A stretch of 64,000 nucleotides of DNA. It comes from Candidatus Dojkabacteria bacterium (GTDB lineage Bacteria > Patescibacteriota > Dojkabacteria > SC72 > JAFGCJ01). The notes under the pieces were generated by a model that ran no database searches, was not told the DNA's origin, and saw only the letters and a program-made list of their open reading frames with translations. The number at the start of each line of letters is the position of its first letter. The first letter of the stretch is position 1. Position numbers and translations under genes: made by a program. Of the stretch, positions 1-64,000 are shown one piece after another. The DNA lies in contig JAFGIK010000003.1 in NCBI GenBank assembly GCA_016929645.1, forward strand, positions 6,913 to 70,912. Direction: 5' to 3'.

Positions 1-171
1 ACTTACAATTCAATATCCTCATAAGGGAATTATTCGAATGATAATAAAAAAATATTGACAGGTTGAATTATTCTTGAAATCTTGACTTTTTAGCCAAATA
101 GTTCAAAATCAGAAAATATTTGATAACAGAAAGTCGTTCTATATTGGACTTAATTTTATAAAGTAATACAA

Positions 172-1038
172 ATGAAGATAGCAGTGATCGGTTCAGAAGG
201 TTACGTTGGTAATGCGTTTTGTGAAATGGTAAAAAAACATTACGATGTTGTGAGATATGACTTAAAGTTAGAGGATAAGAATTCAACTGTAAAAGAGGTA
301 AATTCTGCAGATCTTGCAGTAATTGCCTTGCCTACACCTATGTCTCGTACCGAATTTATCGAAGTGGATGGGCTAAAAGTTTATAAATGTGATACTTCTA
401 TTCTCGAAGATGCAATTAAATGGATTGAAACTCCTGTTATTCTTATAAAAAGTACAATCCCTGTAGGGACTGTTGATAGGCTGAAGAAAGAAACAGGTAA
501 ACGGATTGTTTTCAGTCCTGAATACGTAGGGGAAACAAAGTATAGAGTAAATCCAGAACTAAATTTTCATACAGACATGGGTGCAACGCCATTTTTTATT
601 TTGGGTGGAGATGAAGAAGACTGTAATTATATTTTAGACATGCTTGTGCCTGTTTTAGGTCCTCAAAAGAAATATTATAAGGTGTCTGCTAAGACAGCAG
701 AATTTATTAAATACAAAGAAAATGACTATTTTGCCCATAAAGTTATATGGGCAAACGAGGCTAGGCAACAAGCTGAAGCTTTGGGTGTAGATTGGTATGA
801 GGCTTGGCAAGGTTGGGCTCTTGATCCTAGAGTTGACCCGATGCATACTGGAGTGTTCAAAGGCGACGAAGGATTCGCTGGATCTTGTTTTCCTAAGGAC
901 ACGAATGCTTTATGTTATTCTTTAATGGAAAAAGGTTTTAAATCTGATTTCCAAATTGCCATGCTTAAGAAGAATCTTAAGCTAAAAAAATGTAAAGATT
1001 ATCAAGAGCTGTCTGGTCGTAAGAAAAATCACAATTAA
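172..1038 (+). CDS. nucleotide-sugar (UDP-glucose/GDP-mannose) dehydrogenase family protein, short form lacking the C-terminal UDP-binding domain
   Basis: N-terminal Rossmann-like 'KIAVIGSEGYVGN'. Catalytic-Cys motif 'GFAGSCFPKD' near aa 243 matches the UDP-glucose dehydrogenase active site. Ends about 45 aa after the Cys; full-length enzymes carry about 130 aa more. Confidence 0.7.
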   Translation: MKIAVIGSEGYVGNAFCEMVKKHYDVVRYDLKLEDKNSTVKEVNSADLAVIALPTPMSRTEFIEVDGLKVYKCDTSILEDAIKWIETPVILIKSTIPVGTVDRLKKETGKRIVFSPEYVGETKYRVNPELNFHTDMGATPFFILGGDEEDCNYILDMLVPVLGPQKKYYKVSAKTAEFIKYKENDYFAHKVIWANEARQQAEALGVDWYEAWQGWALDPRVDPMHTGVFKGDEGFAGSCFPKDTNALCYSLMEKGFKSDFQIAMLKKNLKLKKCKDYQELSGRKKNHN

Positions 1039-1062
1039 GTTTTATAGAAGTATATATGAGTC

Positions 1063-1764
1063 GTGAACCTTCCATTTTTTAAGAAAAAAATAGCAATTTA
1101 TACTGCGATTTTTGGCGACGATTATGATTTTCTCAAGCCTCAGCCAAGGTTTCCGAATGTTGATTATTTCTGTTTTACTGATAATAAATCTACGAATTCT
1201 GATTTATTTAAAATTATCCATTTTGTTCCAACATCTGAGGATCCTGTTCGTAGTGCGAAGCTATTTAAGGTTGTTCCTCATTTGTTTCTTCCTGAATATG
1301 AATACACTATTTGGATAGATGCAACCGTAGTTATGAAGGATTATTCATTTATCAACTTGTTTCTAGACAAATTGCAAACTGCAGAAATTTCGTTTGTTAA
1401 GCACCCGGAAAGGAATTGTGTATATGAGGAGGCGAAAGCTTGTATTGAATTGAAAAAGGATAATAAAGAAGTGATAAATGCCCAAATGCTAAAATATACG
1501 AAAGAAGGTTATCCTAAGAATTACGGATTATTAGCTGGGGGTATAATCGCTAGAAAAAACAAATCGATGAAAATCATCAAATTCAATGAGCTTTGGTGGA
1601 ATGAAATTTTGCATAATAGTCGTAGAGATCAATTGAGTCTAGTATATTCTCTTTGGAAATTGGGTATTATACCTGGAGTTGTTGATGTTGAACTTCTTCA
1701 AAACGAATATTTTTACAATGACTATCTTGGAAGAAAAGAATTTAGAAACAAAAAATATGCTTAA
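1063..1764 (+). CDS. DUF616/TOD1-like putative glycosyltransferase
   Basis: N-terminal 'IAIYTAIFGDDYDFL' resembles the AIFGNYD motif of DUF616 capsule-synthesis glycosyltransferase-like proteins. Sits in a sugar-modification gene context. Confidence 0.5.
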   Translation: MNLPFFKKKIAIYTAIFGDDYDFLKPQPRFPNVDYFCFTDNKSTNSDLFKIIHFVPTSEDPVRSAKLFKVVPHLFLPEYEYTIWIDATVVMKDYSFINLFLDKLQTAEISFVKHPERNCVYEEAKACIELKKDNKEVINAQMLKYTKEGYPKNYGLLAGGIIARKNKSMKIIKFNELWWNEILHNSRRDQLSLVYSLWKLGIIPGVVDVELLQNEYFYNDYLGRKEFRNKKYA

Positions 1765-3073
1765 TCAAGTTGAAATTTCCAAGGAGCCTACACTAATTTC
1801 TGGGAAAAATCATTATTTACTCACTGATAAGAAACGGTTATGGCAGTGCTACATTGATGATTATGTAAATAATTTGGTAACAGAAGAGTCGTTCGATTCA
1901 CTTTATGGTCAGATTATAAAAAAAATCATTATTGATAATTTACAGATCTTTAAACATAAATCTCAGGAAATGAGACTTCCGTCGGTACCGTTAGTTTCAA
2001 TAATTGTTGTTAACTGGAATGGAGAGAAATATCTAGATGATTTTTTTAATTCACTATTAGTGCAAACGTATAAGAATTTTGAAGTCATTTTTGTTGATCA
2101 TGCTTCCATTGATAATTCTATAAGTATAGCTAAAAGCTACATTAATAAGGGTCTAGATGTAAAGATCATCAGGAGGAACAGGAATTATGGGTTTTCTCCT
2201 GGTAATAATCTTGGTGTCCTTCGCTCGAAAGGCAAGGTATTATTCTTATTAAATAATGATGTCAAACTTGATGAAAATTGTATTAACAATGCCTTATTTG
2301 CGATGCAAACTTATAAATGTAAAAAACTTGGTGCTATATTTCCGAAAGTTCTTTTTTGGGACAGACCTGGAGTAATTAACTCATTGGAGGCGAAGTGGAA
2401 TCACTTATACCAATGGATAGACTATTGTAATGGGAAGATTGATTGTAACGAAGATAACTCTATGAAGAAAATTTTCGGGACGATCTTCCCGGCTGTTTTT
2501 ATCGAGAGACAAACATTTATTGATATTGGTCTATTTGACAATATTTTCTTCAGTTACGCTGAAGATATGGATATTTCCTATCGCTTAAATGTACTTGGAT
2601 ACACAAATATTAGTGTGCCTTTTTCTTTTTTATATCATAAATATAGATCTTCTTCTCAAGAAAAAGTTCAGACTGAATTTTCGGTGTTTTGGGGGGTAAG
2701 AAATTATCTTTTTGTTTTGTTGAAAAATATGGAATTTATCCACCTCGCTAGAGTTTTTCCAAAGTTTTTTAAACGGATTGTTGTTAAACCTATGTACTAT
2801 AGTCTATTAAATTGTCAGTACAAAAGATTTTTTACATACGTAAAAATAATTTTAAGTGCAATTTTTTATACTCCATATGTGTTGTTTCAAAGATGGAAGA
2901 TAAATAAAAAGAGGGTTTGGAGTGATGATGAGTTTTTTGATCCTAAGGCTCGTGAAAATTATGATATATTTTTCTTTAATTCAAAGCCTGTAATAAGTAA
3001 ACTAAGTATAGATTCAGCGTTAAAAGGAAGTCAAAAATATGATGTATCAGGTATTGAATACGAGACTTATTAG
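1757..3073 (+). CDS. family 2 glycosyltransferase (GT-A fold)
   Basis: 'VSIIVVNWNGEKYLDDFFNSLLVQTYKNFEVIFVDHAS' is a classic GT2 N-terminus with DxD-type region. Start chosen at ATG 1757 (MLNQ...), overlapping the upstream stop by 8 nt; the ORF-track start 1679 lies inside the upstream gene. Confidence 0.8.
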   Translation: MLNQVEISKEPTLISGKNHYLLTDKKRLWQCYIDDYVNNLVTEESFDSLYGQIIKKIIIDNLQIFKHKSQEMRLPSVPLVSIIVVNWNGEKYLDDFFNSLLVQTYKNFEVIFVDHASIDNSISIAKSYINKGLDVKIIRRNRNYGFSPGNNLGVLRSKGKVLFLLNNDVKLDENCINNALFAMQTYKCKKLGAIFPKVLFWDRPGVINSLEAKWNHLYQWIDYCNGKIDCNEDNSMKKIFGTIFPAVFIERQTFIDIGLFDNIFFSYAEDMDISYRLNVLGYTNISVPFSFLYHKYRSSSQEKVQTEFSVFWGVRNYLFVLLKNMEFIHLARVFPKFFKRIVVKPMYYSLLNCQYKRFFTYVKIILSAIFYTPYVLFQRWKINKKRVWSDDEFFDPKARENYDIFFFNSKPVISKLSIDSALKGSQKYDVSGIEYETY

Positions 3074-4392
3074 GTGAGCTTTACAAGGCTCGTATACAAA
3101 TCCAGAATTTTTGAATTTTGTTCGTCAACCATCTCTATTTTGGTAGTAAATATTTCTTTTTGCATTTCTTTGTAAATATTTCGATCTTTGATAAAAGGCT
3201 CAATTGCTTGTATAAGTTCTTGCTCGAGTTGTTTATCGTGATTTGAACACCAATTAACAAGGATTGAGTTTTTATTATGTCTTACAATATTTTTTACTCC
3301 CCCTGCATTTGTAGCTATTACTGGAATTCCTCGTACAAGTGCTTCCCTGACTATTAGCCCGTAAGATTCTTTTACGACAGATGGTGCTAATAGTATATCA
3401 ATTTTATGAAAAACTTCGTTATCAATATTCTCAATGCTGTATCTTGTGTGAAACTCTATTGTTTTTGGAAGAAGAATTCTTCTCAATTCCCGAAGTATGT
3501 TGAATATAAATTTATCTTTAGTTTGTGGATGGTTATATATATGAAGCTGTAATCTGTTAGGATATTTTCTGCTTAATTCTTTTACTGCATTTATACATGC
3601 ATCTGATCCTTTTGTAACATTTTCTCCGGAAACAAACCCTAGATTGATCCTGTTTCCCAAATCTCTGTTCTTGTAGTACTTAATCTCTTCTGCTTTGGGA
3701 AATTGAACACCGACTGGTATTGAAATAAGCTTATTTTTAAAACCTATATTTGACTCAATGTCATTGCAGAATGATTTTGAAACACATATTATTTTGTCAA
3801 CTTTTTCTAGTATTGACTTAAGGTAATTATCTCTCTCTTGTATAAATTTCTCTGGGATTAATCCTTTGGTTTTCATGAAATCCTCAAAAAAGTATATAGA
3901 TTTTAGTTCTTCGTTTTTATCGATAATTTGATTTCTAAAAGGATAACCATTTGGTTTTAGCATAAATTCCCATGTTGAAAGCCACCAATAATCATGCATT
4001 GTTAATATTATAGGTATTTTTGGGAAGTTTTCTTTTAGAACTTTTACTGCATTTGCACCAATTACTTTGATTGAATGAAGATGGATGATGTCTGGTTTAA
4101 TCTTTTTTACAAGATCAATTAAAGGTTGACCTATTGATGGGTTGACATAATCCTCAATAGTATACATGTATTTTTTGTCTGTTAATGAGGATTCATGACA
4201 GGGTAAAAAATAACGTTTAATTTTGTTATGCGTGATCTCTGTTATGTGTTGCTCCGAAGAATCTTTATTTAATGAGATAATATTAACTTTGTGCTTGTTT
4301 TCTAATAAAAATCGAGATAAAAGTTCTATATGAGTTGAAACTCCATTAACGTATAAAGGGGCCGCACTATTGTGGATAAATAATATTTTCAT
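3070..4392 (-). CDS. GT4-type glycosyltransferase (GT-B, group 1)
   Basis: C-terminal 'ESYGLIVREALVRGIPVIATNAGG' matches the E-x7-E/GT1 signature. Start taken at the internal Met of 'MKILFIHNS'. Confidence 0.8.
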   Translation of the reverse strand: MKILFIHNSAAPLYVNGVSTHIELLSRFLLENKHKVNIISLNKDSSEQHITEITHNKIKRYFLPCHESSLTDKKYMYTIEDYVNPSIGQPLIDLVKKIKPDIIHLHSIKVIGANAVKVLKENFPKIPIILTMHDYWWLSTWEFMLKPNGYPFRNQIIDKNEELKSIYFFEDFMKTKGLIPEKFIQERDNYLKSILEKVDKIICVSKSFCNDIESNIGFKNKLISIPVGVQFPKAEEIKYYKNRDLGNRINLGFVSGENVTKGSDACINAVKELSRKYPNRLQLHIYNHPQTKDKFIFNILRELRRILLPKTIEFHTRYSIENIDNEVFHKIDILLAPSVVKESYGLIVREALVRGIPVIATNAGGVKNIVRHNKNSILVNWCSNHDKQLEQELIQAIEPFIKDRNIYKEMQKEIFTTKIEMVDEQNSKILDLYTSLVKLT

Positions 4393-4516
4393 ATATGGAA
4401 CAATAAATTTTGTCGTGCTAGAATGGGTAAACTTATAGGTATATTTTAACATAGTACATTTTTTTTGTAATGCACTATGCGTATCTAGTTTGGATTAGTT
4501 TTGCATCTGAAACCTG

Positions 4517-5980
4517 ATGAAGCACAAAAAAGAATTAAATAATAATGAAGAAAACTTTCAGAAGATTTTTACGATTTGCCTGTTTGCTTTGTTTGGAGTT
4601 ATTTTGTTTGTTCGGACAATATTAATAACTAATCATAGTGACTTTCTAAATACTTATAAGTACTTTACCAATGACAGTTATATGTGGATTGCTAATGGCA
4701 TATACTATTTTCGCGACAAAGCTATTGCGTATCCTAACCTAGGTTTGTCATTAGTAATCAAAATTTTATGGAATATCAAAGCGATAAGTATCCTTCCTTA
4801 TATATATTCCAGTATGCTTTTTTTGATAATCTTTTTTGTAAACAGATCTATTTATATACTAAATAAGAAAAAGAATGCTTTTTTTGTCTCGACTGTGGTC
4901 ACTATTGCAATGATGATTAATTATGATTTACTAGACTTTTCAAAGTATATTCTTGCGGATATCTTTGCTCATGCCTTTATTGCTATTTCGACTTATTTTG
5001 CAATAAAGAAGAAATTAAATTTGACCTTTCTTTTTTTAGGAATATCTGCACTTTTTCAAAATTATGCCTATTTTATAGCAACGATTTGGATCTTTCTTTC
5101 ATTCTGGGAATTTTTTAAGGAGAAAAAGCTAGATTTTAAATCATCGATTAAGAAAACTTTTTTGCTTGGCTTTGTATTTATCATCCCTAATTTACCTGTT
5201 CTTCTATATAAATTTATTGAATTTGGTAATCCTCTCTACACTAAGGTTATTCAGTTCCAACTCTTAGATTTTCATACAGATTCGATATTTTTTTATATTG
5301 TAAATCTAATTGATATCTACACTTTTCCTGTTATCTGTTTAGTCTTGTTTATGATAGCTATTCATGCGTTTCAAGGAAAATTTTTCAAATTTAAGTATCT
5401 TTATTCTGGATTATTGTGGGGGCTGTTTTTTTGGATATTCTGCTACGACTGGAATGATAAACGCTTTATGCTATATATACTACCCTTTGTTTACTTGATT
5501 GCTGGCAATGCAATGTCATATATTATTAATTTGATGGAAAAACTAAAGGATATAAGAGGGGCATTTTTGTTTTTCTTAATATCTATTCTATTTCTTCATT
5601 CTTTCAATAATGTTTCAGGATTCTTGACTCCTAATCAGGTTGTATTATTTCCTGATCTATCGGTAGCTTTTGAAAGACACCACAACGGTTCGAGTGGTGA
5701 TAATATAGATACATCTTTCGAGTTTCAGACGTGTAGCTATAAATCTATTGTAGAAAGAACAATTATAATTGATGAGTTCTCTAATAAAGATTTTTATCAG
5801 GGTTCCAAAAATGTATTTTATGTATACAGTGAATTTATTGATGATCGATATGATTATAAGAATAATTCAATATGTATATTACCAGAAGAGGACTTTGACA
5901 TGTATGTATTTAATTCTGTACTGAAAATTAAAACAGGAAAGTATTTAACAGATTTAGAATTGATTGAGAATTGTAAGTAA
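4517..5980 (+). CDS. polytopic membrane protein, possible ArnT/PMT-like glycosyltransferase or oligosaccharide polymerase
   Basis: More than 10 predicted hydrophobic segments, a large hydrophilic C-terminal domain, and embedded in a glycosyltransferase cluster. Confidence 0.45.
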   Translation: MKHKKELNNNEENFQKIFTICLFALFGVILFVRTILITNHSDFLNTYKYFTNDSYMWIANGIYYFRDKAIAYPNLGLSLVIKILWNIKAISILPYIYSSMLFLIIFFVNRSIYILNKKKNAFFVSTVVTIAMMINYDLLDFSKYILADIFAHAFIAISTYFAIKKKLNLTFLFLGISALFQNYAYFIATIWIFLSFWEFFKEKKLDFKSSIKKTFLLGFVFIIPNLPVLLYKFIEFGNPLYTKVIQFQLLDFHTDSIFFYIVNLIDIYTFPVICLVLFMIAIHAFQGKFFKFKYLYSGLLWGLFFWIFCYDWNDKRFMLYILPFVYLIAGNAMSYIINLMEKLKDIRGAFLFFLISILFLHSFNNVSGFLTPNQVVLFPDLSVAFERHHNGSSGDNIDTSFEFQTCSYKSIVERTIIIDEFSNKDFYQGSKNVFYVYSEFIDDRYDYKNNSICILPEEDFDMYVFNSVLKIKTGKYLTDLELIENCK

Positions 5981-6889
5981 TCATTTAAAGACTTTGTGTT
6001 TCGCAGCTCTGAATTTTTTAAACAAGGTCCATATTGATTTGTAAAAAGATGAATTTTGTAAAATATCAAATTCCATAAGTTCTCTTTGATATTTTTCCTT
6101 TTCTCTCATAAGTTCTGCGTTTTGTTTCTTTATTAACAGAAAAGATTTGTCAGCGACTAACATTGGTTTAAATTTGATGTTTATCTCTTCCCTTTTTACT
6201 ATCTTGTCTGATGGTTTAACTCTAAATATATATTGATAAGCTTGTGATTGAATGTCGCTTAATTTATTTACAAATCTGCTAGAAATCTTTAATCCTACAT
6301 TTTCCAACATTGATTTGATAATTTCTCTTGGTACATCTCTTTCAACATATTTTTTTTCAACTATTATATAGCCGGATTCTTTTAAAATATCTGAAAAGGA
6401 TTTCAGTGTGAAATAATGTAAGTGTGTATTATCTAAGATTCCCGTTAATTCAGGGTCGAAACTACCATTCAATAGTTCTAATCTGATAGATTGATGTGCG
6501 ATATTTGGTATAGATATAAGAATTTCCCCGTTAGGGTTTAGTATTTTTTTTGTATTCATAAGGATTCGGCTTGGATTTACTGTATGTTCAAGAACATCCG
6601 CAAATATTACATAGTCAAATTTTTCTTTTATCAGATCGAAAGTTATATCCTCATCAAGACTATTTGTCCAGACCTTTTTACAAATTTTTTGAGCCTTTTG
6701 CGCAACGGATTTATTGATTTCTAGGCCGTAAACTTCGCATTTTTTATTTTCTTTTAGTAATTTGCATAGACTTCCTGAATCACAACCCATATCTATTATG
6801 CGAGTAGATTCTGCAACCCAGTTATATATAATACTTAAGGAATCATTAGAATTATCAAGATCTATTTTTCGAACAGAGTACTTACTCAT
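5981..6889 (-). CDS. class I SAM-dependent methyltransferase
   Basis: 'IIDMGCDSGSLCKLL' (motif I) and 'VIFADVLEHTVNP' (motif II/post-I). Has a C-terminal coiled-coil-like tail. Confidence 0.75.
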   Translation of the reverse strand: MSKYSVRKIDLDNSNDSLSIIYNWVAESTRIIDMGCDSGSLCKLLKENKKCEVYGLEINKSVAQKAQKICKKVWTNSLDEDITFDLIKEKFDYVIFADVLEHTVNPSRILMNTKKILNPNGEILISIPNIAHQSIRLELLNGSFDPELTGILDNTHLHYFTLKSFSDILKESGYIIVEKKYVERDVPREIIKSMLENVGLKISSRFVNKLSDIQSQAYQYIFRVKPSDKIVKREEINIKFKPMLVADKSFLLIKKQNAELMREKEKYQRELMEFDILQNSSFYKSIWTLFKKFRAAKHKVFK

Positions 6890-6957
6890 TATTAGCCATT
6901 TACAAATATTTTTATGATATCATTGATAATATCATATATTAATCTCTTGAATAAATA

Positions 6958-7827
6958 ATGAAACGAAAAAAAATCCTAATTCTTGCAGATGCTCCGGGTT
7001 GGGTTGTTGATAAGTTTACTGATATCATGATTTCTCGAATGGATTTTGATTTCACTAAGCGATTTTATACTCAAATTTCATCAGAAGAGTTTATGGAAAT
7101 TTCTCCAAATTTTGATTTGATTCATTATCAGAATTGGGATATTCAGTATCATTTAGATGTTCTTAAGAGTATAAAGACTCCAAAGCTGGTGTCAGTGCGT
7201 TCCCATAGATATAATGATATTTTTGAGAATAACTATGGAATATTCGAAAATGTTCATGTTATAAATCCCGTCTTAGTTAAGGAATTTCCTGGTTCGACTT
7301 TTATCCCTGATGGAGTTGATGTGGATTTATTTAAGCCTAAACATAAATTTATCGTCGGTGGAGTAGGGAAAAAAGTTGATTATAACAACGAGTGTAAAGG
7401 CCTTTATCTTATCAAGCAGGCTTGTGATGAACTTGGTATTGAATTCAGACCTGCTGAAGGACAGTTTAAATATGAGGAAATGCCTGAATATTATAATTCT
7501 ATTGATGTATTGGTTTGCGCATCTTCTCGTATTGAAGGTCAATTTGCAGCTATTTTTGAATGTATGGCTATGAATAAACCCGTGATTACAGTTGATATAA
7601 ATTCTGTTCTAGATTTAAATCTGGTAAAAGTTGATCGTTCAGTAGAGGGTATAAAAGAAGGTATCCTCAAATTTTATAATAGACCTTTGATAGAAAAGCA
7701 ATATAGCTGGGAAGTTGTGTGTGAAAATTTTACTGATCTTTACAATGATACTATGATACAAACTGAATGTATTAATGATCGGATTGGTCTTTTGAAAAAG
7801 ATTTTCAGAAAAAGGTCTCGGGGATAG
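6958..7827 (+). CDS. small GT4-like glycosyltransferase (GT-B C-terminal domain protein)
   Basis: 'RIEGQFAAIFECMAMNKPVITVD' matches the E-x7-E motif of retaining GT1/GT4 enzymes. Confidence 0.5.
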   Translation: MKRKKILILADAPGWVVDKFTDIMISRMDFDFTKRFYTQISSEEFMEISPNFDLIHYQNWDIQYHLDVLKSIKTPKLVSVRSHRYNDIFENNYGIFENVHVINPVLVKEFPGSTFIPDGVDVDLFKPKHKFIVGGVGKKVDYNNECKGLYLIKQACDELGIEFRPAEGQFKYEEMPEYYNSIDVLVCASSRIEGQFAAIFECMAMNKPVITVDINSVLDLNLVKVDRSVEGIKEGILKFYNRPLIEKQYSWEVVCENFTDLYNDTMIQTECINDRIGLLKKIFRKRSRG

Positions 7828-7863
7828 TACTTCTTTCAAGAGAGGTTACGCTTTATTATTATT

Positions 7864-8727
7864 TCAGTTCTTTTTGAATAGATTTCGAGTCTTTGTATAG
7901 GTTTTCCACACGAGTGTATTTTCCATGTTTTGAATTTTCTGTTCTTTCTCATTAATTATTCCTAATAATTCTTCCTTATCTCTATCATTATTTTTGGAAT
8001 TTGCTAAATTAGAAATTTTTAGTATCTTCTCTAATAATTCATGGTTTCCTTGGGCCTTTATATATACAGCATGTCTTTTTTGATTAAATGGATTGAATGC
8101 TAGTACAAATCCAGAGTTTTCTATCTTCGTGATATCTATTGGTATATGATGCTCTTCAAATAATAGTATTTGTATCTTATCAAGAGCTTGGACAGATAAA
8201 TTTTTTATAATTTCTGCCTCGTATCCTTCAAGGTCTAGCTTTAGCATGAAAATAGATTTATCCGATTCTTCTATGATTCGATTTAGATTCACAACCTTTA
8301 CGGTTTGATACACAGTTGTGTCGCTTTTATCACTTTTGGATAGAGTGAAACGTCCAGTATGGCCTGAATCAATGGTTCCGTACAGTTTAGCTTCTGTATC
8401 CTTGGTTCCGAGGGCTTCGTTAAAGATACTTATTCGCTTAATGTCTTTCGTATTCTCTTTTAGAATTTTGAAATTTTCTAAATTAGGTTCATATGAAAGG
8501 AGATTGGCTCTTTGGGTTAAAAGGGCAGTCATCAATGTGAATGTTCCTATATGAGCACCACCATCTATTATAATTGAAGGTTTATCGGGTTCAAGTTTAC
8601 AAAGCTCTTTTAAGAAAAACATGTCATAATCAATAACTTCTGGTATTGTGAACTTTATGTCATCGGTGTTTTCCCTGTAATTGATCTTTGTTTTTAATCT
8701 TCCTATTTTTCTTGTCGTTGTAGGCAC
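7864..8727 (-). CDS. FkbM-family methyltransferase
   Basis: 'IIDGGAHIGTFT' is the FkbM-domain signature; C-terminal coiled coil. Confidence 0.75.
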   Translation of the reverse strand: MPTTTRKIGRLKTKINYRENTDDIKFTIPEVIDYDMFFLKELCKLEPDKPSIIIDGGAHIGTFTLMTALLTQRANLLSYEPNLENFKILKENTKDIKRISIFNEALGTKDTEAKLYGTIDSGHTGRFTLSKSDKSDTTVYQTVKVVNLNRIIEESDKSIFMLKLDLEGYEAEIIKNLSVQALDKIQILLFEEHHIPIDITKIENSGFVLAFNPFNQKRHAVYIKAQGNHELLEKILKISNLANSKNNDRDKEELLGIINEKEQKIQNMENTLVWKTYTKTRNLFKKN

Positions 8728-8824
8728 AGCAGCAGATTACTTAAAAATTATTATTGAAGAGTTTTATAATAAAAGCTTTCCGACAAATATATAAAAGTTG
8801 GGAAGCTTCTATTTTTTTTGTATT

Positions 8825-11482
8825 TTACTCTACATGGCCGTTGTATATTAACTTTCTGGTATAGATATTAGTGTTTCCACCTCGAACTGCTTGATAAAGT
8901 TCCAGATTAAATGCAATCATAGTAATGTTACCTGGAGTTTGCCCATGAGATTGCCAATTAGACCAATTTATACCATCATTTGTATACCTGGTATATATAT
9001 TAGTATTTCCTCCCCGAACTGCTTGGTATAGTTGTCCTCGAAATGAAGTCATCGTGATATTACCAGGAGTCTGTCCATTAGCAATCCAACTAGACCAATT
9101 TGTACCATCGCTGGTGGATCTGGTCATAATGTTAGAATTTGTTTCCGTTGCAGCTTGATATAGTGATCCATCGTGAACTATCATTGTTACGTCTCCGTAA
9201 GTGTGTCCGCTTGCGATCCAACTAGACCAAGTTGTACCATTATCTGTGTATCTTGTATAAATGCTAGTATTTCCGCCACGAACCGCCTGATATAATCTAC
9301 CACTGTATTCAGTCATAGTAATATTACCAGGAGTTTGTCCGTTAGCGATCCAAATAGACCAATTTGTGCCATCCGTTGTGGATCTTGTGTATATATTAGT
9401 ATTTCCTCCGCGAACGGCTTGATATAATTTACCATCAAATACAGTCATAGTAATATTACTTGGTGTTTGTCCGTTAGCAACCCAGCTAGACCAATTCGTA
9501 CCGTCAGTTGTGTATCTTGTGTATATATTGGTATTTCCACCTCGAACTGCTTGATATAGTCGACCATTAAAAACGGCCATTGTTATATCGCCAGGAGTTT
9601 GTCCATTTGCAACCCAGCTGGACCAGTTTGTACCATCAGCAGTGGATCTTGTGTATATATTAGTATTTCCACCGCGGACAGCCTGATATAATCTTCCATC
9701 GAATTCGATCATTGTTATGTTGCTTGGTGTTTGTCCGTTTGATATCCAATCACTCCAAACCATTATTCCGGAGCCTTCTTCTGTTTGCAGTAACAAAGCA
9801 TTTGATGCATTTAATACGCCGTTACCCGTTTCATTGTCAAATCCAGCGGCTCCGACGTCAACCGTTGATTCGTTGAGTATTGCTCTTATCTGGTTTATAC
9901 CAAAATCTGGATAGATGCTCTTCAACAGTGCCGCCACTCCTGCAACTTGAGGCGCTGCAAATGATGTTCCTCTCATACTATAGAAACTGAACGTTGTAAA
10001 CGAGTCAACAGTTGGATCCCAGTAAGGTGATGTTTTATAATCTGTACAAGGGTAAAGGTTAGAAGATGTAGATTGGGAGTTGCAAGTATAGTTGTACTGA
10101 TAAAATCCCTGATAACCAGCAGGCTCTCCTGAATCTCCGACTGGTGCAACAAGATCTATCCATGATCCATAAGTTGAGTAGTCGCTTCGTGTTCCATCTC
10201 GATTAACTGCTCCGACAGCGATAACAGATCCGTATCCCGCTGGATATTCTTTTACATTGCCTTTGCTAATTGCTCCGTTACCTGAAGAAGCTACGGAAAT
10301 TATTCCTTGTGAAGCAATTTCTGCAAATAGAGTGTCTTCAATAGCTGAATATTCTGAGCCACCAAGACTCATATTAATAACATCAGCACCGTTATTCATT
10401 GCATATTGTGCACTTGTTATTAGTGCTGGGCTATATGCTAAGCCTTTATGACTGAACATTTTTATTGGTATAATTGTTGTGTTAAATGCTATTCCAGCTC
10501 CATATGCTTCATTATTTGTATTTCCTGCAATAATTTCTGCTACATGGGTGCCATGACCTAAATCATCATCAGGATAGCCTTCTTCTGAGGATATCACACC
10601 ATAATTATCTGGATAAAAATAATAATCAAAGAAATTCACTCCATTGTAATCATCAATAACTCCGTTGTGGTCGTCATCTGAACCGTTATTTGGGGTTTCA
10701 TCTGTGTTAACCCAAAGGTTTACTGGTCTATCATATGGGTTATTAAAAGACCAATTATGATCATATGAAGGTCCACCATCATCAACGGTTGGTTGATCTA
10801 CTGCACGATCCTCATATGCAAGTCCTGAGTCGATTACTGCCACAATTACGGATGAGCTACCGCCGTAAGATCCTGATACATACTCTGTGTATTCCCATGC
10901 ATCTGGCATGTCAATTGAGTACCAACCTGTATCTGTTCTGTTTCCAAGTTGCCATTGATTTGGTGTATTTGTTCGGAAATTTGGGTCATTTGGATACCAT
11001 GCATGTAATTCTCTTTCATATGCTGGCTCTGCTATAAGGATGTCATCTCTTTGATTCAGCTCATATAAAAACTGGGTAACCGTTTGTCCTTCTGGAACAG
11101 CTAAAACGGAGTATCTTCCGCCTCCAACTTCTGGGGCATTTTCTGTTAGATTATTGTTTACTTCTGAGTCTAAGCTCTTTGCTATTCCTTTTATATCTAA
11201 TCCAGAGTTGTTCACAAATAAAACAGAAACAAAATCCTGAGAATAGTCATTGTTGTTCGTCATTGAGTAAATGTCCCATAAGGATTGATTTACTTTCTTG
11301 CCATCAAGCAATAACTGTGTATCTGCTGATACTTCTGAATTCATGCTTATGTCTGAACTTTGATCACTAGCTAAAACTTCTTTTGCTGGGAATAATATCC
11401 CTACGTATGAAAACGCAATAAAAGTTGCAAGGAAAGTCTTTAATAAAGATTTTCTTTTTTTACTCATAAATTTTTTTCTCAA
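8825..11482 (-). CDS. secreted subtilisin-like serine peptidase (S8) with C-terminal Asp-box-like tandem repeat (beta-propeller) domain
   Basis: Signal/TM at N-terminus. Catalytic triad contexts 'VIAVIDSGL' (Asp), 'HGTHVAEII' (His) and 'GTSFAAPQVAG' (Ser). C-terminal ~320 aa is about 6.5 copies of a 48-aa unit 'GQTPxNITMxxFxGRLYQAVRGGNTNIYTRSTxDGTNWSSWxAN'. Confidence 0.85.
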   Translation of the reverse strand: MRKKFMSKKRKSLLKTFLATFIAFSYVGILFPAKEVLASDQSSDISMNSEVSADTQLLLDGKKVNQSLWDIYSMTNNNDYSQDFVSVLFVNNSGLDIKGIAKSLDSEVNNNLTENAPEVGGGRYSVLAVPEGQTVTQFLYELNQRDDILIAEPAYERELHAWYPNDPNFRTNTPNQWQLGNRTDTGWYSIDMPDAWEYTEYVSGSYGGSSSVIVAVIDSGLAYEDRAVDQPTVDDGGPSYDHNWSFNNPYDRPVNLWVNTDETPNNGSDDDHNGVIDDYNGVNFFDYYFYPDNYGVISSEEGYPDDDLGHGTHVAEIIAGNTNNEAYGAGIAFNTTIIPIKMFSHKGLAYSPALITSAQYAMNNGADVINMSLGGSEYSAIEDTLFAEIASQGIISVASSGNGAISKGNVKEYPAGYGSVIAVGAVNRDGTRSDYSTYGSWIDLVAPVGDSGEPAGYQGFYQYNYTCNSQSTSSNLYPCTDYKTSPYWDPTVDSFTTFSFYSMRGTSFAAPQVAGVAALLKSIYPDFGINQIRAILNESTVDVGAAGFDNETGNGVLNASNALLLQTEEGSGIMVWSDWISNGQTPSNITMIEFDGRLYQAVRGGNTNIYTRSTADGTNWSSWVANGQTPGDITMAVFNGRLYQAVRGGNTNIYTRYTTDGTNWSSWVANGQTPSNITMTVFDGKLYQAVRGGNTNIYTRSTTDGTNWSIWIANGQTPGNITMTEYSGRLYQAVRGGNTSIYTRYTDNGTTWSSWIASGHTYGDVTMIVHDGSLYQAATETNSNIMTRSTSDGTNWSSWIANGQTPGNITMTSFRGQLYQAVRGGNTNIYTRYTNDGINWSNWQSHGQTPGNITMIAFNLELYQAVRGGNTNIYTRKLIYNGHVE
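8828..9775 (-). repeat. coding tandem repeat, about 6.5 copies of a near-identical 144-nt unit
   Basis: Recurrent 'ccaattgtaccatc...gtatatatattagtatttcc(a/t)cc(t/g)cgaac(t/g)gc(t/c)tgatata' blocks are visible directly in the DNA; they encode the Asp-box-like repeats of the S8 protein. Confidence 0.8.
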
Positions 11483-11802
11483 TTAAGATATTAAATTTCA
11501 ATATTGTTATTTTATAATATTTCGATTTATTATAAAAGTTGTCTAGACTATACAGATGAATGTTTGTAGAATATACTATTTTTTATTCTTGCAGTAAATA
11601 GTAAACTTAGTAAACCTAGTAAACCAAACTAGATTCTTCATATAAAAAATAATAGAAAAAACTTAAATTTATTAAAGTAAAAGACTTTGTTACGGCATTG
11701 CGTAATGGCCCAATCGTAAGATTGGGGATGAAGCTAATCTACCGCAGATGATCAATGCATTAACATTGAAATGTCATAACAATATACCATGTCTTTAATA
11801 TC

Positions 11803-12465
11803 GTGGTTGTTGACTTTCGAATAATGAGTATTGGAAAATTTGCACGAAAACTACTAGGAAGCAATTTCTATAAAATTGCAAAATATTACAAAGAGTTTTT
11901 CTTTCATATTCCTTCGTTTGTAGAGATTTTGCCTAAATTTCCAGCAAATACCACAATTCTAGATGTCGGTGGTGGAGACGGCGAAGTTCTTAACTATGTA
12001 TTATCAGGAAATCCTACATTGAAAGCTGTTCTTATAGATCCTAACGATAATATCGGTGGTATGATTTCTACATCTAATAGAAAAAGAGTAACCCTGTATC
12101 CAGGTTATTCTATGCAAAAATATAAAGAATCAAATATTTCGAAAGGATACCAGTTTGTACTAATATCAGATGTGCTTCACCATATTCCAGAAAAAGATAG
12201 AGATAGATTTATCAATGAATTGCTAGGCTTGTGCTTAAAAGATTCTACTTTGATAATAAAGGATATTCAACCAGGATATGTTAAATCCTGGCTGAGTTTA
12301 TTTTCGGATATTTTTATAAGCGGTGATAAGTCTACAAAATTAATCTCTATGGAAGAAATAACAAAGAAAATTAGAAATAAATATCCAAAAGTCCAAGTTA
12401 CTGATACAGGACTTCAAAAGAAAACTCCACCAAATTACTGTTTATTATTTTCAAATTTCAAATAA
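11803..12465 (+). CDS. class I SAM-dependent methyltransferase
   Basis: 'TILDVGGGDGEVLNYVL' glycine-rich SAM-binding motif and 'VLISDVLHHIPEKD' motif II-like. Confidence 0.7.
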   Translation: MVVDFRIMSIGKFARKLLGSNFYKIAKYYKEFFFHIPSFVEILPKFPANTTILDVGGGDGEVLNYVLSGNPTLKAVLIDPNDNIGGMISTSNRKRVTLYPGYSMQKYKESNISKGYQFVLISDVLHHIPEKDRDRFINELLGLCLKDSTLIIKDIQPGYVKSWLSLFSDIFISGDKSTKLISMEEITKKIRNKYPKVQVTDTGLQKKTPPNYCLLFSNFK

Positions 12466-12527
12466 TCTTTGTTTTTGTGCTAGACTGCAATATTGCATTG
12501 CCAATATATTGATTTTTAGTTTGATAT

Positions 12528-13310
12528 ATGAATCATACTTTTGTTATTCCTGCATACAATCGACCAAAATACTTAGCTGAATGTATAAGATCTCTTCAAA
12601 ATCAAAACATGAAGATTCCTATAATTATATCTACTTCAACTCCAAACGATTATGTTCGGAGAATTGCAAAAAAGTATTCAGTAACGCTTATAGAGCACAA
12701 TCAAGGTGGAAGTATTGCTAAAGATTGGAATTATGCCTACAAGATTGCTGATGCGAAATATGTGACGCTCGCACACGAGGATGATATATATCTACCTAAT
12801 TATTCTGAAGCAATTAAATATCATTGTTTAAGGTATGATCCATTATTAATTTCGACAAAATATCTCGATTATGTCGATGATATGCCTCGACGGACATACG
12901 CTCATATAATTAAGAATTTTATGAACTCGGTATTTTACTATCGAAAGAAAATTGGAAGTACGTTTTGGAAAAATTTTTCACTTATGTTTGGAAACTCAAT
13001 TTGTTGTCCGAGTGTGACATATAATAAAGAGATGATAGGGGATTTTAAATTCAGTAATAAATATAAAGTAAACTTAGATTGGGATGCCTGGGCTAGATTA
13101 TCAAAATTTAGCGGCTCATTTTTGTATGTAAATAGAGTCCTGATGTACCATAGAATCCATTCTAATGCCCAGACAAACATTGGTATTCATGATTCTACTC
13201 GATATCTTGAGGATAAAGAAATGTTTGAATATTTCTGGCCAGTACCGATTGCCAGATTGCTTTCATTTTTTTATAAATACTCATATACTAGCTCAACATC
13301 AGATCATTAA
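12528..13310 (+). CDS. family 2 glycosyltransferase
   Basis: 'FVIPAYNRPKYLAECIRSLQNQ' is a GT2 N-terminal signature, followed by 'AHEDDIY' (DxD-like). Confidence 0.75.
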   Translation: MNHTFVIPAYNRPKYLAECIRSLQNQNMKIPIIISTSTPNDYVRRIAKKYSVTLIEHNQGGSIAKDWNYAYKIADAKYVTLAHEDDIYLPNYSEAIKYHCLRYDPLLISTKYLDYVDDMPRRTYAHIIKNFMNSVFYYRKKIGSTFWKNFSLMFGNSICCPSVTYNKEMIGDFKFSNKYKVNLDWDAWARLSKFSGSFLYVNRVLMYHRIHSNAQTNIGIHDSTRYLEDKEMFEYFWPVPIARLLSFFYKYSYTSSTSDH

Positions 13311-13387
13311 TTATAATGATTGTCTTATGTACCAAGTTCTCCAAGCAAAGAAAACAATAATATTGTTATGATTTGAATCCTTAATCT

Positions 13388-15244
13388 ATGATTTATTTAA
13401 TTTTCATTACACTTTTAATTTTTGGATATTTTATTTCATCTCAGATTTTAGAAAGAAATAAAGTATTCAGGTTTCTTGCAATTGTCTTTTCTTTGTATGT
13501 ATTTTTCACATTTTGGTTTAATTTCCTTGGGATTTGTGTAGATTTCCTGTTTTTTGTAATGATCATTTCTTTTTATGATGTTGTAGTATCTGTGATTGTT
13601 CTACTGAAAAATAGTTTTGATCTCAATAAAATCCTTAAGCTTCTGATTAAGAGTAACTTACAAGAATTCAATTTTGGATTTGATAAATTTTTGTTAATTC
13701 TTGTTATTTTAAGTTTACTTGTATCTCTCTTATACTTTGGATCTAGTCATTTCGGTCCTCAGTTCGAATCATTAGACGCATCGCTTCACTATCTTCTAGG
13801 ACGGAGATTTTACGAAGAAGGTTTTATTCAGTATTTTTCCAAAAGTATTTTTTTCCCAGAAGCAACCAATATTTATTCTTATCCATTTGGTCATACTGTT
13901 CTTTTGAGTCTTTTTTTTCACGTGTTCCCAAGTATGGATCAAATTGCGACATTTAATATTTTTCATATTTTCTTTTTTGTCTTAATTAATTCTTATTTCT
14001 TCTCTGTTGTTCAAAGATTTTTAAAATTCAAAAACAAATTAGTGTTGCTAATTTTCATACTAATGCAAACTCTTGGTTTCTTTTTTAATTTAATGATCAT
14101 GGGATTTACTTCTCAACTGGTTGGGCTCTTTTTTTTACTTGCGGCTATTGATGTTTACTCATCGAAGAAATTTCGAAGTCACATATTAGGTGTTGCTATT
14201 CTAGGCTTGTTGGTTTCTAGTATTACGACAACATACTTTTACTGGCTTGCGATATTTGGTATTTTTCTTTTAATTGATAATTTGAAAAGTGTGCTGGCAC
14301 TAGGTATCAAAAAATATCTGAACAACAATTGGAAATTTATTTTATCGATTTTGTTTTTTTCTGTAATTTTCTCATTACATTATTTGTTGGTGATCTTTAA
14401 AAGTTCGATGATCGCATCAGCCAAGTCAGACGGTTCAAGTTATAAAATATTTCTGAGTAATTTTATCCTTTTCCTTCCTTTGATAATCAACTATTTTGTT
14501 TCTGAATTGAGGTTTGTCAAGAAACAAAATAAATTCCAGTCACTTATTCTTGCAGTATCAGTGTTTGTATGTGTTCTTGGATTTTTTTATGTGTTAAATT
14601 TTATTGAGCCATACACATTTTCAAAAAGTTTTTACTTATTTTTCCCGCTAATTTATGCAATTTCTCTAAAGGAATTAGAAAAGATTAGAGATTCACTAAA
14701 TAAAATTATTTATTTTTCAATTATTGGAATACTTTTAATCTTTGTGTTGTTACCATTCTTTGAGACCGATCCAACTTACACGCAAGCAAATTCTCTACAA
14801 CTTAAGTTTGATGATCTTAATGTCAAAGTTTTTGAAATATTTCACCATAATGCCCAGATGACAGTAAACCCCAACGTCCATCCGGTTAATGCATCTGCTC
14901 AAAAGATTGAATTTGCTCAGTCATTTCAACATAAAAAACACAATGGCAAGTCTCTTGATAAGATTGTTGTTGTTGGAAATGATTCTGAGTCACTTTGGTT
15001 CTATTCATTAAGCGATGTATTTCCTCGGGATAAATCAAATAATTACTCAGTGTCAATTCCTCCTAGTCCAGATTATAATGCCTGGATTTCTGGGCGTGAA
15101 AGTGATTATCTGATTTTTATCGACAATAAAGGGAAACTTGATTGGGCCAGAGATAATAATTTTGATATCAGTGAGTTCAAGGTTGTATACAAGGTCGGAG
15201 ATAACTACTTGTTAGAATATAACCCTAAGGTAAAGAAAATTTAG
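13388..15244 (+). CDS. polytopic membrane protein with C-terminal extracytoplasmic domain (possible oligosaccharide polymerase/ligase-like)
   Basis: About 12 hydrophobic helices then a hydrophilic ~150-aa tail; sits inside the glycosylation cluster. Confidence 0.45.
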   Translation: MIYLIFITLLIFGYFISSQILERNKVFRFLAIVFSLYVFFTFWFNFLGICVDFLFFVMIISFYDVVVSVIVLLKNSFDLNKILKLLIKSNLQEFNFGFDKFLLILVILSLLVSLLYFGSSHFGPQFESLDASLHYLLGRRFYEEGFIQYFSKSIFFPEATNIYSYPFGHTVLLSLFFHVFPSMDQIATFNIFHIFFFVLINSYFFSVVQRFLKFKNKLVLLIFILMQTLGFFFNLMIMGFTSQLVGLFFLLAAIDVYSSKKFRSHILGVAILGLLVSSITTTYFYWLAIFGIFLLIDNLKSVLALGIKKYLNNNWKFILSILFFSVIFSLHYLLVIFKSSMIASAKSDGSSYKIFLSNFILFLPLIINYFVSELRFVKKQNKFQSLILAVSVFVCVLGFFYVLNFIEPYTFSKSFYLFFPLIYAISLKELEKIRDSLNKIIYFSIIGILLIFVLLPFFETDPTYTQANSLQLKFDDLNVKVFEIFHHNAQMTVNPNVHPVNASAQKIEFAQSFQHKKHNGKSLDKIVVVGNDSESLWFYSLSDVFPRDKSNNYSVSIPPSPDYNAWISGRESDYLIFIDNKGKLDWARDNNFDISEFKVVYKVGDNYLLEYNPKVKKI

Positions 15245-15327
15245 AATCTAGTGTCTTCGCAGAGGTTATGTCAGTTTATCTGCTTCATTTCTAATACTAA
15301 AAAGGTATATAATGTTCACTCAACACA

Positions 15328-16575
15328 ATGAAAATCATTATTGATGCGACAACAACTCAAGATCAGTTTGCGAATAGGGGAATTGGAAGATATACCAACG
15401 AGGTTGTGTCTCGGATGATCGAGTATAGTAGTCAACAGGGTATGGGAGATACTTTTTACCTTTTGTTGTTTAAAAGTCCGACAACATTAACACCTGTTCT
15501 GAAAAAATATTCTGAAATTATTAAAACTATTGATCTTGGACCATTAAGGATATCTGGTTTTTTGAATGATTTATGGTGGAATCTTCAGATAAAACCAAAG
15601 ATCAAACGACTTATTAGAGAAGAGCATCCAGATGTCTATTTTTGCCCATATTTCTGGAGAAATTTTCCAGTAAAGAAGATTTCGACTGTTGTAGCTATCC
15701 ATGATTTAGCTTTTCCTATTTTAAATAGATATTCATTAAGACCTCATATTTTTGATTTGATACGAAAATTTCAGTACCATTCAACTCTGAATAGAGTCTC
15801 AAAAGTAGCTGGAGTGATAACTGATTCTGAAAACACGAAAAATGACTTATTAAAATATGTAAAGGCTGTAAATCGAGATAAAGTTTTTCCTATTCATCTT
15901 GGAATTTCAGATGAATTTCACAAAATTGAGGTTGATGAAGACGTTATTCTCAAGTATCTTCCTAAAAATGTTTTAGATCAGGGATATATTATTTATTATG
16001 GGGGGGTCGAAGTAAATAAAAACGTAGAAAATATTGTACGAGCATACTCTATGCTAGTCAGCAACTGGAAATCTAAATCTAATGAAGAGAACAAGAGTAA
16101 GTTGCCATATCTTGTCCTTGCAGGAGGAGATTTTACAAAGCTTGATATGCGGCATAAAGCTCTTGCTCAGGTCAGATATTTGATCGAGGAATTAAATCTA
16201 CAGGAATATGTTTATTTCACAGGATTTTTCGAAGATGAAGATTTGAATGATCTTTTGTCAGCAGCTAAATTGATGGTTCATATTTCACTTTACGAAGGGT
16301 TTGGATTTGCTGCTCTTGAAGCTATGAAATGCAGAGTTCCTGTTGTTGCCAGTGATAAATCTTTTTATCAGGAGGTCCTTGGTGATGGGGCCTTACTTGT
16401 TGATCCACAAAATCCTGATTTAATAGCTCAAGCTTTCTCTCGAGTTCTTTCTGATGAAGAAGTTGCAAAGAAACTTTCTGAGCTTGGTGGGAAAAAAGCT
16501 GACAGTTATACATGGGATAAGACATCTCAAAAGACCTATGATTTGTTTAGAAGTTTCGTCGGGTTAGAAAATTAA
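15328..16575 (+). CDS. GT4-type glycosyltransferase
   Basis: 'EGFGFAALEAMKCRVPVVASD' matches the GT1/GT4 E-x7-E motif. Size 415 aa. Confidence 0.85.
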   Translation: MKIIIDATTTQDQFANRGIGRYTNEVVSRMIEYSSQQGMGDTFYLLLFKSPTTLTPVLKKYSEIIKTIDLGPLRISGFLNDLWWNLQIKPKIKRLIREEHPDVYFCPYFWRNFPVKKISTVVAIHDLAFPILNRYSLRPHIFDLIRKFQYHSTLNRVSKVAGVITDSENTKNDLLKYVKAVNRDKVFPIHLGISDEFHKIEVDEDVILKYLPKNVLDQGYIIYYGGVEVNKNVENIVRAYSMLVSNWKSKSNEENKSKLPYLVLAGGDFTKLDMRHKALAQVRYLIEELNLQEYVYFTGFFEDEDLNDLLSAAKLMVHISLYEGFGFAALEAMKCRVPVVASDKSFYQEVLGDGALLVDPQNPDLIAQAFSRVLSDEEVAKKLSELGGKKADSYTWDKTSQKTYDLFRSFVGLEN

Positions 16576-16652
16576 TTAAAATCTAGGAAATGGACTCAAT
16601 TTAGCTTTGATAAAATATTAGCAATTAATTCAAATTACTATTTTTATAAAAG

Positions 16653-17093
16653 ATGGAGACAAAACATAAAGAAACTATTGTGAATGTTGATATTAATGGT
16701 AAAAATACAGCTTTTATTCCGATCAGGTTTGATCTAAGTCTCAGACATGCTTTCCAGGGTTTAATGCTGATTGTAAAAAACGAAAGAAATTTCAGAATTC
16801 AGCTTGGTTTCACTCTGTGTGTTATTATCCTTGGCCTTATTTTTAAAGTTACTCGACCAGATTGGATAGCTATCTTCATTGTTGTCTCGCTGGTACTTGT
16901 CTCTGAGTCGTTCAATAGTGTTGTTGAAGCTATGTGTGATGTTATTTATCAGAAATATAATGAACGGGTTAAGTATGCCAAAGATGTAAGTGCTGGTGCT
17001 GTTTTAGTTAGTACAATTATCGCTATTGTGACAGGGACTGTTGTATTCTTCCCATATTTCGTTGATTTGGTAGTCAATTTATTGAACCTTTAA
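16653..17093 (+). CDS. dgkA: DgkA-family lipid kinase (diacylglycerol/undecaprenol kinase)
   Basis: 'SESFNSVVEAMCD' matches the DgkA motif E-x2-NSA-E-x3-D; three TM helices; 146 aa. Confidence 0.7.
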   Translation: METKHKETIVNVDINGKNTAFIPIRFDLSLRHAFQGLMLIVKNERNFRIQLGFTLCVIILGLIFKVTRPDWIAIFIVVSLVLVSESFNSVVEAMCDVIYQKYNERVKYAKDVSAGAVLVSTIIAIVTGTVVFFPYFVDLVVNLLNL

Positions 17094-17096
17094 AAC

Positions 17097-17606
17097 ATGG
17101 TAAATCATAAACAGAAATCATCAAAAAATGGCGTAAAGTACCTTCTTTGGTCGTTAACTTTTATTGGGTTAGCCTTCCTTTCTTACAGAATATACGGACT
17201 TTTGTTAGTGACAAAGTCTTTCAATGAAGTAGAAAGTCTCTCTCTTATGATAGACGATTTGAACTTAACAATTGGTGATTCAGATGGTATCGAAATCGAT
17301 GTTGCTGATGAAGTTATTGATCAGGCTGAATCTGTTGAGTCTTTTCTCGATGAATCTTCAATCTGCTTGTCAACTTCATCCTTAACCAAAGAGCTTGATC
17401 AGTCAGAGTTATCTGTTTGTGAAAATGCCAGGGGTTATATTGACGTTGTAAAATCTCTAACAACGGATCTTCTTGATGGAAAAGATACAGTATCAGAGAA
17501 TTACAAATTGCATGATTCTTTCGATAAGTTGTCTAAAAGTTTTGATGAATACTATGATGAGCTCGATCAAAACCGGGAGAAGTATCTTATTTCTAGTGGC
17601 AATTGA
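17097..17606 (+). CDS. hypothetical membrane-anchored acidic protein
   Basis: N-terminal TM 'YLLWSLTFIGLAFLSY' then a D/E-rich soluble domain; no recognisable motif. Confidence 0.4.
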   Translation: MVNHKQKSSKNGVKYLLWSLTFIGLAFLSYRIYGLLLVTKSFNEVESLSLMIDDLNLTIGDSDGIEIDVADEVIDQAESVESFLDESSICLSTSSLTKELDQSELSVCENARGYIDVVKSLTTDLLDGKDTVSENYKLHDSFDKLSKSFDEYYDELDQNREKYLISSGN

Positions 17607-17643
17607 TTTTAGATTTTCGTATTTGGTATTATAAGTTATTAGT

Positions 17644-18684
17644 CTAAAGTTTGGGTTCCAGGATCCATAATTCCGAATAGTTATCAATAATTGCAAATTT
17701 CTTCATGTTTGAACTTGGTGTCAGGCTCATTATTCTTGTGAATGGCATGAATGATATTTGATCTTTAATTAATCTATGTGCATCAAAGATCAGTAAATTT
17801 GCTTGATTCTTGCTTTCGTAAATACATGAAGTCAGATTCACATTGTCAGTCATTGATGAAACTGAACAAATTTCATTTGTCTCTTGTATGAAAGGACTTC
17901 TTCCTGGCTGTATGATTAACTCATTTCTCATTGTTGCTACTTTTAGCACAGGGAATTTATTGCTTATAAATTTAATATCTGTAATAAATTTACTGGAAAC
18001 CGGGAATTCTGCCGTTTTCAGTGTTTTGGATCTGATATCAAAGACATACAGATTTTTTTCAAGTATTGGTATTGAAGTAACAAGATAAATATGAGATTTA
18101 AATAAGAATATTGGCTTGATTGACTTGCTAAAATCGATTTCTTCAATCAGCTGACCTTTTTGGTTAAACACTTTTGTTGTTGCTGCAATATCTTCAATAT
18201 CGTTTTTGGGGAATTGTTCAGTAGAAAATATATGTTTATTTGAAACAAAGACTTCTGTGTTCACAGGCAATTTCAAAAATGTAGAAATAGTAAATTCTTT
18301 GTCATTGTTGTCTTTATTCAGAATTGTTAGTTTGCTTTCATTCGCACTTTTTTCAAATACATACAATTGATTATTATCGTAAAAAAAATCATCGATACTA
18401 TAGTCTGGTTGCGATGTGTATATTCTTGAAGATTTTCTTTTCTCTGTGTCTAGTATTACTAGAAAACTATTTTCTGAAGCAGCGATCAAATCACGATCAA
18501 TCCATAAAATTTTAGAAGGGTGAATGTTTGTAAAAAAATAGTCATATTGAATAGGTGCAGTGTTAGTGTCTTGAGCCTTCTTATTTGATAGTGAGATTTT
18601 GATTGCAATTGCTGATAATATTAAAATAGAGATTATTACAACAATAGAAGTTTTCTTCTTGATATTTTGGTTTGTCTTTATCAT
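17644..18684 (-). CDS. hypothetical N-terminally anchored extracytoplasmic protein
   Basis: N-terminal TM 'SIVVIISILILSAIAI'; rest predicted beta-rich with no recognisable catalytic motif. Confidence 0.45.
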   Translation of the reverse strand: MIKTNQNIKKKTSIVVIISILILSAIAIKISLSNKKAQDTNTAPIQYDYFFTNIHPSKILWIDRDLIAASENSFLVILDTEKRKSSRIYTSQPDYSIDDFFYDNNQLYVFEKSANESKLTILNKDNNDKEFTISTFLKLPVNTEVFVSNKHIFSTEQFPKNDIEDIAATTKVFNQKGQLIEEIDFSKSIKPIFLFKSHIYLVTSIPILEKNLYVFDIRSKTLKTAEFPVSSKFITDIKFISNKFPVLKVATMRNELIIQPGRSPFIQETNEICSVSSMTDNVNLTSCIYESKNQANLLIFDAHRLIKDQISFMPFTRIMSLTPSSNMKKFAIIDNYSELWILEPKL

Positions 18685-18726
18685 TGTTGGACAACTTAAT
18701 TTAGTGATATGTTTTGGTAATCAGAT

Positions 18727-21700
18727 TTAATATCCTGGGTGAGGGTTATCTCCTGTTAATCTACCAGGATTCTGTTGCCATCCAAGTGTTGGTATTTGAT
18801 TCCAGTCTGTATCAATATATGGGACAGGATTGACATGGGTGGATTGATTGCGATTTTGTCGCAGCTCAAAATGTAGATGATATCCAAGAGCTTGGCAATT
18901 CCAAGCTCCTGTATTACCTGATGTTCCGACAATTTCCCCTTTTCTAATCCTTTCATTTATGCTCCAATTTGTCCCGTTATTTTTTTTGTAATTAGCCAGA
19001 TGGAAATAAACTGTGTTCATTCCGTTGTCATGTTCTATCCTGACAAAATTTCCTCCTGAAAAACACTGGCCATAATAACTATCCCAACCAACAGCTTTGA
19101 TGTATCCATCAGCTGGCGAGATAATTTTCTCGTTTACTGATCCGAAATCTATGCCCATATGCGGACTTTGATATGCCGTATATCCGTGCCATTGAGTTAC
19201 TCCGATTAACCTATTAAATATAAATGTAAAGAATTTTCCTTTATTTGGTGTGATACTTTTGGGAATGGATAAAACATTTGTGCGTCTAGTTGTAGTTTCA
19301 ACTTTTATCCAAATATTTTCTATTGATGCATATCCGATTTGTTTTGTCTCAAAGGCGATCTGTTTTCCTGTTTGGTCTGAGTGAGTCACTAGATTCAGTT
19401 GAAAATATCCTTGTGGATCAATTATTTTGGCAGATTCATATATTGTTCCACTATAGTCTTTTATTTTTGGGTAGAATATAGCCTTTGTTTGTACAATAGT
19501 TTTGGATGTATCATATTGTTCGTCAATACAGGTGAACCATGTTCTTGGATCGAGAAAGCTCTTAGCTTTGCATCTGTAATAATCGACCTGTAGAAGAATT
19601 TGTGGTTGTAGCGCTCCATAAATAGATATTGTGTAATCGCCTTGGGTATTCTTACCCTTGTTTATAACTTCAGAGAGATTAATCTCTGCAGATTTGCATT
19701 GATCCATATGAAATGAGTTGTTATCTTTATGCATTATCGCTGTGCATTTAGGAAGTTTAGGTATTTGAGGGAAGTTCTTAGTGTTATCAAATCCTGACCC
19801 TATGCCAATAGTCTTTTGGGGTGGAGTTTTAATTTCTTTGGTGTCAGCATATGGGCTTTTATTTAAAGCTTTATCTTCAAGATATGTAAACACAGAGTAT
19901 GTAGTATTATCTGCATATTTATGTATTATTTGGATTTTTTCTTGAGGCCTAGCCATTTTTACTGGTGTTAGTTTAATTCCGTTAACGAATATATATGCCA
20001 ATGTATCTATTTCTCCGTCAATATACATGTTTATTGTTCTACTTTGATTGTCGATTTCAAGACTGAATTCTGGTTTTTGAGGGGGTATTGTGTCTACAAC
20101 GAAATTTACGGTGGAATTGGACTTATTTTGTGCAAGATCTTTGCTTACAATTGTAAATTTATTGATTCCTTCATTAGCATAAGCATTTTTTGGTGTTTCA
20201 TTTCCAAGTAAGTACTGGTTTAGCATGTCATTTAGGTAGATTATTTGAGATGAACCCAATTCTACATTTAGACTGATTTGTACAGAATTCGTGTTGTAAT
20301 AATGATTGTTGATAGGGCTATGTATGACAGGTTTAGCCGGAGAAACGTTATCTATATATAATCTTATTGATTCTGATCTTGCTTTATGATCAAATTGATC
20401 TGTAGCCTCTAGATATGCGAAGTAGCTTCCATCTGGAACATCTGGATTAATTGGCCATTCAAAGTTTTCACTCTGACTTGTTATTTTGCCAAATGTTTTT
20501 TCGTGTTTATCGTTTACGATTACGAGTTCAATTTTTTTAAGAGTGGGATCTTCAATCATGACTTCTATTTGAGCAAAGTCGTTTTCTCCTTTGCTTGTTG
20601 TATTGCTGGGTGAAATATTTACTGGAGCAATGTTAAATTTTTTAATTTGTGGAATCCCACTGTCCTGAGTAGATTTTGTTGTCTCAGAGGATTGAGAGAT
20701 GTTGCCAGCGCTATCTCTGGCAAATACTCTGTAATAGTAAGTTTGGCCATCATTCAGGTTCGAGAATGTTGCAGAAGTACTTTTCTCCCATTCTGTTTGC
20801 TGAAAGATTTCAGAGAATTCCTTAGACAGTGATATTTGTGCTTGATAATCAATATTTCTCTGATCTGTGAAGTTATCTTTGGAATTTCTCCAGTTTATTT
20901 GATTACTATTTCCGTTTGTGAATGGAGGTTCAATAATTATTTCTGGTACACTTGGGGAAGTAATATCAACTGTTAAAGAATATATGTTCGATTTGGTTTG
21001 ACCTGTTGTTCCGCCGTGTTCGTCAAATGCAATCACCCTCCAGAAATAATTGTTTTCTTCAATATTATTTATGTAAAAAAAAGGTAATTTTTCAAGGTTA
21101 CTTTGATACATAATATTTTTAAAATCAGTATCAATTGCCAGTTCAAGTTTATACGAGACCTCTTCGTTATCTGGATCTGTTGTTGTCTGAGAACGGAAGA
21201 TCATGTTTGTATTATTAGTATGAATATTATTTTCTGGAGATAATAGATAAAAATTATATGGAGGATTGTTGGGTTTATAAGTGATAGAAATATATGGTTT
21301 TTGGTAAGGTTCGCAGGGATAAGGAGTAGGGGTATTTAAACATGAGATTGACCAGAAAATTGCTGCAGGATTGTATTGATCTGATAGCTTTAGCAAAAGA
21401 CCTTTATCTTCATGATCATACAGAATTGAAGTTTTTACATAATCTGTAATATCAATTGATTTCCAGGTGATTGTTGGCGAGATTATTGTTTGAGATATCA
21501 AGGTTCGTGGAGATGGCTGATTGTTCCAGTTGAGCGTTTGTTCCTGCCAGTCAGTAGATGGAATGTATGCATATAGGATTGTGTCGTTTGTGCCTTCATA
21601 TTCATACATATAAATATTCAATTTAGCGGATATGATATCTTTTGGTAATAGATCGGAAATATCTGAGAAATCGGCCTTGATAAAGGAGTTTGTCAGTTTC

Positions 21701-21894
21701 TTTGTATAATATGTATCGTACCCGACATAAAAGTTCCGATTATTCCAGGGAGAAATCGTTGGAAATCCTTCTTCCACATATGTATCCTGAGAAATCGGGA
21801 TTATGACATCTTCTGCATTGATTCCTTGTGGAAAAATACAGTAAAAAAGGATAGTTATAATTACAGTCAGAAAGAAGATGTTTTTTATTCTCAT
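18727..21894 (-). CDS. large secreted M23/LytM-family metallopeptidase with FN3-like modules
   Basis: Signal peptide. C-terminal 'HMGIDFG' (HxxxD) and 'GYHLHFELR' (HxH) motifs of M23 peptidases. Central FN3-like segments of about 90 aa ('YYYRVFARDSAGNIS'). Confidence 0.85.
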   Translation of the reverse strand: MRIKNIFFLTVIITILFYCIFPQGINAEDVIIPISQDTYVEEGFPTISPWNNRNFYVGYDTYYTKKLTNSFIKADFSDISDLLPKDIISAKLNIYMYEYEGTNDTILYAYIPSTDWQEQTLNWNNQPSPRTLISQTIISPTITWKSIDITDYVKTSILYDHEDKGLLLKLSDQYNPAAIFWSISCLNTPTPYPCEPYQKPYISITYKPNNPPYNFYLLSPENNIHTNNTNMIFRSQTTTDPDNEEVSYKLELAIDTDFKNIMYQSNLEKLPFFYINNIEENNYFWRVIAFDEHGGTTGQTKSNIYSLTVDITSPSVPEIIIEPPFTNGNSNQINWRNSKDNFTDQRNIDYQAQISLSKEFSEIFQQTEWEKSTSATFSNLNDGQTYYYRVFARDSAGNISQSSETTKSTQDSGIPQIKKFNIAPVNISPSNTTSKGENDFAQIEVMIEDPTLKKIELVIVNDKHEKTFGKITSQSENFEWPINPDVPDGSYFAYLEATDQFDHKARSESIRLYIDNVSPAKPVIHSPINNHYYNTNSVQISLNVELGSSQIIYLNDMLNQYLLGNETPKNAYANEGINKFTIVSKDLAQNKSNSTVNFVVDTIPPQKPEFSLEIDNQSRTINMYIDGEIDTLAYIFVNGIKLTPVKMARPQEKIQIIHKYADNTTYSVFTYLEDKALNKSPYADTKEIKTPPQKTIGIGSGFDNTKNFPQIPKLPKCTAIMHKDNNSFHMDQCKSAEINLSEVINKGKNTQGDYTISIYGALQPQILLQVDYYRCKAKSFLDPRTWFTCIDEQYDTSKTIVQTKAIFYPKIKDYSGTIYESAKIIDPQGYFQLNLVTHSDQTGKQIAFETKQIGYASIENIWIKVETTTRRTNVLSIPKSITPNKGKFFTFIFNRLIGVTQWHGYTAYQSPHMGIDFGSVNEKIISPADGYIKAVGWDSYYGQCFSGGNFVRIEHDNGMNTVYFHLANYKKNNGTNWSINERIRKGEIVGTSGNTGAWNCQALGYHLHFELRQNRNQSTHVNPVPYIDTDWNQIPTLGWQQNPGRLTGDNPHPGY

Positions 21895-22019
21895 GTTTCT
21901 TATTATATTTTTTGATTATTAAAAAAATATAAACTGCAATATATTTCTATCTGTATGCAAAATTTGATTATAACGAACCTTTATTTTCAAAAGAAAATTA
22001 TTTCGAAACTTGTCAGTCA

Positions 22020-22028
22020 TGATATAAT
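22020..22028 (+). promoter_or_regulatory. extended -10 promoter element (TGaTATAAT) for secA
   Basis: 'TGATATAAT' ends 8 nt upstream of the secA ATG at 22037, implying a leaderless or 1-2 nt-leader transcript. No good -35. Confidence 0.3.
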
Positions 22029-22036
22029 ACCTTCGT

Positions 22037-25000
22037 ATGTTTAAATTCCTTTCGAATCTTTTTGATTCAAATGAAAAACAATTGAATAAGTATCGTCCAC
22101 TTGTTGAGAAAATCAATGAACTAGATAGTTCTGTCAGTAAATTATCAGACGAGGAACTGTCCCAAAAAACTAAAGAACTAAGAGAAAAACTGGATATTGA
22201 TTTAGAAAAGGCAAGAGATATAAGAGATCCCTTTTTACCAGTTCTTACAAAAGCTGATATAGAAGGTGATACTCAAGATGTAAAAAGGAAATTGGATGAA
22301 GTATTAGTAGAAGCTTATGCGTATGTAAAGGAAGCTGCTAAAAGAAAAACACTACATAAACCTTTTGATGTCCAGGTGCTTGGAGGCATTTTCCTTGCAA
22401 ATGGGTTTGTTACGGAGCTGTTTACTGGAGAGGGAAAAACTCTTGTAGCTACAATGCCATTATTCTTATATGGTCTTTTTGGCAAAAGTGCACATCTTGT
22501 CACTGTTAATGATTATCTTGCAAAAAGAGATGGCGAGTGGTCTGGCCATATTTATAACGCTCTTGGTATGAGCCTTGGTATTATCACGCCTGGTGCTTCG
22601 TATAAGTTTGTTAGTGATGAGGAAATATTAAAGATAAAACCGGAAGAAGCTCAAAAAGGTATAGCAGAACGTAAAAAGATTATTGAAAAAAATGGAAGGC
22701 TTCTTATGAGTTCAATGAATGGTTTGAATCTTGTATCCTGTACTAAAAAAGAGGCTTATGATTGCGATATTGTTTATGGAACAAATAATGAATTCGGTTT
22801 TGATTATCTTCGAGATAATATGTCGAAAAGTCTTGAGCAGAGAGTTCAAAGTCCACTTTTTTACTCAATTGTTGATGAATGTGACTCTATTTTGATTGAT
22901 GAAGCACGAACTCCTTTGATAATCTCTTCGCCAGCAGCTGATACAAATGAACTATACCAAAAGTTTGCTTCAATTGTTAATAACTTAAAAGATGTTGATG
23001 ATTATGTTATTGATGAAAAATCTCATGCAGTAAATCTTACAGAGAAAGGTGTGGATAAGGTTGAAAAACTGCTTGGGATCGAAAATATCTGGGAAAATTA
23101 CGCATATGTTCATCATCTTGATAATGCATTGAAGGCAAAGGAACTTTATAAAAAAGATGATAAATATATTATTAAAGAAGGACAAATTTTAATTGTTGAC
23201 GAATTTACAGGTCGTGTTTTGGAAGGTCGTCGGTATAGCGAAGGTTTACATCAGGCAATAGAAGCAAAAGAAAACGTTCCTATAAAAAAAGAATCAAGGA
23301 CTCTTGCTACTATTACTTTTCAGAATTATTTTCGTTTGTATGACTTTCTTGCGGGTATGACCGGAACGGCATTAACTGAAGCAGAGGAGTTTGCAGATAT
23401 CTATGATCTTGAGGTTATTGTTGTTCCTACCGATAAGCCAGTTATAAGAAAAGATCTACCCGATTTTGTTTTCAGGACTCAGGCAGGCAAGTTTAACGCT
23501 GTTGTTGAAGAAATAAAGGAATTATACGAGTCTGGTCGACCAGTACTTGTTGGTACAACATCTGTTGAAAAATCAGAGTTGTTATCAAGTATGCTTAAAA
23601 AAGATGGTATTCCACACAATGTTCTTAATGCAAAGCAGCATCAAAAAGAAGCAATGATTGTCTCTCAAGCAGGGCAGAAAGGCCAAATCACAATAGCAAC
23701 TAATATGGCTGGTCGAGGAACAGATATCGCTTTAGGTTCCGGAGTAAAAGATCTTGGAGGTTTACATATTATTGGTACTGAACGTCATGAATCTCGAAGA
23801 ATTGATAACCAGCTTCGAGGTAGATCTGGACGTCTTGGAGATCCAGGATCTTCTCGTTTTTATGTGTCATTTCAGGACGATTTGATGAGGTTATTTGGTG
23901 GCGATTCTGTTACGAATTTGTTAGGTAACACTAAAATTGAAGATGATATACCTCTTGAACTTGGAATTGTTGGTCGATCTATTGAGAGTGCTCAGCGAAA
24001 AGTTGAATCCTACAACTTTGATATTCGAAAACATTTGGTTGAGTACGATGACGTGCTTAATCAGCAACGTGAGATTATTTATGACTGGCGTCGAAAAATT
24101 CTTACAATTGTTGCTAAAAATGTTGTTGATAATGAGAGGGAAAAAGATGTTCCTGAATTTGGTAAAAGGGAAATTGATTATGATTTTTCTGTTCTCGATA
24201 GAGAGTTTGCTCAAAATGTATATGATCAATTAATGAATTTTTCATTAAATAATCCTGATACCTGGACAGTTTCATTTGAATCAGAGGATAATGAAGAGGT
24301 TTTAACAAAACCATTGCGTTTATGGATTCTTAAAATCTCGCTCTCACAGGTGGATTTTGTTTTGTCTTCTCAGTTGAAGGATGATGCAAAAATTGATGAC
24401 CTGGAGGAAAGGAATATATTACAGGGATTTCTTGATATTGTCCCTCACGATCTTGCTGATTTTGCAAGCAGAAAAATTGGCTATAAAGGATGGGACGATT
24501 TTTCGGCAAAATTTTACGAGGGAGAAGATATTCAATCAAGGAAAATGGAGCTTGTTCGAGTTATTATCTCAGCATATATATGCCATATTATTAGCCTCAA
24601 AGATGTTGTAATTAGTAATGTAGAAAAACTATTAATCCTTCAAACTATTGATAATCTCTGGGTTGAACATCTCGATTTAATGACTGATCTTCGACAAGGC
24701 ATCACTTTAAGACAATATGCTCACAAAGATCCGCTAGTGGAGTACAAAAATGAGGGTTTTAATATGTTTGATAAAATGCTTAACCAAATTGAAGATAATA
24801 TTGTTAAGAGATTTTACAAAGTCAGACTTGTAAAAAAAACACCTGAGCCTGAGGTTTCTAAGGTGGCCGCACTTCATGAAGCACCTAAACAAAGTCTTAT
24901 TCGAGGAGGTGATAACAGACCTGGTGCTAATGTTTCAAAAATAAAGACTATTAAAAAGTCGGCTAGCGTAGGGCGTAATGACCCGTGTCCTTGTGGAAGT

Positions 25001-25045
25001 GGTAAGAAGTACAAAAAATGTTGTTACCCTCAGTATGGTAAATAG
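22037..25045 (+). CDS. secA: preprotein translocase ATPase SecA
   Basis: SecA N-terminus 'MFKFLSNLFDSNEKQLNKYRPLVEKIN'. DEAD-motor motifs ('MPLFLYGLFGKSAHLVTVNDYLAKRD', 'DECDSILIDEARTPLIIS', 'TNMAGRGTDI'). C-terminal zinc-binding tail 'CPCGSGKKYKKCC'. Confidence 0.97.
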   Translation: MFKFLSNLFDSNEKQLNKYRPLVEKINELDSSVSKLSDEELSQKTKELREKLDIDLEKARDIRDPFLPVLTKADIEGDTQDVKRKLDEVLVEAYAYVKEAAKRKTLHKPFDVQVLGGIFLANGFVTELFTGEGKTLVATMPLFLYGLFGKSAHLVTVNDYLAKRDGEWSGHIYNALGMSLGIITPGASYKFVSDEEILKIKPEEAQKGIAERKKIIEKNGRLLMSSMNGLNLVSCTKKEAYDCDIVYGTNNEFGFDYLRDNMSKSLEQRVQSPLFYSIVDECDSILIDEARTPLIISSPAADTNELYQKFASIVNNLKDVDDYVIDEKSHAVNLTEKGVDKVEKLLGIENIWENYAYVHHLDNALKAKELYKKDDKYIIKEGQILIVDEFTGRVLEGRRYSEGLHQAIEAKENVPIKKESRTLATITFQNYFRLYDFLAGMTGTALTEAEEFADIYDLEVIVVPTDKPVIRKDLPDFVFRTQAGKFNAVVEEIKELYESGRPVLVGTTSVEKSELLSSMLKKDGIPHNVLNAKQHQKEAMIVSQAGQKGQITIATNMAGRGTDIALGSGVKDLGGLHIIGTERHESRRIDNQLRGRSGRLGDPGSSRFYVSFQDDLMRLFGGDSVTNLLGNTKIEDDIPLELGIVGRSIESAQRKVESYNFDIRKHLVEYDDVLNQQREIIYDWRRKILTIVAKNVVDNEREKDVPEFGKREIDYDFSVLDREFAQNVYDQLMNFSLNNPDTWTVSFESEDNEEVLTKPLRLWILKISLSQVDFVLSSQLKDDAKIDDLEERNILQGFLDIVPHDLADFASRKIGYKGWDDFSAKFYEGEDIQSRKMELVRVIISAYICHIISLKDVVISNVEKLLILQTIDNLWVEHLDLMTDLRQGITLRQYAHKDPLVEYKNEGFNMFDKMLNQIEDNIVKRFYKVRLVKKTPEPEVSKVAALHEAPKQSLIRGGDNRPGANVSKIKTIKKSASVGRNDPCPCGSGKKYKKCCYPQYGK

Positions 25046-25201
25046 CGAGATTGGACTGTTTGTTAATTTTAATAAGTTATGTTTTAAATTCTTGCTAACA
25101 TAAACTTGACTCTGAATTTATTATAAACTTCCTAGTTCAAATTTTTCCCTATTTGTGATAATCTAATAAAATATTATTAGGTTAACTTTATTCATCAAAT
25201 A

Positions 25202-25639
25202 TTGATGCCTGGCAAAAAGAAAATATCAAAATCTGCCAAACAGAAAGTGAGAGTTTTGCACATTAAATGTACCAACTGTGGGGAAGAAGATGTAAAAGCA
25301 ATCTATTGTGACCATTGTGAAAGTCCATACCTTGATATTGAGATTGTAGAGAAGAATCTTGATGATGTCGAAAATGATGACTCAATTGTGAAGACTTCTT
25401 GTTCGCATGACATTAAAGCAACTGAGAAAGCTGCTACTGAGCCTGATGCCGAAGCTGATACCGAAAGTGATATTGTAGGGTCACCTGATGAAAATGATGT
25501 GTGGGAGAGTGGTCTTGGTGAAATATTTCCAGGCAGTGAATATGGTGATGACGAGGATGGTACACATGGAGATGACCATTCTGAAGGAGCTGATGATTTG
25601 GATTTGAACGATATGGTTGATATTCTGGATAACGAATGA
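25202..25639 (+). CDS. small acidic protein with N-terminal zinc-ribbon (CxxC...CxxC)
   Basis: 'CTNCGEEDVKAIYCDHCESP' followed by a strongly D/E-rich tail. Antisense ORFs over this region are compositional mirror artefacts. Confidence 0.5.
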   Translation: MMPGKKKISKSAKQKVRVLHIKCTNCGEEDVKAIYCDHCESPYLDIEIVEKNLDDVENDDSIVKTSCSHDIKATEKAATEPDAEADTESDIVGSPDENDVWESGLGEIFPGSEYGDDEDGTHGDDHSEGADDLDLNDMVDILDNE

Positions 25640-25829
25640 AGCCAAGGGAGATACATATTTTATACCGGTTTGACAATATATGATATCGAATTTTTTCGAT
25701 TCAGAACTTGTCATATGTGTTGGAGTATTGTTTAAGGTATTTGCTTCAAATTTTTCTCCGTTTTTGTCGAAATTGTAGTAAAATCATAATAACTCAGTAG
25801 AGAGGCTTTTTTAATTTGAGTTAAAATTT

Positions 25830-25903
25830 GGACCCTTAGCTCAGCTGGCTAGAGCACACGATTCACATTCGTGGGGTCACTGGTTCGATTCCAGTAGGGT
25901 CCA
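25830..25903 (+). tRNA. tRNA-Val (anticodon CAC), CCA not encoded
   Basis: Acceptor GGACCCT/AGGGTCC, D-arm 'GCTCagctggctaGAGC', anticodon stem CACGA/TCGTG with loop 'ttCACat', T-arm 'ACTGGttcgattCCAGT', discriminator A. Folded manually. Confidence 0.9.
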
Positions 25904-25947
25904 ATGAGGTCAAAATCCAAAACACATTTGGATTTTGACCTCATTGG
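25901..25947 (+). terminator. 21-bp perfect hairpin immediately 3' of tRNA-Val followed by T-rich tract
   Basis: 'ccaatgaggtcaaaatccaaa-acaca-tttggattttgacctcattgg' then 'tttcttt'. Left arm overlaps the last 3 nt of the tRNA. Confidence 0.5.
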
Positions 25948-26063
25948 TTTCTTTATGAGCGAACCAAGGTTCGCAACTGGAGGCCCGAGAATCCGAGCTA
26001 GCGAAGGATGATCGGCAGCCGACAGGAGTACTTCGAATACGAGAGATCACATGAATGAGAAGT

Positions 26064-26085
26064 GATTCCAGTAGGGTCCAATGAG
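26064..26085 (+). repeat. 22-nt direct repeat of the tRNA-Val 3' end (copy 2; copy 1 at 25887-25908)
   Basis: 'gattccagtagggtccaatgag' occurs at 25887-25908 (T-loop G57 through discriminator plus 5 nt) and again at 26064-26085, bracketing a ~155-nt insert. This is an att-site-like duplication. Confidence 0.8.
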
Positions 26086-26257
26086 AAATTTACGGTCAAT
26101 TGATAATGTTAAGTAAACCTTTTGATATAGATTCATTTCGTATTTTTACCTCAAAACATGTCAGTGTTATAAAATATGATTCTCCTTTTTATTAACTTTT
26201 GTGGTATATTGTTGTTTTCGCTATAAATCCTGAAGCTAAACTATAAATTCAAACATA

Positions 26258-26992
26258 TTGCCATTTGTTTATACCTTAATCTCAACAATACTTATCAGTC
26301 TGATTGCCTTTGTCGGATTAATAATCTTGTTTTTCAGTGATGACAAAATAAAGAAGATAGTCGAAGTCTTGCTAGCATTTTCAGCAGGAGCTCTAATAGG
26401 TGGAGCTTTTTTTCACCTTCTTCCGGAATCTGTTGATTCATTAGGTTCTGACATTTCATTTTTTACCGTTCTTGTTTCTTTTGTATTTTTTTTCATAATA
26501 GAGAAAACGTTATTTTGGCATCATTGTCATAATGGAAACTGTAATACTCACTCTTACGGGACAATGAATTTGATTGGGGATAGCTTTCATAATTTTATTG
26601 ATGGTTTGGTAATTGCTGCAGCATATGTTGCCAGTATTCCACTTGGAATAAGTACAACAATTGCGGTAATTATTCATGAAGTACCACAAGAGATCGGTGA
26701 TTTCGGTGCAATTATTCATTCGGGATGGGATAAGAAAAGAGCATTGATTATGAACTTTCTTGTAGCTTTGTTTGTTGTTTTGGGTGGTATTGTTGGCTTG
26801 GTTGCTACTGCTTATATAGATCAGATTGTCAGTTATTTGATGGCGTTTACTGCTGGTGGCTTCATTTATATTTCTTCTTCAGATTTGATTCCTGAGCTGA
26901 AAAAGGGGAGTAGTCTTAAAAAAAGTTTATTTACTGTGCTGGTCTTCGTGTTTGGTATTATGATGATGTATTTGTTGAAATATATTGAATAG
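26258..26992 (+). CDS. ZIP-family divalent metal (Zn/Fe) transporter
   Basis: 'HEVPQEIGDFGAIIHSG' is the ZIP/ZupT signature in a TM helix. 8 predicted TMs, histidine-rich loop 'HHCHNGNCNTH'. Confidence 0.8.
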   Translation: MPFVYTLISTILISLIAFVGLIILFFSDDKIKKIVEVLLAFSAGALIGGAFFHLLPESVDSLGSDISFFTVLVSFVFFFIIEKTLFWHHCHNGNCNTHSYGTMNLIGDSFHNFIDGLVIAAAYVASIPLGISTTIAVIIHEVPQEIGDFGAIIHSGWDKKRALIMNFLVALFVVLGGIVGLVATAYIDQIVSYLMAFTAGGFIYISSSDLIPELKKGSSLKKSLFTVLVFVFGIMMMYLLKYIE

Positions 26993-27019
26993 TCTTGAAT
27001 AAGTTGTTTTTTTCTAAAT

Positions 27020-27715
27020 TTATTCAAGTTTTCTTCCGACGATTTCCCAATTACTTAAGTCCATTGAATTTACCTTAATAACTTTCGAAAAGTTATTGAA
27101 AAATTTTGTGACCTTTGAATTCTGACCTGCTATTTTTGACAGAAGATTATTTATTGGGAAAACATGAAATGGAATTTTTCTATTCTCAAGTATTTGAAAT
27201 CCCTGATCTTTTATCGGTTTTAGAAGTTCTTCCTCTTGTCTATATTCGTGCTTGTGTTCTGGATGGAATTTATTCTCCGATATATTTTGTGGAGACGAAA
27301 AAAAGTTACTGGTTCTATATATTGTTGAGAGGTAAAGAATGCCATTAGGACTTAGAATATCGTATATCTGTTTAATTAGTTCTTTATCGTAATCAAGATG
27401 TTCGATAACCTGGTTGCATATGACGATGTCTATGGATTTTGTTTGAACGTAATTGATATTGCAGTAGTCATCGACCAAGAGGTTGCTGCTTTTCAACAAT
27501 GTATCAATAGATACCTTTTCTGAATTTGTATCAAGTAGATATATATCTTTGTTATCTAAATATCCCTTATCTTTTAATTGGTTTAATACTGATCCATGAC
27601 TACTATTGATGTCGGCTATTGTATCGAATTCGGTGGTTCTTAAATACTTTTCTAATAACTCGGGAATTTCTTGGATTTCGTAGCTGTAATGACTTTTGGG
27701 AGTCTTATTTCTCAT
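27020..27715 (-). CDS. class I SAM-dependent methyltransferase
   Basis: 'IVICNQVIEHLDYDKELIKQIYDILSPNGILYLS' (motif II/III region); N-terminal region carries the SAM-binding fold. Confidence 0.7.
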   Translation of the reverse strand: MRNKTPKSHYSYEIQEIPELLEKYLRTTEFDTIADINSSHGSVLNQLKDKGYLDNKDIYLLDTNSEKVSIDTLLKSSNLLVDDYCNINYVQTKSIDIVICNQVIEHLDYDKELIKQIYDILSPNGILYLSTIYRTSNFFSSPQNISENKFHPEHKHEYRQEEELLKPIKDQGFQILENRKIPFHVFPINNLLSKIAGQNSKVTKFFNNFSKVIKVNSMDLSNWEIVGRKLE

Positions 27716-27895
27716 ATCTGGATGTTAATTTTTATTATACATTCAAATTAGCATTAATATAAAAGTTTCGTCAAATAAAAAAGATGCTTTAATTTAAGGT
27801 TTTTCTTATAATTCTCTTTTATTTTATGATTCTGGTCTTGTTTTAAATCTATTTTTTTGTAACTATATCTTACTAACTTGTTTTGTTTTCTTCTT

Positions 27896-28825
27896 ATGAA
27901 AATCAATAAAGCAATAATTACTGCTGCTGGTAGGGGTACTCGATTTCTTCCTGTTGTTAAATCTTATGCTAAGGAAATGGTTCCTGTTATGGAAAAGCCT
28001 CAACTTCAGTATCTTTTTGAGGAGTTGATCGAGGCCGATATTCACGAAATTGCCGTTGTGGTAAGAGAAGGTTCAACCTCACTTCAGGATTACCTTAATG
28101 ATGATGATGACTTATGGGCGTTTCTTAAAGATTCTGGAAAAGAGGAGTTTATGGATAGTTGGAAATTTGTAAAAGAAAACTCTGAAATAAGAATTTTTGA
28201 ACAGAAAAAAACTGACCCCTATGGTAATGGTGTTCCTTTTATAATTGCAAGAGAATTTACTAACAATGAACCTGTTGCTGCTATGTTTGGCGATGGGATG
28301 ATGATTCAATTTGATGAATCTAAACCATCTGTGATATCTCAGATGATTGATTATTATCAAAAATACCTGCCAGTTTCAGTTATGTCTGTGGTCGAAGTCC
28401 CTGCTTCTGAGGTTTCTCGATATGGGATATTTGGTTATTATGGGGAGAACGAAGCAAAGTGCCCATATCATGCAAATCAGTTGATCGAAAAGCCAGAAAT
28501 AGATAAATCTCCATCGAACATGGCAAATGCTGATCATTTTGTATTGAGTCCTGAAGTATTTGAAGAACTTGAAAATAAAATTGAAGGGAAAGGTGGAGAG
28601 ATTTGGCTTACTGATGCAATTTCTCGTCTTATAGGTAAAGGTAAAGTTGTAATTGCTGCACCCTGGGAGGGAAGTACCTGGGTAACAACTGGGGATCCTC
28701 TTAGATGGCTAAAAGCAAATGTTGTTGTTGCTCTTAATAATTCTATATATAAAGATGATATAAAGACTTTTCTTGCGGAGATTTCTGATAGCATTAATTC
28801 CGAAAATATGCCAAAGAATATATGA
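27896..28825 (+). CDS. galU: UTP--glucose-1-phosphate uridylyltransferase-like sugar nucleotidyltransferase
   Basis: 'KAIITAAGRGTRFLPVVKSYAKEMVPVMEKPQLQYLFEE' closely parallels the GalU N-terminus '[33 protein letters not shown]'. About 310 aa. Confidence 0.75.
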   Translation: MKINKAIITAAGRGTRFLPVVKSYAKEMVPVMEKPQLQYLFEELIEADIHEIAVVVREGSTSLQDYLNDDDDLWAFLKDSGKEEFMDSWKFVKENSEIRIFEQKKTDPYGNGVPFIIAREFTNNEPVAAMFGDGMMIQFDESKPSVISQMIDYYQKYLPVSVMSVVEVPASEVSRYGIFGYYGENEAKCPYHANQLIEKPEIDKSPSNMANADHFVLSPEVFEELENKIEGKGGEIWLTDAISRLIGKGKVVIAAPWEGSTWVTTGDPLRWLKANVVVALNNSIYKDDIKTFLAEISDSINSENMPKNI

Positions 28826-28847
28826 CTTCATTTTAATTCAATTTAAT

Positions 28848-28876
28848 TTGACGAAATAGGGGTTTCGCTTTACTAT
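28848..28876 (+). promoter_or_regulatory. sigma70-like promoter upstream of the pilus operon (TTGACG-17-TACTAT)
   Basis: -35 'ttgacg' 28848-28853, 17-nt spacer, -10 'tactat' 28871-28876, about 30 nt upstream of the REC gene ATG. Confidence 0.35.
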
Positions 28877-28906
28877 GGATATATATATTTTTGACTATTT
28901 TGAATT

Positions 28907-29290
28907 ATGCCTGGTGATAAGAAAAAAATCTTAATTGCAGAGGATGACAAATCGATTGCGATGGCATTGGAATTGAAGCTAAAGAACGTAGGATTTGATG
29001 TCACAGTTGCTAACGATGGCGCAGAGGCTGTCGAATATCTTTCCAAGACGACTTACGATCTTGCTCTATTAGATCTCATTATGCCAAGGAAAGATGGATT
29101 TACTGTTTTAGAAGAGGTTGATCCTAAAAAATTACAAACCCCAATAATTGTTCTTACAAATCTTAGCTCTCTTGAAGATGAAGAAAAGGCATTGAAATTA
29201 GGTGCGAAAGATTATTTTGTTAAGTCAAATATGAGTCTTTCTGAAATCGTAGATTATATCAATAGATTCTTCACGCATGAAAATAAATGA
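28907..29290 (+). CDS. stand-alone receiver (REC/CheY-like) response regulator
   Basis: 'KKILIAEDDKSIAMALELKLKNVGFDV', phospho-acceptor context 'DLALLDLIMPRKDGF', 'KLGAKDYFVK'. No output domain; 127 aa. Confidence 0.85.
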   Translation: MPGDKKKILIAEDDKSIAMALELKLKNVGFDVTVANDGAEAVEYLSKTTYDLALLDLIMPRKDGFTVLEEVDPKKLQTPIIVLTNLSSLEDEEKALKLGAKDYFVKSNMSLSEIVDYINRFFTHENK

Positions 29291-30989
29291 TAAGCAGATA
29301 ATTCAGATCCTTCTTGATGGCAATTATATACCCAAAGATGTAGTACCTGATGCAGAGAAATATGCAAAACATGAAGGTGCATCAATTATTGATTATCTTC
29401 TGACTCAGGGTATTTTAAATAAAGATTTGTTAGGCCAGGCAATTGCAGAATTTTATGGAATTCCTTACGCTGATATAAACTCGAATACTCCTACAAGAGA
29501 AACGGTCCTAAAGATTCCGGAAGAAATTGCCAAAAAATATAATGTAGTATTGTTTTCTGTTGATAAGGAAAAGGTTGTTTTTGCTACAGATTCTCCTGCT
29601 AAACCAGGGATTCTTGAGGAATTACAAAGCTATTTTGTAGATAAAGATGACGAAATAGCTCAGAAAGAATTTGCGCTCGCTTACTGTCTTGAGGAGGATA
29701 TCAAGCCTCTTTTTGTTCATTACCGAAAACCATTACAAACTCGATTTTCTGAAATATCAGCTGATGCGAAGTTAACTGCAGCCTCAGATCTTATAGATGA
29801 TATTGTTGATGACGCTTTGGCATACAAATCATCTGATATCCATTTTGAACCACAGAAAAAAGATGTGATTATAAGATTTCGAATTGATGGTATTTTAAGT
29901 GAAGCAGGAAGAATCTCAAAAGCAATCTATGAAAATATATTGAATCGGATAAAAGTGTTGGCAAAGCTTCGTATAGATGAACATTCTGCTGCCCAGGATG
30001 GTGCTATTCGTTATGAGAGAGAGGGTAAATCTGTTGATTTACGTGTATCCGTTGTCCCAATTTATGATGGTGAAAAAATCGCAATTCGTATTTTGTCGAC
30101 TTACATTCAAGGTTTTGGATTGAATGATATTGGTCTTGGACCTGTTCATCAAGATATTTTAACAAAGGCATCAATGAAACCTTTTGGTATGATTCTTGTA
30201 ACAGGACCAACAGGATCTGGAAAAACAACAACATTGTATTCAATACTGAAATCATTAAATTCTCCGGAACGGAATATCACAACAATTGAGGACCCAGTTG
30301 AATATAAAATCGCAGGTGTTAATCAGATACAGGTTAATTCTTTGACTAATCTTACTTTTGCAAAAGGCCTGAGGTCTATTGTCCGTCAGGATCCTGATGT
30401 TATCCTTGTTGGAGAGATTCGAGATGAAGAGACTGCCGAGATTAGTGTGAATGCTGCACTTACTGGGCATCTGCTGCTATCTACTTTTCATGCTAATGAT
30501 GCAGCAACGGCAATTCCTAGGTTAATTGATATGAATATTGAACCGTTCTTATTGTCTTCAACCTTGGAAGTAATAATTGCTCAAAGATTAGTTCGAACAA
30601 TTTGCGAAAAGTGTAGATACAGCTATGAAGTTAATATTGATGATCTTAAGCGAGATTATCCTCAAGCTGCATTTTATTTTAGCGGTAAGAAAACTAATCT
30701 CTATAAAGGTAAAGGTTGTGATAAATGTAATCATACTGGCTATAGCGGCAGAACGGCACTCTTTGAATTTATTGTTGGAAGCAGGACGCTCAGAGATTTA
30801 ATTTTATTGAACCCTTCAGCTCAACAAGTTTGGGATGCTGCGAAAAAGCAAGGTTCCATATCAATGTTTGAAGATGGAATGACTAAGGTAAAAAATGGAT
30901 TAACAACAATTGAAGAAGTTCTTCGTGTTGCAAATCCAGAAGAAATGTCACTATATGCCCCGAAAAAATCAAGAATCAAAAACAAGTAA
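29277..30989 (+). CDS. pilB: type IV pilus assembly ATPase PilB (GspE family)
   Basis: N-terminal T2SSE_N-like domain, Walker A 'VTGPTGSGKTTTLYSIL', 'ITTIEDPVEY', Asp/His boxes, tetracysteine 'CEKC...CDKC'. Overlaps the REC gene by 14 nt. Confidence 0.95.
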   Translation: MKINDKQIIQILLDGNYIPKDVVPDAEKYAKHEGASIIDYLLTQGILNKDLLGQAIAEFYGIPYADINSNTPTRETVLKIPEEIAKKYNVVLFSVDKEKVVFATDSPAKPGILEELQSYFVDKDDEIAQKEFALAYCLEEDIKPLFVHYRKPLQTRFSEISADAKLTAASDLIDDIVDDALAYKSSDIHFEPQKKDVIIRFRIDGILSEAGRISKAIYENILNRIKVLAKLRIDEHSAAQDGAIRYEREGKSVDLRVSVVPIYDGEKIAIRILSTYIQGFGLNDIGLGPVHQDILTKASMKPFGMILVTGPTGSGKTTTLYSILKSLNSPERNITTIEDPVEYKIAGVNQIQVNSLTNLTFAKGLRSIVRQDPDVILVGEIRDEETAEISVNAALTGHLLLSTFHANDAATAIPRLIDMNIEPFLLSSTLEVIIAQRLVRTICEKCRYSYEVNIDDLKRDYPQAAFYFSGKKTNLYKGKGCDKCNHTGYSGRTALFEFIVGSRTLRDLILLNPSAQQVWDAAKKQGSISMFEDGMTKVKNGLTTIEEVLRVANPEEMSLYAPKKSRIKNK

Positions 30990-32481
30990 TCTGCAAAGTA
31001 AGTCAAAAAACAAAGCAGATTTAAATAAAACTAAATCTAAAACAGCCTCAAAAGGTTTGTATTCCTATCATTTGTCAGATATTTTGTATATTTTCTCTAA
31101 GGGCAAGGAACGTGATTTCTTTGTAGAACAACTATCAATTCTTCTTTTGTCAGGAATGGATTTACTTGCTTCTTTGATGTCGATACGTGATGAGATGAAA
31201 TCAACGTATATGAAGAATGCGTTGTCGATTGTTGTTGAGGGAGTAGAGAATGGAGCCAGCCTGTGGCAATCGCTTGAGCGTGCCAATATACTTAATCCTC
31301 ATTTTATATCACTTGTTAAGATTGGTGAGAAATCTGGCAAATTGATTGATAATTTGAAAGTTATATCGCTTCAATATCAGAAGGATAAAATGTTTCAATC
31401 AAAGGTTTTGTCAGCGGTTATTTACCCGGCAATTGTTTTGGGTTTAACATTTGTTGTTGCTACTGTTTCTGTTGTCTTTATTCTTCCAAGAATTTCTTTA
31501 ACTTTTGGAAGAATGAATCTTGATTTGAATATTCTTACAAAGACCTTAATGGCAGTTGGGGATTTTGTCTCTGCTCATGGAATTATCGCTATTCCATCCT
31601 TTCTAATATTAACTGTGCTTATGATATATTTTATTTTCTTTTTTTCAAAGACGAAATTTATTGGTCAGTGGATTTTGATGATTTTACCAGGTATAAAAAG
31701 AATGATATTGGAAGTTGAGCTATCAAGGTTTGGTTATGTTGTAGGAACTTTGCTCGATTCTGGAGTTCCTATTGTTGATGTTCTTTCGTTTTTATCATCT
31801 GTTTCAAGCTATGAGGCATACAAGAAATTCTATCGATATCTCAAGGAAAGAGTAGAAAATGGTAATTCATTTAAAAAAGCTTTTTCATCGTATAAACATG
31901 TGGATAGATTATTGCCTTTATCTTTCCAGAACTTAATTATAACTGCAGAGCAAGGAGGAAATCTTTCATTGTCGCTAAAAAAAGTTGGCGAGATATATGA
32001 AGAAAAGCTTGACGTTACAACGAAAAACATGTCTGTAATATTGGAACCTATATTGCTGATTATTGTATGGTTAGGTGTTGTACTTGTCGCACTGGCTGTC
32101 ATTATGCCTATTTATACAATGATAGGAAATGTAGACACGCTTTCTGGTAGTAATACAAATTCCAGCACTGTGGAGACAAGAAATGAAGAAGAAACGCCTA
32201 TCCTGCAGGATGCTCCTGATTCTGAACAAACGACGAATGATGGATCTACCCAAGCTGATTCAGAATCAACAGAACAATTAACTGATACGAAACGCCTTAC
32301 AATACTTGAAACATCTACTGGTTACTTGAATGTTCGAAGTAGTCCTATGGGTGAGGTAATTGGTGAAGTCTATCCTGGTGAAATTTATGAGTATACAGAA
32401 GAACAATCTGGTTGGTACAAGATTGTTGTTTCAGATGAGCTTTCAGGGTGGGTCTCTTCTGAGTATGTTAGTTTATTATAG
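30955..32481 (+). CDS. pilC: type IV pilus platform protein PilC (GspF family) with C-terminal SH3b-like domain
   Basis: Two GspF repeats ('FVEQLSILLLSGMDLLASL', 'YVVGTLLDSGVPIVDVL') and 3 TMs. C-terminal S/T-rich linker then 'YLNVRSSPMGEVIGEVYPGEIYEYTEEQSGWYKIVVSDELSGWVSSEYV' (SH3b-like). Start uncertain: first in-frame ATG 30955 overlaps pilB by 35 nt; a non-ATG start after 30989 is possible. Confidence 0.85.
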   Translation: MPRKNQESKTSNLQSKSKNKADLNKTKSKTASKGLYSYHLSDILYIFSKGKERDFFVEQLSILLLSGMDLLASLMSIRDEMKSTYMKNALSIVVEGVENGASLWQSLERANILNPHFISLVKIGEKSGKLIDNLKVISLQYQKDKMFQSKVLSAVIYPAIVLGLTFVVATVSVVFILPRISLTFGRMNLDLNILTKTLMAVGDFVSAHGIIAIPSFLILTVLMIYFIFFFSKTKFIGQWILMILPGIKRMILEVELSRFGYVVGTLLDSGVPIVDVLSFLSSVSSYEAYKKFYRYLKERVENGNSFKKAFSSYKHVDRLLPLSFQNLIITAEQGGNLSLSLKKVGEIYEEKLDVTTKNMSVILEPILLIIVWLGVVLVALAVIMPIYTMIGNVDTLSGSNTNSSTVETRNEEETPILQDAPDSEQTTNDGSTQADSESTEQLTDTKRLTILETSTGYLNVRSSPMGEVIGEVYPGEIYEYTEEQSGWYKIVVSDELSGWVSSEYVSLL

Positions 32482-32492
32482 TCAGAATATCT

Positions 32493-32942
32493 ATGCTTAA
32501 AAGATTTTCCCGAAAAAACGGTTTTACTTTGATAGAGATATTACTTGTAATCTCTCTAATGGGAATTATTTTCATTATTATTACTGGTGTTGATAGATCT
32601 GCAATTATTAGGAACGATCTAATTGTAGCTTCGGATATGGTTGCATCGTCAATTCGTAGAGCGCAGTCTTTGTCTCAAGCTATGCAGCAAGATAGTCAGT
32701 GGGGAGTGAGGATAGTAAATAATCAAATTATTGTTTTTAAAGGTGACTCATATGATACACGGGATTCTATTTATGATGATGTGTATGAGGTTCCAAGTTC
32801 AATATCAATTTCTGGTTTAGATGAGATCATTTTTGCAAAATTGACTGGGGATCCTGATATTACGGGTAGTATTGTTCTAAATACTTCAATTAATCAATCA
32901 AATACCATATCAATAAATGAAAAAGGAATTGTCGATTATTAA
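32493..32942 (+). CDS. type IV pilin/pseudopilin (class III signal peptide)
   Basis: Prepilin motif 'RKNG|FTLIEILLVISLMGIIF' (G-1, E+5) followed by a small beta-rich head. Confidence 0.8.
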   Translation: MLKRFSRKNGFTLIEILLVISLMGIIFIIITGVDRSAIIRNDLIVASDMVASSIRRAQSLSQAMQQDSQWGVRIVNNQIIVFKGDSYDTRDSIYDDVYEVPSSISISGLDEIIFAKLTGDPDITGSIVLNTSINQSNTISINEKGIVDY

Positions 32943-35838
32943 AAAAAAATGTAAAAGTGGAGATGATGAAATACAAGTAAGAAACAATTCTGGATTTTCT
33001 ATTGTAGAAGTTATTGTTGGAATCTCTGTCTTTGCTATGATCTCGCTATCTCTTATAAGTGCGTTTATATTTGGGCAAGATTCTATTATCTATTCAGGGA
33101 AGAGAGCACGGGCTACATTTTTAGCACAGGAGGGGATCAACGCAGTAAAATCGATAAGCGGAAAATACTGGAATGTATTAGATTTTGATCAAACTGGTCT
33201 TGAAGCAAACTCAAATCAATGGACATTTCTTGGAGAAGGTACAACTGAAACAATTGGGGATTATCAACGAATAGTCTCTTTTCAAGAAGTTTGTCGTGAC
33301 ACCACGGATTTAATCGTTGATTGTCCGGGTGATTATGTAGATTTACATATGAAGAAAGTTACTGTCTCGATAACATGGCAAGAGCGTGGTATTGAGCAAC
33401 TTGTAGAACGTTCAGCATTAATCAGTACCTGGGATAGTTCAGAATGGAAAGAAGATACAGTGGATGATTTTAGCGATGGTATTTTTAGTGATACTGTTGT
33501 GTCGTCGTATACGGGGGACGGTAATGGTGCTGTATCGCTTGCGTCTACGGGTTTCCTTCCTGGTTGGGAGTGCATTATTCCGACTTATACCTCATATGAT
33601 CTTCCAACCAATAATGATTCTTTTGCGCTAGAAATATTAAGTGGCATTGCATATATTGGACAGGAAGGACTTTTTAGAACTGTTGATGTCTCAAATATTT
33701 CTGCTCCTGTAATTCTAGATACCATAGATGTTGGTGACAGGATAAATAATATCGTTGTTTCTAACGGTTATGCGTATCTTGCTTCAGATGCAAATTCCTC
33801 TGAACTAATTGTTGTAAATGTTAACAATCCTTCAAATCTCAGTATTGCTAGTATGTATGATGCTGACTCTCAGGTTGATGGTCTGGATGTTATTGTGTCT
33901 GGGAATCGTGCTTATCTTGGAACAAGTATCAATACTTCTGGAGGTGTAAGTCCGGAATTCTATATTCTTGATATTACGAATCCAAACTCTGTCACTCTTG
34001 CCAATCCAAATTCTTACTTTGATATGAATGGTTCATGGTCTGCGATTGCTCTTGTCGGTGATTATGTTCTTGTAGGGAGTGATATAAGTAGTTCTGAGCT
34101 TATGGTCCTTGATATATCAGATGAGTCAAATATTATTTTGGCTGGTACATTAGACTTACCTGGAAATCAAAATGTTACCGATCTTTCTGTAAAAGGAAAT
34201 ATTGCGTATGCTTCGCTCTTATCTGGTAACTTACTTTCGATTAATGTAAGTGATTTAAATAATATTTCTGTAATTCAAACACTTTCTTTATCAGGAGCAT
34301 CATTAAATAATGTTTATGTAACAGGGGAACTTGCATTTATTGGTTCAAATGATGGAACTAGCCAATTGTTCATAATTGATGTTAGTAATCCATATGGAAT
34401 GTCTATCAGAAATACGTTTAGTGCGGGAAGTGTTGTGCATTATGCGCATTTTTTTGGTAGCAATGTCTTTCTTGCTACGGGTAATAATGCAGGAGAGTTA
34501 ATGATTCTTTCAGCAACTACGAGTAGTTCATGGACTTGTGTGAATACTGTTGGCACAATTGATATCTCTGGAAATCTTGATGCTCAAAAAGTTTATGTTC
34601 GAAATTTTGGAGGAGTTGATGTTGCTTATATTGCCGCAAGTGATAATCAGATGTATCTATATAATGTTACTAATCCTGCAAGTCCTGTTCTTTTGGACAC
34701 TTTTAATCCAGGTGCAACAATATATGATTTTGTCATTTCTGAAAATTATATGTATCTGGCTACAGCTTCTAATACGAAAGAGTTGATTGTTGTTGATGTC
34801 TCTGACTCTTCGAATATTAGTGAAGTAGGATCATATGATTCCGCTGGGAATACTGATGGGTCTGCAGTCTGGATTAATGGAATAAACTTGTTTTTAGGAA
34901 CTAAAAGTAGCTCTAGTACCGAATTATATGTTTTGAATATTTCTGATCCAGCAAGTGTTCTCTTGGTGTCAGGATTTGAAGTTGGCTCAGATATTAACAG
35001 TATTGATGGTGACGGTAATTATTTATATCTTGGTACAAGTAATAACTCAAAAGAACTTACAATTCTTAACGTTCAAAATCTTTTGAGCATATCAGAGGTT
35101 GGGTCCCTTGATATAGCTAGTAATAATGATACTGTTGATATTGATTTTGATTTCGGATATGTTTATTTGGTTAACGGTAATGGAAATGTTATGTCAATAA
35201 TCAATGTTAATAATCCTTCAGCACCAAACCTTTCAAGTACTTATTCTGCTGGAGGCAGTACATATGGAGTCTTTGTTGCTGGTGATGAAGTTCACTTGTC
35301 AACAGCTGTTGCTGCCAGACAGCATCAGATAATTGATGTTTCGAATAAATCAATACCTGTTTTACTTGGAGAATATTCTACAGAGGGGAATACGAGTTTT
35401 GGATCATATTTATATAATGGTACTGTTTATATTGCTAACGCTAATAATGCTCGTGAAATTTATATGATTCAGCAGAAAAATGTGAGTAGCTCTGGGGGCT
35501 CAGGATATGTATTATCTGGAAGCTATATTTCTTCTCCTTTTTATACTATTGATGGAGTTTCATATCAAATCCTCGAGTGGGATGAAGCCATACCTGTTTG
35601 TTCAACACCTTGTACGATTCAAGTACAGATTCGAGTGGCAGATGATGTGGCTGGTAGTCCTGGTACTTGGTCTTCGTGGTATGGTGTAACTGGAGTCGAT
35701 ACATATTTCGATTTAAGTTCTGGAAATCTATTATCTGTTGATCTAAATAATTATCCTTGGGTTCAATATCAAGTTTCTTTCTCTGGAGATGGGATTGAAA
35801 CACCAGTATTATCAGAGATGCGAATTAGCTATTATTAA
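32917..35838 (+). CDS. giant pilin-like protein: prepilin N-terminus fused to LVIVD-repeat beta-propeller(s)
   Basis: 'NNSG|FSIVEVIVGISVFAMISL' class III signal. At least 10 LVIVD-like repeats ('NSSELIVVNVNNPSNLS', 'KELIVVDVSDSSNISEVGS', 'SELMVLDISDESNIIL', 'SQLFIIDVSNPYGMS'). Confidence 0.7.
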   Translation: MKKELSIIKKKCKSGDDEIQVRNNSGFSIVEVIVGISVFAMISLSLISAFIFGQDSIIYSGKRARATFLAQEGINAVKSISGKYWNVLDFDQTGLEANSNQWTFLGEGTTETIGDYQRIVSFQEVCRDTTDLIVDCPGDYVDLHMKKVTVSITWQERGIEQLVERSALISTWDSSEWKEDTVDDFSDGIFSDTVVSSYTGDGNGAVSLASTGFLPGWECIIPTYTSYDLPTNNDSFALEILSGIAYIGQEGLFRTVDVSNISAPVILDTIDVGDRINNIVVSNGYAYLASDANSSELIVVNVNNPSNLSIASMYDADSQVDGLDVIVSGNRAYLGTSINTSGGVSPEFYILDITNPNSVTLANPNSYFDMNGSWSAIALVGDYVLVGSDISSSELMVLDISDESNIILAGTLDLPGNQNVTDLSVKGNIAYASLLSGNLLSINVSDLNNISVIQTLSLSGASLNNVYVTGELAFIGSNDGTSQLFIIDVSNPYGMSIRNTFSAGSVVHYAHFFGSNVFLATGNNAGELMILSATTSSSWTCVNTVGTIDISGNLDAQKVYVRNFGGVDVAYIAASDNQMYLYNVTNPASPVLLDTFNPGATIYDFVISENYMYLATASNTKELIVVDVSDSSNISEVGSYDSAGNTDGSAVWINGINLFLGTKSSSSTELYVLNISDPASVLLVSGFEVGSDINSIDGDGNYLYLGTSNNSKELTILNVQNLLSISEVGSLDIASNNDTVDIDFDFGYVYLVNGNGNVMSIINVNNPSAPNLSSTYSAGGSTYGVFVAGDEVHLSTAVAARQHQIIDVSNKSIPVLLGEYSTEGNTSFGSYLYNGTVYIANANNAREIYMIQQKNVSSSGGSGYVLSGSYISSPFYTIDGVSYQILEWDEAIPVCSTPCTIQVQIRVADDVAGSPGTWSSWYGVTGVDTYFDLSSGNLLSVDLNNYPWVQYQVSFSGDGIETPVLSEMRISYY

Positions 35839-35849
35839 AATTATAAAAT

Positions 35850-36401
35850 ATGAGCGTTAGTAAACCAAAGCAAAAGAAAATAAACAAACAACGAATCTCA
35901 AATAATTTTGGGTTTACTCTAATTGAGACACTTGTGTATATTGCTTTATCTGCAATGATAACTGTTACCATTGTCTTATTTCTTTTGATGATTTTGGGTG
36001 GTCGACAGAGAGCAACAGCAATATCAGAAGTAGACAGTCTGGGCAATCAAATGATGTATCAGCTTGAGTACTCGATCAAAAATTCTGATGGAATAAATTC
36101 TCCATTGCCTGGAGCTTCTGAAGATTCATTGTCGCTAATCTTTGATGATCCTGAACAAAATCCTACGTATTATTATATTGATAATTCGGCACTTGTCGTG
36201 AGTGAAGCTGCTTTGGATTCTGTTAGTCTTACGTCATCAAGAGTTGTTGTCTCTGATGTTTCTTTTACAAATCTTACTCTGAGTAATTCTCCAACAATTA
36301 TAAAAATTCAATTCACAATTACATATAAGAACCCTGATAATCGCAAAGAGCTTGACTATTCTCGAACTTTTTATAATTCTGTATTAGTTAATAATTACTG
36401 A
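35850..36401 (+). CDS. pseudopilin/minor pilin
   Basis: 'NNFG|FTLIETLVYIALSAMITVTIVL' prepilin signal with E+5. Confidence 0.75.
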   Translation: MSVSKPKQKKINKQRISNNFGFTLIETLVYIALSAMITVTIVLFLLMILGGRQRATAISEVDSLGNQMMYQLEYSIKNSDGINSPLPGASEDSLSLIFDDPEQNPTYYYIDNSALVVSEAALDSVSLTSSRVVVSDVSFTNLTLSNSPTIIKIQFTITYKNPDNRKELDYSRTFYNSVLVNNY

Positions 36402-36402
36402 A

Positions 36403-36843
36403 ATGAAAACCTGTCCGACAAATAATAATGAAATAAAGAAATCTTTAAAATTTCCAAACAAGGGGTTTGTTATTTTATCTGCTGTTTTAATAATTGGAAT
36501 TATTTCTTTGTCTGTCACTGTTTCATTACTCTTTTCTGGAATAAATGCTGCCTTATCTGGGCTTACAATAAGTCAATCGTCACGTGCTTCTATTATGGCT
36601 GATACTTGCGCTCAGGAAGCAATGGAAAGAATTCGCAGAGATAGTACATACATTGGAAATGAAACCATTTCGATGGGTGAGGATTCATGCGAAATTCTTC
36701 CTGTTCAAGATCTAGGTGCAGAATCAAGACTGGTTCAAATTCAAGGGAATTCCGGGGAAGTTAATAGAAAGGTTGAGATAAGGATAAGTCAAATAGAACC
36801 AGAAATAAGGGTTGATTACTGGTATGAAGTTGCGGATTTTTAA
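36403..36843 (+). CDS. minor pilin-like protein (PilX-like; non-canonical, S at +5)
   Basis: 'NKG|FVILSAVLIIGIISLSVTV' hydrophobic N-terminus after a Gly, located in the pilin cluster. Confidence 0.5.
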   Translation: MKTCPTNNNEIKKSLKFPNKGFVILSAVLIIGIISLSVTVSLLFSGINAALSGLTISQSSRASIMADTCAQEAMERIRRDSTYIGNETISMGEDSCEILPVQDLGAESRLVQIQGNSGEVNRKVEIRISQIEPEIRVDYWYEVADF

Positions 36844-36864
36844 TATTTAGATAAGATAATAAAA

Positions 36865-39800
36865 ATGAATACGTTTAACTCAATACTTCCTGTGATAGCA
36901 ATTATTTGTGTGATGGCACTTCTAGGTTTGTTGTTCGGACAGAAAAAAAAGAATGCACAGGTTCTGAGTCTTATCGCTGCATTAAGTTCTTCTGTTATTT
37001 GGCTGATTTGTGATTTTATGCTGATAAATGTGTTTAATTTTATAAATCAGGCTTTACTTTACAAAGTCACATTAGTATTTGCTGCACTATCAATAATATT
37101 TCTTATGCACTTCTTCATTTCATATTCACGAGTGAAGATTTCGAGTTTTATCAAAGCTATTGTTATTATAATGTTTATATTTTTTGTGGTCATTGATTTA
37201 TTTACAGATACCATTGTAGCTGGTGTGGCAGAGAGTATTGAATTCGGTTCTCAAAACTATATTCCTGGGTCTTTGTATCTTTTGTATATTTTCATGATAA
37301 TGATTCCTCTGCTATCATCGGTTTTTCTGTTAATCAGGAATTATATATATGCCAGGAGAGAAGAAGATAAAAAGTTTTCTAGGATTATGTTTTTATCGAC
37401 GGTTGCTTTTGCTGGTGTTGTTTTTGTGAATTCGGTTATAGTGCCAATGTTTTCGATGCAATCTCCAAGAATTGTCAGTGTAGCTGTTATTTTTCTTGTA
37501 ATAGTATTGTTGATCAGTATTGTTAAGTGGAATATTCTAGGTGTCAGTCTCGGGTTACTTAGTGTTAAAACAAAGATTTTCTTTTCGATTTTTATATTTT
37601 GTCTCGGACTTTTTTCTGTATTGATTATTGTTGCGTATTTTGTATCAAACCTTGTTATGAAAAGTCAGTCCATGACGTTTATTGATCTTTTGTATAAGGG
37701 TAAAAATCAGGATATTGATAATTATGTTGAAAACTATGTTCGGGATATCAAAAAATTTTCGAGTGACGGTGAGATCGTGTTATATTCCAATTCTGATCAA
37801 ATGGTCAAGATTGCCAATTATATTTATAACTCAGATCTTGAAAGCAAGACTGTTGTTGACAAGCTTTCCCAAACAATAGGTGGAGTAGAATTGGTTGTTG
37901 ATAAAGACTTTGAAACAAATCAAATTATTGATTTAAATAGGGCATGGAATAGTTCGTATTGCTGGCATGTTTGTGAAGTAACCGACAATGATCTTAACTT
38001 CTTCCAAGGTGATAGCTATATTGCTCAAAATGGGGAGTTGAGCCAGTGTCTAATTGAATCAATGAGCTCTTGCAACGTATATAGTAACCTTGGTGAATGG
38101 ACATTTAGAAATAACAATGCATATAAGATCGATCCTGTTAATAATTTATATACCAGTATTTTTGTTAGCAAAACTGATGATAATAAGCTTATTTTTCTTA
38201 CGTCAAACGCATATCTGTCATTTGATTCTGATTCACTCTATGCATACGATGATCAAAACACCTTTGCTAACAATCTTGATGAAATTTACGATGTGAAAGA
38301 TACAATGGTTTTCGATGTTGATGGAACTGTTGATTGGTCTTTGAACCATAAATATCTTATTAACGAAAATGTTAATTCAAATATCATAGATAGCAATTTT
38401 TGGCCACAGTTTATTTCAGATGTTGTAAATTCGAAAGAATCAATAATCCAGGTCAATTCTTATATTGATGGAGACTTCAGTGATGTCTTTGTTATTGGGT
38501 ACCCGATTGTTCGTGATGATAGAGTCGTTAAGATAATTGCTGTTGTAGAAGATACCCAGGAAATTGAAAATATTATTGCTCAAAATTTTGATGAAAGAGA
38601 TGATTTGGCAATATATCTCTTAAATTCAGATGGATCAATGCTTTATTCTTCCAGTAATAGATTTATCTCCCATGGGTATGATAAATCAGATATCAATGAA
38701 TTCAGTTGTGATATTGATAGCGATGTGTCGAGTAATCAATATTCTCGTTCTGGTGATCGAATATGGGGTATTTGCGGATTCGATTCAATATTAAATACTT
38801 ATCTCATTATTGAATATCGATTGTCGTTGTCATTTTTAGGCCCATCTTGGTCTGCTTATGTGATGATACTTTTTATATCTGTTGCTTCGCTTTGTATATC
38901 TTCGCTTTCTAATTTTATTGGAAATTATATCTCTGCTCCGATCAAAGATCTGGAAAATGGATGCAAGAAATTATTGAAAGGCGACTTCAGTCATGAATTC
39001 AAAAGTGATTCACAAGATGAAATTGGACAATTGTATCAGTCTTTTGGCAAGTTATCTGGATATATTCACCAAACGCAAGACGAGATAAACGCAAAGATTA
39101 AAGAACAAACAAGATATATTGAGAATCAGAAGAATGAGCTTGAAAATAATCAAAAAGAATTATCATTACTTCTTAAAAATGTTCAAACTGAAAAGGTCAA
39201 AGCACTGAAGGAGAGAAACACAATGAATGCTATCCTGTTCAGCATTGGTGACGGAGTTTTTGTAATTGACCAACATTTCAAGATAGTGATGTTTAACAAA
39301 AAAGCAGAAGATATTTCAGGCTTTAGTTTGGATGATGTTTTAGGGAAGCGTTACGATGAAGTGCTAAAGTTTCTTTTTGAGAAAAGTCGTTCGGTGAATG
39401 ACAATTTTATAAAAAATGCTATATCAGCTAAGGGTGGTAAATATGTAGACGAACCTACTGTTTTAATAAAAAAGAATGGTACAGAAATAGCTGTTTCTAA
39501 TAGTGCGGCTCCAATAAAAAATAAAGCTGGGAAAAAAATTGGATATGTTATTGTATTTCGTGATGTATCAAGGGAGCGTGAAGTTGATAGGATGAAATCA
39601 GAGTTTGTCTCTGTTGCTTCTCATCAGTTGCGAACTCCATTAACTGGGATGAAATGGTATATTGAGCTTTTGGCGGGAAATAATGCAGATAAGCTTAATA
39701 ACGAGCAGATGGATTTTATAAGAAATATTCGTGATAACAATGAGCGAATGATTTCTCTGGTTGATGATTTATTAAATGTTACACGAGTTGAATCAAATAA

Positions 39801-40275
39801 AAACTTTGAAATAAAGAGGAAGAAGGTTGATGTTGTTAGTATTCTTGATAAAGTTTTAAAAATTCAAAATGTTATCGGAACTATAAATAAAGTGAAAGTA
39901 TCTCTTGATTCCAGTATTCCTGAAGAATGTGTATTAAATGTCGATCCTGATAAAATCTTCGAAGTATTTAATAATGTAATTAATAATGCTGTTAAATATT
40001 CGAGGGAGAATGGAATTGTTCTTGTTGGAATGAAGGAAGATTCGAAGACTGTAACCTTTTGGATAAAAGACCGTGGTTATGGTATACCAAAGGATGTTCA
40101 AAAAAGAATATTTACACAATTTTTTAGGGCGGAAAATGTTATCAAGAGGGCCACTGAGGGAACTGGTCTTGGATTATACATCGTGAAGTCAATAATGGAT
40201 GCTCATTGTGGAAAAGTGTATTTTAAGTCCGTTGAAAATAAAGGTTCAACTTTTTTCTTGAGCTTTACAAAATAG
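36865..40275 (+). CDS. large membrane sensor histidine kinase (multi-TM N-terminus, extracytoplasmic domain, PAS, HisKA, HATPase_c)
   Basis: At least 7 N-terminal TMs, ~400-aa extracytoplasmic region, second TM, coiled coil, PAS-like region. H-box 'VSVASHQLRTPLTGM', N-box 'NVINNAVKYS', G-boxes 'DRGYGIP', 'GTGLGLYIVKSIM'. No REC domain. Confidence 0.85.
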   Translation: MNTFNSILPVIAIICVMALLGLLFGQKKKNAQVLSLIAALSSSVIWLICDFMLINVFNFINQALLYKVTLVFAALSIIFLMHFFISYSRVKISSFIKAIVIIMFIFFVVIDLFTDTIVAGVAESIEFGSQNYIPGSLYLLYIFMIMIPLLSSVFLLIRNYIYARREEDKKFSRIMFLSTVAFAGVVFVNSVIVPMFSMQSPRIVSVAVIFLVIVLLISIVKWNILGVSLGLLSVKTKIFFSIFIFCLGLFSVLIIVAYFVSNLVMKSQSMTFIDLLYKGKNQDIDNYVENYVRDIKKFSSDGEIVLYSNSDQMVKIANYIYNSDLESKTVVDKLSQTIGGVELVVDKDFETNQIIDLNRAWNSSYCWHVCEVTDNDLNFFQGDSYIAQNGELSQCLIESMSSCNVYSNLGEWTFRNNNAYKIDPVNNLYTSIFVSKTDDNKLIFLTSNAYLSFDSDSLYAYDDQNTFANNLDEIYDVKDTMVFDVDGTVDWSLNHKYLINENVNSNIIDSNFWPQFISDVVNSKESIIQVNSYIDGDFSDVFVIGYPIVRDDRVVKIIAVVEDTQEIENIIAQNFDERDDLAIYLLNSDGSMLYSSSNRFISHGYDKSDINEFSCDIDSDVSSNQYSRSGDRIWGICGFDSILNTYLIIEYRLSLSFLGPSWSAYVMILFISVASLCISSLSNFIGNYISAPIKDLENGCKKLLKGDFSHEFKSDSQDEIGQLYQSFGKLSGYIHQTQDEINAKIKEQTRYIENQKNELENNQKELSLLLKNVQTEKVKALKERNTMNAILFSIGDGVFVIDQHFKIVMFNKKAEDISGFSLDDVLGKRYDEVLKFLFEKSRSVNDNFIKNAISAKGGKYVDEPTVLIKKNGTEIAVSNSAAPIKNKAGKKIGYVIVFRDVSREREVDRMKSEFVSVASHQLRTPLTGMKWYIELLAGNNADKLNNEQMDFIRNIRDNNERMISLVDDLLNVTRVESNKNFEIKRKKVDVVSILDKVLKIQNVIGTINKVKVSLDSSIPEECVLNVDPDKIFEVFNNVINNAVKYSRENGIVLVGMKEDSKTVTFWIKDRGYGIPKDVQKRIFTQFFRAENVIKRATEGTGLGLYIVKSIMDAHCGKVYFKSVENKGSTFFLSFTK

Positions 40276-40302
40276 AAATTCATAAATCTATATTTCCTTA
40301 AT

Positions 40303-40617
40303 TTACACCGACCATGGAATTGATGAAATTTTTATTAAAAGACTCTTATTATCGTCTGGAGCAATGATATTAAAGACTAATTGTTTACATTTCTGACATT
40401 TATAAACGATTTGATCTTTTTGATTTTTTATTCGAAATCCAATAGGAATAAGTGTACCTTTACATGGATTTAGTCTATCACCAGGGTTAATATCAACATG
40501 AAGTGAATGTAGGCAGTAGTTACAATGGTCGCGACAACTATGCGGATGTTTATAAACAGTCTTGCCGCAGTTTGTACATATAAATTCTTCATTTCTCACT
40601 ACGAAATTTTGACTCAT
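40303..40617 (-). CDS. RNHCP-domain-like zinc-finger protein
   Basis: 'FICTNCGKTVYKHPHSCRDHCNYCLHSLH' and 'YKCQKCKQ' give a Cys/His cluster with a RDHC(N)YC core resembling the RNHCP domain. Confidence 0.45.
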   Translation of the reverse strand: MSQNFVVRNEEFICTNCGKTVYKHPHSCRDHCNYCLHSLHVDINPGDRLNPCKGTLIPIGFRIKNQKDQIVYKCQKCKQLVFNIIAPDDNKSLLIKISSIPWSV

Positions 40618-40636
40618 TGTGCTAGTATAAAATATT

Positions 40637-42052
40637 ATGAAAATTAGTGAAACTGTCCAATCAAGAAAGCAACCACTGAAAACTGTCTTTTGGGTCCTAT
40701 TTATTGCTGTTTTCGTTTCAGGAATCTGGTATTTATCTACTTTACCTGTATGGTCAAAAACAGATTATGATTTTGCTGTTACGAAAGAATTTTCTAATGA
40801 ACTTGAAACGGATAACGTTAATATCTATTTTCAGGGGGAAACTTATGATCTTGAAGATTTAGGAGTGGAGATCAAACCTGTTGAAGTTTCGATAAGTCAA
40901 AAGATTAAAGGTTTGTTTAGTAAAACATCATATTATGAAATAGCTGTTGATGACGAGGTGTTTCTTAGCAAAATTGAACAATTCAATAACGAATTTGGTA
41001 CTGAGCCAGTAAATTCCCAGCTTTATGTTGATAAAAAAGGAGATTTACAGATATCTGAATCATCTAGCGGAACTAAATATGTTGCCTCTGATATAAAAGA
41101 GGTTCTCGTTAATTCAATAAAAAGTGAATCTTCAAAGATCTATATTGTTCCAGAGACGGTTTTTCCTACCATAACCAAAGAGTCTCTTGCTGATGATTTA
41201 CAAATTCTTAATTATCTTACCAAACCTATTATTATTACAGGTGATGGCTCAACGCTTGTATTAACTCGAGAGCTTTTAATTTCATTTTGGAATTTAGAAT
41301 GTACAAGTGAAAGTGTAGACCAGGATATTGATAATACAAATGATACTCAGGTGTCATTAAATGTTTGTGTACAAAAAGATGTTGTGTCTTCGACTGTTAT
41401 TCCGATGTTAAATGATTTATATAATGATATTCTAAATAGCAAAAAAACAGTCAAAAACCATAATGGTAGTTTTGAGTATCGTACTTGTGATTATGGTCCT
41501 GACCTTGATCTCATAATTTCAGATTTAACAAACCTTCTCGAACGGCGTTTAGCATTGCTTAATGAATATAATGGAAGGATTGATGAAAGTAGGCTAATTG
41601 GTAATGATACGATAACTGTATCATTCATTGACCTTCCAGGAACTGATGGAACTTATGTAACAAGATATATTGAAATTGATCAAACTCAACAAAAGATGTA
41701 CTTATGGCAGGATGGTCAGCTATATAAATCATACGGAATTTCTGGATCTTACGATGATTACGCTGTGTATGGCGTTTATTCTGTCATGAATAAATCAACA
41801 AATGCATGGTCTGATGTTGCAAAAAAATGGATGCCATACTGGATGGCATATTATTATGATCCGAGGCAAAAGGCTATGCTTGGTATACATGAGCTGGTTT
41901 GGTGGGATGATGAAAATGGTGTACGACATGTTGAACCTTCTTCTAATATTGGTACTCCTAAAAGTACAGGATGTATACGTCTCGATAGAGGCGCTGCAAA
42001 GGAAGTTTATGATTGGGCTGAGATTGGAACGCCAATACTTATCCACCCATGA
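40637..42052 (+). CDS. membrane-anchored L,D-transpeptidase (YkuD) domain protein
   Basis: N-terminal TM. C-terminal 'LGIHELVWWDDENGVRHVEPSSNIGTPKSTGCIRLDRGAAKEVYDW' carries the catalytic His...Gly-Cys-x-Arg motif of LDTs. Confidence 0.8.
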   Translation: MKISETVQSRKQPLKTVFWVLFIAVFVSGIWYLSTLPVWSKTDYDFAVTKEFSNELETDNVNIYFQGETYDLEDLGVEIKPVEVSISQKIKGLFSKTSYYEIAVDDEVFLSKIEQFNNEFGTEPVNSQLYVDKKGDLQISESSSGTKYVASDIKEVLVNSIKSESSKIYIVPETVFPTITKESLADDLQILNYLTKPIIITGDGSTLVLTRELLISFWNLECTSESVDQDIDNTNDTQVSLNVCVQKDVVSSTVIPMLNDLYNDILNSKKTVKNHNGSFEYRTCDYGPDLDLIISDLTNLLERRLALLNEYNGRIDESRLIGNDTITVSFIDLPGTDGTYVTRYIEIDQTQQKMYLWQDGQLYKSYGISGSYDDYAVYGVYSVMNKSTNAWSDVAKKWMPYWMAYYYDPRQKAMLGIHELVWWDDENGVRHVEPSSNIGTPKSTGCIRLDRGAAKEVYDWAEIGTPILIHP

Positions 42053-42139
42053 TATGGATTTAGCAAATCAAAATATTTATATCCTTTTTCATAATTAATA
42101 TGTTAAAATTATAAATATAAAATTTAACCCGATATTTTA

Positions 42140-42313
42140 ATGACTTTATCAAAAGAATGGTTAATGGTCTCAAGTAATCTGCGAGCTCTTGCTCGAGCTG
42201 CTGATGAAGCTGCTGATGATGAATTAACACCATTTCAAATGCAAAAGTACTTTCGTGAGCTTGAGGAATGTGTTAATACTCTTGAAAGTCTTGTTCGCCG
42301 ATATTCTAAGTAG
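42140..42313 (+). CDS. unannotated small ORF (57 aa), predicted helical/coiled
   Basis: ATG...TAG frame 'MTLSKEWLMVSSNLRALARAADEAADDELTPFQMQKYFRELEECVNTLESLVRRYSK'. Below the 60-aa track cutoff; locally GC-richer than flanks; sits upstream of pspC. Confidence 0.3.
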   Translation: MTLSKEWLMVSSNLRALARAADEAADDELTPFQMQKYFRELEECVNTLESLVRRYSK

Positions 42314-42348
42314 GCCAAACATTATCTATTATCTGAAAAAAGTACTTT

Positions 42349-42876
42349 TTGCCCTTATTTCTAAACGTTTACTTAATTTTATTTTTAACTTATATGTCAG
42401 ATGTTGAATCTCAAAAGAAAAATCAACGGATTTATCGATCTGAGACGAACAAAGTAATTGCAGGTGTATGTGGTGGTCTTGGCGAGTTCTTTAATATCGA
42501 TCCTGTTATTATTCGTTTAATTTTCGTTCTTATGGTCTTGTTTGGTGGTAGTGGTATGTTAATCTACTTAATTATGTGGATCATTGTTCCTCTAAAGTCC
42601 AGTGTATCTCAAAGTACAGAAGCGACGATTAAGCAAAATGCTAAAGAATTTGAAAATAAAGCTAAGAAAGCAGCGGTTGATCTTGAAAAAACAGTGAAGA
42701 AAACAGATACAAAATTATGGTTCGGATTGATCATTTTATTTCTTGGATTCTTCTTTTTATTACAGAACTTTGGTATAAACTTAAATCCATTTAGGTTCAT
42801 TAATTTTTCAATATTATGGCCGATACTTATCATTTTCCTTGGTATATTAATTGTTATTAAGAAAAACGATGACTGA
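42349..42876 (+). CDS. PspC-domain membrane protein
   Basis: 'RIYRSETNKVIAGVCGGLGEFFNIDPVIIRLIFVLMVLFG' is the canonical PspC domain, followed by TMs. Confidence 0.8.
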   Translation: MPLFLNVYLILFLTYMSDVESQKKNQRIYRSETNKVIAGVCGGLGEFFNIDPVIIRLIFVLMVLFGGSGMLIYLIMWIIVPLKSSVSQSTEATIKQNAKEFENKAKKAAVDLEKTVKKTDTKLWFGLIILFLGFFFLLQNFGINLNPFRFINFSILWPILIIFLGILIVIKKNDD

Positions 42877-44110
42877 AAATAAATCAAAATCTTCGAAAAA
42901 AACTCAAAAATCTGACACCAAAAAAGTGAATGCAAAGAAGAATAAAACAATTCATAAGTCAGATAAAACCCGTCCAGTTTCTTCAGAAGCAGGATCGACT
43001 GAATCTCCATCTGCTAATCAGGCACAATCGGGAAATAGTAATTCTGAACAGAGTAAGTGTCGTCGTTCTGGTGGAGGGTCAATTTTTTGGGGAGGCTTGT
43101 TCATATTTATCGGCGCTATATTTTTACTCAATACACTGGGGTTATTATCCTGGTCGGTATGGTCTGTACTGTGGAGACTATGGCCAATCCTCTTGATATT
43201 AATTGGTATGCAAGTGATTTTGGGGAGGAGTTGGATAGGGAGATTACTTGTAGGATTAATCAGCTTGAGTATTTTTGCTTTAATTGCAATTATTGCTATT
43301 GCTGCTTTGGACTCAAGATTTAATAACTGGCTTGGAAACAGATTGAAATTCTGGAATGATCATGGTGAAAGTATTATTGATACCTGGGATAATGTAACTA
43401 CAGGAAATAAACTGAAAGATAGATTTACTGTTGCTAAAAATGATTACGATGGAGTTGATGAACTCAATGTCGATATATCGGTAGGTGAAGGGGAGTTCGA
43501 TTTAGGTAACTCAGGAGACGAGTATTTGATTGTTGATTCATCTTATTACAAAAATGTCGGAGTGCCAAAAATTAGAACAGAAAAGAATAATGATTCTCTG
43601 GATATAAAGTTCTGGACCGAAAAAAACATATCATCAGGGATGATTGATAGTCCTTATTATGATATTTCTCTTGGTAAAAATGAATTGGCAACAAATTTAA
43701 ATGTTGATCTTGGTGCTGGATCAGGTGATATATCTTTTAGCAAGTTGAACATAAAGGATTTTAATCTGGATATCGGTATGGGTTCTTGTAGTGTAGATTT
43801 GTCCCAAACGGATGTTAATTCAATGGATATTAGTATTGGTATGGGTTCTGCAGAGATGGAACTAGACGAAGAGTCAATTCCTGTTAATACAAGTACCGTT
43901 GAGATCGGTGCAGGATCGTTATCTATGGATGTTCCTGAGCGTGTAGGAATTAAAGTAATTTATAATATTGGACTTGGCTCTCTTGAAGTTGGAGGCAAAA
44001 CACTTACTGGGGATGGATCATATAAGACAAATAATTTTGATGATGCAAAAATTCAACTAGTTCTTAATGTAGATATTGGTACAGGAAGTATTGAAATTGA
44101 ACGAAGTTAG
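42851..44110 (+). CDS. DUF4097/LiaF-like membrane protein (beta-helical 'putative adhesin' domain)
   Basis: N-terminal K/S-rich region, 3-4 TMs, then repetitive 'DIS(V/I)G(M/E)GS..(V/M)DL' strands typical of DUF4097/LiaF C-terminal domains. Commonly paired with PspC-domain genes. Confidence 0.55.
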   Translation: MLLRKTMTENKSKSSKKTQKSDTKKVNAKKNKTIHKSDKTRPVSSEAGSTESPSANQAQSGNSNSEQSKCRRSGGGSIFWGGLFIFIGAIFLLNTLGLLSWSVWSVLWRLWPILLILIGMQVILGRSWIGRLLVGLISLSIFALIAIIAIAALDSRFNNWLGNRLKFWNDHGESIIDTWDNVTTGNKLKDRFTVAKNDYDGVDELNVDISVGEGEFDLGNSGDEYLIVDSSYYKNVGVPKIRTEKNNDSLDIKFWTEKNISSGMIDSPYYDISLGKNELATNLNVDLGAGSGDISFSKLNIKDFNLDIGMGSCSVDLSQTDVNSMDISIGMGSAEMELDEESIPVNTSTVEIGAGSLSMDVPERVGIKVIYNIGLGSLEVGGKTLTGDGSYKTNNFDDAKIQLVLNVDIGTGSIEIERS

Positions 44111-44162
44111 TTTTATGCGACTTTTACCAACATATATTAAGGAAATTTGATAATTGGATTTG

Positions 44163-45191
44163 TTAGTCCTTGATTACTACAATTGCCATATTTTCAAGGT
44201 TTTGAAATCCTGTTCTAAACTCCGGATAACTTACTGCATCGTATGTCCCAAATCCGACATCCATAAGGTAGATTTTTTCGGGATCTATTCCATGGATGAC
44301 CAAGGCATGTTCATCTTCTATCCATGGATTTTCTTCTCCATCTGGACCGATCATTGTCCCAACTGTCTTGGGCTTAAAATCATTTGATACCCATACAATT
44401 ACTGGGTAACCTTGACGTACGTAATTGAATAATTCATCTACGTCCCAGTTTGTTTTAGAAATACTGGAAGAAAACCCATGATTGGCAAGTACTTTATATA
44501 CTGGTTCATTGTATACGCCATATCCATCAACATAGACAACTTCGCCATCAATATTTCCGACAAATGAACGTTGAGGGTTTCCCCAGTGAAGATTTCCTTG
44601 ATCATCAAAATATCTAGTACTTGTTGTATCAGCACCAATTTCTGCTATGATCTGATCCTCAGTAACATCTACTCCAAAATATTTCATCAGAATGTGTGCA
44701 CTTGCTGACTCACAGGAAGCTGGATGGGTTTGTTTGTATGTTTCGACATTCATGATTACTGTTGAGGGATATGTGTTGAGTCTTGGTGGATTTGAGGTTG
44801 AGTTTATCTGGTCTTCTAGCTCTAAAATCTTGAGTTGCAATGAGGTAATTTCTTGTTCATAATCTTCAATCTGTGATTCTTGTTCTTCTTCTGTGTAACA
44901 ATCTTTAGCACGTTGTATTGCTATGAATTTGGTAACGAAATAATAAATCAGGAATGAGAGAGCGGCTAATGCTAGGAAAAGCGGAACTATCATCCATCTA
45001 TTTTTTTCGTTTTTAGCCTTTGTTGGCTTTTCTTCAACGAAATTGATATTTTGTGGAAGATCGAAATTCTTTGTCTGTTGTGGATTAATCATATGATCTA
45101 TTATCTCAATTAATTTGCTATTTGCAATAGGAATCCTTCGTATTATATAGTTAAAGATATAAATTAATAAGTATTTTTTATGGCTGATCAA
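44163..45191 (-). CDS. membrane-anchored protein with C-terminal C39-like (papain-fold) cysteine peptidase domain
   Basis: TM 'WMIVPLFLALAALSFLIYYFV', heptad coiled coil, then 'YKQTHPASCESASAHILMKYFGV' (Gln...Cys nucleophile context) and later His/Asp candidates 'HALVIHGID'. Confidence 0.55.
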   Translation of the reverse strand: MISHKKYLLIYIFNYIIRRIPIANSKLIEIIDHMINPQQTKNFDLPQNINFVEEKPTKAKNEKNRWMIVPLFLALAALSFLIYYFVTKFIAIQRAKDCYTEEEQESQIEDYEQEITSLQLKILELEDQINSTSNPPRLNTYPSTVIMNVETYKQTHPASCESASAHILMKYFGVDVTEDQIIAEIGADTTSTRYFDDQGNLHWGNPQRSFVGNIDGEVVYVDGYGVYNEPVYKVLANHGFSSSISKTNWDVDELFNYVRQGYPVIVWVSNDFKPKTVGTMIGPDGEENPWIEDEHALVIHGIDPEKIYLMDVGFGTYDAVSYPEFRTGFQNLENMAIVVIKD

Positions 45192-45992
45192 AATAAAAAG
45201 GGAAAATCAGAAATGAAAGATAATAAGAGTAAAAAATCTTCCGTCAATGTGCTTGTATCTCTACTGATAGCAATTCTTGCACTTATTGTCGGCTGTGCTG
45301 GTGGAGCATTGGTTTTATGGCTTGTTGTGAATTTCTCAAAAGATGCTTTCTGTTCTGAGTATAATGTTCCTGAGGTTAGTGATAGTGAAGACATATCAGA
45401 ACCAGAGAGTAATAATGATGACAATGAGTATATAGGTGAGAGCTATAAACTTCTGGTTGATGATGGGTATGTTACTGTTCCTGAAGGATGGAAGGTTACT
45501 GAAGTAGATAGTTATTTTGATTATTTGAGTGATTCAGAAATAGCTGAGATTGGTCTTTCTGGCGGTGCCTGGCCAATTCATGATTACAATCAGATCGTAA
45601 TTTCAAACGACGATGCGTCTATCACCTATGAGAGACAGGCTCTATATGTCCCTGGTGGATTCGGGGGCACGTCCTCCATGCTGAATGACTCATTTACTGT
45701 TGTTGTTGAGCCAACAGAAGTTTTGGACTATGATAATTCTGATTCAGATATGTATGGTTTTGCTGTAAAGGAAGTTAATTCTAATGAATTTGAATATCAT
45801 ATTATTTGCATAAATGAATATTATGATCCAGCTTCTAGTAATCCAGATGAATCTGAATTTTTTGATCTTTCTGCAGGACTTGAGGTATACCCGATATTGG
45901 TACTTGAAGGAGATGAAACGTATAAAAATGTAGCAGAGACATTTCTAGCCGAGGCTTGTATCGAAAATTCATCTGGATGGTGTGAACAATAA
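45180..45992 (+). CDS. hypothetical membrane-anchored acidic extracytoplasmic protein
   Basis: TM 'VNVLVSLLIAILALIVGCAGGALVLWLVV' then a D/E/S-rich domain. Alternative start at Met-12 (45213) would avoid the divergent overlap. Confidence 0.5.
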   Translation: MADQNKKGKSEMKDNKSKKSSVNVLVSLLIAILALIVGCAGGALVLWLVVNFSKDAFCSEYNVPEVSDSEDISEPESNNDDNEYIGESYKLLVDDGYVTVPEGWKVTEVDSYFDYLSDSEIAEIGLSGGAWPIHDYNQIVISNDDASITYERQALYVPGGFGGTSSMLNDSFTVVVEPTEVLDYDNSDSDMYGFAVKEVNSNEFEYHIICINEYYDPASSNPDESEFFDLSAGLEVYPILVLEGDETYKNVAETFLAEACIENSSGWCEQ

Positions 45993-46021
45993 ACTTTTTT
46001 AGTTCCTTATATCATAGTTAG

Positions 46022-46050
46022 AAAAAGAGGGCGGAATTCCGCCCTCTTTT
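46022..46050. terminator. bidirectional intrinsic terminator (12-bp GC-rich stem, AATT loop, flanking A/T runs)
   Basis: 'aaaaagagggcgg-aatt-ccgccctctttt' sits between convergent genes 45180-45992 (+) and 46077-46931 (-). Symmetric A5/T4 flanks allow function on both strands. Confidence 0.75.
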
Positions 46051-46076
46051 AAATTCTAAAAACCTTTAAACGAAAA

Positions 46077-46931
46077 TCATGCACTGCACCTTGGACATGG
46101 CTTTACATATCCAAAGGAACTTTCTTCTGGCTCATCTTCATAAGCAACATCCTTTACGAGATTCTCCATCATTTTTTCTGTTAACTCTGGCATAAATTTG
46201 TACAAGAAGGAATAACTTTTTGACATACTAGGGACAAGTATTTTCCTGGTATTCGTAAAGATAGCCTTATACACCGCTTCAGCAACAATTTCTGGTGTGA
46301 CAACTTGACTACTATCCATCTGCGAGATATCTATATTTGCCTTATCTTTTGAGAAGAAGGCTGTGTTTACTGCACCTGGATGAAGAGAGGAGACCTTTAT
46401 TCCAAATGGTTTCAATTCCTGTCGAATCGCATCAGTAAGTCCGGTAATGGCCCATTTTGAAGCTACGTAAACAGACCATTGAGGAATTGTAATCAAACCG
46501 GCAAGCGAGGAGGTATTAATGAGGTGTCCATTTTTTTGTTCTTTGAAAATCTGAGAAGCGTATTTAGCTACGTAAATTTCACCTTTTACGTTTACATCTA
46601 TTGTTTTAGCAATCTCGTCATCGGTAATTTCGTATATTCGCTTAACAAACCCAAGCCCAGCATTATTAAACACAACATCGACACATCCAAGATTCTCAAT
46701 TGCATTTTCGAACATTTTTTTAACTTGATCTGGTTGAGTTACATCAACTTTGAAATAAAAACCTTTCCCGCCTAGGGAATTAATTTCATCAACAACTTTT
46801 GAAAGTTTTTCCTCGTCACGTGCGGCAACTAGTACTTTAGCCCCATCTTTTGCGCAACGTAAAGCAACAGCTTTTCCAATGCCGCTTGATCCGCCAGTGA
46901 TCAGAATTGATTTATCCTTAAGCTTAATCAT
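46077..46931 (-). CDS. short-chain dehydrogenase/reductase (SDR) with C-terminal extension ending in CPRC
   Basis: 'ILITGGSSGIGKAVA' (TGxxxGxG), 'NNAG', catalytic 'YVASKWA' (YxxxK). Last gene of the OFOR operon. Confidence 0.85.
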   Translation of the reverse strand: MIKLKDKSILITGGSSGIGKAVALRCAKDGAKVLVAARDEEKLSKVVDEINSLGGKGFYFKVDVTQPDQVKKMFENAIENLGCVDVVFNNAGLGFVKRIYEITDDEIAKTIDVNVKGEIYVAKYASQIFKEQKNGHLINTSSLAGLITIPQWSVYVASKWAITGLTDAIRQELKPFGIKVSSLHPGAVNTAFFSKDKANIDISQMDSSQVVTPEIVAEAVYKAIFTNTRKILVPSMSKSYSFLYKFMPELTEKMMENLVKDVAYEDEPEESSFGYVKPCPRCSA

Positions 46932-46943
46932 AAGTAATTTTGC

Positions 46944-47222
46944 TTATTTTATTTTTTTCTTTTCTACACGGATGGCACCTTCTGGGCATCTTCTTTGGCA
47001 TATTTGACATGCTGTGCATTTGCTTATGTCGCATTGGACTATTTTGTTGTTGTAGACACCTCTTACTGTTGGATTTATTCCTATACATTTTTGAGGACAG
47101 ACTTCTTGACAAATTCGACAGCCCTTGCAAAGACCTGCAAAGACAGTGTGTGATTGAATTTCGTTTTCTGTTGTTTCTGGCTTGAAGTCTTTTAATTTTT
47201 TATTTGTATTTTTTTTGTTCAT
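46944..47222 (-). CDS. 2-oxoacid:ferredoxin oxidoreductase delta subunit (2x[4Fe-4S] ferredoxin)
   Basis: Two 'CxxCxxCxxxCP' clusters: 'CKGCRICQEVCP' and 'CTACQICQRRCP'. Confidence 0.8.
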   Translation of the reverse strand: MNKKNTNKKLKDFKPETTENEIQSHTVFAGLCKGCRICQEVCPQKCIGINPTVRGVYNNKIVQCDISKCTACQICQRRCPEGAIRVEKKKIK

Positions 47223-47238
47223 TTTTTCCAGTCTTTAA

Positions 47239-47817
47239 TTATTTTGTTAGACTTATTCCGTGTAAAAATGCTGAGTCATTATTTTTTTTAAGGCTTTCAT
47301 TTTTTTGATAATATTTACCAAATTTTTTATCCATTAATTTTTGGATATCCTGAACTAACTCTTTATCAATTATCCCAGTTAACAGTCCAAGCAAGATTAT
47401 ATTAAAGCTCCGTTCTGAAAACTTTTCTGTTGCAATCTTAAATGCGTCTGCAGGTAAAATACACCCAGTTTTTTTCTTGATTTTGTCTACTACACTTTGA
47501 TTAACAAGACTACTGTCATAAATAACATTTGACTGGGGTGAAATGTATCTTAATGACCTCTCAATGTTTCTGCTTGATGTAATTATGAAAACATTTGAAG
47601 TTGTGAACTTGGGTGATACTATTTCGTTTTTAGAAATTGTTATAAAAGATAAGGATAATCCTCCTCTTTGTTCTGTTCCAAAATTTGGAATATATGTTGC
47701 ATGATAACCAAAATTTGAGGAAGCCTGAGCAAACAGTTTTGCTATCGTCTGAATTCCCTGTCCTCCCTCGCCAACAATGATTATTCTTATTGTTTGAGTT
47801 GGTATAGTGCAGCTCAT
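47239..47817 (-). CDS. 2-oxoacid:ferredoxin oxidoreductase gamma subunit
   Basis: 'IRIIIVGEGGQGIQTIAKLFAQAS' matches the POR/KOR gamma N-terminal GxGGQG motif. Confidence 0.8.
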   Translation of the reverse strand: MSCTIPTQTIRIIIVGEGGQGIQTIAKLFAQASSNFGYHATYIPNFGTEQRGGLSLSFITISKNEIVSPKFTTSNVFIITSSRNIERSLRYISPQSNVIYDSSLVNQSVVDKIKKKTGCILPADAFKIATEKFSERSFNIILLGLLTGIIDKELVQDIQKLMDKKFGKYYQKNESLKKNNDSAFLHGISLTK

Positions 47818-48596
47818 TTTATTTTATGTGTATCTTCGAAATTAGGATAATATTTCTTGAATTTCTCAAGTGATTGAATTGTTTCTTGAGCATTTGTTTT
47901 CCAGTTTGTAGGGCAGTATGATAATGCTTCAACAAAACTGAATCCCTTGTTATCAATCTGATGCATAATTGCTCTTTGAATTGTCATTTGCAGTTGGATT
48001 GGATTGTTGACTGCACTTCGGGCAATAAACTGATTCTCAATTCCAAGATTATTGAGCATTTCTGGACCATTTATTGGATTTCCATGGTATTTTCTATCTC
48101 TACCAAGCGGTGCTGTTGTTGTTTCTGGTTGGTCGCTGATTGTGGTTGGTGCCATTTGTCCACCTGTCATGCCATAATTAAGATTATTTACAATTATTGT
48201 AGTTATAGCTTCATTTCTTAAAGTTGCATGAATTAAATGCTGTAAGCCAATTGCATATCCACCTCCGTCACCAAGATAGGCGATGACAATTGAATTTGGA
48301 TTTGCTCTCTTAAATCCTGTAGCAACAGGAATAGTTCGACCATGATGTGTCTGAGTTGTATCAACGTCAAAATAATTCCATGCAAGGAGTGAACAACCAA
48401 TGTCAATTAAAAATACAGTTTCGTTTTTTATCCCGAGTTTATCAATTACTGATCCCAAGGCGTTTAGCACTATTGGATGACCACAGCCAGGACAAAAGCT
48501 ATGAGGTTTAGTTGATAAATTAACACATTCAGGCAATATTGGTTGTAGCTGTTGTGTTTTATTAATGTTTTGTTTTAAAGTGTTTTGCAAACTCAT
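47814..48596 (-). CDS. 2-oxoacid:ferredoxin oxidoreductase beta subunit (TPP-binding)
   Basis: 'FCPGCGHPIV' (Cys motif) and 'GDGGGYAIGLQHLIHA' (TPP-binding GDG...N region). Confidence 0.9.
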   Translation of the reverse strand: MSLQNTLKQNINKTQQLQPILPECVNLSTKPHSFCPGCGHPIVLNALGSVIDKLGIKNETVFLIDIGCSLLAWNYFDVDTTQTHHGRTIPVATGFKRANPNSIVIAYLGDGGGYAIGLQHLIHATLRNEAITTIIVNNLNYGMTGGQMAPTTISDQPETTTAPLGRDRKYHGNPINGPEMLNNLGIENQFIARSAVNNPIQLQMTIQRAIMHQIDNKGFSFVEALSYCPTNWKTNAQETIQSLEKFKKYYPNFEDTHKIK

Positions 48597-49747
48597 TCAT
48601 TATTTTGTACAAATTTAACGATTTCTTCAGGCGTAATTCCTATTGCAGGTCTAAACATTTCTCTTATTTGAGTGTTCTTTTTAAAATTGTTTCTTGCGGT
48701 ATCTGTGTCAGTGCTTCGTTTAAATAATCCCGAAACTATTTCATCGTTGATCAATCGAGCCATCTGACCAAGAGCTGATTCAACATAGATGATTTGCTTT
48801 TTGTGGCTGATATTTTTTAGTAGCGAATGCCGATCAAGCGGTCTGAGTGTTATTGGTCGCCATAGCCCTATTTTCATTCCTTCTTTGCGCAATGAGTTTA
48901 TTGCATCTTTTGCCGCTGTCGCAACTATTCCATGAGCAATTATTAAAACATCAGCGTCTTTTGCTTTATATGTTTCTGATTCCGCGATCTCCAAAGAATC
49001 TCTCTCAAAATCTTTTTGATAATTATTTATAATTTCATTCATCTCTTCTTCCTGGTCATAGCAATTCCTCATATTTGTTGATATTCCTTTTTTTCTGTTT
49101 TCTCCAAGAAGAATAGGAGATGGTTTGGTGTAAAAATTTTTATTCATTTCTTTAATTACTACCTCTCCTTGCATTTTGCCTTGATATCCATCAGATAGTA
49201 CGAATGTTGGATATCGATATTTCCATGCAGTATTGAATGCTTTTATTGTATAGTTGTAAACTTCTTGAAGTCCTGATGGGGAATAAACTATTCTAAATCC
49301 TTCTCCATTACCACCAAAACAAGTCAATGTTACTTCTTCTTGTGAATAAATTACTGTTGATGTTGAAAGACCTCCTCTTTGGACAATTAAAGCAACCGTT
49401 GGGATTCTTAAAGCTTCCGCTGCTGAGAATGCGTCCTGCATTAAGATATTTCCTGGTCCTGCTGTAGCAGTAAAAGCTTTCTTCCCTGCAAGACATGCAC
49501 CTGTGACTGCAAAGCCTGAAGCCATCTCATCTTCTAATTGAAGATAGCCTATTGGCTCGTTTGTTATTGGACTTTTATGGGGCTTGTCAGGGTCTCCGGT
49601 CAATTCAACCCAAGTTTCAAATATCTCTGAGGAAGGAGTTATTGGGTAACCAAAGAAATTTGTAGCGCCTGCATTAAGAGCAGCATAGGCAGATATCACA
49701 TTTCCTTGTAAAAATTGTTTTTCTTTTTTTTGACTGGGTTCTTTCAT
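48593..49747 (-). CDS. 2-oxoacid:ferredoxin oxidoreductase alpha subunit
   Basis: 'GNVISAYAALNAGATNFFGYPITPSSEI' is the POR/KOR alpha N-terminal signature; 384 aa. Confidence 0.9.
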   Translation of the reverse strand: MKEPSQKKEKQFLQGNVISAYAALNAGATNFFGYPITPSSEIFETWVELTGDPDKPHKSPITNEPIGYLQLEDEMASGFAVTGACLAGKKAFTATAGPGNILMQDAFSAAEALRIPTVALIVQRGGLSTSTVIYSQEEVTLTCFGGNGEGFRIVYSPSGLQEVYNYTIKAFNTAWKYRYPTFVLSDGYQGKMQGEVVIKEMNKNFYTKPSPILLGENRKKGISTNMRNCYDQEEEMNEIINNYQKDFERDSLEIAESETYKAKDADVLIIAHGIVATAAKDAINSLRKEGMKIGLWRPITLRPLDRHSLLKNISHKKQIIYVESALGQMARLINDEIVSGLFKRSTDTDTARNNFKKNTQIREMFRPAIGITPEEIVKFVQNNE

Positions 49748-49860
49748 TAATTTGAGGGCAAATTTGGAATAATTCCATTTAATATCAATAAGACTTAACT
49801 GTCAAATTGAACAAATGGTTGCCTGTTTGATCGTTAATCTGTGATAAAATACTTTTTACT

Positions 49861-50979
49861 ATGAAGATAGCAATTGTAACAGATTCAATGGCTGCATTCG
49901 GTGGTTCGGATAGATATTTGTTGTCTCTGCTGAAAGCTTTCCCTGAAAGTGAACTCTACACATCGATTTATGACCCAGATATATACACAACTTGCAACTT
50001 ACCAAAGGTTCATTCGTCATTTATTCAGAATTTACCGTTCAATAAATTCTGGAAACGGCACTATACCGTTATTTCACCAATGGCTTTCGAGATGTTTGAC
50101 TTTTCGAAATATGATCTTGTGATAAGTTGTTCTGCTGGTTGTTCAAAAGGCGTGATCACTTCTCCTGATACACTTCATGTCGGAATAGTATTTACACCTC
50201 CAAGATATCAATGGGGTGGGGATCCAAATACGAAAAGAGTTAAGTTCAGATCGATCTATTCGTTTTTTATGCCACTTGTAGACCATTACCTTCGCATTTG
50301 GGATTTTGAAGCAGCTAAAAGACCAGATTTTCTTGTAAGTATTTCAAAATATGTTGAGTCCAGAGTTGAAAAATATTATAAACGTGATTCGAGTGTGATT
50401 TATCCTGGAATTAATACGGATTTTTGGAAGCCAATAATTCAGCACGATAAAGAAAATCAAACCTGTAAAGGTAAAGAAGATTTTTTTGTTATCGTTTCAA
50501 GATTATTCGAATACAAACGCATAGATTTGGCTATTCAGGCATGTAACAAGTTAAATAAGAGGCTTGTAATAATTGGTACTGGACCTGATGAAAATTACTT
50601 GCGATCTATAGCTGGTGAAAATGTATCATTTTTAGGGTTTCTCGACGATGAACTAGTTAGAGATTATTTTCGTAGGGCTAAGGGATTTCTTTTTTGTGGA
50701 CTTGATGATTTTGGTTTAACTCCTGTTGAAGCTATGGCTTGTGGTACTCCTGTAATAGCTTATAATAAAGGTGGAGCAACGGAAAGTGTTGTTGATGAAG
50801 TTTCTGGAATTTTGTTTAATAATCAAACAGTTGAAGATGTAGTAGGTGCAATTAAAAATTTTGAAACAATTAAATTTAACTCTCAGGAAATAATCAGTAG
50901 AGCTCATGTTTTCTCTGAAAAAGTATTTATCAAAAATATAAGGAACTATATTTATGGAAAACTTAAAAAAAACAAATAG
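49861..50979 (+). CDS. GT4-type glycosyltransferase
   Basis: 'DDFGLTPVEAMACGTPVIAYNKGGATE' E-x7-E motif. Confidence 0.85.
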   Translation: MKIAIVTDSMAAFGGSDRYLLSLLKAFPESELYTSIYDPDIYTTCNLPKVHSSFIQNLPFNKFWKRHYTVISPMAFEMFDFSKYDLVISCSAGCSKGVITSPDTLHVGIVFTPPRYQWGGDPNTKRVKFRSIYSFFMPLVDHYLRIWDFEAAKRPDFLVSISKYVESRVEKYYKRDSSVIYPGINTDFWKPIIQHDKENQTCKGKEDFFVIVSRLFEYKRIDLAIQACNKLNKRLVIIGTGPDENYLRSIAGENVSFLGFLDDELVRDYFRRAKGFLFCGLDDFGLTPVEAMACGTPVIAYNKGGATESVVDEVSGILFNNQTVEDVVGAIKNFETIKFNSQEIISRAHVFSEKVFIKNIRNYIYGKLKKNK

Positions 50980-52129
50980 TATAGGTTCTGGCAAATTGAA
51001 TGTCAGTAATCTAAAAAAACTTAAAGTCGCTTTAGTTGATGATTTTTTAACTGTTGATGGTGGTGCGCAAAAGGTTTTACGGGCAATGCATGAAATCTGG
51101 CCAGACGCTCCGGTTTATACAACAACTTATTTTCCAGATAAGTTCCATCCCAAACTTGAAGGTTGGGACATAAGACAATCATTTGTTTCTAAGTTCCCGT
51201 TTCGAGAAACTTTTGAAAATCAGTACAAGCTTTTTTATCAACTTGCTATGGAGCAATTCAAGTTTGATGGCTATGATCTTGTTATTAGTAGTACATATGC
51301 GGGTTATGCCAAGGGTATAATTGTTCCGGAATCTACTTTGCACTTAAGTTATATTCATACTGTTCCCCGTTACTTGTGGAAACTTCCAACACAAAGACAT
51401 GAAAAACTAAATCCAATTTATAAGAATATAATTCTTCCTCCTCTGGAACATTTTTGGAGAATATGGGACAGGCAAACTGCAGACAGACCTGATTATCTTA
51501 TTAGTAACTCGAATCTTGTACAGAGCCGAGTCAAAAAGTTCTATAGAAGGGACTCTTTTGTCATTTATCCTCCAGTTGAAGTTGATGATTTAGCTAAAGT
51601 ATCCAATAGCAAAGAAGATTATTTCGTGTATTTTGGGCGGCTTGAAAGTTACAAAAAAGTTCATTGGGCTATTAAAGCATGTATTCGGGCCAGGTCGAAA
51701 TTAAAGATAATTGGAGATGGTACATATCTCTCTGAGCTTGAAAGTCTTGTAACAAAGATGAAAGGACAGAAGTATGTTCAATTTCTTGGTAGAACATCTG
51801 ACAAGGTGCGTAACGATGTTGTTTCTAAGGCAAAAGCTTTTATATTTCCTTGTCCTACTGAAGATTTCGGTATTGTCCCTGTAGAATCGATGGCACTTGG
51901 TACCCCTGTTATTGCTTTTAAATCTGGTGGAGTTATGGAAACAGTAGAGAATGGAAAGACAGGGATATTGACAAGTGATATCTCTGTAAATGGACTTGTC
52001 GAGGCAATAGAAAAATTTGACGCTGATAAATTTAGGCCAGAAATTTGCAGAAAAGTTGCGTTGTCGTTTAGTAAAGAATCGTTTACCAACTGCTTATTGA
52101 ATTTTGTAGGTTCAGTATATGGTAAGTAG
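50954..52129 (+). CDS. GT4-type glycosyltransferase
   Basis: 'EDFGIVPVESMALGTPVIAFKSGGVME'. Paralogous to the upstream gene ('YLRIWDFEAAKRPDFLVS' vs 'FWRIWDRQTADRPDYLIS'). Confidence 0.85.
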   Translation: MENLKKTNSIGSGKLNVSNLKKLKVALVDDFLTVDGGAQKVLRAMHEIWPDAPVYTTTYFPDKFHPKLEGWDIRQSFVSKFPFRETFENQYKLFYQLAMEQFKFDGYDLVISSTYAGYAKGIIVPESTLHLSYIHTVPRYLWKLPTQRHEKLNPIYKNIILPPLEHFWRIWDRQTADRPDYLISNSNLVQSRVKKFYRRDSFVIYPPVEVDDLAKVSNSKEDYFVYFGRLESYKKVHWAIKACIRARSKLKIIGDGTYLSELESLVTKMKGQKYVQFLGRTSDKVRNDVVSKAKAFIFPCPTEDFGIVPVESMALGTPVIAFKSGGVMETVENGKTGILTSDISVNGLVEAIEKFDADKFRPEICRKVALSFSKESFTNCLLNFVGSVYGK

Positions 52130-52778
52130 TTTAGCTTATCCTTATTTGAAAAGACTTCTTGATATTGTCGGATCTCTTGTTGCTCTGTTTTTCCTCTCCC
52201 CCTTATTTGCTTTAATTTCTTTGGTGATCTGGCTTGATGGAACAGGTGGACCGATCTTTGCTGAATCTCAGAGTAGGGTCGGCTTAAGAGGAAGTTCTTT
52301 TAACATGCTAAAATTTCGAACAATGGTGCCAAATGCACATGAACTATTACATTCAAATTCTGAATATGACTATTTGTTGAGATTAATGCATCAGAATGGT
52401 GGAAAAATTAAAACCGAGGAAGATCCACGAGTTACAAATCTGGGCAAATTCTTAAGAAAATGGAGTCTTGATGAATTGCCGCAGTTTATCAATATTTTTT
52501 GGGGAGAAATGAGTCTTGTTGGTCCACGCCCATATTTTCAATATGAGCTTGAAGATTTGAATAGAAAGTTGCTAAACGGTAAGACTTTAGTTGACGGAGT
52601 ATTATCTGTGAAACCTGGATTAACAGGATTGTGGCAGGTTTCTGGTAGAAATAATCTTGGATTGAAGAAGCGTATTGCGTTGGATTTCTCATATTCTTAC
52701 AATAAATCTATACTATATGATATTAAATTGTTATTAAAAACTCCTGAAGTTGTTATCACACGTGATGGTGCGTGGTGA
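52119..52778 (+). CDS. initiating sugar-phosphate transferase (bacterial sugar transferase, WbaP/PglC-like)
   Basis: 'LDELPQFINIFWGEMSLVGPRP' is the hallmark motif of polyprenyl-phosphate hexose-1-phosphate transferases; N-terminal TM. Confidence 0.85.
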   Translation: MVSSLAYPYLKRLLDIVGSLVALFFLSPLFALISLVIWLDGTGGPIFAESQSRVGLRGSSFNMLKFRTMVPNAHELLHSNSEYDYLLRLMHQNGGKIKTEEDPRVTNLGKFLRKWSLDELPQFINIFWGEMSLVGPRPYFQYELEDLNRKLLNGKTLVDGVLSVKPGLTGLWQVSGRNNLGLKKRIALDFSYSYNKSILYDIKLLLKTPEVVITRDGAW

Positions 52779-52782
52779 TATT

Positions 52783-52833
52783 GAGACCGAGACTGAGGTT
52801 CATTAGCTTTTAATGAACCTCAGTCTCGGTCTC
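52783..52833 (+). terminator. 23-bp perfect palindrome (hairpin) after the sugar-transferase operon
   Basis: 'gagaccgagactgaggttcatta-gcttt-taatgaacctcagtctcggtctc' followed by 'cacctttt'. Confidence 0.55.
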
Positions 52834-52853
52834 CACCTTTTGAGTTAAAAATC

Positions 52854-53390
52854 ATGGCTGTTTATCGGGATGAGGTTGCAATCCTAAAATCAAGAGATAT
52901 TAACGAATATGACAAGATCGTTACGTTATTTGGCCGTTGGCATGGCAAGTTTAGTGCCATTGCAAAAGGTGTTCGAAGGCTTTCAAGCCGAAAGCGAGGC
53001 CATCTTGAGACTTTTAATCTTTGCCGAGTCAGTTGTGCCCAGGGTAAGAGTCTGGATTTAATTCTTGAGGCACAATCGTACTTTTCCATTGATACCAAGG
53101 ATACAAAATATGATGAATATGAAAGGGTTGGGTTTGCAGGTTTTGTTGTAGATAAATTTGTCCCTGACAATGTGCAGGAGGGTAAGATTTTTGATATGTG
53201 GACTGACTTTATTCAGGGGCAACACGGCAAGACCGAGACTATCGATTTTATTCTAAATATCCTTTTGTTGCAGGGTTTTGTAAGCGAAGAAAATATCGAA
53301 AAGTTGAGACTCGGTCAGGTGAATCAAGTGAATCAGCTGACCTTTGAAAAAATAAAGTTATTTGTTCAAAAAATTATCCATGAAATTTAG
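52854..53390 (+). CDS. recO: DNA repair protein RecO (compact form, no C-terminal zinc finger)
   Basis: 'AVYRDEVAILKSRDINEYDKIVTLFGRWHGKFSAIAKGVRRLSSRKRG' matches the RecO N-terminal OB-fold consensus (LRSRDYGEADRIL.LFTREHGK...AKGARR..SR). Confidence 0.7.
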   Translation: MAVYRDEVAILKSRDINEYDKIVTLFGRWHGKFSAIAKGVRRLSSRKRGHLETFNLCRVSCAQGKSLDLILEAQSYFSIDTKDTKYDEYERVGFAGFVVDKFVPDNVQEGKIFDMWTDFIQGQHGKTETIDFILNILLLQGFVSEENIEKLRLGQVNQVNQLTFEKIKLFVQKIIHEI

Positions 53391-53545
53391 TTTTTACTGT
53401 GATTTTAGTTGAGAATTGATGTTTTGTTTGCTTGATTTCGTTACCTTTGATATGTTTTGCCATAAATGCTTTTCTGCTTTATAATTGCTTTGTTACCAGG
53501 TTTACTGCCTGTTTGCTTCATTATACAAACGAAAAGTCATTTTTC

Positions 53546-53618
53546 GGGCGCGTAGCTCAACTGGCAGAGCAAGCGACTCTTAATCGCTAGGTTCAGGGTT
53601 CGATTCCCTGCGCGCCCA
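53546..53618 (+). tRNA. tRNA-Lys (anticodon CTT), CCA not encoded
   Basis: Acceptor GGGCGCG/CGCGCCC, D-arm 'GCTCaactggcaGAGC', anticodon stem AGCGA/TCGCT with loop 'ctCTTaa', T-arm 'CAGGGttcgattCCCTG', discriminator A. Folded manually. The minus-strand ORF 53537-53791 is spurious. Confidence 0.9.
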
Positions 53619-53653
53619 AGGGAAAAGAGATCAAAATTGATCTCTTTTCCCTT
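53618..53653 (+). terminator. 16-bp perfect hairpin starting at the tRNA-Lys discriminator
   Basis: 'aagggaaaagagatca-aaat-tgatctcttttccctt'. Confidence 0.45.
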
Positions 53654-53759
53654 GAAATGTATGTAATCGAACAAGTTCGTAGGGACGTATCCCGAGAGCG
53701 AAGCGATCGGAAGATACGACCACATGCAATTCAGAGACGAGTGTAATGAGTCCTGAATT

Positions 53760-53784
53760 GATTCCCTGCGCGCCCAAGGGAAAA
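53760..53784 (+). repeat. 25-nt direct repeat of the tRNA-Lys 3' end (copy 2; copy 1 at 53602-53626)
   Basis: 'gattccctgcgcgcccaagggaaaa' at 53602-53626 (T-loop G57 through discriminator plus 8 nt) and again at 53760-53784. Confidence 0.8.
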
Positions 53785-53926
53785 ATTTCATACGAATCTC
53801 TAAATCATATTAAAATTCACGGAAAATATTCATTCCTAGTTTTACTTAATATTCCAAAAACTAATAATTAGTCGAGCAATTATTTTTCCGTTTTGTGTGG
53901 TTGTTATTTGATAAATATATCTAACA

Positions 53927-54619
53927 ATGCTTGAATCCAACGAATCTTTTGACTGGTTACAAATTGGCTTACAATCTGGTCCTATGACTGAGGTTACGTC
54001 TGCTATACGTGCTGTTTCTTTGGGGATTGGTGGTGAGGGACTTCAATTTATTGAGAATGCCTGCAAATATATTCATTTAAACTTTGCAACTCCGAAGGAA
54101 AAGCCTGACAAGATGAAAAGAACAGCTGATGAAATTTTATCTGGGGCACCTGATCCGTCAATTGGTAATAAAAAACCGATTGCACATTGTACCGAGTGGG
54201 GTAAGTTGTTGAGGACGATTTTTCTTGCAAAAGGATATCCAACAATATGGGTAAATAGTATTCCTGAGGATTGGATACGAGCAGAAGGAGAATGGTCAAA
54301 TCCTGATAATTACAGTAATCATGTTTTTCTTGATATTTATGTAAATGGTGGATGGGTTACATTGAATACCACAGGGGCTCCCGATCTTGAAAAGGGGCTT
54401 ATCCGAAGAGGTGCAACAGATAATGAGAAATATTACTTAGACACTAATGCCGGTCGAACTTATTATAGACCGTACATGAGAGGTTTAGATCATATGCATG
54501 CATGGACTCCAGATGAACGACTAATTAGCTCATCGGATAAGAAGCAATGGCATATTTTTATTAATCATGAATTTCCTGAACGGATTGAGCGCTTGGAGAG
54601 AAACCCAGTAGATTATTGA
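53927..54619 (+). CDS. transglutaminase-like cysteine peptidase superfamily protein
   Basis: 'GNKKPIAHCTEWGKLLRTIFLAKGYPTIWVNSI' (G-x-C...R..GIP-like core) and 'NHVFLDIYVNGGWVTLNTTG' (His then Asp) fit a Cys-His-Asp transglutaminase core. Confidence 0.5.
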   Translation: MLESNESFDWLQIGLQSGPMTEVTSAIRAVSLGIGGEGLQFIENACKYIHLNFATPKEKPDKMKRTADEILSGAPDPSIGNKKPIAHCTEWGKLLRTIFLAKGYPTIWVNSIPEDWIRAEGEWSNPDNYSNHVFLDIYVNGGWVTLNTTGAPDLEKGLIRRGATDNEKYYLDTNAGRTYYRPYMRGLDHMHAWTPDERLISSSDKKQWHIFINHEFPERIERLERNPVDY

Positions 54620-54810
54620 GTTTGTATTTTGTGTAACTTTGTTCACAAAAAGACTTGTTCGGATTAAAATTTCATATAGGAAAATCGAAAACACTGATAT
54701 ATAAACAATTTTCGAAAACTATAACAAATTAATTTCTGTAAAGATCCCTTTTCCTTATCCATCCTACCGAATTTGCTATAATTACCATATAAATTTATGC
54801 TATATCTTTT

Positions 54811-55812
54811 ATGAAAATCATCCGGACAATTTGTCAGTTCAAGAAAGATTCTAAAGACCTTGAACTAGATCGAATTTCTCAGATTGAAATGAAATTACAG
54901 CAAATAGGTTTTACAATCCAAACTAAACGTGTTTGTCATGCTGGTAATTTCGGGGAATGTGAAAATCTTTCTGCTGATATCATGGTCAGTGTTGGTACCA
55001 AAAAACTTGAGTATGTAAAAACTAACATCAATGACTTCTTTAAAACACGGGATAACTTTAATATTGAACTTTCTTCAGAAAATATTGATATTACGCATGT
55101 GGAAATTTTATTTGAGATAATTAAAAATGCACCTCATAAAACTTTTAACTTTACTTATGTATTTAACAATACGCCTTCAAGTCCATATATGCCGTCAGCT
55201 CAATATGCTCGGGATGGATTTGCGATTGGTCTGCAGCCGACAGATCTTGCAAAAGAGGCAAGAAATCTGAACGAGTGGCTTGATATTTTAAAAAATACAT
55301 ATAACGAAATTAATGATGTGCTTTCAAATGATAACGATTACTTAGGAATTGATACATCAATTGCTCCACTTTTTGAAGGGGATTCATCACTTATTAATAT
55401 TGTTAACCGATTTTGCAAGGGTGGATTTGAAGCATCTGTTACGACTAATTTTTACACAAGGATTACAAATTTTATTAAAAATCAGAATGTTAAGACTATT
55501 GGACTTTGCGGCATTATGTTGCCATGCCTTGAGGATTTTGAGCTTGCAAAAGAATATGAAAAAGGCAATTTTAACATAGAGCGAAATATTTACTTATCAT
55601 TACACTCAGGTCTTGGTATTGATACATATCCAATTGGTGTAGATGAATCTCCTGATAGAGTTCTTGATATTTTGAAATTAATACAAGCGTTATCAAATAA
55701 ATATAAGAAATCATTATCTGTAAGATTTGTTTCAGACGGGGTGGCAAAAATTTCTGAAAAATCAAATTTCAAGAATCAATATCTATACGACGTAGTCATT
55801 AAAGGTCTTTAA
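54811..55812 (+). CDS. DUF711/UPF0210-like protein (short form)
   Basis: 'TIGLCGIMLPCLEDFE' and 'SLHSGLGIDTYPIGVDESPDRVLDIL' resemble the C-terminal blocks of UPF0210 proteins (GLSGAFIPVSED..., SVGLDMIAIPEDTPAETIA). Alignment done by eye. Confidence 0.4.
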   Translation: MKIIRTICQFKKDSKDLELDRISQIEMKLQQIGFTIQTKRVCHAGNFGECENLSADIMVSVGTKKLEYVKTNINDFFKTRDNFNIELSSENIDITHVEILFEIIKNAPHKTFNFTYVFNNTPSSPYMPSAQYARDGFAIGLQPTDLAKEARNLNEWLDILKNTYNEINDVLSNDNDYLGIDTSIAPLFEGDSSLINIVNRFCKGGFEASVTTNFYTRITNFIKNQNVKTIGLCGIMLPCLEDFELAKEYEKGNFNIERNIYLSLHSGLGIDTYPIGVDESPDRVLDILKLIQALSNKYKKSLSVRFVSDGVAKISEKSNFKNQYLYDVVIKGL

Positions 55813-55912
55813 TGTGAATATATGCTTGGAGAGGCGAGCGATAGAAGGGTCTTTTTAACCTTCCCACGAGTATTCAATCAGAATACTCGTGGGTGGAATA
55901 ACAGATTACGAA

Positions 55913-56953
55913 TTACTCTGCATTATCATATAAATTTTCAATCTCTTTGCTTGATTTCTCAAGATCTGTCAGTCGGTCAAGATAATCAATATATGTATTA
56001 TCAAGATACTCATAAAGACTATCAGATAAATCTTGCAACCCTGTGTCATAATTATCGTTAGCAGTGGATTCTTCTTCAACTATGGCATTATATGCATTTG
56101 CATCTTGATTCTGTAATGCTGTTTTCTCTCTCTCGTAAAAAGAAATCCAGGTATTTAAATGGTCAATATATTGTTGTACCCAATCAAGGTAAACTTGTTT
56201 GTGATCATCGGTCTGGGATGTCGAGTCGATATTCTCAACATCTGTTTTTAATGCTTCCATCTCTGCAAGTTCATCTTTTGTAGCTTGCATTTCAGTATCT
56301 ATTTCCTCTATGGTTGCTCGATCACTGTCATAATACTGTTCATATGTAGCAGCAATTTCATCGTATTTTGCATCAATAAGTAACATCTCACTGTAATATT
56401 TTGTATATTCCTTATAATCGCTAACTAGAGACTCTGCATCATCGTAATATGAGGTTAATGCCGAATCAAGTTCGTCAACTGAGCTTGGTGCCGAATCTGG
56501 AATATTATCCTTAGCATCTTTTATGTCACTAAGTAATGTGTCGGCATCTTTACTAATTCCGACTAAAATCTCGCTTTGTTCTGTGTATGATTCAGAAATT
56601 TCCTCATATTCAAATACATAGTCTAGCTCATTGTCAATTACGGTTGTTATGTCAGCATTTACTTGATCAAAATCATCCTTGGTTGCATCGATATACTCAC
56701 TTTCCGTTACTGATGTTCCAAAAGTTGAACTTCCCCCAGTTTGCGTGAGTAGGAGAAATCCTCCTGTAATACAACAACAAAGAAGAAGTAAAGCCCCAAC
56801 AACAACCAGAACAATTAATAATGTATTGTTCTTTTTCTGTGGTTGTGCTGAAGTTGTTGATGCTGTCTGAGTTGCTTGTGGTGAAGCAGTCTGACTTGTA
56901 CTTGAAGTTGGTACATTAATTGTACCTGAATTTTGATTTGGAGCAGATTCCAT
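55913..56953 (-). CDS. membrane-anchored acidic coiled-coil protein with S/T/Q-rich N-terminus
   Basis: Low-complexity 'TSSTSQTASPQATQTASTTSAQ', TM 'LLIVLVVVGALLLLCCCITGGFLLL', then a ~250-aa D/E-rich heptad-repeat region. Confidence 0.5.
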   Translation of the reverse strand: MESAPNQNSGTINVPTSSTSQTASPQATQTASTTSAQPQKKNNTLLIVLVVVGALLLLCCCITGGFLLLTQTGGSSTFGTSVTESEYIDATKDDFDQVNADITTVIDNELDYVFEYEEISESYTEQSEILVGISKDADTLLSDIKDAKDNIPDSAPSSVDELDSALTSYYDDAESLVSDYKEYTKYYSEMLLIDAKYDEIAATYEQYYDSDRATIEEIDTEMQATKDELAEMEALKTDVENIDSTSQTDDHKQVYLDWVQQYIDHLNTWISFYEREKTALQNQDANAYNAIVEEESTANDNYDTGLQDLSDSLYEYLDNTYIDYLDRLTDLEKSSKEIENLYDNAE

Positions 56954-57175
56954 TTCTTATTATATTAATTTTAAATATATTAAATTTTAATTAACTAAAA
57001 TCAGTATAAGGTATTAAATGAATTACGTCTATAATACTTATGTAGATGTAGGCTTTTTGTAATTTGAAAAACAAGATTGTCATAAATTTGTTTTCATATA
57101 GAGTTGTCTCCATATAATTAGTCATCTTGTTGTTTTTATGCTAATAATAGTTATATTAAAAAATTAAATTCACAT

Positions 57176-60100
57176 GTGATATTTATGGCGAACAATAAGC
57201 CTTTATTTAAAGGAAAAATGGGATTAACAAATAGATCAATTAACAGAAATTCTACTCACAAAAATAATAAAGTAGGAGATAAACCCAACTTTTTTGTAAA
57301 GAATTCAAAATTATTAGTAATTCTTGGGGTCATACTTGTCGTTATTTCTGTTGTTGCTGGAGGTATTTTCATTTTTTCCCGAATCAATAAAAATTTACAG
57401 TATTCTGGGAAAATTACCATTGATGATGCTGACGAGGCAAACGTCGATGCTCTTGCATCACAGATCGTTTACGGTTCTGTCGGAGCAGATAATGAATATT
57501 ATTCACCAAACCTTGACTTGGCCTTTACATATAATGGAAACGAATTTTTGGTTTCTGATTCTACTGACTATGTATTTTTGCATCCGGTGGGTTTTGGTAG
57601 TTTGAATTTTTATGCAAATCTTAAAATTATTGATAAAAGTGTTGTTGGTGATGATGTAAAACAATACTATCTATCAGATTTTCAACTAAGCTATCCTGAC
57701 GCAGAAGTTGTAGAAGACACAACGATTGGTAAATTAACCAAAATAGTTATTAAATACACACAGGCATCTTTCCTTGACGAAAATAATCCGACTAAAGTTG
57801 CATACCATACAATTCTTGTTAGTGACGCAAGTGATCAGTTAATTGTTATGGATATTCGTGAAGATGGAGCAAATGACTCAACAGAGAGTATTCTTGGTAA
57901 GTTTGTTGATATTATAAATTCTGTGAGACTACATCCAGAAGATATCGATGAAAATATAGTTGTTGCAAAACATAATGGTTCTGTTTCTTTTACGATGAAT
58001 CGCTCGAAGTGGGAGGTTTATTCACAAACAGATGAAAGAATATCTTTGCAATTTAGAAGTGATACTTATGAAGAAAAGGATACATATAAAAGTGCATATG
58101 CTGCATTTTCTCTTGACGTTTATCCTGTTTCTGGTGAAGTAACAGAGGATTATGCATCTCAGCGTGCGTCAAGTGATTTGGAAAGTACCCAAACGATCTA
58201 TGCTACTAATGGTTTCTCTTTGGTTTCGGAAGTTCAGTCAAAGAAAATTGGAGGTATAGATTTTTATTACTATCAATTTGAAAAAAACGCTTTTGGTACA
58301 ACTGATCAAAAAGAGACGAATATAAGATACTTTGGCTATGATTCATCATCAAAAATTCTTATGGAGATCAGAGCTACATTTCCTGGGTCAGATAGTGCTG
58401 CTTTTGCTGAGTGTGAGTCTATTCTTGAATCTATTTCAATTGACTCTTCAAAGACTGAGGATAGCTCATCTGGTGATCAGAGTGTTCTTGGTGCTTCTTC
58501 GATTCAAATTGATAAAGCTGCATTAATTGGGAAACCTGCCGTGGTCCATCTATTTAGTAGATCTTGCGTTGATGTACATGTCGATTCATCAGATGCACTT
58601 TATTATTCATCTGGGAATACCTATACCGTATGTAGTGCCGGACTTGGTTCTGGATTTTACGTAAATTCAGACGGTACGATTGCTACAAATGCACATGTGG
58701 CTGCACCAAATCCTGTTGATACTGCTATTGATGGTACTTTGTACGGCTATGATCCGGATGAGCTTTTTTACGATCTTGGAGTAGATGCTCTTACGATCCT
58801 GGAAAAAGATTCTCCAGGCTTGGTTAAGAACGCAAGTAATGATGAACTCTCGATACTTCTTGAAAGCGCAATTCAAATCCTTATAACAGATGGAGTTCAA
58901 AATGGATATATTCAAGTAAGTAATCAGACATATGAAACATATGTACAGACAGATACACCTTTTGATATCAATATGGATGATTTAAGCTTGAATAATACAG
59001 AAGATCATTATTCTACTGAGCTTGTTGGCAATAAAGAGATTGATTCTTTTTATGAGCTTGCTGTGAATTTATCAACAGGCGAGGAAGATGGTATATCCGT
59101 TCCCGATTTAGCTGTATTGAAAGTCACTGATCAGGAAAGTAATAACTTTGTTGCTGTTGAGTTGGCTAGTTCAGATGAAATTACTACAGGAATTGATATT
59201 TATGTAGTAGGATTTCCAGGCTCAGCGGAAGAAGATGTAATATTTTCTGATGCTGCCTCAATTATTCCTACCGTTACCACTGGTACAATAAGTGCAGTAA
59301 AGCCAAATTACGATAATAAATTCGATTTGGTGCAAATGGATGCTTCGATTTCTCACGGAAATAGTGGTGGTCCAATATTTAATAGTGAAGGAAAAGTTGT
59401 TGGTATAAGCACTTATGGTTTGAATGAAGCAGAATCTGCAGATTTTAATGCTGGTGTTTCTGCCGTTGAACTCTCATCTTTTCTTGGTGAGCTTGGCATA
59501 AACAACGAAGTTGGTGAGGTTTCAACATTAATTGCAGAAGGAGCGGATGATTATTCAAGTAAGTATTACATTTGGGCTGTGGAGAAATTCGAGAAAGCAA
59601 AAGAACTGAATCCTGATGTGGCAGGAGTTTTGGATCCATTAATCAATATTGCAAATGATAAGATTGATGCTGGGGAGGATGATACACCAGTCTTTGTATT
59701 ATTCGATATACCTGTACATAAAAATGAAGCAGTTATTGTTGGTATAGTAGTGGGTGCGCTAGTCCTTGGTATTGTATTAATTATTCTTGTCTCTATTGTT
59801 AGCTGGGCTGTAAGAAATGGTCGGAACAAAAGAGCTCTCAAAATGGATCAACCGCAAATTCCGTCATCGGCACAACAGATTCCTGTATCTGCCCCGTCTT
59901 TACCTGAAGTCGATAGTAATCCTGTAGCTCCAGTACCTGGTGTATCAAGTGCCAATCCAGAAGAATCAGTTGAACAGAAAAATGTTCAAACAAATCAAGT
60001 CTCAAGTCAACCTGTTATGCCTATTCAACCACAACAAGATGTGTCTGGTGTTTCTGATAATTCTGCGGAAATGCAAAGTCCGACTAGTCCAATGAGTCAA

Positions 60101-60694
60101 GTAGATACAACGAGTGCCTCGATTCCTGCTGATTCTGTGTTACCTGAAAATGATACTCAAGTAATGGCTTCTGGGTCTTTTCAAGAAATGAACCCTCAAC
60201 AATCTGTTGTTCCTACTCAAGAAGTTGTATCGGAAACTCCTTTATCTCCTGTTTCCGAAGTTACCGTTCCTTTATCTGATAAAGATTCTACATTTGTTGA
60301 GCCTGTTGCATCTGCTGACCAGCAAGTTGGGTCCGATGAAAATGTTGTGCAAAATATAGCTGAGAATTCAGCTTTAAATCAAGATTCAAATTTGAATGTT
60401 CCTCCTGATCTGAATATGCCTCAGGAATCTGATTATCAGACTACTCCACCTGAAAGTGGGTTAGATCAATTGCAAAATCAAGAGCAAGCGCAAGTAGAAA
60501 ATTCAGCTCAATCATTGGGAGGAACTGTCTCTCAGTCACTAGATCAGCCTGTAAATCAAGTTGATAGTTCACCGATGGAGCCTTCTATGGGTCAGCCGAC
60601 AATGCCGTCTAATTCCGTTAATCCTGTGAACCCTTCATCAGGTGTTATTTCAGGAGGTGACGTTCCTGTTGATTCTGGAACCAATCCTGTATAG
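57176..60694 (+). CDS. giant two-TM trypsin-fold (S1/HtrA-like) serine protease with P/Q/S-rich C-terminal tail
   Basis: TM1 'LLVILGVILVVISVVAGGIFIF'. Protease His 'GSGFYVNSDGTIATNAHV' and Ser 'GNSGGPIFNSEGKVVGISTYG'. TM2 'AVIVGIVVGALVLGIVLIILVSIV' then 'RNGRNKR'. ~290-aa low-complexity P/Q/S/V tail. Confidence 0.8.
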   Translation: MIFMANNKPLFKGKMGLTNRSINRNSTHKNNKVGDKPNFFVKNSKLLVILGVILVVISVVAGGIFIFSRINKNLQYSGKITIDDADEANVDALASQIVYGSVGADNEYYSPNLDLAFTYNGNEFLVSDSTDYVFLHPVGFGSLNFYANLKIIDKSVVGDDVKQYYLSDFQLSYPDAEVVEDTTIGKLTKIVIKYTQASFLDENNPTKVAYHTILVSDASDQLIVMDIREDGANDSTESILGKFVDIINSVRLHPEDIDENIVVAKHNGSVSFTMNRSKWEVYSQTDERISLQFRSDTYEEKDTYKSAYAAFSLDVYPVSGEVTEDYASQRASSDLESTQTIYATNGFSLVSEVQSKKIGGIDFYYYQFEKNAFGTTDQKETNIRYFGYDSSSKILMEIRATFPGSDSAAFAECESILESISIDSSKTEDSSSGDQSVLGASSIQIDKAALIGKPAVVHLFSRSCVDVHVDSSDALYYSSGNTYTVCSAGLGSGFYVNSDGTIATNAHVAAPNPVDTAIDGTLYGYDPDELFYDLGVDALTILEKDSPGLVKNASNDELSILLESAIQILITDGVQNGYIQVSNQTYETYVQTDTPFDINMDDLSLNNTEDHYSTELVGNKEIDSFYELAVNLSTGEEDGISVPDLAVLKVTDQESNNFVAVELASSDEITTGIDIYVVGFPGSAEEDVIFSDAASIIPTVTTGTISAVKPNYDNKFDLVQMDASISHGNSGGPIFNSEGKVVGISTYGLNEAESADFNAGVSAVELSSFLGELGINNEVGEVSTLIAEGADDYSSKYYIWAVEKFEKAKELNPDVAGVLDPLINIANDKIDAGEDDTPVFVLFDIPVHKNEAVIVGIVVGALVLGIVLIILVSIVSWAVRNGRNKRALKMDQPQIPSSAQQIPVSAPSLPEVDSNPVAPVPGVSSANPEESVEQKNVQTNQVSSQPVMPIQPQQDVSGVSDNSAEMQSPTSPMSQVDTTSASIPADSVLPENDTQVMASGSFQEMNPQQSVVPTQEVVSETPLSPVSEVTVPLSDKDSTFVEPVASADQQVGSDENVVQNIAENSALNQDSNLNVPPDLNMPQESDYQTTPPESGLDQLQNQEQAQVENSAQSLGGTVSQSLDQPVNQVDSSPMEPSMGQPTMPSNSVNPVNPSSGVISGGDVPVDSGTNPV

Positions 60695-60730
60695 CCAGTA
60701 TAGGATTATTGAGGTGTGAAATATGTTGTG

Positions 60731-60767
60731 GCGTGGAGGTCGGGGGATTTTCCCCCGACCTCCACGC
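60731..60767 (+). terminator. intrinsic terminator, 16-bp very GC-rich hairpin
   Basis: 'gcgtggaggtcggggg-atttt-cccccgacctccacgc', 36 nt after the protease stop; stands out against AT-rich flanks. Confidence 0.7.
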
Positions 60768-60839
60768 TCAAGGCCTTGTTGCAACAAACCCTCTCTGATA
60801 AACTGGAATTGTTAGTAAATAAACTGCTCCGACGCAATT

Positions 60840-62105
60840 ATGGAATTTACTGTCTTGTTTAACTTTTTGATTGCTACCGCCATTGGTGGTTTAGTTGGGT
60901 TGGAGAGAGAAATTAACCAGAAACGAACAGGACGTAGCTTTGCTGGAATAAGGACATATATTCTAGTAGCTTTTCTTGGTGCTGTAATATCATATCTTTC
61001 CTTTGATATTGCCTGGTATCTTATTCTTGCCGGACTTTTCGTACTAATTGCTGTGACTTATTATACGTCATCATTTAAGGGGTTTAAGGGTGTTACAACT
61101 GAACTTAGTCTTGTTGCTGTTTACATAATATCCTCGATGGCAATGTATAACCAATATCAGAAATTGGCAATTATTTTTGGTGTACTTCTTGCAATATTGC
61201 TTTCTACGAAAAAGCTTCTTCATGGTTTTGCACAAAGAACTAAACCCCAGATCTGGTATGATGCACTTGTTTTTATTTTTATGATATTTGTTGTTTTGCC
61301 GTTAATTCCTAATAAAGAGTATTCATTTCTTGGAATTCAGAATTGTTTTAATCCATATCAAACGTGGATAATGGTAATTCTTGTTTCTGGTATAAGTTTT
61401 GTTGGTTACTTCTTAAGCAAAGTTGTAGGAACCTCTTATGGCATAGGTCTTTCTGGAGTACTTGGTGGTTTGGTATCAAGTACGGCTGTAACAGAATCGA
61501 TGGCTCATGACAGTAAAGATAATCCGAAGTTATTGAATGCCTATATATTTGCATCAATATCCGCAAATGTTGTTCTTGGATTAAGGGTAATTCTTGAATC
61601 CTGGATTGTGGATTCCTCACTTTTAACTATTGGAATTATTCCGATTTTGGTTATGACCGCAGTTGGCTTAATTATAATGATACGATGGAGCATTGTTGGA
61701 AAACAAAATGGAAGTTCAAACTTAGAGCTCAACAGTCCGCTATCTTTGAAACCAGCGCTTATATTTGGCTTAATATATTCTTTTGTAGTTTTTTTAACAA
61801 AGTTTATGCTTAGTTTGGGGTTCAGTTCATCAGGGTTTATTGCTGTAGCGTTTTTTGCTGGCTCTGTAAATCTTGATGCAATAACTTTGTCTATGGCATC
61901 CCTGTATGCTAATGGTGATATGAGTGCTTCAGTTGTTTGGTTTTCTATTATTGCTGCTATTTTCAGCAATACTCTATTTAAGATAGTACTTTCGAGGATA
62001 TTTGGTTCAAAAGATTTCTTTTGGAAATATACAATATCGATGTTGATAATAATCCTAGTCGGGATGATTTCACTTGGTTTATCTCTTTTCTTTGCATTTG
62101 TTTGA
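60840..62105 (+). CDS. MgtC/SapB-family membrane protein with DUF4010-like C-terminal TM domain
   Basis: 'IGGLVGLEREINQKRTGRSFAGIRTYILVAFLGA' is the MgtC-family signature; about 10 TMs. Confidence 0.75.
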   Translation: MEFTVLFNFLIATAIGGLVGLEREINQKRTGRSFAGIRTYILVAFLGAVISYLSFDIAWYLILAGLFVLIAVTYYTSSFKGFKGVTTELSLVAVYIISSMAMYNQYQKLAIIFGVLLAILLSTKKLLHGFAQRTKPQIWYDALVFIFMIFVVLPLIPNKEYSFLGIQNCFNPYQTWIMVILVSGISFVGYFLSKVVGTSYGIGLSGVLGGLVSSTAVTESMAHDSKDNPKLLNAYIFASISANVVLGLRVILESWIVDSSLLTIGIIPILVMTAVGLIIMIRWSIVGKQNGSSNLELNSPLSLKPALIFGLIYSFVVFLTKFMLSLGFSSSGFIAVAFFAGSVNLDAITLSMASLYANGDMSASVVWFSIIAAIFSNTLFKIVLSRIFGSKDFFWKYTISMLIIILVGMISLGLSLFFAFV

Positions 62106-62132
62106 TATCTTTCCTGAAGTTCTCGATTTTAA

Positions 62133-63239
62133 TTAAATATTGAATTTTCCATTAACAAGAACCTTTTTCCCATCAACCTCAACGAAGCTTCCTTTTCTTC
62201 TAGTATCTTTTACGATGTCCCAGTGGATAGCAGATTGATTTTTCCCCCATCCTTTTTCATCATCATATGACATGCCTAGAGCAAGATGAATTGTTCCTCC
62301 TATTTTTTCATCAAATAGAGTTTCTTTCATGTGTTCTGTGATTCCATAATTCGTTCCGAATGAAAATTCGCCGAGTCTTAATGCTCCTTCATCTGTACCT
62401 AGTATTGAGTCCAAATCCTCCTGGTTGCTATTACATTCATATTTAATGACTTTGCCATCCTTGAATTCAAGATATATTCCATATACTTCCTTGCCAGAAT
62501 AAACGCCAGGAAATTCAAAATATATGTGACCTTGGGTTTTATTTTCAACTGGACCAGTAAAAACTTCTCCGTCCGGGATATTTCTTTCTCCAAAACACTT
62601 TTTGGCTGTGCGTCCCTTTATTGATAGAGTTAGATCTGTTTTCTCCCCAACAATATGTACTTCATTTCCATTGTCAATTATTTTTTCTAACTTGCTTTGT
62701 TCTTTTTCCATTTTGTCATAGTCTACAAGTACTGATTTAAAATAAAAATCCAACATTTCCTCGTATGATTTATTAGCGTTTTGAGCCATTGCATTTGTAG
62801 GATAGTAGGTAAGTACCCAATCTTTTTTAATTACTTGGTCAAACCATGGCTTGATGACTTTTGATTTAGCTTGAATTTTACCTGAGTCAATGCGGGATAA
62901 ATGTTTGTAATTATCCATTGTTGTGATACGAATAAATTTGTCACCCCAGTCAGCTATCTGTTTGTAGATTACGGGTGGGTTTTCGATCTGTCTTTTATTA
63001 GCATTTTTGTAAAATGTATTAACAAGATCTCCGAAAGAAGATCGATCTAGAATGAAATTAAACCCCATGATATCTAGGTAAACATCAGCATCTTTTTGAA
63101 GCAGATAGGAGTATATTTCTCGTATTAAATCTATTGGAAGTAGATCTGAGGTGCTTATTACGACCCTGTCTTTTTTCTTAACTTTAATTGAGTGGTCAAC
63201 AAATATTTGAGCAAGTTTTTTATTTCTCTGATCATTCAT
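62133..63239 (-). CDS. M29-family aminopeptidase (AmpS/PepS-like)
   Basis: 'LRLGEFSFGTNYGITEHM', 'IGGTIHLALGMSYD' and overall size (368 aa) fit thermophilic-type M29 aminopeptidases. Confidence 0.7.
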   Translation of the reverse strand: MNDQRNKKLAQIFVDHSIKVKKKDRVVISTSDLLPIDLIREIYSYLLQKDADVYLDIMGFNFILDRSSFGDLVNTFYKNANKRQIENPPVIYKQIADWGDKFIRITTMDNYKHLSRIDSGKIQAKSKVIKPWFDQVIKKDWVLTYYPTNAMAQNANKSYEEMLDFYFKSVLVDYDKMEKEQSKLEKIIDNGNEVHIVGEKTDLTLSIKGRTAKKCFGERNIPDGEVFTGPVENKTQGHIYFEFPGVYSGKEVYGIYLEFKDGKVIKYECNSNQEDLDSILGTDEGALRLGEFSFGTNYGITEHMKETLFDEKIGGTIHLALGMSYDDEKGWGKNQSAIHWDIVKDTRRKGSFVEVDGKKVLVNGKFNI

Positions 63240-63556
63240 ATTGGATGCTATTAAAATTTAATGAATGTATTTAATATATTATAACTTTTAAAGATCAATT
63301 TCGAGCTTTATCTCTGTATTTATTTACTTTTGTTAATTTATCATTATGTTCGCTAATCAGAGCTTACTAAGTTTCTTTTCAAATTATACTTTGTAAAGCC
63401 CTTAATATTTTCTTATGTACTCGTGTAATATTTGTTATTCCTGTATTAAACTTTAACTCAAATCTCATCTGGGTTATATTGAATATAGTATTTTTTATTT
63501 GACTGTCTATCACCAGTTTTGGTGAACCTCTATATAATTTTATATACATAATATAA

Positions 63557-64000
63557 ATGTTGAGTTTTCAAAACATAAAAAGAAAACTTGTAATTGCAGC
63601 TATATCAATTGTTGCTTCTTTTGCAACTTTGTACGCTGTTTCTGGGGTTAGCCCTGTACAAGCTGCTGTTGCAGGTGAGGTAAAGGAGTATGTTGGCGTT
63701 TTGGAAGTTAATTCAAATGCTGCATATACCCATAAAGTTGGCAATATTGATCTTATATTGAACAGCTCTTATGATAAATATTTGGGCCAATCCGTAAAGG
63801 TCGATGTTCAATATTATAATTCTGTAGAATTTACAGTTTTATCAGTTACACCTGTTTATGACTATACATATTTACCTTCCTATTATTATAACTATGGTAG
63901 AGTTCGAAAATACCAAGGTGTTTTAGAGAAGAATGATGACGAGAGTTATACTCATAAAGTAGATGGATTGGATTTGATATTGAATGATTCCGTTGCTGAT
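63557..64000 (+). CDS. secreted repeat protein (5' partial; runs off the window end)
   Basis: Signal peptide 'MLSFQNIKRKLVIAAISIVASFATLYAVSGVSPVQAAVA', then an internal ~95-aa repeat marked by 'YTHKVGNIDLILNSS' / 'YTHKVDGLDLILNDS'. Open to the window edge. Confidence 0.6.
   Translation, partial: MLSFQNIKRKLVIAAISIVASFATLYAVSGVSPVQAAVAGEVKEYVGVLEVNSNAAYTHKVGNIDLILNSSYDKYLGQSVKVDVQYYNSVEFTVLSVTPVYDYTYLPSYYYNYGRVRKYQGVLEKNDDESYTHKVDGLDLILNDSVAD

Follow-up and report, generated by a model that had tools for sequence, protein, structure and literature searches.

What places a second copy of a tRNA gene's own 3' end behind that gene, across a short stretch of DNA without genes, and why at two different tRNA genes of one tiny genome? 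The question is raised by a window of 64,000 nucleotides (the whole stretch of DNA that was analysed) from Candidatus Dojkabacteria, an uncultured bacterium with a tiny genome, in which two tRNA genes each carry a related gene-less insert. A preliminary description had drawn attention to this arrangement at tRNA-Lys and tRNA-Val and had ascribed it to a site-specific, recurrent process. We examined the structure, relatedness, predicted fold and distribution of the two inserts, and weighed the explanations that may account for them.

Organization of the tRNA-Lys and tRNA-Val loci

At both tRNA genes the insert begins with a perfect hairpin and continues into a core that is GC-rich and foldable, and the repeated tRNA 3' end follows. 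ARAGORN, Rfam and a repeat search recovered the order tRNA-Lys, hairpin, core and repeat given in the preliminary description. The features of the Lys locus are given below, with P1 to P5 designating the pairings of the secondary-structure model.

53457-53485, + strand: sigma-70-like promoter candidate for tRNA-Lys, TTGCCA-17-TATAAT, 11/12 matches, about 60 nt upstream of the tRNA
53546-53618, + strand: tRNA-Lys(CTT), complete cloverleaf, CCA not encoded (ARAGORN; Rfam RF00005, 71.7 bits)
53602-53626, + strand: direct repeat copy 1, attL-like, from T-loop G57 to 8 nt of trailer beyond the discriminator; matches copy 2 at 25/25 nt
53617-53654, + strand: perfect hairpin, 18-nt arms (53617-53634, 53637-53654) separated by 2 nt
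53655-53667, + strand: AT-rich linker of 13 nt, AAATGTATGTAAT; the Val linker has 12 nt
53668-53679, + strand: P2 hairpin, CGAA-CAAG-UUCG, a conserved block
53680-53685, + strand: 5' strand of P3, UAGGGA, complementary to the 3' strand of the repeat's T-stem, UCCCUG, at 53763-53768
53686-53718, + strand: P4 hairpin, CGUAUC / CCGA / GA / GC-GAA-GC / GA / UCGG / AA bulge / GAUACG
53721-53759, + strand: CACAUG block, then hairpin P5, CAAUUCAGAGAC / GUCCUGAAUUG, with conserved AAUGAG in the loop; the right end of the insert is GAATT
53760-53784, + strand: direct repeat copy 2, attR-like, displaced tRNA 3' fragment (repeat search)

The sister locus has the same layout.

25830-25903, + strand: tRNA-Val(CAC) (ARAGORN and Rfam)
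25887-25908, + strand: direct repeat copy 1, from G57 through the discriminator plus 5 nt
25901-25947, + strand: perfect hairpin, 21-nt arms, then TTTCTTT (terminator-like)
25948-26063, + strand: core, 116 nt, 50% GC, right end GAAGT
Parts of the core, + strand: linker; P2, 25960-25973; 5' strand of P3, 25976-25981; P4, 25982-26020; CACATG, 26048-26053; AATGAG, 26054-26059
26064-26085, + strand: direct repeat copy 2, with AAATTT directly 3'

The 25-nt direct repeat of the tRNA-Lys 3' end is exact, with GATTCCCTGCGCGCCCAAGGGAAAA present at 53602-53626 and 53760-53784, and the repeat search likewise returned an exact 22-nt repeat at Val, GATTCCAGTAGGGTCCAATGAG, at 25887-25908 and 26064-26085. 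Both repeats start at T-loop G57, right after a shared GGTTC, and end 5 nt (Val) and 8 nt (Lys) past the discriminator, in agreement with the equivalent breakpoints proposed earlier. The three nucleotides directly 5' of copy 1 are TTC, those 5' of copy 2 AGT or ATT. The interval between the repeats measures 133-155 bp and the spacing from repeat start to repeat start 158 bp at Lys and 177 bp at Val, so that an insert with one repeat makes a unit of 158-177 bp. AAATTT had been reported after the right-hand copy at both loci; this holds for Val, but at Lys AAATTT lies partly within the repeat, in its final A residues, and ATTTC follows the repeat.

The hairpin behind tRNA-Lys is perfect as described, but it is larger than the 16 bp assigned to it at 53618-53653, and its left arm starts with the last acceptor base and the discriminator, so that it overlaps both the tRNA end and the repeat. 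It has no T-tail. The Val hairpin, with 20 pairs followed by TTTCTTT, has the features of an intrinsic terminator (GC-containing hairpin and T-run); the Lys hairpin, without a T-run, was not called as one. The GC-richer stretch of about 105 nt reported behind the hairpin corresponds to the Lys core (53655-53759), which has 105 nt and 44.8% GC, compared to 33.9% in the window and 24% in the right flank; considering both loci, the GC fraction is 0.45-0.50 in the cores, 0.34 in the window and 0.24-0.25 in the flanks. No sigma-70-type promoter-like site for the core was found at either locus, and at Lys none lies in the segment between hairpin and core. The Lys insert is identical base for base in an independent assembly (Logan contig of SRR13394437, L160), a comparison that covers the Lys locus only.

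Searches with Pfam and NCBIfam detected no integrase, transposase, reverse transcriptase or TnpB/Cas gene in the 64-kb window, and no IscB, Cas12 or IS200/IS605 protein; the intervals of 133-155 bp hold no ORF. A local TnpB, Cas12, integrase or reverse transcriptase was therefore rejected. The window also encodes two uncharacterized 346-aa proteins, which have no relation to each other.

Relatedness of the two inserts

The blocks previously listed for the two loci (CGAAC..GTTCG, CCCGAGA, GCGAAG, GATCGG, ATACGA, CACATG and AATGAG) are all present at both, in the same order. Whether the similarity of the cores exceeds chance depends on the method: the colinear chain of exact k-mers (k=5) covers 46 nt versus 23.2±5.1 in dinucleotide shuffles and was reached by 0 of 2000 of them, far beyond chance, whereas ordinary local alignment is not significant (z 1.8), and nhmmer or blastn with one insert as query did not retrieve the other within the window (E > 100). 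The chain score was attained by none of 3000 natural GC-matched segments for the Val core and by one of 3000 for the Lys core; this single match (score 84) is taken to be the Lys locus's own copy in the independent assembly. In addition, the composite pattern CCCGAG-N(0-11)-AGCGAAG-N(1-4)-GATCGG has exactly two occurrences in the window, with 0 expected. The likeness extends to the ends of the inserts, as the left arms of the hairpins have GAG[AG]TCAAAAT in common, both right ends read GAA[GT]T, and the linkers between hairpin and core are of near-equal length (13 nt at Lys, 12 nt at Val). Judged from these sequence features, the inserts are related along their whole length. Linkers of equal length (12-13 nt) and end-to-end relatedness indicate that the common ancestor was already gene-less, and not that two accidental deletions produced the same result.

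Despite the strong divergence of the cores, the two copies of each repeat are identical. This points either to recent independent arrivals or to a copy 2 that is maintained by selection or gene conversion. The target-specific parts, namely the repeat, the distal right arm of the hairpin and the 5' strand of P3, differ together between the two copies, and a simple hop of one element between tRNAs would thus be insufficient to explain the pair.

Predicted fold of the core

A single secondary-structure model fits both loci with every pair canonical. Compared to shuffled sequences, folding is more stable on the + strand (z -3.6 and -2.65) than on the - strand (z -2.1 and -1.1). P1, in which the end of copy 2 pairs with the hairpin's right arm, has 8-10 bp at both loci; at Lys the last 10 nt of copy 2, CAAGGGAAAA, are also complementary to the right arm at 53645-53654. 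The P3 pair, which at Val is ACUGGA/UCCAGU, is present at Lys in the minimum free energy (MFE) structure of 53645-53784, and the Lys MFE structure includes P1, P3, P4 and P5. P4 keeps at both loci the CCGA-GA...GA-UCGG core and the 2-nt bulge on its 3' side, while its outer and inner stems differ in sequence from those of Val and retain pairing. Compensatory changes between the loci number two in P4a, one in P4c and three in P3, a covariation that carries no statistical weight at n=2, and the presence of the repeat by itself makes P1 and part of P3 complementary. The loops and bulges conserved in the model are GA/GA, the 2-nt bulge, CAAG and AAUGAG. In the full-length fold the 5' strand of the tRNA is able to pair with either repeat copy, and in the MFE structure of the whole transcript the 5' acceptor strand pairs with copy 2 at both loci.

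These predictions favour a folded single strand, the + strand, and fit a mini-element and a tRNA-linked RNA alike. The conserved blocks lie in different reading frames at the two loci, which indicates that the core is non-coding, and a peptide-coding core was rejected. Derivation of the core from the tRNA, and the presence in it of a fossil copy of the other locus's repeat, were also discarded, as the alignments were no better than those of shuffled sequences (p 0.13-0.6).

Distribution in relatives and databases

The preliminary description had named one outcome that would speak against a mobile unit, a trailer universally conserved among relatives. This is set aside by the orthologous tRNA-Lys and tRNA-Val loci of related Dojkabacteria: hairpin, core and repeat are absent at tRNA-Lys in L003, L005 and L006, and at tRNA-Val in L162 and L163. 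The five lineages are distant (SecA 62-67% identity, RecO about 50%), and absence from their orthologous loci argues against a fixed trailer and in favour of a site-specific process whose insertions are confined to one lineage.

MAFFT misaligns the two cores. An HMM built from a structural alignment made by hand detected no third copy in the window or in 14 Dojkabacteria loci. A scan of the genome collection with CCCGAGA-N(0-12)-GCGAAG-N(1-4)-GATCGG gave chance matches in GC-rich genomes, with the neighbouring blocks in 0 of the 119 matches listed, and a tighter pattern returned 34 matches in metagenomes, all in DNA of 48-74% G+C and all without neighbouring blocks. Viral contigs matched neither the core pattern nor the repeat sequences, save for three 17-mers in GC-rich DNA without a nearby tRNA. 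BLAST against phages with the Lys insert within a 4-kb query matched the tRNA only, and BLAST of the Val insert against phages and of both inserts against plasmids gave no match. At the gathering threshold Rfam 15 recognized the tRNA only, and the cores had no match even at E <= 10; matches of the microRNA-precursor type on the hairpin (E <= 10) were considered spurious, and Y RNA-like, tmRNA-like and T-box RNAs were discarded for want of an Rfam match. The known copies are thus the two of this genome, on exact-pattern scans of the reachable parts of public collections.

Origin and nature of the inserts

Our leading explanation, which we hold tentatively, is a miniature integrative cassette that is non-autonomous and of which the inserts would be two diverged members; it would have attL/attR-like ends of the T-loop class and supply a replacement tRNA 3' end and a hairpin. 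Integration is proposed because an intact tRNA is followed downstream by a 3' fragment in the same orientation, at two different tRNAs. On this view a cassette would have entered the 3' part of each tRNA gene by site-specific integration of the Campbell type, and the present arrangement would be its footprint. The circular form would consist of the tRNA 3' segment (G57 to +5/+8), the perfect hairpin, a linker of 12-13 nt and a GC-rich foldable core of about 90-105 nt. A crossover within the segment common to cassette and tRNA gene would rebuild an intact tRNA from cassette sequence (repeat copy 1), place the cassette hairpin behind it, where it may serve as a terminator or processing site, and shift the gene's former 3' end beyond the insert, where it is now repeat copy 2. 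The empty sites would then have read tRNA-Lys...CAAGGGAAAA followed by ATTTCATACG, and tRNA-Val...CCAATGAG followed by AAATTTACGG, and the circle junction ...CTGAATT-GATTCCCTGCGCGCCCAAGGGAAAA-GAGATCAAAAT. The repeat lengths differ (22 versus 25 nt), as fits a shared stretch of identical sequence better than a staggered cut of constant width, and duplications of 22 and 25 nt led us to reject a target-site duplication of fixed stagger.

Under integration of such a cassette, the recombinase would be encoded elsewhere, most plausibly as a tyrosine integrase of the T-loop sublocation class, or would have been lost since. The core may be under selection as a folded single strand, either as RNA or as single-stranded DNA during recombination, and part of it appears to mimic the 5' strand of the target T-stem. 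The perfect pairing of the hairpin with host-specific trailer bases may have come about by quasipalindrome template-switch correction, a known mutational mechanism. The site-specific, recurrent process put forward in the preliminary description is supported by the equal breakpoints, the related inserts and their absence in relatives; for mobilisation in trans, one of its suggestions, the searches gave no recombinase in the 64-kb window, no third copy, no polymorphism between empty and occupied sites and no excised form. The same window-wide lack of a recombinase and the count of two copies speak against a cassette as a whole, as does its size, since duplex recombination would involve a very small circle, of 158-177 bp. 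The joint differences of the target-specific parts, the perfect repeats beside diverged cores and the lack of a sigma-70-type promoter-like site for the core likewise count against it. A bolder version, which we consider quite improbable, would make the inserts a new class of protein-less, structure-based mini-elements, in which a folded RNA or single-stranded DNA with a T-arm mimic (P3) and a trailer-complementary distal right arm of the hairpin chooses its target by base-pairing or structure mimicry and the displaced tRNA 3' end is rebuilt; or else the core and the tRNA-derived 3' segment would be a stand-alone guide RNA for an unlinked effector acting at tRNA genes.

Among the other explanations, a structured small RNA linked to the tRNA is unlikely, though the most credible of them. 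Core and copy 2 (about 125-145 nt) would be co-transcribed by read-through and possibly freed by RNase III cutting the 18-21 bp hairpin; with its ends paired (P1), the T-stem mimic paired to copy 2 (P3) and the 3' strand of the acceptor exposed, the product could act as a mimic of a tRNA 3' half, a decoy or a regulator. The GC island amid AT-rich intergenic DNA, the better z-scores of the + strand, the common model with its compensatory stems and conserved loops and bulges, the P1 of 8-10 bp at both loci and the ability of the tRNA 5' strand to pair with either copy are all consistent with such an RNA, and the Lys hairpin, having no T-tail, makes read-through from a strong tRNA promoter plausible. 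Against it, Rfam yields no family even at E <= 10, a promoter-like site for the core itself was not found, the Val hairpin resembles an efficient terminator, P1 and part of P3 follow automatically from the repeat, and covariation between two sequences is statistically weightless; moreover, absence from all relatives examined indicates that this is not a conserved cellular RNA. A small RNA and a mobile origin are compatible. That the inserts are instead inert scars, left by two larger related elements (prophage or island) in tRNA-Val and tRNA-Lys that were each deleted independently down to their att-proximal ends and have no mobility or function of their own, seems to us quite improbable. The signature of a tRNA gene with its displaced 3' fragment and the gene-less inserts would fit, and the reduced genomes of this phylum are expected to delete fast. 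However, two independent deletions would not end alike, as the identical hairpin-core junction, the 12/13-nt linkers and the colinear blocks do; the compensatory stem changes indicate selection, and the repeats are perfect despite the diverged cores.

A guide-type RNA is very unlikely. In this reading the core would act as a scaffold, and the repeated 22-25 nt from the tRNA would form a 3' guide, directed at the tRNA gene with GGTTC, present before copy 1 but not before copy 2, as a TAM/PAM-like motif, for a nuclease, transposase or nuclease-dead repressor encoded elsewhere. The arrangement would resemble TnpB omega-RNA and Cas12-type guides: the sizes fit (a scaffold of about 105-135 nt and a 3' guide of 22-25 nt), the scaffold is structured, and TTC stands before copy 1 versus AGT/ATT before copy 2. 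But any tRNA fragment repeat from G57 would give the same flank contrast, a target that persists beside its guide would mean self-targeting, none of the guide-RNA families of Rfam matches, and the window encodes no TnpB, IscB, Cas12 or IS200/IS605 protein. Less credible still is an intron in the T loop or an alternative 3' exon, with the 5' part of the tRNA pairing copy 2 and 53602-53759 (158 nt) intervening at position 56/57. Such pairing does occur in the MFE structure of the whole transcript at both loci; the tRNA is nevertheless complete without splicing, the Rfam group I and group II models have no match at E <= 10, and known group I introns are longer than this insert. Group I introns are abundant in Patescibacteria tRNAs, where they have been reported at 35/36 in the anticodon loop (PMC13011429). 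A group I intron was therefore rejected for the lack of a model match, the wrong position and the short length. We give least credence to an error of assembly or to resemblance by chance. The DNA was assembled from a metagenome, as part of a metagenome-assembled genome, and the second assembly bears on the Lys locus alone; the Lys locus is identical in both, though, assemblers would not be misled by a repeat as short as 25 nt, and the insert consists of unique sequence. Chance is opposed by the statistics of the k-mer chain, the GC-matched segments and the composite pattern.

If the inserts are indeed cassettes, they would represent tRNA-targeted, site-specific integration by a unit no larger than an att site, and some of the smallest bacterial genomes known could harbour such units as non-autonomous passengers that last and diversify. 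Pipelines that look for islands drop intervals that are shorter than 2 kb or lack an integrase (PMC4383910) and would therefore systematically miss this class. The fold of the core, conserved with compensatory changes, suggests that att-proximal DNA or RNA may have a role of its own, in single-strand recombination, in tRNA termination or processing, or as a small RNA. The pattern of tRNA, hairpin, core and 3' fragment also offers a handle on the poorly known mobile elements and recombinases of Patescibacteria. Should the inserts instead encode a tRNA-linked RNA or guide, they would constitute a new RNA class.

Comparison with known systems

The group I introns of Patescibacteria tRNAs belong to the same phylum and are likewise structured, tRNA-associated and devoid of an encoded protein. 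They differ in matching RF00028 and requiring splicing, and in their site at 35/36 in the anticodon loop (PMC13011429), whereas the inserts follow a complete tRNA, match no intron model and are accompanied by a duplicated 3' end. With TnpB omega-RNAs and Cas12 guides the inserts, if read in that way, would share a structured scaffold of about 100-140 nt joined to 20-25 nt or so identical to a nearby target, with a T-rich 5' flank at the target only; the inserts, unlike them, have no effector gene nearby and no IS200/IS605 ends, and lie at a target-guide distance of 130-155 nt. With MITEs and the Correia, RUP, BOX, ERIC and REP/PATE elements they have in common a length of 100-200 bp, a non-coding and hairpin-forming sequence, a non-autonomous nature and an intergenic location near gene ends. 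In contrast to MITEs, their ends (GAGATC.../...GAATT and GTCAAA.../...GAAGT) are not terminal inverted repeats, their duplication is of 22-25 bp, variable and taken from a defined tRNA position instead of a short fixed target-site duplication, and they number two in 64 kb.

CIMEs are cis-mobilizable, att-flanked derivatives of streptococcal integrative elements that lack recombination genes. As in these, att-like repeats flank here a segment without recombination genes, which would depend on an integrase in trans; CIMEs, however, are kilobases long and derive from a known parent at the same site, while the inserts are attP-sized and occupy two tRNA targets. A further parallel in arrangement comes from islands and prophages that integrate into tRNA genes by means of a tyrosine integrase. 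In Islander, an intact tRNA gene with a displaced cognate 3' fragment is the signature for mapping integrated elements, and the crossover sublocations are the anticodon loop, the T loop and the T/acceptor junction (PMC4383910). Both Dojkabacteria loci conform to this, with a regenerated intact tRNA and an exact, same-orientation 3' fragment downstream (25/25 and 22/22 nt), a fragment that starts in the T loop, a block of identity that runs through the 3' end and slightly beyond, and an insert absent from the same site in (distant) relatives. They depart from it in measuring 133-155 bp versus 2-200 kb, with no integrase and no genes, in having homologous intervals at two different tRNAs, and in carrying a conserved foldable GC-rich core instead of cargo. 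The inserts are about 10 times smaller than usual integrated elements, and with an attP of about 250 bp (PMC4383910) the unit that they form is of the order of a single attP.

Layout of the two tRNA loci

The window carries exactly two tRNA genes, tRNA-Val(CAC) and tRNA-Lys(CTT), and each of them (2/2) is followed by a hairpin, a linker and a GC-rich core, together called the insert, and then by a repeat of the tRNA 3' end.

Positions of the two loci and of the genes preceding them
22037-25045: SecA
25887-25908 and 26064-26085: 22-nt repeat, Val locus
25901-25921 and 25927-25947: hairpin arms of 21 nt, Val locus
52854-53390: RecO
53546-53618: tRNA-Lys(CTT)
53602-53626 and 53760-53784: exact 25-nt repeat, Lys locus
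53617-53634 and 53637-53654: arms of the perfect hairpin, Lys locus

Copy 1 of the repeat lies within the tRNA 3' end (attL-like) and copy 2 is displaced downstream (attR-like). At both loci the repeat starts at T-loop G57, directly 3' of a shared GGTTC, and ends beyond the discriminator, by 8 nt at Lys and 5 nt at Val. The cores measure 105 nt (Lys, 45% GC) and 116 nt (Val, 50% GC), and the linkers joining hairpin and core 12 nt (Val) and 13 nt (Lys, AT-rich). No more than 133-155 bp make up the interval; with one repeat it reaches 158-177 bp, about the size of a single attP. The preliminary description had reported the Lys repeat with its G57 start and an equivalent layout and breakpoint at Val, which our analysis confirmed; the Lys hairpin is perfect as described, with its limits corrected to those listed. 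The Lys insert was recovered exactly by a second assembler (Logan contig).

The Logan assembly of SRR13394437 breaks in the tRNA-Lys anticodon loop (contig L001 ends at about 53581 and L160 starts at about 53585 of the window), perhaps because a second tRNA or strain with one half of the gene in common created a branch in the de Bruijn graph. Just left of copy 2 at Val, AATGAGAAGT (26054-26063) matches at 9/10 positions AATGAGAAAT (26080-26089), a stretch running from the end of copy 2 into the right flank; AATGAG is a conserved core block at Lys too, without a trailer match there. A 13-nt direct repeat, TGTTTGCTT[G/C]ATT, lies on either side of the tRNA-Lys promoter region (53425-53437 and 53510-53522).

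Genomic context

The window comes from the chromosome of an uncultured Candidatus Dojkabacteria bacterium (Patescibacteria/CPR) and has 34% G+C. Its RecO and SecA match, at 100% identity, NCBI proteins so named from Candidatus Dojkabacteria. The genes are of housekeeping and envelope types: SecA, RecO, glycosyltransferases, a type IV pilus-like cluster and a pyruvate:ferredoxin oxidoreductase-type (POR family) set. The lineage is sparsely sampled, the closest SecA being 67% identical, the closest full-length RecO about 50% and a partial RecO (P0011) 62%. The RecO of the window has 178 aa, the N-terminal domain alone; a short form (173-175 aa) is common to related Dojkabacteria, so the shortness is characteristic of the lineage and was not brought about by the insert. 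In relatives (L002/L003, 3001-6242; L005; L006) a gene for a surface-type protein of 700-760 aa lies between recO and tRNA-Lys. It is absent from the 155-nt gap found in the window, which indicates that the tRNA-Lys neighbourhood was rearranged or deleted in this lineage.

Six sizeable ORFs of the window (230-618 aa; 4517-5980, 13388-15244, 17644-18684, 45180-45992, 53927-54619 and 55913-56953) lack significant matches in Pfam and NCBIfam; the sole sub-threshold NCBIfam match among them is that of 55913-56953 (E 0.0017). Of these six, the ORF of 230 aa stands immediately 3' of the Lys insert. An antisense ATG ORF of 84 aa (53537-53791, minus strand) spans tRNA, hairpin, core and repeat and is almost certainly spurious.

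Relatedness of the two cores

Standard tools found no relationship between the cores: local alignment gave z = 1.8, and nhmmer and blastn with one insert as query did not retrieve the other within the window. The ordered blocks noticed in the preliminary description were, however, upheld when tested directly as a colinear chain of exact 5-mers. The best chain (CGAAC, GTTCG, CCGAG, AGCGAAG, GATCGG, ATACGA, CACATG, AATGAG) covers 46 nt, versus 23±5 in dinucleotide shuffles, and 0/2000 shuffles attained 46. Among natural GC-matched segments the observed value was attained by 0/3000 for the Val core and by 1/3000 for the Lys core; that segment, scoring 84, is taken to be the Lys locus's own copy in L160. 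The composite block pattern occurs twice in the window against 0 expected. The likeness extends beyond the core, with GAG[AG]TCAAAAT in both hairpin left arms, GAA[GT]T at the right end of each insert and linkers of nearly equal length. Since the shared blocks lie in different reading frames, conservation is at the nucleic-acid level.

Absence at orthologous tRNA genes

Orthologous tRNAs of relatives were located by synteny. The tRNA-Lys(CTT) 3' of the glycosyltransferase-RecO block (L003, L005, L006) is followed only by ordinary flank or a gene, and the tRNA-Val(CAC) 3' of SecA (L162, L163), nearly identical to that of the window, has no hairpin, core or repeat. The insert is thus not universal among relatives and no fixed trailer of these tRNAs; its origin, at two loci, lies within this lineage.

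CCA is not encoded by either tRNA of the window (at 25904 and 53618); it is encoded by tRNA-Val of L162 (14393) and tRNA-Lys of L003 (6242) and L006 (5948), not by those of L163 and L005. In L002/L003 (GCA_054920395.1) a 90-aa GIY-YIG (T5orf172-like) gene at 5904-6176 terminates within the start of tRNA-Lys (6167-6242); this insert-less relative may thus have a gene of homing-endonuclease type next to the tRNA in question. In L003, the segment downstream of this tRNA (6243-6400) contains no exact tRNA 3' fragment; it has two brief strings resembling a T loop, GGGGTTCGAGAATC and AGGGTTCGATATTG, which may be decayed tRNA fragments.

Predicted secondary structure

Folding compared with shuffles gave z of -3.6 and -2.65 on the plus strand and weaker values, -2.1 and -1.1, on the minus strand. 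A hand-made structural alignment yielded one fold model for both loci, in which all pairs are canonical at both.

Stems of the shared fold model
P1: distal 8-10 nt of the hairpin right arm, pairing with the last 8-10 nt of copy 2
P2: CGAA(C)-CAAG-(G)UUCG, both loci
P3: six bases 5' of P4, ACUGGA (Val) or UAGGGA (Lys), pairing with the repeat's T-stem 3' strand, UCCAGU or UCCCUG
P4 centre: invariant CCGA-GA...GA-UCGG with a 2-nt bulge on the 3' side, both loci

The P4 outer (GGC/GCC vs CGUAUC/GAUACG) and inner stems (AUCC/GGAU vs GC/GC) differ between loci with pairing kept; from two sequences, covariation is no more than suggestive. The minimum free energy (MFE) fold at Lys (53645-53784) contains P1, P3, P4 and a hairpin, P5, bearing AAUGAG, and at Val the model is 4.4 kcal/mol less stable than the MFE fold. 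P1 is an automatic consequence of the repeat, and P3 could reflect pairing or descent from the T-arm. In a transcript reading through the locus, either repeat copy can pair with the tRNA 5' strand; in our view this simply follows from the presence of the repeat. A fold that is both GC-rich and compensated speaks for selection on the core as a folded single strand.

Origin of the inserts

No integrase, transposase, reverse transcriptase, TnpB, IscB or Cas protein was found in the window, and Rfam returned tRNA only, with no other family even at E ≤ 10. A third copy was not found in the window, 14 Dojkabacteria loci, phage and plasmid records or viral contigs. Pattern scans gave chance matches among the matches listed for the genome collection and chance matches only in metagenomes; requiring exact matches to blocks from two sequences, they could detect close relatives only.

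A selected fold leaves room for several readings. A tRNA-linked small RNA, for which the compensated fold speaks and with which a mobile origin is compatible, seems to us rather improbable. The candidate promoter of tRNA-Lys has 11/12 consensus matches, the hairpin is terminator-like at Val and not at Lys, and no promoter-like site occurs between hairpin and core. Two readings are more speculative: a guide RNA with scaffold directed at the tRNA gene, which is very improbable, and a structure-guided mobile element. Patescibacteria tRNA genes commonly contain group I introns, located at 35/36 of the anticodon loop (PMC13011429); position, size and the lack of a model match rule out such an intron here. 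Independent decay of two larger islands is unlikely because the hairpin-linker-core junction is alike at both loci, which indicates that the gene-less cassette is itself what was propagated.

We therefore tentatively read the inserts as two diverged members of a non-autonomous miniature integrative cassette, whose recombinase would be encoded elsewhere or since lost. Two observations are problematic for this cassette: the target-matching parts (repeat, distal hairpin arm, P3 5' strand) change together between copies, and the cores have diverged, yet each repeat pair is perfect. Already diverged members arriving recently and independently would give perfect repeats. Template-switch correction of quasipalindromes is a known mutational mechanism, and could account for a hairpin that continues, perfectly paired, into trailer bases specific to the host. 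The finding is real, statistically sound and lineage-specific, and comes from two copies in one metagenome-assembled genome. Of the site-specific, recurrent process proposed in the preliminary description, lineage-specific insertion at two loci stands; mobility, expression and the responsible enzyme are what we infer, with no recombinase in the window.

An intact tRNA gene with an exact 3' fragment in the same orientation is the recognised signature of site-specific integration at tRNA genes: the incoming DNA brings a tRNA fragment that restores the gene, while the original end is pushed aside (Islander, PMC4383910). The two loci resemble such integration in the fragment start in the T loop, in an identity block of variable length that continues beyond the end of the gene, and in a site that is empty in relatives. 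They differ from the usual cases in the size of interval and unit, in the lack of genes, and in homologous intervals at two different tRNAs. They fit best as a novel form of tRNA-integration footprint, very small and gene-less, whose structured core is conserved.
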